Below are positions 1 through 64,000 of a stretch of 64,000 nt of DNA, in pieces. Made by a program: the position numbers and the translations under genes. How positions within the stretch are numbered: the stretch's first letter is position 1; the number at the start of each line of letters is the position of its first letter. The stretch is from contig OZ218959.1 of assembly GCA_965112735.1 (NCBI GenBank), positions 1,674,001 through 1,738,000 on the forward strand. Direction: 5' to 3'. The notes under the pieces were generated by a model. It was not told the DNA's origin, ran no database searches, and worked only from the letters and a program-made list of their open reading frames with translations. Source of the stretch: Phaeosaccion multiseriatum (taxonomy: Eukaryota > Protista > Ochrophyta, other classes).

Positions 1-1
1 G

Positions 2-847
2 CAAACGGCCTTCAACGAGGGCAACAGCCCTGCTTACATTGCCAATGCACGGGCCGGGGCCTCGCAGTTAGGATATCAGTTCTATGTGAGCCGAGTGTCT
101 GTGCAGCAGGCGGAGGAGGAGGATTGCTCGTCGGCCACTTCCCCGCCAGAGGGCAGTGAAGACTATCAGTGCATCGAAATTGAGGTCGACATTGAGAATA
201 GAGGCTCGGCGCCCATCTATTTCGAGGCAGAGATGGAGCTCGAGATTCAAGTTCCTGACTCGGATGCCGTCGTGTTTCCTGTGGGAGGAGACCTGCGATC
301 ACTGCTGCCATCAACAGAAGAAGGAGGAAGCCTGACTACGCTCACCAGCGGAGGTGTGTACATGCGTGTCCAAAGAGAAGTTGCCGCGGACGTGGAAGGA
401 ACAAGCAACAATGTTTCTATTCCTTCTGTGCTGAGCATTCGGTGCTCGCGAGCGTACCCCTCGCGCCCGATTGCTTTTGCCGTAGGGGGCTCGGGGGTGG
501 AAGACCCGGCTAGACTCGCTGTAACCGTCAACGTAACCCCTGCTGCGGCCGCGACAACACAGCCAACGCCGAGCCCCACGGACGGCGAGGAGGAGCAGGA
601 GGAGGAGGAGGAGGAGGAGGAGGACGAGGAGGAGGAAGAAGAAGAAGAAGAAGAAGAAGAAGAAGAAGAAGGGGACGAGGAGGAGCAGGAGGAGGAGGAG
701 GAGGGGGAGGAGGAGGAGGAGGAGGAGGACACAGGCCCTACCTCTGACAATGGAGCGGCAACTTTATATGCTCCCTCTCTGGCTGTGCTGTGGTCGTCGC
801 TGGCCGTGGGGCTGACCGCCATGGCTGCAGTGGGCCGCGTCGACTGA
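2..847 (+). CDS. 5'-partial surface protein with DUF4832-like (putative glycoside-hydrolase-associated) domain, acidic stalk and probable GPI-anchor signal
   Basis: Frame open from window start: ...ASQLGYQFYVSRV...VDIENRGSAPIYF (LGY.F and N.G.AP.Y motifs resemble DUF4832). Followed by a PTPSPT linker, a poly-Glu tract, then SDNG plus a hydrophobic C-terminus (LAVLWSSLAVGLTAMAAV); TGA at 845-847. Confidence 0.6.
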   Translation, partial: QTAFNEGNSPAYIANARAGASQLGYQFYVSRVSVQQAEEEDCSSATSPPEGSEDYQCIEIEVDIENRGSAPIYFEAEMELEIQVPDSDAVVFPVGGDLRSLLPSTEEGGSLTTLTSGGVYMRVQREVAADVEGTSNNVSIPSVLSIRCSRAYPSRPIAFAVGGSGVEDPARLAVTVNVTPAAAATTQPTPSPTDGEEEQEEEEEEEEDEEEEEEEEEEEEEEEGDEEEQEEEEEGEEEEEEEDTGPTSDNGAATLYAPSLAVLWSSLAVGLTAMAAVGRVD

Positions 848-1709
848 GGCTCGACCCCTGACTTGCTACTTGCTCGTGATGGTGTCAGCTGGCCTGCTCC
901 AGGGTCCGGTAGCATGCAGAGACGATTAGGTCAGTGGCACTGCCTTCCACCTCTCCCTCTCTTCCTTGTAAGTAAATGTTTCGTGTTGAAGGGTCGGTTT
1001 CCTTGGAAACTCCGACAGCAAGTGTGGGTGCGTGCAGTGCTTTCGTTCTTGGACGAGGCAATTTTGGGTTACCGTACTTCTGATAGAGAGCAAACAAATG
1101 CAACAGTCACTGTTTTGTTTTGGGCTTTTGGTCTCCTCTGGTAAGCTTGGACGAGAGGAGGAGACAGGACGTCGCTTACGCTTCACGCCAACCGGCTCGC
1201 TGCTGGGCTGGCCCTAGTACGTACGTACATGTGGTAAGTAGCGTGTTCGTTTGTTCGTTCGTTCGTTCGTTCACCTCTCTGTTAAGAACGTTAAAAAGGC
1301 CCCTTCGTGTGACGGCTATCGATCATAATGATAGGCCATGATGATGTCCCTCGATCGACGCACTACCCTGGCAATGGTACACACTGGTGGTACAACTGGT
1401 GGTACACCTCAGCTTCGACAGAGGTGCGCTTCTAAAAGCCGGTCCCCTGTGCAACCACTCTCCCTTGCTTGTCTCTGGCTCACTCTCTCTTCCTCCCTCC
1501 CCCCTCCCTCCCACTGTCGCCTCCCTTCATCCTTCGGGAACGAGAGCAGAAAAGAAATTCCGGGCTCTCACTCTGGGGTCTCAAAGAGAGGGTTGAGTGA
1601 GGTAGAGCAAGTGGGAGCAGGCAGCAAAGCCGTGAGGACAGACAGACAAAGCCAAGTTAATGGCTCTCTCACTCTCTCTCACTCTGCCTCTGCCGACAAG
1701 CTACCTCCT

Positions 1710-3606
1710 TCACCAGTCGTCGCCAAACTCCTCATCATCATCGTCGTCTCCTACGAGGTCAGCGCCAGCCTCTGCCAAAACTGCATCTTCGTCGAAATCA
1801 TCACCAAGGTCGTCTTCATCCGCTGCCGCGGTGGCTGCTGCTGCTGCTGCTGCTTCTGCTGCCGCCGCTGCCTCTGCTTCCGCCTTGGCTTTCGCCTTGG
1901 CCTCCGCCGCTTCTGCTTCCACCTTGGCCCGTGCTTCGGCGGCCCTCCGTTTTGCTTCCGTGGCTGCCTTCTCCCTCGCTGCCTCCGCCCGTCGCTTCGC
2001 CTCTGCTGCTGCCGCTTCCTTAGCCTTGGCCGCTGCTTCAGCCTTGGCAAGCTCCTGGGCCTTCTTCTCCTTCTCCTTCGCTTCCTCCGCCTCCTTGGCC
2101 GCCGCTGCCTCTGCCTTTGCTTTTGAAGCAGCAAGCGCTTCTGCTTCCGCCTCGGCCTTCACCGCAGCAGCAGCAGCAGCAGCCTCAGCCTCGGCAGCCT
2201 CTGCAGCGGCAGCCGCCGCCGCTCCTGCCTCAGCATCGGGCCCTCCTCCGTTGGCCAATACCTCTTCCACCACACCCTCATCAGCGTCCCCTGCGTCTTC
2301 TGTCACCGCTGGAGGAACAGGTGGGACCACTTGTCCATCCCCCCCCCCGACTCCTTCGTCCGCTCCTGCTCCATCCCCCCCCGCCCCCTCCTGATGCCCA
2401 TTCTCCTGCGGCGGTGGTGGCGGCTGCTCCTGCTGCTGCTGTTGCTGTCCCCCTGCTGCCCCTCCCTGCTGCTGGTCCTTGACTAACTGAATAAGGTCCA
2501 GACTGAGGTCATTCTTGGCATCTGGCCACTTGGTCGCCGGTATGGGCTTTCCTCTTTGGGCCTTGAAGAGCTGCTCTACTTGCAGTGCCACCTCAAGGTC
2601 ATCGAACATGTTGGGGTACTTAGATGGGTCTGCCAATGCGTCCGCCGCTTTTGTTGACACCTGCACGAGGAGGAGGAGGAGGAGGGGGAGGAGGAAGTGA
2701 GTCGAAAGACATGTCACAATAATAAGAGTGAGGAGAGGGAGGGGTTACATGGCATCACCCCAACCCCCACCTCTTGATCACCTTCCCAACCACCTACTCG
2801 TCAAACCTCCTTCAGTAAAGACAAGGGACAGGGAGGAAGACAAGACCGAGAGACAGAGAAACAGACAGGCAGGCATGCCCTCGCTCTCCCCTGCCCCTCT
2901 AACCACCCCCATCCACTGCCATATCTCTGCCTCACCTTGCCAAGATCCTTCTTCCACAGCTCCACGAGCCGGGGCACTTCAGAGGGGAGGTACGTGCGTG
3001 CCATAAAGGCCGCCTCCGGTACCCTCCCTGTGTCCAGCAGCAGCTCCAGGCACTCCTCGAGCTTGCCACAGACCAAGAGCGCGACGAAGGCCACGTTGGT
3101 CTTACCCTGCGCAACGGTCGAGGAGGGAGAGGAGGCGGAGGAGCGGAAGGTGAATAGTTAGAATGTCCGGCAGGAGGAAGAGGAGGAGGAGGAGGAGGAG
3201 GGACTGCGTACACTATGTGGATGAGCGGCGTGAAACCCCGATAGAAACGTTTCTCCTCCTTTACTTTTATCCGAAATCAAGCACGCACACACAAAAATAC
3301 ACACGTACGCACGCACGGGATATCTCACGGGATATCTCACCTGCGCTGCGGCCTTCGCTGCCAGCTCAAGCATGCCCTTTGCGTTGCCAGAGCTTGAGTA
3401 CAGCAGCAGCAGCCCGCTGAGGTCGTCGCTTTTGATGGCGCACTTCTCCACCAGGGCCAAGTCACACTTGTTGAGAGCGAGGTCCCCGAGACGCTTCCAC
3501 TTGACCTGCGTGGGTGTGTGTGAGCGTGTGTGTGTGTGTGTGGGGGGGGGGGTTAACATATCAGCAGGACGAGAGGGTCTGGCCCGACTAATCATTTCAC
3601 TCAAAC

Positions 3607-3653
<47 letters not shown>

Positions 3654-5887
3654 GCACGCACCCTCACTTACCTGGGCGTCGAGCGAGCCCATGTCCTCCT
3701 CGCTCATGTCGCTGAGAAACTCCAGCGCAAGGTCCATCCTCTCCAGCTCCAGCGCCAGATCGAACCTGTGGGTAGGGTTAGTTTTTGTTTTTGTTTCAGT
3801 TCAGTGATGGACCCTTCCCTGTTCCCAACACCAATCACTCCTTGAGATATGTTGATATATCGAATGGATTGCTTCGAATTGAATGCGAATGTTTCACACA
3901 GTAGTAGCTATAAACTAGAAAACACATACGAAGTCGCAAACTACCAACCAACCAATCAACCCACTAACCTGTGGTCCGGGTCCGTGGACACCTGCAAGGC
4001 CTCCTCCTTGAAGCCCTGACTCTCCAAAAAGCGTGCCACACTAGTGTACTCAGACTTGGGCACCGAGGGGAGCAACGCATTGGCGGCATCGAAATCCTTG
4101 CGCACCACCGCCGTCTGGTACTGCAAGAGAGACTGCAGCACTCGGTAGGAGAAGACGTTTTGAGCCTTGTCCATCAGATACACCCGGTCCTCCTTGGGTA
4201 GGTACCCCAACATGAACATCTCATGGTCGAGGTGCGCCAGCGTCATGATCTCACCCCCTACATAGTAGTTGAGCCTGCCTGCCTCGTTGGTGTAGAGGAA
4301 GCAGTCCCCCACCCATTGGCCCGTCTTGACGATGCCCTGCATCTCGTGTAAGAGGTCGAAGGCAGACTCCACACCCTCCTCGCTGTCCACAGAGCCTGAG
4401 GTAGTGGAGGAGGAGGAGGAGGAGGAGGAGGAGGAGGAGGAGGAGGGTGATGATGAGAGGTGGGTAAATACGGAAGAGCGCAGGGGGGGCGAGGAGGGGG
4501 GCTAAGAGAATGGAACGAAGGGTACGCAAAGCCATAGCTCTAGTCTCCTCCCCCCCCCCCTTCCCTTCCCCTCTCCCTTAGCCTCTCCCCCCCTCCCTCT
4601 CTCTCAGTCTCTCCTTTTCCCACTCTCTCAGCCTCTCTCCCACTCCTGCCTCAGTCTCTCTCCCCCTCCTGCCTCAGTCTTCCCCCCCCCCTCTCCCTCC
4701 TTCCCTCACTCACCTGTTGCGATGGCAGTCTGCACGATGGAAGCATCGTACTTGAGCACGTAATACGCGTCTTCACACGCCACGAGCACAAGGTCCCCTG
4801 CCTCACTCCAGTGCACGGCAGTGGGCACCACATCGATCTTGCGCACCATTATCCCCTCGGTCTAAAGGCGGGGGGTGGGAGGAGAGGAGAGAGGGCAGGA
4901 GAGAGTACACAGAGGGCATGAGGGGAGGAGGGATGGAGAGGGGAGGGGAGGAAAGGGTGAGGGTGAGGCGAAGAAGGCGAGGCGAGGCGAGGTGGTGTGA
5001 CGTAAGGTGAGGTCCAACCGAAGACGAAGAAAGATAGATTCGGAACCAACACAAGTTCACTCACTCACTCACTCACTCACTCACCCAATCGAAGAAGACA
5101 ATGGACGTGCTCCCCTTGACGCCGAGCACCGCCCCACCAAACAGCCCCTCACAGCTTGAGATGGGCGGCATGAGTGTGTGCACTTCAGTGAAGTTACGGA
5201 ATATCTTCACACGACTGCAAGAGGGCGGGAGTGAGGTGGAGAGAGGGAGAGGGAGAGTCAGAGAGGGAGGGAAGCAGGGAGTGAGTGGGTGAGAGAGTGA
5301 TCTGAGTGGGTGAGTGAATGCGTGAGTGGGTGGGTGAGTGCGTGAGACTGACCTGATACTCTCCGTTATTGCGTAGTCCCCGGTGCCCACACTCGACCAA
5401 ACAAACTCAATTGCGCTCCCGAAACTCTTGTTCCGGAGAGCCTGGTTGGTTGGAGGGGAGAGGGAAGGCGTGTGAGAGAGCCATCTCCTGCATATATCGT
5501 AGCACTAACGACAACGTATATTCTCCTTCCCGCATGCACACGCACCCACACCCACACCCCCCCACCCACCAACCTACCCACACTCACACAACCCCCGCCA
5601 CAAACACACGCACCCACACACCTGCGAGGTGTAGATGACGTACTCCCCGTCCCCGCACACCACGAGGAATCGCCCGTTACAGTTGTGCTTGAGTGCCTGA
5701 GGGAAGAGCTCGGTGTTACCAAGGTCCTTCCCGGAGATGGGCACTGGCTCACCATCGCCGTGGTCGGAGGCGGACGCGTCGACAAGACCCTTGAAGCTGC
5801 ATGTCTAAGCTCAGTCAGAGTTGGGCAGGGGAGAGGAGGGAAGGGGAGAGGAGAGCGTTGAGGGGGGGAGAAAAGGGGGCAGACCGA

Positions 5888-5918
<31 letters not shown>

Positions 5919-8900
5919 GGGGAGAGAGGGAGAGAGAAGAGAAGGACCGAGAGAGGATAGAGATACCACTGACTACTCTCACTATTGACCACTGACCTGA
6001 ATCTCAGTGTTGTTAGCCCACACCAGCTTGCCCGTGTTTGTGTCTAGCGAGGCCACAGGCTCATCCTGGCCAAGCTTCAGACATACTGTACCGTCGTCGA
6101 AGCCTGTCCAAAGGAGAAACAACAGTGTTACAATAGGGGACCTCTTTGCTCTCCCTCCTCCTCTTACTCTTTCTCTTACTGATGCATCATCCCCAAGGAA
6201 CACACGCCATGGCACTCTCACCCGCACTCACACACGCTACGCACGCACACACGCCACCCACACACGCCCTCACGCCACGCACTCACTCACCGATAGCAAG
6301 CTCATTGGAGCCGATGGGGGCCGCCAACGACCACACCCTCTCCATGCCGTAGTTCAAAGTGGTCTCGTGTCGGTAAGTGGTGGTGTGCCAGATGCGCACC
6401 GTGCCGTCCTCGGAGCCCGACAGGAGGATGGGCAGGCGGGCGTGGAACAGCACGGCAGACACGTTGTTGGTGTGCCCCTCCAGTGTCTGCGGGGTGGGGC
6501 AGGCGGAGGAGGAGGAGGAGGAGGAGGAGGAGGAGGTGGAGGAGGAGGAGGAGGTGGTGGTGGAGGAGGAGGAGGAGGAGGAGGAGGAGGAGGAAGTGGG
6601 GCAGGGGGGTGGAGTGGGGTGGGGAGGGATGGGGTAGGGTGGGTCGAAGGGGGAGGGGCGGGAGGAAGAGGAGGAGGCATATGGGCAGGCATGCAGGTGT
6701 GCGCGTGAGATACGGGGAGGGAGGAAGGGAGACAGAGAGAGGGAGACAAAGCGGAAAAGGGGCAAAGCTCGCTCCTCTTGTTCGCCTTCCCTTTGCACCC
6801 AACTTTTGGATGCACGCATACACGCACGCACCTGCACACAGGTCTTGGTTTGGTAGTCCCAAATCTTGATGGTCTTGTCATCGGCACCGGACAGCAAGTA
6901 GGGCTTATCCCCTCCCGGGTAATAGTCGATGCAGTTCACGCCCTGAGCAAGTGAGGTGAGGGGAGGGGAAGGGGGTGTCCAGTCCAAAGCGATAACGGGG
7001 GGGTGGGGGGGGGGGGAGATACGATGCATGAGACAGACTGCATGAGTGACTTGACTGAGGAAGTGACTGACAGACTGAGTGAGTGAGTGAGTGACTTGGA
7101 ACTGAGTCAGGGACTGATTGAGTGTTGAGTGCCCGAGTTACCGACTGACTGACTGTGATACAATGACGTGATAGACTTGCTGTTCCAGCTCCAATGACGC
7201 ATGCGGGCACACACATACACACGCACACACATACGCAAGCACACACAACACACACGCACACGCACACACATACACATGCACGCACCACACACACACACAC
7301 ACACACACGCACCTTGTCGTGGGCGTCGAGAGAGAAGTGCGGCGTAACGGCCCCCAGGCCCCACACCTTGACTGAGCGGTCCAGAGAGGCCGAGGCGAAG
7401 GTGTTGGAGTCCTTCAAATTGAACTTGACCATCATCACGTAGTGCGTGTGGCCCTCAAACACCTGCGGCGGTAAGGAGGAGGAGGAGGGAGGAGGAGGAG
7501 GAGGAGGAGGAGGAAGAGGAGGAGGAAGAGAAAGAGGAGGAGAAACAGGCGGAAGAGGAGGAGGAGGAGGAGGAGGAGGAGGAGGAGGAGGAGGAGGAGG
7601 AGGAGGCTCTAGTTAAGTAGTGGGAGATGAAAGCAATAAACAAAGGCCCCCACCCACCCACGCACGCATGCACGCACCCACCTGCAGGCAGTCCCATCCG
7701 TGCTCCCAGTCCCACAGCTTGATGGACGTGTCGTCGGAGCAAGACATGACGTGCGGCAAAGTGGGGTGGACCTCGAGGAAGCGAATGTAGTCCGTGTGGG
7801 CCTCCCACTCGTGGATCTGGCCGGGTGGGGTGGGGTGGGTGAGGGGGTGAGTGATGTCTGACGAGTGTGAGGAGTGAAAATTTCGATTTGGCTGCTAAAC
7901 AGGCAGGGACGGTAAGTAAGCACGCAAGAGATTTCGTTATGGGGCAGTAGAGAGAGAGACAGCGTAGTGTACCTTCTCCATGGTATTGTAGTTGTACACC
8001 CGCATGGTCATGTCGTCGCTCGCTGTGACGAACATTTGCTTGCGGACGATGAACTTGGCGCAGCGGACGGGCAGCTGGCATACTTCAAAGCTCTTCACCA
8101 GAGAGCTCGACTGAATATATGATAGAATAGAAGGAGTGTGTGCGCGCGTGTGTGTGTTGGGGGGGGGGCGACGCGAGGACAGCGCGGCAGGGCAGAGCAG
8201 ACAAGAGGCAGTAGTACAGCGGGGACAAGAAAAGGAGAGCAGACAGAGACAGTGGGGCAGGGAGGAGGGAAGGAGCTCCGTTAGTGTGCGCATTGGTCAT
8301 CCGCGCCTCCTGCAGTCGTCGCCACAGCACTAGCCGTGCCCCTCCCTATCTTTTTTCGGCGTGTACAATGACAGTTTGTCATGGATTTCCTCCACACTCT
8401 GACACCATGAGACCTCGTCGCTTGTCTTTCCTCTGCCTTGGTCTGACCGACCGCCCATCCTACAGTTCAGGAGCGGGGACTACCGAGCGACAACACAATC
8501 TATGAAGTCGAGTCCGTTCCAATGCATTGCAAAGACTCTAATGGAGCTGGCTGACTCTCATCTACAGATAGGACTGAATGAAGGCAAAACGCAAAAGCAT
8601 ACCTACCTCATAATCCCAAATGAAGACGTTTCCATTGTACAGCGCGGACAGCACCCACGGCTCTGTGGGGTGGATCTCGACACTCTTTACTCGCTCCGAC
8701 CGCGAGGTGAGCTTCTTCTTAATCTCCAAACGCAGCGGCTGAGAGGAGGGAGACGTCACAGTAGGGCACCACGTGGAGTGGGGGGGGGGGCTGTCAAGAC
8801 GAGCGTGAGCAAGAAGAGGGGGAGGCAAAACAAACAACTTGCCCTCCGGTCTATGCTCCGTGGCTAAGACAACAGTGGCAGTGACGTTACCCCATGTCCT

Positions 8901-9411
8901 TATAAAGTCCTTTGGGTGCCGTGGGCAACTTTGCAGCAGCCTTAGGCCAGGGGCGTGGGGACTAAGTGCCTGAAGTGCTGCTGCTGCTCTCCACGCTGCT
9001 CTGTATCATTCTCAGTGCAAAGAGATTTCCTCCATGCTCTGCACACAAGCATCTAACCAAAGGATGGCCACAACCGCAGTCCAGAGGAAGTGCTTGCCGA
9101 GGCATCATCCGCATCATCGCCCACCGGCCAGCTGCTCCGGCATGGCGGAAGAAATACTCATACTCGAGGGAAAAGCCCCTCTGGGGGCGTAGCCTGCAGA
9201 CCACCGAACGTGCTGAACTCCCTCGATGCCACACCATGCCAATCCCCGCCCCTCATCCTCCCAAATCTCTCCTTTTCCATCTTAAAGCATGTTCCCTTCC
9301 TTGTTCCTCAGCCCAACACCTGCCCTCAGTGCCACTTTAGTTGCGCTCCCGCTCATCTCTTCCTCCAAGAAAACGCATGCACGTTGCGATCATTCTCCCC
9401 CACCTTACCAT
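1710..9411 (-). CDS. COPB2: Coatomer subunit beta' (WD40), multi-exon, with long Ala/Glu/Lys-rich and acidic C-terminal extension
   Basis: Exons give (M)[131 protein letters not shown]. The first exon is inferred to be ATG only (9411-9409, followed by GTAAGG), joined to the acceptor at 8738. Stop at 1710-1712. Confidence 0.95.
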
Positions 9412-9583
9412 GTTATCCGGCAGCGACGAGGTCCACTGCTCCTCCCCCTCCTGCTCTCTATGCTCTTCTCTCTCTCTCAAGTTTAGCAACTCGAACCCGA
9501 GGGGGCTGAAAGTCCTGACACCAGCTACTCTTCAATCAAAATAATAATAGCACCTCGGCAGCAGACCAAAGAGCAAGAAAGAG
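9412..9583. promoter_or_regulatory. Probable compact bidirectional promoter between COPB2 and ArgRS
   Basis: Inferred start codons diverge only ~170 bp apart (9411 minus, 9584 plus). Confidence 0.5.
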
Positions 9584-15943
<6,360 letters not shown>

Positions 15944-17174
15944 CGAGGAAGAGGCATGGAGAGAAGAGAGGAAAGGAGTAGCTATGCCACACGACAAGAG
16001 AGGGCAATGTTTTTTCTTGACTTATACGATAAGAGAGAGCTCAGTGAGGTGAGGGAGATAGAGAGGCGAGGGAGCGCGGCGGCGGAGGCGGGGCGGCGGG
16101 GGGGGGGTTATCACTGAAGGATGAGCTATTCTATGCTTGGTTTGTATGCATGTATACTCGTTCTTTCTTTCGGGGACAGAAAGACTGCTTGGTGATGGTG
16201 ATGGTTTGTGTTGGAGGGCTGCTTTTTGCCTTTTGGTTTCAAAGGCTGTTCTTGCATCGACAAATGATACATAAAGAGGAGAAAAGTGGCAATGCAAGCT
16301 GTCGGGGGTACTACAGTACATCAATCAGTGTCTCCAGCCCCAAGAGTTCCTGCTTCTTCCTTCTTCCGTTGGTGTCTCTCTCTCTCTGGGAGGGGAGAGG
16401 AGGCGGGAGGGAAGGGGGAGATGACCACCTTCTCTGCTTACTGTGGCGGTGCGAGAACCGGTGGTTGGTTGGAAAGTTTGTATTTTTCATTTTCTATACA
16501 CACATACTTAACTCGGTCGTGGCCAAAACAGGGAGTAAGCACACACAAACAACAAAAGGGGGTGGATGGATGGAGGGGTGGAGAGATACAGAAGTCCCTG
16601 CAGCGGCCAATGAGTAAGCAAGCTTGCCTCCACCCCCTCCGCTCTATACAGCTTGCATCAGTACGTTCGAATGAAAGCTGCACCTACACACACAGACACA
16701 CATCCCTGCCTTGCTGGGCTCTCGCCTCTCCTCGCCTCGCCTCGCACCCTCTCCACCACGCACGCACGCACACACACGCACACGCGCCTACCAGCACTAT
16801 CACATTAACTCGCCAACCCCCCCCCTCTCCTCTTCATCTGTCGATTCCGCCTTCCTTCTCATCTCTCTTGGTCGCGCTTCTCTCGCCTCCTGTGCCTTCC
16901 CAGGATTCATGTCTGGCTGTATGCTGCGACCTTCCATCCGACTAGCTGCCCCTTAGAAGGTCAGCATGCACAGCACACAGGCTGACAATGGCTGATTTCT
17001 TCTCCTCCAACTCGGCAGAGTAGCAGCAGCAGCGGCAAAAGCAAGTGCCTAGCATAAATCTAGCCCATAGCCCATCCTCCGTCCCTCGGGAACAACAACG
17101 GCCCATCTCACGATTACCGCTCTCTCCTCGCCATTCCTTGCCTTCTCGGCGTTGCTTCTCTCTCCCCTCCTCTA

Positions 17175-17893
17175 CTACCCTTGCAGCTGCTGCTGCTGCT
17201 GCTGCTGGCCCTCCTGCTTGGTAATGGGCAGGAAGAGCTTGAACTCTGGCGGGAGCTCCTCCTCCGAGTACAGGCGGTCGCTAAAGTAGATTCTTCGGAC
17301 GCGACAGTTGGCGTGAATCTGCACTCGCAGCGTCTCAATGTAGTTGGTGCCGTAGGCTCGGCGGGTGAAGTCACTGAGGTTGAATTGAATCTGGTTCCAG
17401 CCCTCATCCAGTCGCATTGGCATGGTGCAAATGAACGGCTTGACTCGGGTCGTGCTCTGATAGTTAGAGGCCCTGAACCTTCGGCGAACATTCTTGTCGT
17501 CCAACACTTGTACCTCAAAGGTGAAGTACTTCTTGAGGTTCTTTAGGATCATCACCAGGAAGGGTAGCTTGATGCCCAGTGTCTTGCCCGCCTCCGCCGG
17601 ACAGGTGATGTAGGTGGTGGACACGTTGGTGCCTACAATCTCCAGCACGGAGGACTGAATGTCCTGGTCGGTGATGCGCTTGATGTGCCCATTGCGGACC
17701 TTCTTGTCCCAGATCTGCAGAGGCTTGGAGCTGTGGTGGAGGGAGGCGACGGGCGGGTAGAAGAAGCAAGAAGAAGGAAAAGGACAAGAAGAAGAAGAGC
17801 AGCGAGAGCGCAGCGGGGGGGGGGGAGAAGGAAGAAGTGAGAATTGTGGGAGTTTGAGGAGGAAGGAAGGCGGGGAATGGAGAAGGACGAAAA

Positions 17894-17926
<33 letters not shown>

Positions 17927-18289
17927 ACCCCACCGCAAAGAGCATGTGCTCTGAGCGGCTATCTCTCTCCGTCTTGCCTGAGCAGAGGCGCCAATAGGGG
18001 CTAGTACAAGCCCCACACGGTGACCCCCCCTTCCCATCTCACCCTCTCTTCTCCTTCTCTTTCCCCCCTCCCTTGTCGGATGCAAAGCCAAAGAGCCTTT
18101 GCGGCACGTCGACTTTTCACTATCGAAGACTTTCTCTGCTCATCACCACGCTACCGGACCGCCATCGCAACCTCCTTTACGAAACTCTATGAAACCTGTC
18201 CACCCCTCTCCCCCCCCCAGCCCTCACTCAACTCACCCAATGCTATAGAGGATGGAGAGGAAACCCGACTGAAAGGTATTCCTGAACAT
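17175..18289 (-). CDS. CFAP20: Cilia- and flagella-associated protein 20 (BUG22/GTL3), 2 exons (18289-18237, 17730-17175), poly-Q tail
   Basis: [18 protein letters not shown]|[21 protein letters not shown]...[42 protein letters not shown]...[31 protein letters not shown]. Confidence 0.97.
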
Positions 18290-19324
18290 GACGGGACTAC
18301 TCTCGTTGCTGCCGCAGCTGCGGCGGCGGCTGCTGCTGCTGACGGCCCCCGCTCGTGTGGCTCCAGGGAAACGGACTACCAAGGCGAGAAGGCGTTCAAG
18401 GGCGGTTGCGGGAAAGGGGGGGGCTGGGGACACCAAGGCCAACGCCGAACACCTCACCGTAATCGAAGAGAGACTTCACCCTCTACTACAGTAGCTTGTA
18501 GGATGCGTCGCATGTAGATGGAGTACAGAGCTCCTTCCCCAGCGTCGTTTCAGGGGGTTCCAGTTTCCGCTTTCGACCAGTTAGAGTCCTACGGTGTCAG
18601 CCCCCTGGGTTTTTCCAACATTTGTGATTTCGCTCGTAGCATGCATGCGTCGACCACAGCCTGTGCTCCAACGCCTTGCCGTAGGCACTTCCCTCCCTCC
18701 CTCCGCGCCACACCACGCCGTCACAACTGAACCAGCCAAGTCTCGCTCGTACGCCCCCTCAACTTTGAACCCTTGCTTGGCTGCTTCTCGATTTGTGATG
18801 TCGAAGTGCTGGCTGATCCATACACTTGCAGTGAATGATGGATCGACCCCTGACGTGCTCTCTGGTACCGCCAAAACACCAGCCGGCGTGCTACATGCTA
18901 CCGGCCGGCGACCAGTAGAGGCAGGCAGAGGCCCGATAGCATGCTACCGGCCGAGAAGCAATGGGTCGGTAGTGTAAGCTCCCGAGCCAGCCAGGGCAGT
19001 GGCGACCCTTCTCGGAACAGCTCTCAGCAACCACCTAGTGGTCTACTGCTCACTCCAACCCTCCTACAAGTGACGTAGAAGATATGTGGATGTAAAGTGA
19101 TGAGGGAAGTGAGAGACGCGCTACACCACCCTTCACTTATTTCTTGTCCTGACACCTGTCCTAGTGCCTTGCTTTTCCCTTTGTCCTTGTTCCTTCCCTT
19201 GCCTCTCTCGCCTACTTGCCACTGACCAAAACCACCCGACCATAGACCGAAACCACCCGCATTAACCCGAAATAGACCCTTTCGACCTCAAATATCGATG
19301 TCCTTGCCATACACCTACAGTAGC

Positions 19325-19435
19325 ACGTTCAACCCCTCATTTCTCGATAGCGCGCCATCGGGCCCCGGGGGGCCGGATAGCGCGCCGGCGATAGGCCTCG
19401 CGGATAGCGGATAGTGTATCAGGGGTTGAGCACGT
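19325..19435. repeat. Small MITE-like inverted-repeat element
   Basis: ACGT-TCAACCCCT ... AGGGGTTGA-GC-ACGT ends; internal GATAG(CGCGCC) repeats. Confidence 0.35.
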
Positions 19436-19762
19436 CAGCCAGGGAGTAACCAGCTAAAAGTCTCCTCAGGAGTGGCAGTGTTGTCTTTATTATACAGGAC
19501 ATACGATCGTACCTAATTGTATACATACAACAAAAGTTCTACTTTTTGACAGTTCATAAGACACTTCTCTATAGCTAAGGGAAGGGAAAGGAGGGAAGGG
19601 GGGAAAAGCCTGACCCGCCCCCCATACGCTCTTCAAACACGCGATTCACCCGGACAGCACCAGCCAACAGACAGCTTGTCTGATGGGGCTCTCTTTATCT
19701 CTCTCTCTCGCTCTCTCTCTCTCTGTGCGTGCGTGAGTGTGTATGCGTTGCTTGTCTGAGAC

Positions 19763-20582
19763 TTACGCAGCAGCACCGCCGACTGCCGGTGTCTCCTTAG
19801 GCTGGCTCTCGTCGCTTCCGTGCTTGAGAGAGTAGTAGATGGCGGCAGCGATGACGGGAGGGAGGAAGAGGATGCACGTGATGTTGAGGCCAAAGCCATC
19901 GTCGTTTTCGACCGAACCACTACCGAAGTCGTCAATGGCTTTCTCCCTGACAACAATGGGGGTAATGAAGAGGAAGAGCCAGCTGAGAGCGCCGATCGCA
20001 CCACCTTCAAAGCAGAGAGGGAAGGAGGGTAGGAGGGGGGGAAGAGGCAAAAGCTGGAGGTGAGAGGCGAACAAACAAAAGCTTGTGGGGGGACTTTGCG
20101 CACCACGATGCCTCACCTATCAAGCCGAGTATCTTGGTTTGGACAAAGCCGGCAGCGATGAAACAGAAAGAGGCGATCAAGGCGAAGCAAATGGAGGTTC
20201 CCAGAAGGCCCTGTCCAGCACAATATTCTGAATCGTCCTTATTGTCCCCACTGCATTCTAGGTCGTCCAGGGCGACGCCACGACTGACGGTTCGCGAAAA
20301 GAACCCTGACTGGATAGTCGCCTTGATGGTGAGGTAGTCGGCCGCAATTGCTCCAATCATCAGAAACGTGATGAAAAGAGTAGCCAAGCCAATGAGGAAG
20401 AGGGGCATGGAGGTAAAGGGCAGCGCCTTTCTCCGCTCGGTGTTGGATGACTCGACCTCCATCGTCTTGACTTGGACTGGGCTTTCGGCAACTGGCTCGG
20501 GCCTCCTTGAACTTTGAAGTTGACCCCAGTCTGCTGTTGTATAGGAGATAGGGCAGTGGGTGGGCGTCACATTAACAACCAT
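19763..20582 (-). CDS. 4-TM claudin/PMP22/amastin-like membrane protein, paralog A (start uncertain; intron 20116-20005)
   Basis: Four hydrophobic helices, two Cys in loop 1 (ECSGDNKDDSEYC) and GFGL before TM4. Near-identical to the gene at 28549-29461, including the intron. Confidence 0.75.
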
Positions 20583-21149
20583 GGATGAGAGAGAGAGCCT
20601 CTCCCAGCAGGCAGGCAGCCAGGAAGGGAGAGAGAGGAGGGAGGGAGAATCACATTTCCACTGGAGTCCAGCACACAATTATGAGAGGCCACCCAGAGAA
20701 AATTACATTCCACACACACGCCCCAGACCAGCCATGGGAGAGACGGGAGAGAAAACATTTCTTGAGGGCTGGGGTCCACACAAACCAGCAAAAAAGGCCA
20801 GAGCGAGAGGGGAGATTTTGGGAGATACGGGCGGCTAAGCAAGCGCTGCAAACGCCAGCACAGCAGAATTTTAGAGGAGAGTTGCCACCATAACGGCCAG
20901 CCGCTGCTAACGTGCCCCCGTACCCAAAGACAGCCTCACCGAGTGTAACAAGATAAAAGCAGGATTGGGGGGAAAAAAGGGTTTGGGGATGAAGAAGAAG
21001 GGATAGTGATGGTGGAGGACAGGACAAATCGCGAATAGCCGTGATCGTGATCGTATTAGGGTATTTTTGTAAAAAAATAACCGTGCCAAAAACAATTTCA
21101 ATCCGCTGCGTCCTGACACCTCATATTTTTTTCCTCCTTTTTCCAGGAG

Positions 21150-21341
21150 TCGACCCTGGACAAGATTACGGTGTGCGCCGGCCGTACTCAGTAATCAGCC
21201 CCCGGCTGGCGCATAATCAGTACTCAGGCCGGCTGGTCACCAGCTGTAAGCAACAAAGGCCGGCTGGCGCCGGTCATAATCAGTAACCAGGCCGACTGCG
21301 CCCGTAGCTAATCAGTATCAGATAATCTTGTCCAGGGTCGA
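21150..21341. mobile_element. MITE copy 1 (TIR TCGACCCTGGACAAGATTA) with internal ~30-bp repeats
   Basis: Perfect 23-bp inverted repeat 21146-21168/21323-21345. Internal TAATCAGTA-x-CAGGCCGGCTGG units are the reverse complement of those at 27360-27610. Confidence 0.75.
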
Positions 21342-21845
21342 CTCCCTCCCTCCCTCCCTCCCTCCCTCCCTCCCTCCCTCCCTCCCTCCCTCCCTCCCTC
21401 CCTCCCTCCCTCCCTCCCTCCCTCCCTCCCTCCCTCCCTCCCTCCCTCCCTCCCTCCCTCCCTCCCTCCCTCCCTCCCTCCCTCCCTCCCTCCCTCCCTC
21501 CCTCCCTCCCTCCCTCCCTCCCTCCCTCCCTCCCTCCCTCCCTCCCTCCCTCCCTCCCTCCCTCCCTCCCTCCCTCCCTCCCTCCCTCCCTCCCTCCCTC
21601 CCTCCCTCCCTCCCTCCCTCCCTCCCTCCCTCCCTCCCTCCCTCCCTCCCTCCCTCCCTCCCTCCCTCCCTCCCTCCCTCCCTCCCTCCCTCCCTCCCTC
21701 CCTCCCTCCCTCCCTCCCTCCCTCCCTCCGTCCCTCCCTCTCTCCCTCCCTCCCTCCCTCCCTCCCTCCCTCCCTCCCTCCCTCCCTCCCTCTCTCCCTC
21801 CCTCCCTCCCTCCCTCCCTCGCTCCCTCCCTCTCTCCCTCCCTCC
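21342..21845 (+). repeat. (CCCT)n microsatellite, ~500 bp
   Basis: Directly visible; slightly degenerate at the right end. Confidence 0.98.
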
Positions 21846-22337
21846 TGTAAAGAGTCACGTTGCTCTCCACCTAGGATAGGAGTAGCCGCATGGACAAGGT
21901 AATAGCAACCCCAAAGCCAGCCTGGCAGCCAGCCTTGTCTCTATTAGCTTTATCCGTGAGCCATCCTAAACGACCAACCTGCTGGGAGGTGAGTGAGAAA
22001 CGGGCCACGCACCGTTTCTCACCGTATTTGCCTGGGCCTGGGCCATTGACATAATACTGACTTTCAACATCCCCGTCAGCCATCCCTGGGGCACCGTTTC
22101 TCACCGTATTTGCCTGGGCCTGGGCCATTGACATAATACTGACTTTCAACATCCCCGTCAGCCATCCCTGCACTTCTAACATCCCCCTGAACTAAACTAT
22201 TGCGTGTCCCCACGCAACTCAAAGCGGGTTCGCCTACTAAAGCTCGACTTGTAGCAAAAGCCTCCATGTTGCTTCCAATAAAAACGGATGAGAAATATGC
22301 AAAACTCACCCAGGTGTGTGCGACCGCTCCTCCAACA
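21846..22337 (-). repeat. Inverted, diverged full LTR copy with an internal 80-bp tandem duplication (22009-22088/22091-22170)
   Basis: Reverse complement aligns along 24447-24842 (TGTTGGAG...TCTTTACA vs TGTGGAG...TTCCACA), roughly 80% identical by eye. Confidence 0.85.
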
Positions 22338-22340
22338 CAC

Positions 22341-22481
22341 ATCCTCCTGTAGGTGGTCGTTTAGGACAGTGCATAGATAAGCTAATAGATACAAGGCCGG
22401 CTGTCAGGCTAGCTTTGGGGTGCTGCTACCTTATCTGTGTGTCTAGTCCGTTTCGTGGAGGTCTAAGCACGACTTTCCACA
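22341..22481 (+). repeat. Truncated 5' LTR (end of U3, R, U5)
   Basis: 100% identical to 24702-24842; ends in TCCACA. Confidence 0.9.
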
Positions 22482-22492
22482 ACCCCAAAGCT
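22482..22492 (+). promoter_or_regulatory. Self-priming primer-binding site (Tf1/sushi type)
   Basis: ACCCCAAAGCT abuts the LTR end and is the exact reverse complement of AGCTTTGGGGT at 22411-22421 within the LTR. It does not start with TGG, so it is not a standard tRNA PBS. Confidence 0.75.
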
Positions 22493-22739
22493 CGAAGACA
22501 GTTTGGCACTTGACCAATAGGCTCAGCAGAGGGAGGCTTTGAGTTCATCGTGCGCTAGACTAGCACGTGGACGTTTTTGGTTAGTGTCCAAGGCACGGAC
22601 ACGCCACAGCTTGCTCCGTCAGGGGCGTTTAGCTTAATTAGCTTTGCTTGGCTTGGCTTTGCTTGGGAACCGGTGGGAGAATTTATTTGTGGGAGAATTT
22701 ATTGGTTGGCTTTGAAAGAGTGGCACAGCAGCGCTACCG

Positions 22740-23130
22740 TGGATCGGCAGCAAGAGGTAGCTAGGGATATTGCAAGGAGCAGCTGCAGGGGCAGCAGCAG
22801 GAGGCACGGAAGGATTGGCGAGCAGCTGCAGGGGCAGCAGCAAAGGATTGGATACAGCAGCTGCAGGGGCAGCAGCAGGAGGCACGGGTATCCGCTATAC
22901 TTAATCAGAGGGGACCGCTGATTTAGAGGTTAGCGGCAGGAGATACAGCAGGCTTGGCTGGAGAGGCAGGGGGCGCAGCAGCAGGTGTTGGATACCGCAG
23001 CAGCTGCAGAGGCAGCAGCAGCAGCAGCAGGCACGGATATCAGGCATAATTAGGCACGCTCGGAGGGAGCAGCTGCAGGGGCGCAGCAAGAGGGAAGATG
23101 CCGGCATAGCGCGGCGATCGGCTGGCACAG
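22740..23130 (+). repeat. Degenerate repeats in the element leader (GCAGCTGCAGGGGCAGCAGCAGGAGGCACGG)
   Basis: About 6 partial or complete copies visible upstream of the ORF. Confidence 0.7.
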
Positions 23131-23163
23131 AGTAAGCGTACTGGCTGGTCCCAGGAGGAACCG

Positions 23164-24363
23164 ATGGGGGATCACGACATGGTCAATCGGTTGATGGAGG
23201 AGCTGCATGGAATCAGGATGGACCTTGCAGCACTTCCGGTGCTACTGGGCCAGCTATTGGGTCGGGATCCAAGGCAGCAGTCGGAGGTGCAGGTAGCTGC
23301 TGCACAGGTGGGGTCGGGCAGCAAGCAGAAACGATCTAAGGTCGACTGTGGGGCAGGGCAAGTCTTTTCGTGCTTTCACTGCAAGAAGGAGCACTGTCTC
23401 TCTCGCTGCCCTACCGAACCGACCACCGGAGCCATGGTGAGGAAGATGGTGGATGCAGGGAAGCGGTACGGCTTGGGTACAGCTTCCCAGGTGGTGGTGA
23501 CGCTTGTGCAGCGCACTGAGCAATACAAGCGCGTCCTTGCTCAGCTGGTGAAGGCCGTGACGACGACAGGGCAGGCAGCACAGCGCAGAGCCTCGAAGGA
23601 GTTGCAGACGCTAGAGCTGACGGTGGCGGCCGCGGCGCAGTCTCGGCTTCGGGTGGCGCAAGCGCAGGCTCAGGAGGAGCAGGTAGAGCAGGCTGGCGTC
23701 ACGCTTGCAGAGGGGTCAGTGTCTGCTGCGGTCCTCGAGCGGGAGCGGCAGGAGCGCGAGTCTGTTTGGCTGGAGGAGGAACAGTTGGAGCGGGCGCGTG
23801 TGTGTGCGGCTCAGGAGCGGGTGGAGAGGCGCCGCGTCGGGGAGAAAGAGAGACGGCAGCAGGCGCAACCAGCTGCCTTGGCTGAGGAAGCTCAGCGCAA
23901 GCTGCAAGAGGTACACACGCAGGCTCAAGCGGAGAGCACGCGGGTACAGCAAGTGCGGGACTGGCAAGAGCGGGAGGACGCACTGCGGGCTGTGGCTCAG
24001 CCTGTAGTGCGGGTGAATGGTGTTCTCAGTGGTCTTGGTTCCACTACCGAAGTTGGTGCGCGGCCAAAGAGGAGGGGGCGGCGGTCGAAGAAGCGCAAGG
24101 TAAGGCCCGACGGGGTCAGGGATCCGGCAAGGCAGCGCCGGTGGCAGCAGGAGATTGCAGCGGATCGTCCGGCCTGGTTGGACCGGCCTCCTCTCTCTCT
24201 GAAGGATCGGATGCAGCAAGTGGAAGCGGCGCAGGCGCGGCTGCAGAAGCTGATGGACGAGAAGGCGGCCCAGCTGCTGGCGACGGAGCAGGCCGCGCAT
24301 GGAGTGCCTCGTACGGTTGCAACGCTGGGACAGCAGGTGACGGTGGGGACGAGCCAGCGCTAG
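23164..24363 (+). CDS. Element-encoded 399-aa Gag-like protein: CCHC zinc knuckle, coiled coil, basic NLS-like patch
   Basis: Intronless ORF with CFHCKKEHCLSRC (C-x2-C-x3-H-x4-C), a long Q/E/R/A helical region and RPKRRGRRSKKRK. Confidence 0.7.
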   Translation: MGDHDMVNRLMEELHGIRMDLAALPVLLGQLLGRDPRQQSEVQVAAAQVGSGSKQKRSKVDCGAGQVFSCFHCKKEHCLSRCPTEPTTGAMVRKMVDAGKRYGLGTASQVVVTLVQRTEQYKRVLAQLVKAVTTTGQAAQRRASKELQTLELTVAAAAQSRLRVAQAQAQEEQVEQAGVTLAEGSVSAAVLERERQERESVWLEEEQLERARVCAAQERVERRRVGEKERRQQAQPAALAEEAQRKLQEVHTQAQAESTRVQQVRDWQEREDALRAVAQPVVRVNGVLSGLGSTTEVGARPKRRGRRSKKRKVRPDGVRDPARQRRWQQEIAADRPAWLDRPPLSLKDRMQQVEAAQARLQKLMDEKAAQLLATEQAAHGVPRTVATLGQQVTVGTSQR

Positions 24364-24446
24364 CGCAGCCGTGCGCAGCCACGGAGGGTGAGTTTGAGGC
24401 CTTGGGCTTTCTCACCCTGCCGTGGCAGGTGTGTGGCAGGGTGACC

Positions 24447-24842
24447 TGTGGAGTGCCACGTCACACACTGGTGGGTGAGTTTTGCATATTTCTCATCCGG
24501 TTTTTTTGGAAGCAGCATAAAGGGGTTTGCTACAGTCGAGCTTCAGTAGGTGAAAACGCTTGAGTTGCGTGGGGACACGCAACAGTCTTGTCAGGGGAGT
24601 GTTAGAAGTGCAGGGATGGCTGACGGGGATGTGGAAAGTCAGTCGTATGTCAGTGGCCCAGGCCTAGGCAACGCAGTGAGAAACGGTGCCCGTTTCTCAC
24701 TATCCTCCTGTAGGTGGTCGTTTAGGACAGTGCATAGATAAGCTAATAGATACAAGGCCGGCTGTCAGGCTAGCTTTGGGGTGCTGCTACCTTATCTGTG
24801 TGTCTAGTCCGTTTCGTGGAGGTCTAAGCACGACTTTCCACA
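24447..24842 (+). repeat. Full 3' LTR (396 bp, TGTGGA...TCCACA)
   Basis: 6-bp terminal inverted repeat. Internal hairpins TTGCGTG-GGGA-CACGCAA and AGTGAGAAACGG-TGC-CCGTTTCTCACT (24675-24701). Confidence 0.75.
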
Positions 24843-26862
24843 CTCCCTCCCTCCCTCCCTCCCTCCCTCCCTCCCTCCCTCCCTCCCTCCCTCCCTCCCT
24901 CCCTCCCTCCCTCCCTCCCTCCCTCCCTCCCTCCCTCCCTCCCTCCCTCCCTCCCTCCCTCCCTCCCTCCCTCCCTCCCTCCCTCCCTCCCTCCCTCCCT
25001 CCCTCCCTCCCTCCCTCCCTCCCTCCCTCCCTCCCTCCCTCCCTCCCTCCCTCCCTCCCTCCCTCCCTCCCTCCCTCCCTCCCTCCCTCCCTCCCTCCCT
25101 CCCTCCCTCCCTCCCTCCCTCCCTCCCTCCCTCCCTCCCTCCCTCCCTCCCTCCCTCCCTCCCTCCCTCCCTCCCTCCCTCCCTCCCTCCCTCCCTCCCT
25201 CCCTCCCTCCCTCCCTCCCTCCCTCCCTCCCTCCCTCCCTCCCTCCCTCCCTCCCTCCCTCCCTCCCTCCCTCCCTCCCTCCCTCCCTCCCTCCCTCCCT
25301 CCCTCCCTCCCTCCCTCCCTCCCTCCCTCCCTCCCTCCCTCCCTCCCTCCCTCCCTCCCTCCCTCCCTCCCTCCCTCCCTCCCTCCCTCCCTCCCTCCCT
25401 CCCTCCCTCCCTCCCTCCCTCCCTCCCTCCCTCCCTCCCTCCCTCCCTCCCTCCCTCCCTCCCTCCCTCCCTCCCTCCCTCCCTCCCTCCCTCCCTCCCT
25501 CCCTCCCTCCCTCCCTCCCTCCCTCCCTCCCTCCCTCCCTCCCTCCCTCCCTCCCTCCCTCCCTCCCTCCCTCCCTCCCTCCCTCCCTCCCTCCCTCCCT
25601 CCCTCCCTCCCTCCCTCCCTCCCTCCCTCCCTCCCTCCCTCCCTCCCTCCCTCCCTCCCTCCCTCCCTCCCTCCCTCCCTCCCTCCCTCCCTCCCTCCCT
25701 CCCTCCCTCCCTCCCTCCCTCCCTCCCTCCCTCCCTCCCTCCCTCCCTCCCTCCCTCCCTCCCTCCCTCCCTCCCTCCCTCCCTCCCTCCCTCCCTCCCT
25801 CCCTCCCTCCCTCCCTCCCTCCCTCCCTCCCTCCCTCCCTCCCTCCCTCCCTCCCTCCCTCCCTCCCTCCCTCCCTCCCTCCCTCCCTCCCTCCCTCCCT
25901 CCCTCCCTCCCTCCCTCCCTCCCTCCCTCCCTCCCTCCCTCCCTCCCTCCCTCCCTCCCTCCCTCCCTCCCTCCCTCCCTCCCTCCCTCCCTCCCTCCCT
26001 CCCTCCCTCCCTCCCTCCCTCCCTCCCTCCCTCCCTCCCTCCCTCCCTCCCTCCCTCCCTCCCTCCCTCCCTCCCTCCCTCCCTCCCTCCCTCCCTCCCT
26101 CCCTCCCTCCCTCCCTCCCTCCCTCCCTCCCTCCCTCCCTCCCTCCCTCCCTCCCTCCCTCCCTCCCTCCCTCCCTCCCTCCCTCCCTCCCTCCCTCCCT
26201 CCCTCCCTCCCTCCCTCCCTCCCTCCCTCCCTCCCTCCCTCCCTCCCTCCCTCCCTCCCTCCCTCCCTCCCTCCCTCCCTCCCTCCCTCCCTCCCTCCCT
26301 CCCTCCCTCCCTCCCTCCCTCCCTCCCTCCCTCCCTCCCTCCCTCCCTCCCTCCCTCCCTCCCTCCCTCCCTCCCTCCCTCCCTCCCTCCCTCCCTCCCT
26401 CCCTCCCTCCCTCCCTCCCTCCCTCCCTCCCTCCCTCCCTCCCTCCCTCCCTCCCTCCCTCCCTCCCTCCCTCCCTCCCTCCCTCCCTCCCTCCCTCCCT
26501 CCCTCCCTCCCTCCCTCCCTCCCTCCCTCCCTCCCTCCCTCCCTCCCTCCCTCCCTCCCTCCCTCCCTCCCTCCCTCCCTCCCTCCCTCCCTCCCTCCCT
26601 CCCTCCCTCCCTCCCTCCCTCCCTCCCTCCCTCCCTCCCTCCCTCCCTCCCTCCCTCCCTCCCTCCCTCCCTCCCTCCCTCCCTCCCTCCCTCCCTCCCT
26701 CCCTCCCTCCCTCCCTCCCTCCCTCCCTCCCTCCCTCCCTCCCTCCCTCCCTCCCTCCCTCCCTCCCTCCCTCCCTCCCTCCCTCCCTCCCTCCCTCCCT
26801 CCCTCCCTCCCTCCCTCCCTCCCTCCCTCCCTCCCTCCCTCCCTCCCTCCCTCCCTCCCTCC
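24843..26862 (+). repeat. Perfect (CCCT)n tract, ~2.0 kb
   Basis: No interruptions seen. Confidence 0.98.
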
Positions 26863-27075
26863 GAAAGTAAGAAGCCTGCGGCTGGCCTGCGGCCAGAAGC
26901 CTGCAGAAAGTAGCGAAAAGCCTGCCAAGTCCCCCATTTTTCTCCCAGCCTGAGAAGCCTGAAGCCTGACCACTGGCCTGCGGCCAGAAGCCTGCGCTGG
27001 CCTGCGGCCAGATGCCCGAAGCCTGGAGGGGGCTACGGCCCAGAAGCCTAAAGCCCGAGAAACCTCGCCTGGAGC
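26863..27075. repeat. Cluster of AGAAGCCTG and TGGCCTGCGGCCA repeats, probable subterminal fragment of a DNA transposon
   Basis: Repeated short motifs with palindromic TGGCC-TGC-GGCCA cores. Confidence 0.5.
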
Positions 27076-27077
27076 CG

Positions 27078-27800
27078 ACGGGGCTCTCTCTTCATCTTGG
27101 CGGAGCAGCTGGCTGTGCAGGCAGTGGAGCAGCAGCAAGCAGTCCATCGTCGCATGCTCCTCCAGCGAGTCGGAGTACGTGGCGGCAAGCAGCGCTACCA
27201 AGGAGATACTCAGCATGAGGTATACGCTGCGAGACTTCGACTGCGAGCGAGCAGCGCTTTGCCACCTGCCTTGCTTCCTTCTTCAGGACAACAAGGCGGC
27301 CATCAACCTGGCGGAGAACGAGCTCGCACCGAGGAGGACCAATCGGCCCTGGAAGAGGTTATCAGATTACTGATTACGGCCGGCGCAGCCGGCCTGATTA
27401 CTGATTACTGCCAGCCGGCCTGATTACTGATTATGGCGCCAGCCGGGCCTGATTACTGATTATGGCCGGCGCCAGCCGGGTCTGATTACTGATTATGACC
27501 GGCGCCAGCCGGCCTGGTTACTGATTATGACGGGCGCTAGCCGGCCTGATTACTGATTATTGGCGCCAGCCGGCCTGATTGTTACTGATTATGACCGGCG
27601 CACACTGTAACGCACCTCTTCCAGGCTCAGGGCCGAGACCAAGCAAGCACATCGATGTGCGGTACCATCACATCCGCCAGCAGATCAAGTTCGGCACCGT
27701 CGCCATGGAGTATGTGGAGACAGCTCACCAGCCAGCCAGGCGGCAGACATCCTAACGAAGAACCTGAACACTACTGGCTGCATTCGAGCGCCACCGTAAG
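27078..27800 (+). pseudogene. Ty1/Copia RNase H remnant, frameshifted and interrupted by a MITE
   Basis: WSSSKQSIVACSSSESEYVAAS..KE, QDNKAAINLAEN..RRT|KHIDVRYHHIRQ, ADILTKNL: canonical Copia RNase H motifs. Confidence 0.9.
27343..27636. mobile_element. MITE copy 2 with 6-bp target-site duplication GACCAA
   Basis: TIR TCGGCCCTGGAAGAGG / CCTCTTCCAGG(CTCAGG)GCCGA; GACCAA at 27337-27342 and 27637-27642; about 8 internal CTGATTACTGATTATG(R)CCGGCGCCAGCCGGC units. Confidence 0.85.
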
Positions 27801-27957
27801 ACGCTTATGGGACTGTGATTTGCGGTGTGATATGAATTGTGATTCGGTATGGTGTGAATTGTGATTCGCCTTTCCTTCTTCATCTTTTTCTTCTGACTGT
27901 TCACTATTGCTTGTTTGTGTGCGAGACTACAGCAGTCTCTGGTCTTTGTCGGCTCGC

Positions 27958-28269
27958 AAGGGAGTATATCAAGCGGAGAGAAAATCAAAAGAAGATTCGC
28001 TGACTTAGCTCAACCTACTCAGAGCATTCCGTACGATAGGGGTGCGATGGATATAAAGCCACTGAGCTCTGTCTGCCCTTCGACTTCAAGTAGTCATAGT
28101 GCGCACGTGGCGGACTCCCCACGTGCGCTAGTCTTTTCATAGCAGGAGATCTTTCCTCCGTAAGTAATTTACTCTGACTTTCACCAAGGCTCTTTTCTCG
28201 TCTCCCGGCTCTCCTTCTGTCTATGTCTACGCTTGCTAGCGCTTCCTTCTTTCTTTCCATCCTACAACA
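27958..28269 (+). mobile_element. Possible PPT and degenerate 3' LTR of the Copia remnant
   Basis: AAGGGAG purine run downstream of RNase H, TATA-like GATATAAAG near 28050, CAACA end at 28269. Confidence 0.35.
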
Positions 28270-28548
28270 GAGAAAAAGGGGCGGGGGTGTTTCCTATACT
28301 TCGATCACGGATTTCACCACTCTTTCCTCCTCCTCCATTTTATATTTTATACAGTTGTATCTCTCTCCCCCCCCCTGTCACCTTTGATCATTATATATCA
28401 GGTGAGTGCTGTTTTGGATAGGATGGCGGCGCCCAGCAGCGGCTAATCGTGCGCATCAATATTTTTTTTCCTATCCACTTTTTCACTCCCGAATACTGCT
28501 CCTCCTCCGCCCCCACTTGCAGACTATCCAGCGAGCGTCGAAGGAGCC

Positions 28549-29461
28549 ATGTCAGCTCCATCGAAAGCCGAAGTGATGGGCGAGGCAATTCCCGAAGTGA
28601 TGGTGGCAATCCCGGTCAACGATGATGCGATTCTTGTGGCCCCTGCACCGGGCACCTCCGTAACACAGGGAGATGCGGCTGCGCAACAACAAGCACAGCC
28701 GCCTGCACAACCACAAGGGCCCAAGAAGCCTGCAACGGAGGCATTGAGGGAGGTCGGGGGGCTTTTAGGCGGACTCTTTACCTCCATACCCCTCTTCCTC
28801 ATTGGCTTGGCTACTCTTTTCATCACGTTCCTGATGATTGGGGCAATGACGGCTGATTACCTCACCCTCAAGGCGACTGTCACCTCACTGTTCTTTACGC
28901 AAACCGTCAGTTTTTCACTCGCCCTGGACGACATGGAATGCAGTGGGGACGATCAGGACGATTCAGAATATTGTGCTGGACAGGGCCTTCTGGGAACCTC
29001 CATTTGCTTCGCCTTGATCGCCTCTTTCTGTTTCATCGCTGCCGGCTTTGTCCAAACCAAGATACTCGGTTTGATAGGTGAGGCATCGTGGTGCGCAAAA
29101 AGTTCCCTCACAAGCTTTTATTTGTTCGCTTTTTCACCTCCAGCTTTTGCCTCTTCCCCCCCTCCGTCCCTCCTTCCCTCTCTGCTTTGAAGGTGGTGCG
29201 ATCGGCGCTTTCAGCTGGCCCTTCCTCTTCATTACCCCCATTGTTGTCAGGCAGAGAGCCCTTGAAGAGATTGACGACTACTCCGATGCTTCGATCGAAA
29301 ACGAAGATGGCTTTGGCCTCAACATCACGTGCATCATCTTCCTCCCTCCCGTCATCGCTGCCGCCATCTACTACTCTTTCAAGCACGACAAGAACGAGAG
29401 CGAGCACCAGGACGCACCGCCGGTAGTGGGTACACCGGTCGTGGCTGGGGCTGGTGTGTGA
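28549..29461 (+). CDS. 4-TM claudin/PMP22/amastin-like membrane protein, paralog B (exons 28549-29077, 29193-29461; probable 5'UTR intron 28402-28522)
   Basis: TM1 IPLFLIGLATLFITFLMIGA; Cys pair in loop 1; TM2 LLGTSICFALIASFCFIAAGFV; TM3 ILGLIGGAIGAFSWPFLFITPIVV; TM4 GFGLNITCIIFLPPVIAAAIYY. Confidence 0.8.
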
Positions 29462-30384
29462 GTCGTGGACAAGGTGGAGAGAGATGGAGAATAACAGAGG
29501 GAGGGAGAGAGAGAAAGAAGAGAGAAAGACACAGAGACAAAGAAAGAGAGAGAGACCGCAAGAGAGAAGAAGAGAGAAGAGACGGAGTGCTGTCGGTAGC
29601 TGTGTTATAGCTGGTGCCCCCCGGAGATCGAGCGTGCTTGGGTCGATGTGCACGCGTGGCAGGAGGGCACGACTGGGAGGGGGGGCGATGGCGGTTTTGT
29701 TTTCAACGTAACGTAACGTGTTGTGCACCATCGGCTGTACATACAGTAGAGGGCAGAGGAGGGATGTGGGATCCCTTCACACCTCACCGGTTGGTGGCGT
29801 TCCTTTTTTTTCTTGATTTGCTCGACTGTTCCCTTTTCGCAGCCACTTGTCCGTTCGAAAGTATGTGTACTACACCGACAGCGTGAAATACACCCATTGT
29901 AAATTATGGATGGCTTTGTTTGTTGTTGTTGTTTGTTGTTGGTGTCGGCCGATTGGTGATCCAAATATTTCCCAAACGGCGAAGTCGCCACCTCACGAGT
30001 CTCAGTTTCAGCTGATTCGCCCCCGGCCAACTCGGGCGATCATCCTGATATCGGCGAGACGAGAAGTTCTCGGCGGGGGCCACGAGCAGGAGCGCAAGGC
30101 CAAGTAGAGGTGAGGGGGACCACCTCTCTCTTCGCTCTGGTCTTGGTGGACGTCTACCTTGGCTTGACGTGGAGTGGGCGCTGCCTTCGCCAACAGGAGG
30201 AGCAGCGTGGCGTAACAGGGGCACAGAGGGGCAACCAGCATTCCCTAAGGTCGCGTAGACACACAATCATCATTTGTGACAGAGTAGAGCAGCAGCAGCA
30301 CCCTTCGGTGCAACGCCGGCTGCGAGCTTGCGACGTTTCATCGAGTTTGAAGGAGACGCCCGGCACGAATTAAATAGCCCCTCC

Positions 30385-33300
30385 ATGCCGCCAGAACGGG
30401 TGCGCTCCCCCAGCGGCAGCGGAAGGGTCAGAGGTCTTGGCGGTGGAAGTAGGAGGAGTGGCAGTTGTCGCAGCTGCCGCGGCTGTCCAGGACAACGGAG
30501 GCTAAGAGAAAGCGCTGCAAAGCCGCTGCCTGCGTTAGCGCAGTTCGCCAGCATGGGCCCCACCCTGCCCGGCGGAAGCTCGCGCAGCAGTAGCAGCACC
30601 AACAGTAAGAGAAGAAGGACCGGAGATGTCAGCAGCGAAGCGTACTGCGCCAGCAGTAGGGCTTACCGGCACCGAGCAATTTTTGGCAGCAGCAGCAGCA
30701 GTAGCAGCAGAAGTAGCGGTAGGAGCGCCAACAGCAGCCTGGTGACTCGGCTGCTCCTATTGAGCGTAGGGGTCCTCTTCCTGTCCAGAGGGGCGGACTC
30801 TCAGTCTCGTTTGCTTTGGAACGACGAGTTCAGCGGCTCTTCGCTGGACCTCGATAAGTGGATCGTCGTGACGGGCGACGGTTGCCCTGAGTGAGTACAC
30901 GCGCACCATCGCGCCTTTGGCGATCATGTTCCTCCTAGTGCATTGAGTGTGACTTCCCCATGCATCGTTCTGTATTCGGGGGGCTTGGGGGGAGGGGAAT
31001 ACCGTGCAGACTGTCACCATGCGCATCACTCTGTACTTCCTTCTTAGTGGGGGGCTAGTGAAGCCTGAGTGTGAGTGTGAGTGTTCGTTAGGAGGAGCCT
31101 AACTAGTGCTGGGTGGTCTCTCCCGTCCTTTCGCCTCCACAACGTCCTCCCCCCCCCCCCACCCAGACGCTTCGTTTCCCGTGCTTTGCCACTGTCTCTC
31201 TGACGGGAGATCTCCCCTTTGTGACTTCGAATGATTGATGGTGATTATTGATCAACTACTTACTTCCACTACCTCATCCATCTACCCAACACACAACACA
31301 TACACACTCACACGCACATACGCACACACACATACACACACGAAAGGCAATGCAACTGGGGGAATTACGAGCTGCAGAGCTACACGGAAGACAGCGTAGC
31401 GGTAACCGGTGGGCAACTGCGCATCACGGCCAGCAAGCCGCCCGTAGAAACGGAGGAGGGGTTATTCTATAAGAGTGGGCGGTTAATGACCTCAGAGGAA
31501 TGGTCCTTTACGTACGGCTACGTGGAGGCGCGCATCAAAGTGCCGAAGGTCAGTCAGTCAGTCAGGCGGAGAGGGAGGGAGGGAGGGAGGGAGGGAGGGA
31601 GGGAGGGGGGGAGGGGGGGAGAGAGGGAGGGAGGGAGGGTGCAGAGAGGGTGAGGAGGAGGGGGGAAAGAAAGGAGGGAGGGTCGGAGGGAGAGAGGGAG
31701 GAGGGAGGAGGGACGGAAAGAAGGTGGAGAGAGAGGAGGGAGAGAGGGGAGGAAGGAGGAGAGAGAGGAGGGAGAGAGGGGAGGAAGGAGAAAGGGAGGG
31801 AAGAGAACAAGGGAGGGAGGGAGTGAGCTGTCGTCTCCATTCCTTTGGCGGGGCCACCCCCACCACCACCCCTTCCGTGTCCCTGTAAGGCCACCAAACC
31901 TGCAGATATCCCAAACCAATTACCGCAACTACCGCCTGTCTAACGCCGGTCTCCTCCTCCCCCTCCTCCTCTTCCTCTTCCTCCTTCTCCTCTCCTCCTC
32001 CTCCTCCCCCTCCTCCTCCTCCTCCTCCTCCTCCTCCTCCTCCTCTTCCTCCTCTTCTTCCTCCTCCTCCTCCTCCTCCTCCTCCTCCTCCTTCCTCCTG
32101 CCCTGGTGTTTTTTGTCATCTCTTTCAACGGCTCCTTCATGATTCTGTCAGGGGAGGGGACTTTGGCCTGCCTTTTGGATGCTGCCCCAGAATCCAGAGG
32201 TGTACGGTCTGTGGGCCGCGCATGGCGAGATCGACATCATGGAGGTACGAGGGGCGGTTTGGTTTAAGAAGAACGAAAGTAGACCCTCTGTTTCTTTCCC
32301 CCTCTCCCTCCCTCTCTCTCCGTTTCTCTCCCTCTCTCTCTGCCTCCCTCTTTCTTCCTCTCCGTCTCCATCTCCCTCCGTCTCTCTCTCTGCCCCCCTC
32401 TCTCTTTCTCTCTGTCTCCATCTCTCCCTCTCTCCCCGTCTCATCTCCCTCTCTCTCTCTCGCTCTCTATCAAGTGTAGCCGCTTGTGAAGTTGGGGTCG
32501 CACGTACTTGAAGCATCGCCTGTGATGTCAATGATCACTACTCCTTTAGCCAGTCTTGAGCCACACCTCCTCCTCTCCTCACTCAGTCCCACCTCTCTTC
32601 CCCCTCCCCGTCTCCCCTCTCCCCCCTCTACCCTCCCTCCTCCCCCCTCTCTCCCCTCCAATTGGTCGCGGGATGGATCGATGGCAAAACCGTTTCAAAC
32701 CGTTACAGAATGTGAACGACATGGACGATCTCATTACGACAACGCACTTTGGAGGGACGTCCCCCTACAACCAAAATGCAGGGTGTGCTTTCGACTTTAA
32801 TATCGACTACTCCGAAAACTTCCACGTGTACGCTCTGGACTGGAGAGAGGATCGATTAGACTGGTAAGAGTGGGCATTGGGGTTAAACCCTCTGCCCCAC
32901 TGATTGGGGGTCTATTGAATCTGAAACGGAAACTGAGGATTAGAGGGAGGGTGTCTTTGGTAGATTCATCGACTTCCCGTCCCGAGTCTCTGTTTCTCTG
33001 CCTCCCTCCCTCACCCCCCTCCCTCCGTCCCTCCCTCCCTCTGTCTGCCTCCCTCGTTATCTCCCCCTCAGGTATCTTGACGGGACTCACGTATGCAGGC
33101 GGGAGAAGTGGTACACCGATGCCGTCGACGCCAACGGTAATAGATATCCACAGCCCGCACCCTTCGATATCGACAACTACCTTCTACTCAACCTCGCCGT
33201 GGGTGGGCAGCTGCCCGACGTGTATCTTGGATCGGTGCGTGCGTGTATGTCTGGCCCATGCGTGCGTGGGCCCGTGGGGGAGATTGGAGTACATCAAACC

Positions 33301-36300
33301 TCGAGTACATGAATCCTCAGTCCCCCTCCCCTCTCCTCTCTCCGTCCTCCACCCTCCACCCTTCGCTCTCCGCTCCCCCCTCTCACCTCACACGCAGGTG
33401 GATGATTCAGCCCTACCCGCCACAATGCTTGTGGACTATGTACGAGTGTACTCAGACAACAAGCCTGACACCGTGAAGCCCTTCTTCGGCCACCGTCTCT
33501 GTGTGCCTAACGACGTTCTGGAGGCGGAGTGGTTCGACCTGGGAGGGCAGGGAGTGGGTTACAATGACACAGATGACAAGTGAGTCCAGCAGTTGGTGAT
33601 AAAGAAGTTGGTGATGCAGCAGCAGGCGTATTGATGGTGGTAGTCCCCCCCCCCCCTTTGAATGAATGTGCCTGGCCTACCCCGCCCCTGCCCTGCCCTC
33701 CTGGCCCACCCTGCCCACCCTTCCCCTTCTCCAGTCTCTTGTCTCTTCCCCTCACTTCTTGTACTACCCTTGTTTTTCTTTCCCTGTGGCTTGGCTGCCC
33801 TTCCCCTCCCTCCTCTTGCCTTCCCTCCCACCCCTCCCTCTGGGCCTTCTCACGCCATTCCTTCCTTCACCCCTCTTCCTTTCACTGCCTTCGACAGTAA
33901 CTTTGGAGGCAGCTACCGCACTGAAGGGGTGGATCTTCAGTCCGATGAAATCGCTGGCACCACGAGCAGTGGAGGTGTACATGTCATGGAGACCAGGGAG
34001 GGAGAGTGGCTCAGCTACAGGTGAGGAGTGAGGGAGGGAGGGAGTGAATGTGTGGGTGAGTGAGTGATAGTGTGCGTGAGGGAATGCGTGTGTGCGTAGT
34101 GAATGCGTGTGTGTGTGCGTGGGTGAGTGGGTGGGGAGTGAGCACGTGTCCTATGGAGACCTTCTCCTCCTCCTCCTCCTCCTCCTCCTCCTCCTCCTCC
34201 TCCTCCTCCTCCTTCTCTGCTTCTTCCTCCTCCTTCTCACGTCCTTCCCTTCCTCCCCCCTCCTCATTTTAGCGTCTACGTCACCCGAGACGGGACGTTC
34301 GACAGCACCCTGTCCATCGCCTCTTTGGCAGCAACAGGAAACGTGTCCCTGTCCCTTGACGTGGACAATTGCGATGAGGCGGGGCGGGGAGGGAGTAGCG
34401 ATCTCACTGGCAAAGTTGCGGTCGCTGCGAGTGGATTGGGGTCGTTCTACGAGCTTGACATGGGCCAGATTACGCTGACGAAGGGTGAACACAAGTGAGT
34501 GAGAGAGTGAGTGAATTCGTGCGTGAGTGGGTGCGTGCATGCATGTGTGTGTGTGTGTGGATGGGTGGGCGGGCTTGTGCGTGTGTGTGGTTGAGTGAGT
34601 GAGTGAGTACGTGAGGGAGTAAGGGGGACAGGAGGGGTTGGTGGCGAGCTGATTTCCTATGCCTTTGCCCTCTCTCCCCCCCTCCTCCTCCGTCTCCTCC
34701 CCTCCCTCCCTCCACTAGCCTCAAGCTCTGCATCATCGACCAGGTCGGTACCAACCTCTACTTTGTCATCGACAAACTGTCCATCACCGAGGATGGGGAG
34801 ACATCAGACTTCACTCGCTCCTCCTCCTCTGATGCCCAATGCGCGTCGGGCCGTGCGAGCGTGCCTTACACATTGACTGGCGATCACGCCGGGCCATACC
34901 CACTGCCTTGCACGATTGAGGCGGAGTACTTCGATCACGGGGGTCAGGGGGTGAGTGCGTGTGTGCGTGAGTGAGTGAGTGAGTGAGTGAGTGAGGGAGT
35001 GAGTGAGTGAGGAAGGGAGTGAGTGAGAGTGCGTGAAGGGCGACGGGCGGACCAGACACCAAGTACTGTGTACCCAAGCCATACACCTCCGCATCAATGC
35101 TAGACGTAGACAGTGGAGAGCTGAGAGAGAGATAGAGATGCTGCCAATCGTACACGCTCGGCTACTCGTGCTCGCCTGCCTGCCTGTCTCCCTGTCTATC
35201 TGCCCACTTGCTTGCCTGTCTGCCTACCCGTAAACTAACATCGAACCTTGCCCCCTTTGCATCCCCTCCCCTGTGTGTACACGTGCGTATATCCCTATTA
35301 CCTACATCGTGTGTCACTCACTCACCCACTCACTCACTCACTCACTCCTCTCAGCTTGCTTACTTCGACAATACTCCTCGGAACAACGACGGTCTTGCGA
35401 CCCTCCGCCCCGGCTCCGGTGTAGATGTGTTCGAACCCTTCTCTGGCAGCATGCGCGGCTTGTGAGTGTGACTGACTGAGTGGTAGCTGTGATGCTGTGA
35501 CTATTGGCTGACTGATAGATTGACTGACAACCTGACTGGCAGACAGACACACTGCTGACTGACTATGTGACTGACTCACTGAATGACCTCCTGACTATCC
35601 CTCCTTCCCTCTCTCCTCCCCTCCTCCCTCCTCCCTCCCTCCTCCCTCCTCCTCCCTCTCTCCCTCCCTCCCTCCCTCCCTCCCTCCCTCTCTCCCTCCC
35701 TCTCTCCCTCCCTCCCTCCCTCCCTCCCTCCCTCCCTCCCTCCCTCCCTCCCTCTCTCCCCCCCTCTCTCCCTCTCTCCCTCCCTCCCTCCCTCTCTCGC
35801 CCCCTCTCTCCCTCCCTCCCTCCCTTCCTTCCTTCCTTCCTTCCTTCCTTCCTTCCTTCCTTCCCCCCTTTCTCCCTTTCCTCACTTCCTCCCTTTCCTC
35901 CCTTCCTCCCTCCCTCCCTTCCTCCCTCCCTCCCTCCCTCCCTCCCTCCCTCCCTCCCTCCCTCCCTCCCTCGTTCCTCTCCTCTCCTCTCCTCTCTTCT
36001 CCCAAGGTACGTTTCCTCAATCTCGGCTGGCGAGTACCTTGCCTACACCGTCTCTGTGGCAGTGCATGCCAGGTACAGTGTTGCAGTAGCAGTGGCCACC
36101 GGCTCCAGTGGGGACTTTGCCTTCAGCATCTATGCAGGGGCCACGGATTGCAGCAACAGCACGGGGGGCTTTGATCTGCTTGGAGGCTCCCATTCCTTCA
36201 ACAATACAGGAGGGTGAGTATGACAGGGAGGGTGTGAGGGACGGAGGAGGGAAGGAGGGAAGGAGTGAGTGACGGAGGGAAGGGGGGACAGAGAGTCAGG

Positions 36301-37117
36301 AGGCGAGTGAGGGAGTGGCGGAGGGAGGGAGGGAGGGAGTTTTAATGAGGGGGCGAGTACGTCCTCCTAACCGCTCTGTCTCCCTCTCTCTCTCTCTCTC
36401 TCTCTTCTCAGCTTTGAGTTATTTCAGGAGATAGTGGTGGAGGATGTGGCCTTCCCAGCGGGCAGGTATCGCCTCTTGTTCTGCGCCGACAACGGCACCG
36501 ACTTCAATCTCGATTACATTCAGGTGGGTGGGTGTGGGTGGGTGGAGGGGTGGATAGGTGGGTGGTGGATGGCAGTGGATGCATTGGTGGGTGGATGGCA
36601 GTTCATGTTTTTTATCAATGGGCTCTTCTTTTGGTGCACGTGTGTGTAGCAAGCTAGAGGGACGGCGCACAGTGCCCGGTACCAGTGCCAAGGGCCGTGC
36701 GTCCTGTCCTACCGTACTACTCTCTCTTATCCTCTCTGCACTCCCCTCCCTCCCGCCCCCCTCCCCTCCCCTCCTCTCCCCTCCCCTCCCCAACCACCCC
36801 AGGTGTTCGAGCCGCCGCTGCCCACCCCGGCCCCGACTCCCATTCCCCCCTTCATCCCCAATGCCAGTGAGGAGTGGTCGACAACCAACATTAGTGTCAT
36901 CGTTTGCTCTCTCGTCGCGGGTGTGTTTATCCTGTGGCGCGTGTATGTCATCGTTCGCGCCACGGAGGAGAGGAAGAGGAAGGCTAAGCTGTTTGATGCC
37001 AACTTGGCTGCCTATGAACAATCACGCGGAGTCGGAGGAGGTAAGTTGTCTGTAATTATGGCTAGACTGTCGGTGTGTCTTTCTTTCTTTCTTTCTGTCT
37101 GTCGGTGTGTCTTTCTT

Positions 37118-37188
<71 letters not shown>

Positions 37189-39720
37189 GCGTATCTCTCT
37201 TCTCTCGGTACATCCTGTCTGGAGTTGGGATGTGCTTAAATCTAGATTTCGTTGAGGAGAAGGAAGGAAGGAGGGAGGGAGGGAAGTGGCGGCTCTGCCC
37301 ATCACATACAGTTGTACTGTAGACGTGTTCTTACAATCTTACATCGATACCCACTCTTCCAACAAAACAACACAATGGCGTGTTGGTCCGGCGCCCTCCT
37401 CCTGCCGTCTCCCTCTGCCCCCCTCTACTTCTCTCTCTCTCTGTCCCTCTCCCTTGCTGTATGTTTCGAAGGCGCCAAGTACGCGGTTGACTACCCTCAT
37501 TCCGCCTCCCCAGGGGGGCTAAAGACGGCTCCTCCCAAGCTTGCGCCGGGCATTTTCTCCAGCGGGGGGGGCGGGGGCGGCGGCGGGAGTGACTCGGGAA
37601 CAGCAACCGAGGCCGGGATTGCCTACGCTGCATCTATGCGCTTGTATGGTGGTGGGGACGGAAAGAGTGAAGTCACAAGTGGCATGCAGGAGCAGTATGA
37701 GTGGGAGCAGATGATGCGGGAGGAAGCCAAACGGGGGGAGGAGGGCGGATGGGGTGCGGGGGGCCAGCAGCAGCCGGCGATACGCCTCGCTACCGCCCAC
37801 ACGCAGCTGGCACCGGGGCAGCCACACTCACATGCAAAGCACAAGCCCAATGTGCGCTCCCAGCACCCTCAACCTGTGTACCAGCAATATCAGCACCAGC
37901 AGCAGCAGGAGGGGCATCAGCGAGAGCAAGAGAGCACGAGTCCAATCGGTCTGGCGCGGATGAAGAGGCGGAGTAGAGACGGGAGAGGCCCTGTCGCTCC
38001 ACCCGTACGCAATAATAGCGCAAGCACGAGTAGCAACAGCGTCTTGGGTAATGGGAGTGGCATGGTGGTAGATGACTCGGACGACAGCCGAAGCTCCTAC
38101 CTCTTTCCTGGGCCGGACGGGGGTCGCCAGCTGAATAACCCCATGCGCCTTGGCGGCCTGGGGACCAGCAGCAGCACAATGAATAACTTCCTCAGCGCGC
38201 CTGGCAAGATGATGATAGTCAGCTCGCCGCACTCCCTTGATGGAGTGAGGATGAATCCTTTGATGGAGGCTCGGCTTTGTGATGAGCTCAATGTGAAGGA
38301 GACGGAAACCGGGCATGGACGGTTTTTGTCACCAGAGGACGGCTTACGGGTGAAATACCCGCTCTCGCCGCCGGACGAGCGAGCGGATGAAGGCAACAAC
38401 GATGTGCAGGAACTCCGACTGGTGGACTCTGCTCTACCCTCCGATGCCTTGGACGTGCATGCATTGGAGATGGAGGATTTACAACATCATCACAGCCAAT
38501 CCCCCGCCGCGAGTCTGGGTCGATTGCCAGATATGACGGACGGCGATCGAGGGCGGATGAGTAACCGAGAGCTGTCGAGGATGCGGGCAGCGGAGGCGGA
38601 GAGGGAGGAGAGGCGCTTATATAGTGGGAGGAGCAGCGACGACGAGGAAGACGAGGAAGGGGCCTCATGGGCGTCTGACTCGGACGATCGAGATGATGAA
38701 GACGATATGCATAGGCAACGGCGGGCGGCCCTGATGGAGTCGAGTGGGAGCGACTGGAGCGACAGTGAGGTGAGCGGCAGGGGGGATGGACTCGACGAGT
38801 CAAGAGGGAGCCTTTTCTACGGAGATGGAGCAAGAGGAGCAAGAGGAGGGGGAGGAGGAGGCGGGGAAGGGTTGGAGGTGGGAGTAGGGGACGGGGGGGG
38901 AGGAAGGGGCGCGGATCCTTCCTCCTCCCCGCGTTTCTTCTCTTACAACAAGAATATCTCCCGGATGGCCTCTCCACGGCCGCCCATCATCACTGCCAAC
39001 ACCTCGTCGGGGAGCCAACTAAACTTTGGTAGTCTGTCCGCCAAGGAGATTTCAAGATTGGGTAGCGGACCCCCCACTCGGGACCCCTTTTCTGAGGCGG
39101 AGCTGTTCTTCAACAGCACGGGTGGCTCCGGGCAGAGCGGTGGTGATGCCAAGGAGACTGGCTCTGTTGTAGGAGGAGGAGGAGGAGGAGGAGGAGGTGG
39201 TGGGTCTACGGCAGGGGGAGGAGGAGGGGGTTCGGGGTTAGGTTTGGGGTTCCCAGCAGCAGAGGACAGTGGCAACACCTCCAACCTCGCTCTCAGCTTT
39301 AGCAGCTTTGCCAGCAATGGCACCAGCAAGTGGGCTTGTCTCAATTGCGAAATGTTGAATGCGGATTGCACGGACACCTGCCACGCCTGTGGGGCCAACA
39401 AGAGGGCGGGGCGATCGCGGGCGAACAGTCGGACAGGCAGTCGCGGCGGGAGTCACGGAGGGGGAGGGGCGGGGGGAGGAGGGGGAGGAGGGAGCATCTC
39501 CAGGAACGGCAGTCTCGGGGGAGGAGGGGGCAGCATCCAGAGGAGTGGCAGTTACGGGGCAGGGGGAGGCAGCTTTGGGAACAGGGGGGCGGAGCAGTGG
39601 TGGAGCAACGGAGGAGGAGGGGGAGGAGGAGGAGGGCCTTCTGCCCAGCAGGGGCAGAGCAACAGCATGAGCGACGACGATGCGAGCCTGGACTTGGGCT
39701 TGGGGCCTGGGCCCGAGTGA
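30385..39720 (+). CDS. Type I membrane protein: GH16 laminarinase-like domain, 2x CBM6-like modules, Pro/Thr stalk, TM, ~770-aa disordered cytoplasmic tail with RanBP2-type zinc finger (start 30385 or 30553)
   Basis: Spliced in phase: LLWNDEFSG, WGNYELQSY, YKSGRL, FTYGYVEARIKVP, GLWPAFWML, GEIDIME, FHVYALDW, APFD..YLLLNLAVGG, MLVDYVRVY. EAEWFDLGGQGVGYND...EGEWLSY and IEAEYFDHGGQGLAYFD...AGEYLAY mark the CBM6-like modules. TM ISVIVCSLVAGVFILWRVYVIV then RKRK; WACLNCEMLNADCTDTCHAC at 39331-39390. Confidence 0.85.
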
Positions 39721-40373
39721 GTGTTTGCGTCAGTCAGTCAGTCAGTCCGTGAGTCAGTGAGGCAATGACTGATTTGATCGATTCACTGATTGATTGATTG
39801 ATTGATTTTGGTTTTGGTTGAATGCGTTTCATGCATGCATCCAGCTGAATGAGTTGAGCGTGTGGCTTTGGGCTTGGTGTTGGAGTGTGGGGTGGGGGGG
39901 GGGGGGGAGGACAGCAATGAAGTTATTTTTTTTTTTATAAAAAAAACATTCCCTTGAGGAGGTGTGCGTGGGTGGGGTGGCGGGGGGGGAGGGGGCAATA
40001 GTATTTAGACAAGGCGTCCGAGGTGCCTGGAGTGAAGGGCGGGGTAGAAACACAGAGTAGCACACAAAGTAGCGTGTGTGCGTGCGTGTGTGTATGTGCC
40101 TGTGTGTGTATGTGTGTGTGTGTGTGTGAGGCGGAGTCAAGTTCCCCCCCCCATTGGGAAAGGGGTTGGGCTTGTGGTGGTGCTAAAAAAGGGATTTTTT
40201 TAGCAGGATTTTGGTTCGTACCCCAGCAGGGACGGAACCAAGGGGGTGGGTTACTACGATTTAGAACTGCTATCCAGTGTTAACAAGTATGGGGGAGTAT
40301 GGCCGCGTGGTTGCAATTGCACTGATGCCTCGCTGCTGAGCAGCGAACGGCTTGTGCGTAGGCTGCTGAGCCC

Positions 40374-40415
<42 letters not shown>

Positions 40416-40583
40416 CAAAAGGGACAAGAAATTTAAGTCAAAATAATGTACGTGGCCGCAGTGTCCAGTTCCAGCTGCACACCCCCGGGGTGGCTGTATG
40501 GGCTCAAAGAGACAGTCAGTCATACGCGTATCTTTAGGCCGCTTTCCCTCCCTCATCGCTTTTGTCTTCTCTACATAAACAAC

Positions 40584-43263
<2,680 letters not shown>

Positions 43264-43828
43264 GTTTTGCGAACGGATCGACGAGGGATGACCTGTCGCT
43301 AGGCTGAGCCAGAGCTACCTACCCCACTACGTTTTCTTCTTTGAACGGGGAGAAGAAGAAGAAGAAGAAGGAGGAGGAGGAGCAAGGAGAGGGGAAGGGC
43401 GAAAGACTCGGGCGAGGCAGGCCAGGCGTTCAGGCAATCAACATTGTATGTGTGAGATGGGAGAGGATATATACGTAGCACAGAAGGAGCGACGACGCTT
43501 CATCAGAGTTTTGGTAGTTTAGTACTGTACCACAACAATATCACATGCCCCTGGAAAAAGGAGGAGCAGGGCTTCTCTTATCTTCTTCCAGTTGGCCCCC
43601 TCAAAGGTGAAGCCAGATTTTCCGACGGCGCCAGTGTCAAATTTCAGTTCAATTTTTGTAACCATATCCCGGAGTTCCAAAAACTCTATAGAAAGGAGAG
43701 GGGCTACGACGCTGTGCTCGAGTAGAATGGAAAAGCAGAGAGGAGTCGTGGACAATTGGATGGCACCGTATCCGGTGAAGAAAGGCAAACAACTATAAAC
43801 TAAAAAGCTTCCCTTTAGTCGATGTGCA

Positions 43829-60644
<16,816 letters not shown>

Positions 60645-60658
<14 letters not shown>

Positions 60659-60719
60659 GACAGCGCTTGACATTTGGACCTGAGACAGAGCTTGACATTT
60701 GGACATGGGAGAGAGCATG
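60645..60719 (+). repeat. 25-bp tandem repeat (3 copies) spanning the stop codon
   Basis: ACATTTGGACCTGAGACAGCGCTTG x3, last copy degenerate. Confidence 0.8.
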
Positions 60720-61146
60720 ACAGACTTTCCATGAGAGAAGAACAAAGGGGGGGGGGGGGTACGGCCGTGTAGAGTAGAGTCCAGAGCCGGGCAGGCAGTA
60801 AAGAAGCGTACCACAGAGAGAGAGAGCGAGAGCGAGAAACAGAGAGAGAGACAGAGGGAGAGAGATGGAGAGGGATGTAAGAGAGAGAGAAGAGAGAAAA
60901 CACAAAACATGTCGTAGTAATCAACTTATGGTTTCGTATTCTGATTCCTCGTATCCATTCTTTGCTCCGAGGGGATAGGCGCCGCTCGCTCGTCTTTGAT
61001 CCCATCTCCTTCTCTCCTCCGTGGCTTCGGTCTTTGTTTGTGACGTCCTCCTTCTCCTCCTCTCCTGTTGTTCGTTGTCACTCTTCCCCCTACCCATCAC
61101 CTCCTCCTTCTTTCCGAAAGGCAAACGCCCCCCCCCCCCCACAAAA

Positions 61147-63175
61147 TTAGGCCTTCTCCTCCTCCTCCTCCTCCCCTCCCTTGTGGAGCGCCATGTCATC
61201 GGTCAACACCTTCTCCAGCAATGTGTTGAGCCTCGGCAACATGCTCCTCGAGTCGTCCACCATACCCGCGGCCACCATCGCATTCTCGAACATCTGCTCC
61301 GCCACAAGCTTCGCCACGTCAGGGTTGGTGGTACGCACGGCATACAAATGGCGTACAATGGCGTGCCCCGGATTCACCTCCAAGAGCTGGGCCTCCTGGA
61401 TAGCCAACTGCTCCGGTGTGGAGCCCGTCTGCGTCTGTAGCATCCGCATCATCTTGCGCATGGACCCACTTGCCTCCGAGCTGATGATCGCAGGCGAGTC
61501 ATACAGTCGGGTGGATGCCCGCACCTCCCTCAGCTTGCCTGGGAGAGCCTCTCTTTCCAGCCACTTGCCTAACACACCCATTTCATGCTCTGTCAGCGGC
61601 GCCCCCGCCGCCACCTCGCTCTCGTCCCTGCCCCTCGTACTGCTATCACCGCTCTTGCTACTACTGCTGCTACTGCTGTCAGCGTCCTTGCCCTCTTCCT
61701 CTCCCTCCTCCCCCTCCTTCTTGCTGCCTGGTTGCACTATGTCATCAAGAGAGGACGTTTCGGCGGTTACGAGTGGCCGGTCGTTGTATTGGGCGAGGTT
61801 CGTCATGACGAAGTCGTCGATAGCGGAGTAGATGAAAATCACCTCCCTGTGAATGTGTAAGCGCGTGAGCGTGAGGGTGTGTGTGTACGCGGGAGTGTGT
61901 GTGTGTGTGTGTGTGTGTGCGCGTGAGGGTGTGTGTGCGTGCATGCGTGAGGGTGTGTGTGTGCGTGGGAGTGGGAGTTTGTGTGTATTCGTATGTGTGT
62001 GTGTATGCGTATGTATTCCACAAGGGAGGGGGGGAGGGAGGGATAGAGGCGCAGGATGAGAAGGAGGAGGAGGATGGAGGAGAAGATGAAAAAGGAGGAG
62101 GATAAGCGAGGAGGAGGAGGAGGAGGAGGAGGAGGAGGAGGAGCAGGCGGAGGAGGAGAATGAGGAGGCTGCGACAAGACAAAAGGACAAGCAAGATAGG
62201 GCGTGAGCGTACCCATCTACACGTCTCTTATCTACATGTAGTGTCTTGATGTAACTGTGTAATTGTGAGTGTCTACATGTAACCGAATGTAACCGAATGA
62301 ACTCACGTGCCACTCCTCTTGAATGCCTCGTAGTAGGGAGAGGCCAGAGCAGTGGCCCGATCGGGCGCCAGGAGGAAGTAAATGCGCTTCTGCTCGGGAG
62401 TGCAGCGCCCAACGTAGTCATCGAGGCTACACAGCTCACCAGGAGAGCTGAGGGAGGGAGGGTGAGGGAGGGGGGGAGAGAGGATGAGGGACAGGGGGGA
62501 AAGGGAGGGAGGGGAGGGGAAGAGAGGGAGGGAGGGAGAAGGGGGAGAGGGAGGGTGAGGAAAAGAGGGAGAGAGAGGAAGGGTGAGGGACGGAGGGGAA
62601 CGGGAGAGAGAGGGAGGCGGGGGAGGAAGACACAGCAGGGAGGGAGAGAAGAGAGAGAGAGAGAGGAGAGGGAGAGAGATGAGAGAAAGAGAAGAGGGGG
62701 AGAGAGGAGAGAGAGACAGAGGGAAGCGAGAGAAGAGGGAGACAGAGAGGGAGAGGGAGTGAGGGACAGGGAGAGTACGGTACCTCTTGTTGGTCTCGAA
62801 GAGAAGGAGCTGTGCGATGTCCCTTTGGCTTTCGTAGTCCTGACACGCACCCTCCTTCAGAAACGCGCTGTACTCGCCCCAAAAGTCCTTGTACTGCTCA
62901 GGGAGGCAGGTGGGTAGGAAGGAAGGAAGGAAGGAAGGAAGGAAGATAGGTACGTAGGTAGGTAGGTAGGAAGGTCGATAGGAAGGTTGGGTACGTAGGA
63001 AAAGGTAGGAAGGTAGGGGGGTAGGCAAGTAGGTAGGTACGTATGGTGGACGAGGAGAAAGGGAGGGGAGGGACGTGAAGGGAGTTTCAGTATCAGTTCA
63101 TTGACCCTATTCAATACCACCCCCCCCCCCCTCTCCTCCTCCTCCTCCTCCTCCTCCTCCTCCTCCTCCTCCTCG

Positions 63176-63214
<39 letters not shown>

Positions 63215-64000
63215 TCACCTTGTCGATGTTCCTCTTCTTCATATCTTGCAAGTGCCGAATGACCTTTCGGGTGAGCACTCTGTTTAGTTTCTTGATGAGG
63301 GCTGAGTCCTGGGCAGTCTCACGGGACAGGCTCAAGGGAAGGTCTTCGCTGTCCACCACACCCTGTTATGGTGTTGGCGGGATGGCAGTGGATGGAGGTG
63401 GGTGAAGAAAGAAGAAAGGAAGGAAAGACCCAGTACGACAAGCCACGACGCAACGCCGAAAAGGCCAATGTCGACGAAGATGAGGAGGCGGAAACAAGAG
63501 GGCACGATGGGGGATGGGAGGATGCAGAGGGGGGAAGAAGCAAGCATATGAAGCAAAGACTGAGTGAGAAGGCTAGGCAACCACTCAATCGCCTCTACTC
63601 CACACCCCACTCCTCCTTCTCCTGCTCCTCCTCCTGCTCCTCCTCCTCCTCTTCCTCCTCCTGCTCCTCCTGCTCCTCCTCCTCCTCTTCCTCCTCCTCC
63701 TCCTCCTCCTCCTCCTCCTCCTCCTCCTCCTCCTCCTCCTCCTCCTTTTTTCCCTCCCCCACCGCCTGCTCCTCCCCCCCTTCCTCCTCCTTTCCCCCCT
63801 CCCCCACCGCCTGCTCCTCCCCCCCTTCCTCCTCCCTCCTTACCCTGATGAAGCGCAGCCACTCGGGCAGTATGTCGGGGTTTTTGGCGTCCACAAGCAC
63901 CTTGCGACAATACAGACTCACTCCCGGCTCCAACCTCCCCATTCCGAGCTTCTCTGCGTGGAACTCTGGGATGAAGAAGAGAGCCTTGAGTTCCAGGGGG
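61147..64000 (-). CDS. TRAP1: Mitochondrial HSP90 (TRAP1/HSP75), 3' part; N-terminus beyond window
   Basis: [106 protein letters not shown]; no MEEVD or HDEL at the C-terminus. Confidence 0.92.

What the first reader, a model, noticed from the sequence alone, without database searches (positions are those of the whole stretch)
21846..24842. Inverted-LTR cap gives a ~3 kb unit with ~400-bp imperfect terminal inverted repeats and TGT...ACA ends
Seen: the layout is [full diverged LTR, inverted]-[last 141 bp of LTR]-PBS-ORF-[full LTR]. Both outer ends are therefore U5 ends, and both abut (CCCT)n in register (CTCC|TGT ... ACA|CTCC, compatible with a 4-bp TSD). The 5' LTR is truncated exactly 3' of the 12-bp hairpin (24675-24701 in the intact copy), and the 80-bp duplication in the inverted LTR also ends in that hairpin loop. 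Established: TGT...ACA with 4-bp TSDs typifies Ginger transposons and some Gypsy integrases; non-identical ITRs with an internal complementary region typify DIRS. This layout matches neither exactly. Inference: either two head-to-head insertions followed by deletion or template switching, or a unit that moves as a whole (an LTR-to-TIR intermediate or a new replication scheme).
Basis: partly seen in the sequence, partly recalled or inferred. Interest (0 to 1): 0.75.

Follow-up and report, generated by a model that had tools for sequence, protein, structure and literature searches.

The report
Inverted chimera of two retrotransposons
This 3-kb unit is a single-copy fusion of the turned-around tail of one small jumping gene to a second one that lacks the first 72 bases of its terminal repeat; it is most likely a misfire of reverse transcription pasted into the genome in one piece, one of about a dozen such misfires in this alga and not a new kind of mobile element.

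Summary
The layout is real, but its parts were mislabelled. The true LTR of the gag-only element (family A) is 213 bp (24630-24842, TGTGGAAAGTC...GACTTTCCACA), not about 400 bp. The "diverged inverted LTR" (21846-22351) is the last ~424 bp of a sister non-autonomous family (B, 224-bp LTR). It is 99.6-100% identical to B copies elsewhere and carries a private 82-bp duplication. B joins A at a 10/11-nt homology (A[C/T]CCTCCTGTA), at the first base 3' of the LTR hairpin (A73).

The exact junction occurs once in the 67-Mb genome, so this composite has not multiplied. Composites of A, B and related LTRs are nevertheless recurrent. I mapped 11. Six of the nine that lie in unique DNA are bracketed by one matching 4-bp duplication (P about 3e-13), although both outer ends are of one type (U5/U5 or U3/U3). 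Most of their internal joints fall on reverse-transcription landmarks: PBS-tailed plus-strand ends, starts just after polypurine runs, the self-primer edge and the hairpin base.

Best reading (0.55): a chimeric cDNA made by aberrant strand transfer and integrated once, as a unit, into (CCCT)n. The DIRS and Ginger readings fail. This is a new variant of known template-switch "complex" insertions. Earlier notes of this scan already reported hairpin-shaped by-products of this self-priming family elsewhere in the genome.

The parts
21344..21845 (.). Left flank: (CCCT)n microsatellite, degenerate near the junction, ending ...CCCTCC
   Evidence: arrays at 21344-21727, 21744-21791 and 21796-21819.
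21846..22069 (-). Complete 224-bp LTR of family B, inverted. Its U5 end (TGTAAAGAGTC on the + strand) abuts the microsatellite.
   Evidence: 100% identical over 1-224 to at least 15 B LTRs on other contigs. Termini shown.
22009..22170 (-). Private tandem duplication (22009-22088 = 22091-22170, with a GG filler). The unit is B positions 1467-1546: a 19-nt polypurine region plus LTR 1-61. Its edge lies in the loop of the B LTR hairpin.
   Evidence: D7, 80/80 identical; the B copies compared carry the unit once.
22152..22351 (-). Inverted 3' internal tail of family B (B 1485 down to 1286). It ends at the purine run ACAGGAGGG | TGTGTG.
   Evidence: 99.6% identical to B copies. The single mismatch is T at 22342.
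22341..22351 (.). B/A joint. An 11-nt homology block, A[C/T]CCTCCTGTA, matches 10 of 11 between B and A. The one discriminating base (22342) is A-type.
   Evidence: Three-way comparison. The exact junction is unique in the genome.
22341..22481 (+). Truncated 5' LTR of family A (LTR positions 73-213). The first 72 bp, including the hairpin, are missing.
   Evidence: 141/141 identical to 24702-24842. The A73 breakpoint exists at only two loci in the genome.
22482..22492 (+). Primer-binding site ACCCCAAAGCT, complementary to AGCTTTGGGGT inside the LTR (22411-22421 and 24772-24782). This is a Tf1-like self-priming signature, not a tRNA site.
   Evidence: Sequence. The same pairing, shifted, is seen in family B. 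Earlier scan notes reached the same reading.
23164..24363 (+). Only long ORF (399 aa). It is gag-like and coiled-coil rich, with one C-X2-C-X3-H-X4-C knuckle (residues 70-82). No pol is present.
   Evidence: ORF; no Pfam family over its cut-off; relatives occur only in about 16 A copies plus one close sister family.
24592..24629 (+). Two polypurine-type sites: CAGGGGAG|TGTTAGAAG (a secondary site, 30 nt upstream) and GACGGGGA|TGTGG (the main one).
   Evidence: Copies with a 30-nt 5' extension that starts at TGTTAGAAG recur at C1, C14, C9 and C3.
24630..24842 (+). Complete 213-bp 3' LTR of family A (TGTGGAAAGTC...GACTTTCCACA). It contains the hairpin at 24675-24701 and the self-primer motif at 24772-24782.
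24843..26860 (.). Right flank: perfect (CCCT)n, in register with the left flank.

Best explanation
The unit is one aberrant reverse-transcription product of two co-replicating, non-autonomous, self-priming LTR retroelements. Family A is gag-only, 2.58 kb, with a 213-bp LTR. Family B is non-coding, 1.71 kb, with a 224-bp LTR.

Inferred sequence of events:
1. While the A minus strand was finishing the 5' LTR, synthesis stopped at LTR position 73, the base of a stable 12-bp hairpin.
2. Its 3' end (...CCTACAGGAGGAT) annealed to the near-identical TACAGGAGGGT just upstream of the 3' tail on a B minus-strand cDNA.
3. It was extended to the 5' end of that template, which is exactly the B U5 terminus. 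On the way it stuttered once at the B hairpin and made the 82-bp duplication.
4. The resulting molecule had a proper ...ACA-3' LTR end on both sides (U5 of B, U5 of A). An integrase supplied in trans inserted it in one step into a (CCCT)n array.

What is shown: the anatomy, the identity of the two parts, the homology at the joint, the uniqueness of the joint, and that sister composites are integrated as units. What is inferred: the order of strand transfers and the role of the hairpin. The composite is a dead-end by-product, not a unit that replicates as such.
For: 1. The parts are two different young families. The inverted block is 99.6-100% identical to B copies, and A's LTR remnant is 141/141 identical to its 3' LTR. 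A locus with no base change between the inverted block and other B copies, or between A's two LTR segments, would otherwise need two insertions, a deletion and a duplication.
2. The joint lies in a 10/11-nt homology, and the discriminating base is A-type. That fits a nascent A minus strand invading a B template.
3. The left end stops exactly at the B U5 terminus, the run-off point of a minus-strand template.
4. A73 is a joint at exactly two loci in the genome. Both are inside composites and both are the first base after the hairpin.
5. Ten other composites were mapped. Their joints are:
- PBS-tailed LTR ends (8-11 nt of ACCCCAAAG...) joined to A73;
- the same ends joined to an internal GAGAAAGAGAGA run;
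- the same ends joined to the base after the self-primer motif;
- the same ends joined in reverse to the self-primer motif (4 loci);
- blunt or near-blunt U3|U3 joints, including one that starts just after a GTGGGG run.
Most of these are ends of canonical reverse-transcription intermediates.
6. Six of nine composites in unique DNA have one matching 4-bp TSD around the whole composite although both ends are of one type: CCAC, GACT, GTGC, ATGC, TCCA, CAAC. All 7 simple copies checked also have one. P(at least 6 of 9 by chance) is about 3e-13.
7. Published precedent: direct 'complex' insertions with flanking TSDs ascribed to template switching between co-packaged RNAs (PMC1950507); about half of the cDNA of self-priming Tf1 retains the PBS as a single-stranded 3' tail that anneals elsewhere (PMC11042837); fold-back self-priming of strong-stop DNA as a dead-end reaction (PMC6088434).
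Against: - At this locus the TSD test is void. In a period-4 microsatellite any 4-bp TSD, or none, keeps the register.
- A and B copies cluster. Two independent A insertions with their own TSDs lie 136 bp apart on C8, so two nearby insertions followed by a microhomology deletion cannot be excluded here.
- Hairpins are also hotspots for replication slippage in chromosomal DNA.
- Three composites lack a TSD, so some rearrangements are not simple integrase events.
- The branched intermediate implied by the model needs host repair that I cannot show.
- The autonomous partner and its integrase were not identified.
- No read-level data were available to exclude a misjoin next to the long microsatellite.
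Confidence: 0.55

Rival explanations
1. Two independent insertions, B in minus and A in plus orientation, landed head-to-head in the same (CCCT)n array. A later chromosomal deletion between the 10/11-nt homology (microhomology-mediated end joining or replication slippage at the hairpin) removed B's 5' 1.3 kb, the spacer and A's first 72 bp. The 82-bp duplication was a separate slippage event.
For: The families cluster: two A copies with separate TSDs lie 136 bp apart on C8. Deletions often end at microhomologies and palindromes. The register match has a 1-in-4 chance under random phase.
Against: This reading needs four events at a locus with no base change between the B block (about 500 bp) and other B copies, or between A's 141-bp LTR pair. 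It does not explain why analogous composites in unique DNA carry one TSD around the whole. It does not explain why A73 is a joint only in composites whose partner end is a reverse-transcription terminus.
Confidence: 0.2
2. A resident B(-) copy in the microsatellite was hit by an integrase-independent insertion of an A cDNA. The left end of the cDNA recombined with B by single-strand annealing or microhomology, and the right end was joined to broken (CCCT)n. B's 5' part was lost in the process.
For: Tf1, the model self-priming element, uses a Rad52 single-strand-annealing route that inserts cDNA at resident elements and at short homologies (PMC11042837). Three local composites have no TSD. Both composites found in (CCCT)n (window and C1) could be captures at a fragile repeat.
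Against: The Tf1 route uses the PBS or polypurine tails of the cDNA. Here the joint is at A73, inside the LTR. The A U5 end is intact to the last base and in register with the repeat, as expected for integrase. No inverted products are reported for that route in the paper (no occurrence of 'inverted').
Confidence: 0.15
3. Assembly artefact: reads from a B copy and an A copy were misjoined next to a long simple repeat.
For: The unit is flanked by 0.5 kb and 2 kb of (CCCT)n, which is hard to assemble. The joint is unique. No reads could be inspected.
Against: A misjoin would normally fall in shared sequence, not at an 11-nt homology between non-homologous positions. The private 82-bp duplication and the exact U5 ends argue for a real molecule. 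Eight other composites lie in unique DNA on six other contigs (C3, C4, C8, C9, C12, C14) and one on another part of C10.
Confidence: 0.04
4. The composite is a functional new element type, an LTR-derived unit with long terminal inverted repeats that transposes as a whole.
For: Both ends are integrase-competent, and sister composites show that such molecules can be integrated. Earlier scan notes report multi-copy hairpin-ended mini-elements with LTR tips in this genome.
Against: There is one copy only. The other composite joints that I searched genome-wide are singletons too. No route is known by which RNA-based copying would reproduce an inverted 5' cap. The element encodes no transposase or recombinase.
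Confidence: 0.03

Closest known systems
'Complex' LTR-retrotransposon insertions made by template switching between co-packaged RNAs (Sabot & Schulman 2007, PMC1950507); tandem LTR-element structures that retain TSDs in plants (PMC13570524)
   Same: Two element bodies in one insertion. A single flanking TSD shows one integration event. The origin is placed in reverse transcription inside the particle. Two different families can be fused.
   Different: The published cases are direct tandems that share a complete internal LTR and have normal U3...U5 outer ends. Here the parts are inverted, the outer ends are of one type (U5/U5 in the window; U3/U3 elsewhere), and the joints lie at strong-stop termini, a hairpin base or short homologies, not in R.
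Tf1/Tf2 of fission yeast: self-primed reverse transcription, PBS-tailed cDNA and integrase-independent insertion (Li et al. 2022, PMC11042837)
   Same: There is no tRNA primer site; the PBS pairs with the element's own LTR-derived sequence. In Tf1 about half of the cDNA retains the PBS as a single-stranded 3' tail; here 8-11 PBS nucleotides are retained at many joints. Tandem and hybrid products occur between two related families.
   Different: Tf1 is autonomous and makes 5-bp TSDs; A and B are pol-less and make 4-bp TSDs. Self-priming is inferred here from sequence only. The paper reports no inverted products. Most composites here still look integrase-inserted.
Fold-back self-priming of HIV-1 minus-strand strong-stop DNA (Guo et al. 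1997, as reviewed in PMC6088434)
   Same: A hairpin-forming or self-complementary 3' end of a strong-stop DNA primes on the wrong template and gives inverted dead-end products.
   Different: That reaction is known as an in-vitro side reaction suppressed by nucleocapsid protein and is not seen in endogenous reactions with HIV-1 particles. Here the products are fixed in a genome, and several involve the plus-strand PBS tail.
Non-autonomous LTR elements (LARD/TRIM-type, gag-only derivatives)
   Same: Short LTRs with TG...CA ends, PBS, polypurine tract and TSD, no pol, mobilised in trans.
   Different: The window unit is not a normal member. Its 5' LTR is truncated and capped by the inverted 3' end of a second family.
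DIRS retrotransposons and Ginger DNA transposons
   Same: The resemblance is superficial: non-identical inverted ends (DIRS); TGT...ACA ends and a 4-bp TSD (Ginger).
   Different: There is no tyrosine recombinase, no internal complementary region and no integrase-like transposase. The family's normal copies have direct LTRs and TSDs. The unit is single-copy.

Membership tests
LTR retrotransposon, non-autonomous (family A part, 22341-24842) | Direct LTRs with TG...CA ends and short terminal inverted repeats | tested here: met
   213-bp LTR TGTGGAAAGTC...GACTTTCCACA in more than a dozen A copies. In the window the 5' LTR is truncated to 141 bp.
LTR retrotransposon, non-autonomous (family A part, 22341-24842) | Primer site next to the 5' LTR and a polypurine tract next to the 3' LTR | tested here: met
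   ACCCCAAAGCT pairs with AGCTTTGGGGT in the LTR. GACGGGGA lies immediately 5' of the 3' LTR. Priming itself was not tested.
LTR retrotransposon, non-autonomous (family A part, 22341-24842) | Target-site duplication of fixed length | tested here: met
   A 4-bp TSD in 7 of 7 simple A and B copies.
LTR retrotransposon, non-autonomous (family A part, 22341-24842) | No reverse transcriptase or integrase of its own | tested here: met
   The only long ORF is gag-like and matches no Pfam family over its cut-off. The autonomous partner was not found.
Template-switch complex insertion (Sabot-Schulman type) | One TSD around the whole composite | tested here: inconclusive
   In the window, CTCC/CTCC lies inside (CCCT)n and is uninformative. 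The feature is met at 6 of 9 sister composites in unique DNA.
Template-switch complex insertion (Sabot-Schulman type) | Two bodies in direct order that share a complete internal LTR | tested here: not met
   The parts are inverted and the joint is at A73/B1298, with no shared LTR.
DIRS | Tyrosine recombinase and RT/RNase H genes | tested here: not met
   No such ORF in 21846-24842.
DIRS | Inverted terminal repeats plus an internal complementary region, and no TSD | tested here: not met
   Normal copies have direct LTRs and 4-bp TSDs. The inverted cap is private to this locus.
Ginger / integrase-type DNA transposon | Encoded integrase-like transposase, or a multi-copy non-autonomous derivative with the same TIRs | tested here: not met
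   There is no transposase ORF and the unit is single-copy.
Tf1-like self-priming elements | PBS complementary to the element's own R/5' RNA sequence in place of a tRNA | tested here: met
   An 11-nt complementarity in A and a shifted 11-nt complementarity in B. The transcript start and RNase H cut are not testable with these tools.

The most novel reading that the evidence does not exclude
The inverted, same-end composites could be more than dead ends. They may be the birth route of the multi-copy hairpin-ended or palindromic mini-elements with LTR tips and 4-bp TSDs that earlier notes of this scan report in this alga. That would be a natural LTR-to-TIR transition, in which misfired strong-stop DNAs of a self-priming retroelement become integrase-mobilised elements with their own, still unknown, mode of copying.
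Probability: 0.1. Interest if true: 0.8.

Novelty: new variant of a known kind. Interest (0 to 1): 0.45.

Why it matters
Aberrant strand transfers of reverse transcription are mostly known from test-tube reactions and engineered vectors. Here a young, self-priming retroelement family has left a readable genomic record of them. Most joints fall at the ends of canonical intermediates, and the products are still inserted with a clean 4-bp duplication even when both ends are U5 or both are U3.

This suggests that the integrase acting on these elements accepts two ends of one type in vivo. It suggests that a primer site complementary to the element's own LTR makes inverted misfires an inherent hazard. 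It also offers a concrete, testable source for the palindromic mini-elements seen elsewhere in this genome.

For annotation, such loci should not be read as long-TIR transposons or as 400-bp LTRs.

Tried and rejected
- A 400-bp LTR: rejected. The 5' repeats are 213 bp (A) and 224 bp (B) in all normal copies.
- 'Diverged copy of the same LTR': rejected. The block is family B at 99.6-100% identity.
- DIRS or Ginger membership: rejected.
- Autonomous partner, not identified:
  - The 7.3-kb B-LTR pair on C14 (L043) and the 8-kb A copy on C10 each hold a nested RVT_2 (copia-type) element. The L043 insert has its own 153-bp LTRs and a 5-bp TSD.
  - C3:101000-110900 (L045) holds an unrelated large ORF next to a B 5' LTR.
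  - C1:741500-750800 (L044) holds an RVT_1 ORF with its own ~340-bp repeats, next to a separate related LTR.
  - Integrase-core hits did not line up with polypurine-plus-LTR sites.
- The gag protein has no relatives in the genome outside A and one close sister family.
- Metagenome scans for the junction and for the polypurine-plus-LTR-start motif: 0 hits.
- A loose LTR-end+PBS pattern with 3 mismatches was mostly noise.
Only about 25 of more than 200 LTR loci were inspected, and they were chosen for odd LTR spacing, so composite frequencies are not population estimates.
Natural copies (C12:1589698-1592280 and C7:2041043-2042751) served as coordinate references.
- The contig is algal, not human.
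Full report
**Setting**

The window is C10:1674001-1738000 of a 67-Mb, 22-contig, ~58% G+C genome. Earlier notes of this scan call it a photosynthetic stramenopile-type microalga. It is not human. Two natural copies served as coordinate references: A = C12:1589698-1592280 (2,583 bp) and B = C7:2041043-2042751 (1,709 bp).

**What is at 21846-24842**

The sequence, the repeat finder and a BLAST of the unit against 41 loci fetched from the same genome agree on the following layout:

- (CCCT)n left flank.
- Inverted block, 21846-22351.
- Direct element, 22341-24842, overlapping the block by 11 nt.
- (CCCT)n right flank.

The direct element has, in order:

- a 141-bp repeat (22341-22481) identical to 24702-24842;
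- ACCCCAAAGCT;
- a leader rich in CAG repeats;
- one 399-aa gag-like ORF (23164-24363), which has a C-X2-C-X3-H-X4-C knuckle and matches no Pfam family over its cut-off;
- a 3' tail;
- the terminal repeat.

**The LTR is 213 bp, not about 400 bp**

A search with 24380-24847 found at least 51 matches in the genome. Typical copies pair a short 5' match (query 251-463) with a full 3' match about 2.4 kb away. The repeat shared by both ends of normal copies is 24630-24842. It reads TGTGGAAAGTC...GACTTTCCACA, with 11-bp terminal inverted repeats, and GACGGGGA lies immediately upstream of the 3' copy.

Family A has about 16 gag-bearing copies. The four simple A copies whose flanks I checked each have a 4-bp TSD.

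**The inverted block is the 3' end of another family**

Positions 21846-22088 and 22091-22351 match about 20 other loci at 99.6-100%. In those loci the two stretches overlap by 80 bp. They belong to family B, which has these features:

- 1.71 kb long;
- 224-bp LTR TGTTGAAAGTC...GACTCTTTACA;
- primer site ACCCCAAAGAA...;
- internal 113-bp tandem repeats.

B LTRs are numerous: 218 first-look candidates, many 100% identical to one another. At least 38 sites combine the polypurine tract with a B LTR start.

The window block is therefore B positions 1286-1709 in reverse: a complete LTR plus 200 bp of tail. It also carries a private 82-bp tandem duplication (unit B1467-1546, filler GG). One edge of the duplication lies in the loop of the B LTR hairpin.

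A and B are 79-86% alike over LTR and tail.

**The joint**

A three-way comparison gives:

- B: ...CCAACACACA-C-CCTCCTGTA-TTGGTG
- A: ...TTTCTCACTA-T-CCTCCTGTA-GGTGGT
- window: ...CCAACACACA-T-CCTCCTGTA-GGTGGT

B and A thus share 10 of 11 nt at the joint, and the one discriminating base is A-type. On the A side the joint is LTR position 73. This is the first base after a 12-bp-stem hairpin (dG -12.5 kcal/mol, z -6.7; B has the same stem). On the B side it is the boundary between a purine run (ACAGGAGGG) and TGTGTG.

The exact 24-nt junction occurs once in the genome. The 20 near-matches are ordinary B copies. Neither the junction nor the family motif is present in the metagenome collection.

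**The window is not alone**

Mapping A and B onto the fetched loci showed ten more composites.

With both U5 ends outward:
- C12:1587018-1592280. A(-) has a 5' end extended by 59 nt, starting right after a GTGGGG run. One or two extra bases follow, then A(+).
- C8:1597730-1604040. A(-) is joined blunt, U3 start to U3 start, to B(+). A second B follows, joined as LTR end + AACCCCAA + the base after the self-primer motif.

With both U3 ends outward:
- C10:1914314-1924676. A(+), with a nested RVT_2 (copia-type) element, then 9 nt of PBS, then A(-) from position 2269.
- C3:4082499-4082877. LTR 1-164 is joined at the self-primer motif to a full inverted B LTR.
- C9:1529111-1529870. A 730-bp palindrome of B LTR plus an otherwise unique core, with a 30-nt extension on one side.
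- C14:2744286-2746008. A full B, 14 bp, then an inverted solo B LTR.
- C1:1799265-1801269. A LTR plus PBS is joined through the 11-nt PBS/self-primer complementarity to an inverted B. This one lies in (GGGA)n.

Without a TSD:
- C14:1506811-1510586. A1-224 | A1571-2583 | PBS9 | A73-2583.
- C16:506804-507149.
- C4:4080003-4080214.

**Unit integration**

All 7 simple copies and 6 of the 9 composites in unique DNA have identical 4-bp flanks: CCAC, GACT, GTGC, ATGC, TCCA and CAAC. The chance of at least 6 of 9 is about 3e-13.

In C14:2744286-2746008 neither part has a TSD of its own, but the whole does. These molecules therefore existed as composites before integration. They were inserted by an integrase-type reaction even though both ends were of one type. 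That is plausible given the near-identical 11-bp tips of the U3 and U5 ends.

For the window and for C1 the test is void, because a 4-bp TSD cannot be seen in a period-4 repeat. The flanks are merely in register.

**Where the joints fall**

Eight of the eleven joints I resolved involve one of the following:
- an LTR end that still carries 8-11 nt of the primer site, which is the 3' end of plus-strand strong-stop DNA;
- a start directly after a purine run (GACGGGGA, CAGGGGAG, GTGGGG, GAGAAAGAGAGA);
- the edge of the self-primer motif.

The reverse 'LTR end + ACCCCAAAG + inverted LTR from the self-primer' joint occurs at four loci with three different donor LTRs. This is expected if the PBS tail, which is by design complementary to the LTR, anneals to the wrong strand.

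A73 is a joint at exactly two loci in the genome. In the second it is fused to a PBS-tailed LTR end. I read A73 as a stop of DNA synthesis at the base of the hairpin, or as a 5' end of a plus-strand species. Which of the two cannot be decided here.

**Mechanism proposed for the window (inferred)**

1. The A minus strand, copying plus-strand strong-stop DNA to complete the 5' LTR, halted at position 73.
2. Its 3' end, ...TACAGGAGGAT, paired with the complement of TACAGGAGGGT on a B minus-strand cDNA in the same particle. This explains the A-type base inside the homology.
3. Extension ran to the 5' end of that template, which is the B U5 terminus. There was one 80-nt back-slip at the B hairpin.
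4. The product has an A U5 end and a B U5 end.
5. Integrase joined both to (CCCT)n, and host repair resolved the internal flaps.

The locus is very young. There is no substitution in the 141-bp LTR pair, and none in about 500 bp of B other than the A-type base at the joint.

**Rivals**

- Two neighbouring insertions followed by a microhomology deletion stay possible. The families cluster (two A copies lie 136 bp apart on C8, each with its own TSD), and hairpins also provoke replication slippage.
- An integrase-independent annealing route like that of Tf1 (PMC11042837) is a second post-integration option.
- A misassembly beside the long repeat cannot be excluded without reads.
- A self-propagating TIR-type element is nearly excluded. 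The composite joints that I searched genome-wide occur once each: the window joint, the blunt U3|U3 joint, the C1 joint, the C3:4772837 LTR-end+PBS joint and the C9 palindrome core.

**Comparison with what is known**

- Direct 'complex' insertions with flanking TSDs have been explained by template switching between co-packaged RNAs (PMC1950507). Tandem structures that retain TSDs are common in plants (PMC13570524).
- In self-priming Tf1 about half of the cDNA retains the PBS as a single-stranded 3' tail, which anneals to homologous sites (PMC11042837).
- Fold-back self-priming of strong-stop DNA is a known dead-end reaction in vitro (PMC6088434).
- In four literature searches on these themes I found no description of inverted, same-end composites fixed in a genome with a single TSD. 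That is an absence in a limited library, not proof of novelty.
- Earlier notes of this scan had already reported the self-priming signature of these families and 'hairpin-shaped by-products' elsewhere in this genome. I treated them as leads and re-derived the structures from sequence.

**Verdict**

- The window unit is a one-off chimeric insertion, most likely formed before integration.
- The class it belongs to is a new variant of template-switch complex insertions.
- Its wider interest lies in the genome-wide pattern, not in this locus.

Noticed in passing
L043:575-6311 (C14:2329274-2335010) and C10:1914697-1920118: Both a B copy and an A copy carry a nested element with an RVT_2 (copia-type) reverse transcriptase. 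The L043 insert has 153-bp LTRs (TGTTGGGATATC...CTCAACA) and a 5-bp TSD, GAACA. Two nested hits in such small targets may point to a preference for these elements or their neighbourhood.
   Followed up: partly
window 24570-24629; C1:1801240-1801269; C14:2351645-2351674; C9:1529111-1529140; L045:9413-9442; C12:1589638-1589696: Three purine-run|TG sites precede the LTR: GTGGGGA|CACG, CAGGGGAG|TGTTAGAAG and GACGGGGA|TGTGG. Copies whose 5' LTR is extended by exactly 30 nt, starting at TGTTAGAAG, recur in A and B, and one copy is extended by 59 nt. This suggests alternative plus-strand start sites, one of which also serves as a pseudo-LTR end for integration.
   Followed up: partly
L049:312-1071 (C9:1529111-1529870): A 760-bp element is a 730-bp palindrome (arms 97% alike) of a B LTR plus about 130 bp of leader-like sequence found nowhere else in the genome. 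It is flanked by the TSD TCCA. The origin of the unique core is unknown.
   Followed up: partly
C7:2042741-2042758 (L036): One simple B copy has three extra bases (ACC, the first bases of the primer site) between its 3' LTR end and the TSD TGGG. The end was apparently integrated without normal trimming.
   Followed up: no
window 21344-21845 and 24843-26860; C1:1799200-1799264 and 1801270-1801340: Both composites that lie in simple sequence sit in the same microsatellite, (CCCT)n/(GGGA)n, with flanks CTCC and GGAG. The window alone holds 2.9 kb of (CCCT)n runs of 5 or more units. Whether this is chance in an abundant repeat or capture at a fragile repeat is open.
   Followed up: partly
L044:3120-5264 and L044:8556-8795 (C1:741500-750800): A third related LTR family (TGTTGGAAGG...GTCGTTTTACA) keeps the GGCTTTGGGGTTGC motif. 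It lies next to an element with an RVT_1-type reverse transcriptase ORF that has its own ~340-bp repeats. No link between the two was shown.
   Followed up: partly
window 23842-23853: A perfect internal polypurine run, GAGAAAGAGAGA, lies inside the gag-like ORF. At C14:1507035 a composite joint starts exactly at this run, as if it can prime plus-strand synthesis like a central polypurine tract.
   Followed up: no
C3:97329 (L033) and C3:4771269 (L034): Two B copies have 5' LTRs truncated at positions 85 and 62, near or inside the LTR hairpin. The one whose outer flanks I compared (C3:97329-98953) has no matching TSD. In the other, the 3' LTR is cut at the self-primer motif and joined to an inverted LTR of the third family.
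   Followed up: partly

Follow-up and report, generated by a model that had tools for sequence, protein, structure and literature searches.

A non-autonomous LTR retrotransposon of the alga Phaeosaccion multiseriatum with a primer-binding site complementary to its own LTR, a candidate for Tf1-type self-priming

How does a retrotransposon start minus-strand DNA synthesis when it carries no reverse transcriptase of its own and when the bases that directly follow its 5′ LTR match the LTR itself? This question is raised by an element, here named EL, found at positions 22341–24842 of the window (the whole stretch of 64,000 nucleotides analysed here, to which all positions refer unless a locus is named). 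Self-priming has been demonstrated for Tf1 and has been inferred for Tj1, Maggy, Skippy, sushi and others, as well as for the plant Tcn1 chromoviruses and the TAR copia elements (PMC4600332; PMC6934838; PMC6317226). Below we describe the EL family, its composite insertion in the window, and the comparison of EL with three other families of the same genome, SIS, FAM3 and BIG.

The EL copy in the window is a young, non-autonomous LTR retrotransposon: it has direct LTRs with TG...CA ends, a primer-binding site (PBS) and a polypurine tract, its family shows target duplications, and it lacks PR, RT, RH and IN. The initial annotation had described LTRs of 141 bp, and self-comparison bears out that the repeats at 22341–22481 and 24702–24842 are identical. 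The length, however, was wrong. A genome search with 21847–24842 as the query returned at least 12 full-length copies of 2.58–2.64 kb each, and because nine other copies carry a 5′ LTR equal to window positions 24630–24842, the true LTR is 213 bp long. Comparison of the repeats and of the genome copies shows that the 3′ LTR (24630–24842, forward strand) is complete, and that the 5′ LTR of the window copy (22341–22481, forward strand) is truncated, retaining LTR positions 73–213 and missing positions 1–72. The LTR begins with TGTGGAAAGTC and ends with GACTTTCCACA (i.e., TGTGG...CCACA), with terminal inverted repeats of 11 bp; the 3′ copy includes a U3 hairpin (24676–24700) and, at 24772–24782, the site S discussed below. 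The approximately 12 copies match only 22341–24842 of the query, with an identity of 94–97% in which indels make up most of the differences; nucleotide diversity is about 1%, and substitutions range from 0.2 to 2% according to region. Five copies are flanked by 4-bp target duplications (ACAA, CAAT, CATG, CACT and CCAG), and EL insertion is therefore integrase-mediated; the CTCC duplication at the window copy is ambiguous, as it sits within a microsatellite. The number of copies, their low diversity and the target duplications agree with the earlier proposal of a recently active non-autonomous family.

The corrected boundary also changes the reading of plus-strand priming. A G-rich, polypurine-like tract, GGGATGGCTGACGGGGA, ending in GACGGGGA (24613–24629, forward strand), directly adjoins the true 3′ LTR; the reported absence of such a tract had relied on the wrong LTR boundary, and the suggestion of an atypical plus-strand primer is not supported. 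The same GGGATGGCTGACGGGGA is present in SIS, and FAM3 and BIG have GGCATTGGGGA at this site. Two hairpins that had been placed at the LTR boundary are both real (24371–24470, forward strand, in the 3′ UTR), but they lie 160–260 nt upstream of the LTR; a diverged form of them occurs in SIS.

A diverged LTR to the left of EL had been taken as part of the same element. It is instead the 3′ end of a separate family, SIS, fused head-to-head to EL. The inverted SIS 3′ LTR (21847–22069, reverse strand), which is 100% identical to many SIS copies (L024–L030), abuts with its U5 end, ...CTCTTTACA, a (CTCC)n microsatellite that forms the left flank of the composite insertion (21342–21845), and is followed by the SIS polypurine tract and 3′ internal region (22070–22340, reverse strand), with an 82-bp tandem duplication (22009–22170) overlapping the LTR start. 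In all, window positions 21847–22351 are 100% identical to many SIS copies. SIS copies match up to 22351 and EL copies match from 22341, so that the fusion point is an 11-nt microhomology, ATCCTCCTGTA (22341–22351), at which the SIS antisense sequence equals EL LTR positions 73–83. On the right, EL is flanked by a further (CTCC)n microsatellite (24843–26862); both arrays were found by repeat search. Low-share metatranscriptome contigs from a single RNA run, which may derive from DNA, cover parts of SIS and EL and reveal no transcription start; they break at 24630, the start of the EL 3′ LTR, and at 22351 they run on into SIS sequence or have loose ends.

The composite arrangement could be read as a single DIRS-like or foldback element of about 3 kb (21847–24842) with terminal inverted repeats of about 400 bp: inverted repeats that are 81–91% identical link 21905–22324 with 24460–24782, and the unit has TGT...ACA ends and lies within one microsatellite. 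However, its left arm belongs to a 1.7-kb family with direct LTRs and target duplications of its own, no tyrosine recombinase is present, and the 12 EL copies stop short of the left arm. We regard this reading as highly improbable, and reject it because the inverted cap is found at no other locus. The preferred reading, a fusion of two elements, may reflect an event during reverse transcription. The truncation at EL LTR position 73 recurs in EL copies L011 and L012, SIS truncations fall within about 20 nt of the same point (in L048, and in L043 at 9767), and the truncation point coincides with the base, on the 3′ side, of a strong hairpin in U3, GTGAGAAACGG-TGC-CCGTTTCTCAC (24676–24700). We infer that the window copy is a chimeric cDNA: completion of the minus strand in the 5′ LTR would have stalled at the base of the U3 hairpin, the nascent strand would have switched through the 11-nt microhomology onto an SIS minus-strand cDNA and run to its end, and the chimeric product, with two U5-type ...CA ends, would have been inserted by integrase as one unit into the (CTCC)n array.

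The coding capacity of EL is limited to an orphan ORF of 399 aa (23164–24363, forward strand) with a coiled-coil-like character and a CX2CX3HX4C knuckle-like motif. No Pfam domain was found in it above the cut-off, nor a match for any other long EL ORF, in agreement with the first description of a sole ORF with a zinc knuckle and without PR, RT, RH or IN. Searches of 5.8 billion proteins returned no homologue, and the Atlas no informative neighbour; in the genome, relatives of the ORF occur only inside EL copies, and none is present in BIG. The ORF is open in nine of 12 copies, and a crude dN/dS estimate is not below 1, so that nothing points to purifying selection in a family as young as this. 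The protein is a putative Gag, the knuckle-like motif being the one ground for this assignment.

Directly after the LTR end, ...TTCCACA (22481), lies the putative PBS, ACCCCAAAGCT (22482–22492, forward strand), which is identical in all 12 EL copies. As first noticed in the initial annotation, these 11 nt are the exact reverse complement of 22411–22421 within the LTR (forward strand); this site, AGCTTTGGGGT, is the proposed self-primer and start of R and will be referred to as S, and its 9-nt core (22413–22421) is common to SIS and FAM3. Two further elements pointed out at the same time were also recovered: a TATA-like box, TAATAGATA (22383–22391, forward strand), lies 28–30 nt upstream of S, and a U5 stem-loop (22455–22480, forward strand; stem 22455–22463 with 22471–22480) just before the PBS is part of a predicted fold in which S pairs with the PBS. 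Of trials with a random 9-mer, only 0.07% gave a reverse-complement match within an LTR of 200 bp, and an anchored 11-mer would do so more rarely still. No conserved tRNA-type TGG site follows the LTR in EL, SIS or FAM3.

The pairing of the EL PBS with its own LTR is strengthened by the other families. SIS is a non-coding LTR element of 1.7 kb with LTRs of 224 bp, internal tandem repeats (L024, 216–1924) and its own target duplications, and FAM3 is an element of 1.6 kb (L043, 459–2087) with the target duplication GGTG. The LTRs of EL, SIS and FAM3 are 71–75% identical to one another, and all three families have the junction LTR...ACA|ACCCCAAAG; in the genome, ACAACCCCAAAG occurs 81 times, versus seven times for the reversed control. 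Site S, CTTTGGGGT(T), lies 60 (EL), 61 (SIS) or 80 nt (FAM3) before the LTR end, with a TAATAGA box about 30 nt upstream; the TATA-like box reads TAATAGAG in SIS and FAM3 and aligns with TATAAGG in BIG. The S:PBS duplex comprises 11 nt in EL and 10 nt in SIS and FAM3, where the outer two EL pairs are not kept. The minimum-energy folds of the R-U5-PBS region pair S with the PBS in EL, SIS and FAM3, and a U5 hairpin equivalent to that of EL is predicted in the latter two. Taken alone, however, the pairing in these three families, which are related by descent, is conservation and not covariation.

Covariation of the PBS with the start of R, which the initial annotation had put forward as a test, was found when BIG was included. 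BIG is a Ty3/gypsy element of about 13 kb, with LTRs of 200 bp paired some 13 kb apart around RT matches. Its segment in L043 (2025–8969) encodes RT, RNase H, a 3′–5′ exonuclease domain like DNA_pol_A_exo1, and integrase; among solved structures the RT is closest to that of Ty3, the database offers relatives of about 31% identity at best, and no chromodomain was detected in BIG at E ≤ 0.001. The BIG ORF stops just before GGCATTGGGGA|TGTTGGAAGGCC..., the polypurine tract and LTR start of FAM3; besides this tract, BIG and FAM3 have roughly the first 45 nt of the LTR in common. The PBS sequence of the other families, ACCCCAAAG, is absent after all BIG 5′ LTRs; nine BIG 5′ LTR junctions read instead ...TTTTACA|ACCCGTTTTGACACA, a reading that covers the first 15 nt after the LTR. 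The corresponding site, PBS′, (A)ACCCGTTT, is the reverse complement of BIG LTR positions 132–140, S′, AAACGGGTT, and the two could form a duplex of 9 nt with a different sequence. As in EL, 60 nt separate S′ from the LTR end, and TATAA precedes it by 29 nt. Each of the four families has a TATA-like box 28–31 nt before S or S′, which lends indirect support to this site as the putative 5′ end of the transcript, and S and S′ occupy the same columns of a MAFFT alignment of the four LTRs. Between the EL-type families and BIG, TTTG in S is replaced by AAAC and CAAA in the PBS by GTTT, i.e., there are four compensatory pairs. BIG has a different S/PBS pair at the homologous position, although in its minimum-energy fold the PBS pairs with a nearer partial site and not with S′.

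These comparisons bear on what the PBS may bind. Were its partner a cellular RNA, for instance a half-tRNA or a fragment left by cleavage within the anticodon loop of a tRNA, its complementarity to the LTR would be incidental or itself tRNA-derived. The context of S, AGC-TTTGGGG-TGCT, is loosely similar to the anticodon arm of tRNA-Pro(UGG), a likeness that speaks for such a primer. Priming by half-tRNAs is known in copia lineages (PMC6317226). Priming of this kind would call for two nuclear tRNAs or similarly abundant RNAs, one bearing CUUUGGGGU and one AAACGGGU, at the 3′ end or where the RNA is cleaved. In partial pattern tests, however, CTTTGGGGT followed by a T-arm motif occurred at chance level (three matches against four for the control), and the sole match to TTTGGG followed by a T-arm was an organelle tRNA with a different loop. 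ARAGORN found no tRNA within the window, and a search of the whole genome with RF00005 scored organelle contigs only; the tRNA comparison covers these. Moreover, the different PBS of BIG matches the LTR of BIG at the same spacing, which would not be expected of a shared cellular primer. Such a primer leaves unexplained that the match is in each case to the LTR of the element itself, in BIG as in the EL-type families, and we consider priming by a cellular RNA distinctly unlikely.

Alternatively, the S:PBS pairing could be real but serve cyclisation of the RNA, packaging or strand transfer, with something else acting as the primer. The covariation shows selection for the pairing but is silent on the function behind it, and the genome also harbours AUT1-type chromoviruses with a palindrome at the PBS position, an instance of unusual primer-site biology. 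Nevertheless, the duplex opens with the base that immediately follows the LTR (or with the last LTR base), which is where the 3′ end of a primer must sit, and the sequence beyond the LTR holds no second conserved candidate. A role other than priming is less likely because the duplex starts exactly at the LTR/PBS boundary, and we consider it unlikely overall.

A different kind of evidence comes from 13 junctions found genome-wide. At these, the LTR end followed by ACCCCAAAG leads into an LTR in reverse complement, which runs outward from S as far as the start of U3; the control gave none. Three were inspected (L049, L046 and L045): L046 and L049 have the same flank and are not independent, and L045 carries a different LTR type. 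The snap-back unit of L049 has TGT...ACA ends and is flanked by a TCAT duplication. Junctions of this structure would be expected from the extension of a DNA 3′ end that carries the PBS sequence and is annealed to S. To judge from their structure, they show that a polymerase uses the S:PBS duplex, and they are silent on the identity of the minus-strand primer. Plus-strand strong-stop DNA folding back on itself is a possible source of the snap-back junctions.

Taking the above into account, we consider it probable (about 0.7) that EL is reverse transcribed by Tf1-type self-priming; RT, RNase H and IN would be supplied by BIG or another Ty3/gypsy element of its clade. According to this model, which is built on sequence comparison, transcription would begin about 30 nt after the TATA-like box, at or near S (22411–22421); the 5′ end of the RNA would fold back over the 60-nt R-U5 region, with its hairpin, and pair with the PBS that adjoins the LTR; RNase H acting in trans would then cut after S, and the resulting 3′-OH would prime minus-strand DNA, as in Tf1. 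The plus strand would start at the G-rich purine tract before 24630. The autonomous partner, which had been described as unseen, now has a candidate clade, as BIG has the same polypurine tract and LTR ends as FAM3. The ends of EL (TGTGGAAAG...TCCACA) resemble, but do not equal, those of BIG (TGTTGGAAG...TTTACA), and it is from this similarity of LTR ends only that BIG or its kin may be proposed to mobilise EL. The TGTTGGAAG clade of LTR families also includes RT arrays of about 60 copies on contigs 1 and 8. The chromovirus AUT1 (L044) was also considered as a helper and rejected: it has no PBS–LTR complementarity but a palindromic site instead, and its FAM3-like segment is a copy-specific chimera. 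More tentatively, an entire clade of Ty3/gypsy-type elements in this alga might self-prime, together with the non-autonomous derivatives of these elements, with a private primer/PBS pair in each family, and the complementarity present in plus-strand strong-stop DNA might yield integration-competent by-products, namely LTR palindromes formed by snap-back and, like the composite unit in the window, chimeric cDNAs with a U5 end on either side. If so, the genome would hold in these by-products a natural record of side reactions of reverse transcription.

The mechanism itself has known precedents in fungi, vertebrates and plants; what is new is the host lineage and the non-autonomous carriers. In a full-text literature search, no paper connected self-priming with stramenopile algae. 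Our observations would add a further eukaryotic lineage, as well as non-autonomous elements, to the range of tRNA-independent self-priming, and they supply covariation, at the sequence level, for a primer/PBS duplex; the snap-back and chimeric junctions, if confirmed, show a consequence of having a PBS complementary to the element's own LTR. In practical terms, annotation pipelines that require a tRNA-type PBS would miss such families or place their boundaries wrongly, as exemplified by the 141-bp versus 213-bp LTR.

The closest known systems are Tf1 and Tf2 of Schizosaccharomyces pombe and the Tf1/sushi group (Tj1, Maggy, Skippy, Cft-1 and sushi-ichi), in which, as in EL, the PBS adjoins the 5′ LTR and about 11 nt of it are complementary to a stretch of the LTR that follows a TATA-like box (PMC4600332; PMC6934838). 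The likeness extends to a U5 hairpin between S and the PBS, to the lack of a tRNA-type site, and to the Ty3/gypsy type of the candidate partner of EL. Unlike the Tf1/sushi elements, however, EL is non-autonomous and has an orphan ORF, and its transcription start and RNase H cut are proposed; BIG, for its part, has a 3′–5′ exonuclease-like domain and no detected chromodomain, and the host is an alga with plastid contigs. Plastid-like contigs carrying tRNAs are present in the genome. For the plant Tcn1 chromoviruses and the TAR Ty1/copia elements, self-priming was likewise inferred from sequence, i.e., from PBS–LTR complementarity (PMC6317226); EL differs from these in its host lineage, and the case for it adds covariation between families and the snap-back junctions. 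With LARD and TRIM elements, EL has in common that LTRs, PBS and polypurine tract are kept and pol is absent, with mobilisation in trans, and SIS and FAM3, with their 1.6–1.7 kb and internal tandem repeats, are TRIM/LARD-like. Classical TRIMs, however, have a PBS complementary to a tRNA (PMC6934838), whereas EL, SIS and FAM3 have their own primer/PBS pair, unlike that of their putative helper.

In the EL family of non-autonomous LTR elements and in the related, non-coding SIS family, truncation of the 5′ LTR recurs at or within a strong U3 hairpin, which in the window copy of EL has an 11-bp stem (window 24676-24700). Truncated EL/SIS copies are found at window 22341, in the genome stretches L011, L012 and L048, and at L043:9767. 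The junction in L012 reads LTR-ACCCCAAAG-LTR(73...), the second LTR resuming at position 73, and in L011 EL is joined to an LTR resembling that of the chromovirus AUT1 plus 28 nt. At 13 sites in the genome, an LTR is followed by an inverted U3, forming a palindromic unit (for example L049:437-829, L046, on the minus strand, and L045) whose join falls exactly at the PBS/S, that is, the primer-binding site and its complementary site within the LTR; one of these units is flanked by a TCAT target duplication. The palindromic units may represent snap-back products that formed during reverse transcription and then became integrated.

The 2.5-kb (CTCC)n array hosting the window insertion has flanks that are themselves repeat-rich (window 21146-21345 and 27365-27601); they contain a perfect 23-nt inverted repeat, its arms at window 21146-21168 and 21323-21345, as well as tandem repeats with a 32-nt unit (GATTACTGATTATGCCGGCGCCAGCCGGCCT). 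Tandem repeats of about 113 bp make up most of the SIS interior (L024:500-1260), and internal tandem repeats also occur in FAM3, another related LTR family (L043:813-1275).

EL, SIS, FAM3 and RT-bearing elements are concentrated in a few TE islands (G000:C14:2.30-2.76 Mb; C8:0.87/1.18/1.60 Mb; C12:1.58 Mb; C10:1.69/1.92 Mb), many of the elements being nested, head-to-head or in tandem (LTR-internal-LTR-internal, e.g., L002). The AUT1 copy (RT-RH-IN-chromo; L044:159-5954 = G000:C9:2026158-2031953) contains a FAM3 fragment without its 3′ LTR (L044:585-2021); the LTRs of the chromovirus itself are 249 bp long, and its target duplication is GGCA. Its PBS position is occupied by a 12-nt palindrome, the first base of which is the last base of the LTR (A|GAACTAGTTCT), and no complementarity was found between this palindrome and the element's own LTR.

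About 60 weak RVT_1 matches (34 bits), spaced 4-7 kb apart, were detected on contigs 1 and 8 (e.g., C1:617264-775014 and C8:1440787-1766609). The polypurine-tract/LTR start found 4-5 kb downstream of them, GGGGATGTTGGAAG, is the same as in BIG, the ~13-kb Ty3/gypsy-type element, and the LTRs there show 78-80% identity to those of BIG; this set is an abundant second RT-bearing family of the same clade. The BIG coding region (L043:2025-8969 = G000:C3:4763524-4770468) specifies a protein with an N-terminal part of low-complexity sequence and, between RNase H and integrase, a DNA_pol_A_exo1 (3′-5′ exonuclease) domain (aa 1216-1401, E 4e-15), which is out of the ordinary for a Pol protein.

Follow-up and report, generated by a model that had tools for sequence, protein, structure and literature searches.

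A candidate membrane-tethered GH16 laminarinase with a probable CBM6 in its ectodomain and a divergent zinc finger in its predicted cytosolic tail

Gene model and splicing

The window analysed here is a 64-kb stretch of DNA, in which positions 30385 to 39720 of the forward strand are occupied by what is most likely a single-copy, lineage-restricted gene of 14 exons encoding ~1,600 residues; none of the collections searched yielded an orthologue. The splice sites of the model are consistently GT-AG, and its donors are mostly GTGAGT. Exon 1 (30385-30890, donor GTGAGT) encodes an Arg/Ser/Gly-rich N-terminus, a hydrophobic segment and the first strand of a GH16 domain, which continues through exon 2 (31347-31548; N-terminal sheet), exon 3 (32152-32244; catalytic strand), exon 4 (32709-32863; middle of the domain) and exon 5 (33072-33219; an LLLNLAVGG-type strand) to its final strand in exon 6 (33398-33579). 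Following a short linker, a probable first CBM6 module begins in exon 6, runs through exon 7 (33898-34020) and exon 8 (34273-34494; core) and ends in exon 9 (34719-34950), which goes on to encode a Ser-rich linker and the first part of a putative second module. This second module takes in exon 10 (35355-35461), assigned by splice logic only, exon 11 (36007-36213) and, with its last strands, exon 12 (36412-36541; donor uncertain, 36527 to 36541). A Pro-rich stalk, a transmembrane (TM) helix and a basic juxtamembrane stretch are encoded by exon 13 (36803-37040; acceptor uncertain, 36693 or 36803), and a Gly/Ser-rich tail of 748 codons, predicted to be disordered and closed by the stop codon, by exon 14 (37472-39720).

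The first-pass annotation had proposed that in-phase splicing between 37040 and 37472 joins the ectodomain to this tail, and our gene model contains such a join as a prediction from the sequence. Exon 13 ends at 37040 and is followed by a GTAAGT donor, an AG acceptor lies at 37470-37471 with a CT-rich tract upstream, one base and two bases combine across the junction into a Gly codon, and the frame is then open to the stop at 39718-39720. The putative intron 13 (37041-37471, 431 nt) carries a (GTCT)n microsatellite, with a pyrimidine tract preceding its AG, and is like the other 11 modelled introns in length, donor and pyrimidine tract. Its retention is unlikely because ~70 hydrophobic, microsatellite-encoded residues would be added before a stop at 37252. 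The open frame containing the tail has 822 codons, 748 of them from 37472; exon 14 has its best codon-usage score in this frame, and its GC3 is 0.66, compared with 0.62-0.76 in the other exons. On the basis of splice logic, we consider it probable that exons 1-14 make up one transcript.

Alternatively, the locus could contain two genes: a GH16-CBM6-TM gene ending just past exon 13, by intron retention or through an out-of-phase acceptor, and a separate Gly/Ser-rich zinc-finger gene starting at ATG 37375, with a cytosolic or nuclear product. This ATG does lie in frame within the putative intron, and genes are tightly packed here, the next one, a GAPDH-like ORF, starting ~730 bp past the tail stop; moreover, the other RanBP2-finger ORFs inspected in this genome are all soluble, with no TM helix near the finger, and the orthologue search found none showing the parts joined. 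However, a 3' end and a promoter would have to share the ~335 bp between exon 13 and this ATG, a gap filled with microsatellites and a pyrimidine tract of the kind found in the introns of this gene, and the residues following the ATG come from a CT repeat. The strong GTAAGT donor of exon 13, with no in-frame stop nearby and a read-through product of low complexity, and the in-phase acceptor at 37472 likewise argue against a division, and we regard two genes as unlikely.

Catalytic and carbohydrate-binding modules

We found that exons 1-6 are homologous to bacterial-type GH16 laminarinases; the catalytic residues are intact, and the encoded domain is predicted to be active. The E-x-D-x-x-E motif reads E-I-D-I-M-E at 32227-32244 in exon 3, as the first-pass annotation had reported. 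Matches to Pfam GH16 (PF00722) are collinear in exons 2, 3 and 4 (positions 8-52, 54-76 and 81-123), with 15.4, 13.4 and 19.0 bits respectively; none of them passes the cut-off of 22 singly, and their sum is well above it. Exon 2 alone matches the solved laminarinases 5wut, 4crq and 3azx at E-values of 4e-8 to 1e-7, every one of its closest solved relatives is an endo-1,3-beta-glucanase, and it has up to 56% identity to bacterial genes. In a local tblastn comparison with 160 bacterial GH16 loci, many were matched by exons 1-6 at E<0.01 (62 by exon 1, 157 by exon 3 and 34 by exon 5), and a bacterial GH16 protein aligns to 30808-30876 in exon 1. Further along the domain, exon 4 matches 5wut residues 157-173, exon 5 weakly matches 4bq1 residues 213-234, and the GH16 end in exon 6 matches 6jhj residues 215-233 and 3azx residues 241-264. 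Membership of the SKN1/KRE6 subfamily (GH16_2) was rejected, as Pfam SKN1_KRE6 (PF03935) matches two exons at 16.2 and 11.9 bits, under its cut-off of 30, and the closest matches among solved structures are laminarinases.

The carbohydrate-binding part was searched one exon at a time. Three exons of module 1 gave CBM6 matches that are weak but collinear: the C-terminal part of exon 6 with 2y8k residues 342-361 (E 0.7), exon 7 with 2y8k residues 364-400 (E 0.4; its PDB matches are CBM6 chains only) and exon 8 with Pfam CBM_6 positions 42-102 (14.4 bits; cut-off 28.9). The matches of exons 6 and 7 are contiguous on 2y8k across the inferred intron, which validates the exon 6/7 splice junction. 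The opening motif of module 2 resembles its counterpart in module 1 (pairwise E 2e-5, the likeness being confined to this motif), and exon 11 of this module weakly matches the CBM6 of the beta-agarase 2cdp (residues 61-100, E 0.2) and falls with CBM_6/CBM_35 clusters in the Atlas at 0.80-0.84, which we treat only as a lead. PDB searches of exons 9 and 12 returned no match, and those with exon 10 returned noise. Where two CBM6-like modules had been annotated, these in silico results suggest at least one CBM6 after the GH16 domain, and point weakly to a second module that is CBM6/35-like.

Bacterial modular GH16 laminarinases (ULam111, 5wut; Zobellia, 4crq; Thermotoga, 3azx; LamCAT, 6jhj) share with this protein a collinear catalytic domain and the same E-x-D-x-x-E, and some have an appended CBM6; here the probable CBM6 comes directly after the last GH16 strand. 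In contrast to these secreted proteins or lipoproteins, the present protein is encoded by a eukaryotic gene with 13 introns and is extended by a putative second module, a Pro-rich stalk, a predicted TM anchor and a predicted cytosolic tail of ~780 residues. At the level of shared families it also resembles horseshoe-crab Factor G alpha, in which a glucanase-like module is combined with a tandem pair of CBM6-type (xylanase Z-like) modules showing cooperative binding to beta-1,3-glucan (PMC7915573). Factor G, however, is a soluble haemolymph protein with a serine-protease subunit, and has no membrane anchor, cytosolic part or finger.

Membrane helix, tail and zinc finger

Two start codons are available in exon 1, the first ATG at 30385 and one in better context at 30553. 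The hydrophobic segment that had been annotated as signal-like is present at 30739-30786, but it begins 117 residues past the first of these in-frame codons and 61 past the second, and we rejected it as a classical N-terminal signal peptide. Being internal, this segment may be a cleaved signal or part of a two-TM hairpin, and either ATG may be the start. At the other end of the ectodomain, the Pro-rich stalk leads to a helix of 22 residues at 36890-36955 (hydropathy averaging 2.39 across 19 residues) with an Arg/Lys cluster after it, in agreement with the stalk and one TM helix described earlier. By the positive-inside rule, this is predicted in silico to be a single C-terminal TM helix with the remainder of the protein cytosolic.

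The long Gly/Ser-rich tail of the first-pass annotation was likewise recovered, with 20% Gly and 13% Ser over its 748 codons, seven Gly runs of 5-11 residues each, and the NPM and NPLM motifs at 38137 and 38254. It is predicted to be disordered (AF2 mean pLDDT 38.6). No Pfam domain was found in it, none of the canonical sorting and signalling motifs scanned was present, and no relatives were detectable in 1.84 billion proteins. The in silico evidence supports a tail that is coding and in phase with the ectodomain exons, to which it would be linked by the splice across intron 13.

Five of the six Cys residues in the tail fall inside 39331-39390, where the exact RanBP2-type consensus W-x-C-x2-C-x3-N-x6-C-x2-C is present as annotated. 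Shuffling the tail 20,000 times produced no match to this consensus (~1e-9 expected), and the match at 39331-39390 is unique across the six frames of the window. The finger aligns without gaps to 16 fingers from the same genome, with W, C, C, N, C and C in register, and its best matches in the genome are PF00641 fingers. An HMM of 18 fingers from the genome gave it 20.0 bits, while 200 shuffles reached at most 11.8 and the bona fide fingers of the genome, each left out in turn, scored 24.6-50.8, all above it. Pfam searches with 40- and 60-residue pieces at E up to 10 returned no match, and the finger was not among the 50 PF00641 matches of a genome scan. The AF2 model of the finger has a core pLDDT of 94 and superposes on fingers of Trabid (NZF1) and Nup153 with an rmsd of 0.5-1.1 A; at least the top 20 Foldseek matches were RanBP2/NZF fingers, at E 0.19 or worse and with the alignment used for folding taken from the family itself. 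Sequence and model together suggest that 39331-39390 encodes a divergent RanBP2/NZF-type zinc ribbon, the sole recognisable element of the predicted cytosolic side.

Ubiquitin-binding NZF fingers carry Thr-Phe after the second Cys and a hydrophobic residue before the fourth, and Ran-binding fingers have Leu-Val at the position of the Thr-Phe. The ubiquitin-binding subtype was rejected here, the finger having Glu-Met and Ala at the corresponding positions; the lack of the TF dipeptide had already been noted. Cys spacing, Trp and Asn are common to this finger and those of Npl4, Vps36, TAB2/3, Trabid, Nup153/Nup358 and ZRANB2, from which it differs in having no Pfam match and in its Glu-Met in place of Thr-Phe or Leu-Val. 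To our knowledge, the known RanBP2/NZF examples are soluble cytosolic or nuclear proteins, and none is the tail of a membrane glycosidase.

Seven Gly runs, the lack of relatives, the very low predicted confidence and a finger score under that of all family members are features expected of a recent, fast-drifting low-complexity extension without specific function, which may have originated in expanded GGN and AGC repeats and whose Cys cluster would be a captured, non-working finger remnant. We consider this very improbable: the 748 codons are open although stops make up ~3% of random codons (as estimated from base composition), their codon bias is like that of the other exons, and the finger has kept all six consensus positions with exact spacing.

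Possible roles in beta-glucan metabolism

The genome contains at least 54 matches to LHC proteins, three GT48 glucan synthase loci and KRE6-like loci, and because of these the host is likely to be a photosynthetic alga that stores beta-glucan. GH16 proteins participate in the glucan metabolism of stramenopiles and haptophytes (PMC7965971). The layout of laminarinase, CBM6, TM helix and finger-bearing tail is unusual. With somewhat better than even confidence, we favour as its overall explanation a membrane-tethered endo-beta-1,3-glucanase with a tail serving delivery or regulation.

In such a protein, the GH16 domain, CBM6 and CBM6/35-like module would be luminal or extracellular, held off the membrane by the Pro-rich stalk, and the TM helix with its basic inner flank would lead to ~780 disordered residues on the cytosolic side. 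The ectodomain would cleave beta-1,3-glucan on the side that it faces. Given the GT48 and KRE6-like genes, the substrate might most plausibly be storage chrysolaminarin in the vacuole; failing that, it could be glucan that is external or has been ingested, met at the cell surface or within a food vacuole. The tail could control the place and timing of enzyme delivery by sorting, turnover or scaffolding, acting through the finger and through acidic or phosphorylatable stretches; its use as a signal relay is less likely and is ranked below this role.

The first-pass annotation had gone further, to a catalytically competent beta-glucan sensor coupled to intracellular signalling. A catalytically intact, laminarinase-type GH16 domain, CBM6 and a TM helix are supported in silico; the signalling part is not supported, as the tail has no Pfam domain, none of the canonical motifs scanned and no detectable relatives. 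In a true receptor, beta-1,3-glucan of parasite, cell-wall or prey origin would bind or cluster on GH16 and CBM6, and this event would be passed to partners recruited by the finger and disordered tail. A carbohydrate-binding ectodomain, stalk, single TM helix and long non-enzymatic tail would suit such a role, and tandem CBM6 modules increase beta-glucan avidity in horseshoe-crab Factor G (PMC7915573). Against this, Pfam finds neither a kinase, TIR or death domain nor any other output domain in the tail, which is an unconserved orphan, and none of its features tells signalling from trafficking. The finger is without the residues that contact ubiquitin, Ran or RNA, and the catalytic centre is intact, unlike that of GNBP-type sensors, which argues for an enzyme. 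We consider a receptor improbable.

As a functional analogy only, fungal wall sensors of the Wsc/Mid2 type are built alike, with an ectodomain that binds carbohydrate, a stalk, a single TM helix and, in the cytosol, a non-enzymatic tail; they differ from the favoured tethered glucanase in having unrelated domains, short tails and no catalytic domain. Yeast Kre6/Skn1 and diatom and haptophyte TGS (GH16_2) are likewise membrane-anchored proteins of GH16 fold that act in beta-glucan metabolism and have a disordered cytosolic extension (PMC7965971, PMC10543733). These, however, are type II proteins of another subfamily with an N-terminal tail and anchor, whereas the predicted TM helix of the protein described here is C-terminal. 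The true KRE6-like members of this genome sit elsewhere in it.

Gene model and catalytic domain

The window (G000:C10:1674001-1738000, in a Phaeosaccion multiseriatum genome of 67 Mb and 22 contigs) is eukaryotic in character, with short open stretches on the + strand and microsatellite-rich gaps between them. By demanding GT-AG splice sites together with a continuous frame, we obtained a 14-exon model of the gene under study (30385-39720, + strand), in which two boundaries, the exon 12 donor and the exon 13 acceptor, are uncertain. Its donors are mostly GTGAGT, and its introns are 178-603 nt long, with a long pyrimidine tract at most 3' ends; a CT-rich microsatellite in intron 10 (35598-35664) was masked in local BLAST. 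Domain evidence was collected exon by exon.

We found that exons 2, 3 and 4 match the Pfam GH16 profile at successive positions (8-52, 54-76 and 81-123, respectively); the cut-off of 22 bits is reached by no exon singly, and the three sum to about 48 bits. The intact catalytic motif reported in the first-pass annotation, E-I-D-I-M-E, lies at 32227-32244. Exon 2 alone (31347-31548) matches solved endo-1,3-beta-glucanases, led by ULam111 (E = 4e-8) and followed by those of Zobellia (4crq), Thermotoga (3azx) and Pyrococcus (2vy0), and matches to the same laminarinases carry on through exon 4, exon 5 and the beginning of exon 6. When a bacterial GH16 protein was compared with the window by tblastn, exons 1, 2, 3, 4 and 6 were matched in order, and each of exons 1-6 matches many of 160 bacterial GH16 loci. 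These sequence comparisons place the domain with the laminarinase type and not with the KRE6 type; membership of the latter was rejected, the SKN1/KRE6 profile scoring 16 bits where the cut-off asks for 30.

Identity of exon 2 to bacterial genes reaches 56%, and thus the GH16 domain looks bacterial in type. Metagenome and prokaryote-genome scans with exon 2 returned GH16 genes of bacteria and nothing else, none above 56% identity; some of the matching metagenome contigs come from gut samples, and these are bacterial GH16 loci. Genes of gut Firmicutes MAGs (loci L026-L029; Christensenella, Eubacterium) are 51-56% identical to exon 2, a high value between an alga and a bacterium that may reflect horizontal transfer of the catalytic domain.

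Putative carbohydrate-binding modules and membrane anchor

Two CBM6-like modules had been proposed downstream of the catalytic domain. For module 1, three exon matches are weak but collinear: in the CBM6 of 2y8k, residues 342-361 are matched by the last third of exon 6 and residues 364-400 by exon 7 (which matches no chains other than CBM6 chains), and exon 8 matches positions 42-102 of Pfam CBM_6 (14.4 bits). Exons 6 and 7 are thus contiguous on a single solved domain, which speaks for the CBM6 assignment and also for the exon 6/7 splice junction, and on this evidence we rate module 1 as a probable CBM6. Module 2 opens with a motif nearly the same as that of module 1 (pairwise E = 2e-5), its exon 11 weakly matches the CBM6 of beta-agarase 2cdp (E = 0.2), and the Atlas look-alikes of exon 11, which serve as a lead only, are CBM6/35 clusters; searches with exons 9, 10 and 12 gave nothing useful. 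Of the two proposed modules the first is the better supported, and the second is rated CBM6/35-like. Exons 7-12 have no matches among the 160 bacterial GH16 loci. Five of the six introns in the CBM6 region (33580-36411) interrupt a codon after its second base. Intron positions are unlike between the two modules, which suggests that the introns were probably gained after module duplication.

The stalk and single transmembrane helix of the first-pass annotation are present in exon 13, where a Pro-rich stalk leads into a hydrophobic helix of 22 residues (36890-36955; hydropathy 2.39) with an Arg/Lys run after it, an order that fits a cytosolic C-terminus. The signal-like segment of that annotation does exist as a hydrophobic segment at 30739-30786, but it is short and internal, lying 117 residues past the first ATG and 61 past the better-context ATG at 30553, and a classical N-terminal signal peptide was rejected on that ground. 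The stretch between ATG and segment scores as coding in the gene's frame. Either a signal anchor or a long signal peptide may lie here, or an unseen exon may precede the segment; in every case the predicted GH16/CBM part would face the lumen or the outside.

The tail, its probable join to exon 13 and the zinc finger

Exon 13 ends at 37040 at a GTAAGT donor, and a CT-rich tract of about 75 nt leads up to the AG at 37470-37471. The codon split over 37040/37472 encodes Gly and the frame beyond is open for 748 codons, in agreement with the in-phase splicing claimed for this junction. Of the six frames of the tail (37472-39720), this one scores highest for codon usage, with a GC3 of 0.66 that is within the span of 0.62-0.76 seen in the other exons; read-through past the donor would instead yield about 70 microsatellite-encoded hydrophobic residues and then a stop. 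An in-frame ATG at 37375 could be the start of a separate gene, and the model would then span two genes, a reading we consider rather unlikely; exons 1-14 probably form a single transcript. In each of the four sequencing runs of one study, about 95% of the words are present, those of introns among them; the runs thus appear DNA-like, and none is recorded as RNA.

Gly makes up 20% of the tail and Ser 13%, and a profile search and motif scan found in it no Pfam family, no transmembrane segment and no canonical sorting motif. Modelled alone in AF2, it has a mean pLDDT of 38.6 and is mostly coil with two short helices; it is predicted to be disordered. Both of the short motifs previously noted in it, N-P-M (38137) and N-P-L-M (38254), are there, two occurrences against about 0.09 expected from composition (an estimate on a post hoc count). 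They were set aside as known motifs, as we know of none that matches them. Searched by HMMER against 1.84 billion representatives, the tail had zero matches, and among own-genome paralogues none was found for exon 6, exon 9 or the tail, the finger region returning generic RanBP2 fingers only. A metagenome scan with exon 9 was blank, as were orthologue word searches with the tail, exon 6 and exon 2, which cover proteins between 0.55 and 1.75 times as long as the query, a range that long fusion proteins could escape. By these searches the tail is an orphan; that it is functionless and drifting we regard as very improbable.

The exact consensus claimed for the finger (39331-39390), W-x-C-x2-C-x3-N-x6-C-x2-C, occurs once in the six frames of the whole window, far beyond what shuffling produces (0 matches in 20,000 shuffles; about 1e-9 expected). 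It takes four of the six Cys of the tail, and a fifth lies in the finger loop. Pfam searches on short pieces and a genome-wide PF00641 scan, which found 50 other fingers, did not report it. Within the genome it is matched best by PF00641 fingers (E = 0.007), with 16 of which it aligns without gaps at every consensus position. An HMM of 18 own-genome fingers scores it at 20.0 bits, compared with 24.6-50.8 for true members left out in turn and at most 11.8 for shuffled peptides. In the Atlas, clusters of PF00641 resemble it (0.88), which counts as no more than a lead. A model of the finger superposes at 0.5-1.1 A on Trabid NZF1 and on fingers of Nup153 and Nup358, with E-values that are non-significant for so small a domain and a fold that is biased by the own-family alignment used in folding. 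Judged by its sequence, the finger is a divergent member of the RanBP2 type. Ubiquitin-binding NZFs carry Thr-Phe; here, as the first-pass annotation had observed, that dipeptide is missing, Glu-Met standing in its place.

The closest own-genome relatives are the fingers of L021 (G000:C11:194425-194682 and 201150-201371), a tandemly duplicated gene with three NZF-type fingers in a 475-codon frame. Other finger-bearing ORFs inspected in the genome (an SNF2-type helicase, a triple-NZF protein and others) are soluble, and thus the membrane setting is unusual here too. At G000:C5:2524986-2532434, nine identical-scoring RanBP2 fingers about 920 bp apart share one 2,921-codon open frame, which by sequence resembles a Nup358/Nup153-like repeat protein.

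Candidate functions and genomic setting

We lean towards a membrane-tethered, catalytically competent laminarinase, formed by the GH16/CBM ectodomain, with a disordered tail and finger that would control the delivery, turnover or partner binding of the enzyme. The earlier proposal was a catalytically competent glucan sensor coupled to signalling; its predicted active site is indeed intact, but the signalling part, though attractive, found no support beyond the domain layout, and the tail is without any recognisable output domain. An intact active site and the lack of an output domain favour an enzyme over a true glucan receptor, which is improbable. Improbable as well is its fuller version, a new kind of algal receptor whose live GH16/CBM6 ectodomain would report beta-1,3-glucan (of parasites, prey or the alga's own wall) to the cytosolic finger in a scaffold-like disordered tail; were the receptor reading true, this would be a pattern-recognition architecture without counterpart in plants, animals or fungi.

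If the single transcript is real, a beta-glucan-storing alga would have added introns, a membrane anchor and a cytosolic tail of great length to a bacterial-type laminarinase, and the gene would be a concrete candidate for regulated storage-glucan breakdown at a membrane. Such breakdown has been called poorly assigned in stramenopiles and haptophytes, where GH16_3/4 laminarinases show no correlation with storage and their targeting predictions are unclear (PMC7965971). A single transcript would also mean that a membrane glycosidase carries a RanBP2-type finger in its tail, a setting for which we found no precedent in the literature; searches there for the GH16+CBM6+TM combination or for RanBP2 fingers in receptor tails likewise found none, in line with the initial view that no described protein has this architecture. 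The gene is a testable lead, not a discovery.

With at least 54 matches to LHC (many of them arrayed in tandem), three GT48 glucan-synthase loci, KRE6-like loci and about ten GH16 loci, the genome matches the chrysolaminarin-type storage toolkit described in ochrophytes and haptophytes (PMC7965971, PMC10543733). At G000:C9:474910-521083, eleven near-identical intronless LHC (Chloroa_b-bind) genes are spaced at about 4.5 kb, six on the - strand and five on the +, in blocks that meet head to head near 498-499 kb as a large inverted tandem array. Polyubiquitin is also encoded in at least four arrays, each with 4-10 repeats set head to tail (G000:C11:1716911-1719178, 1652066-1653193 and 1865409-1866308; C5:3279446-3280573). 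Within the window, a GAPDH-like ORF lies at 40446-40874 (+ strand), about 730 bp past the tail's stop codon, which indicates that genes are tightly packed here.
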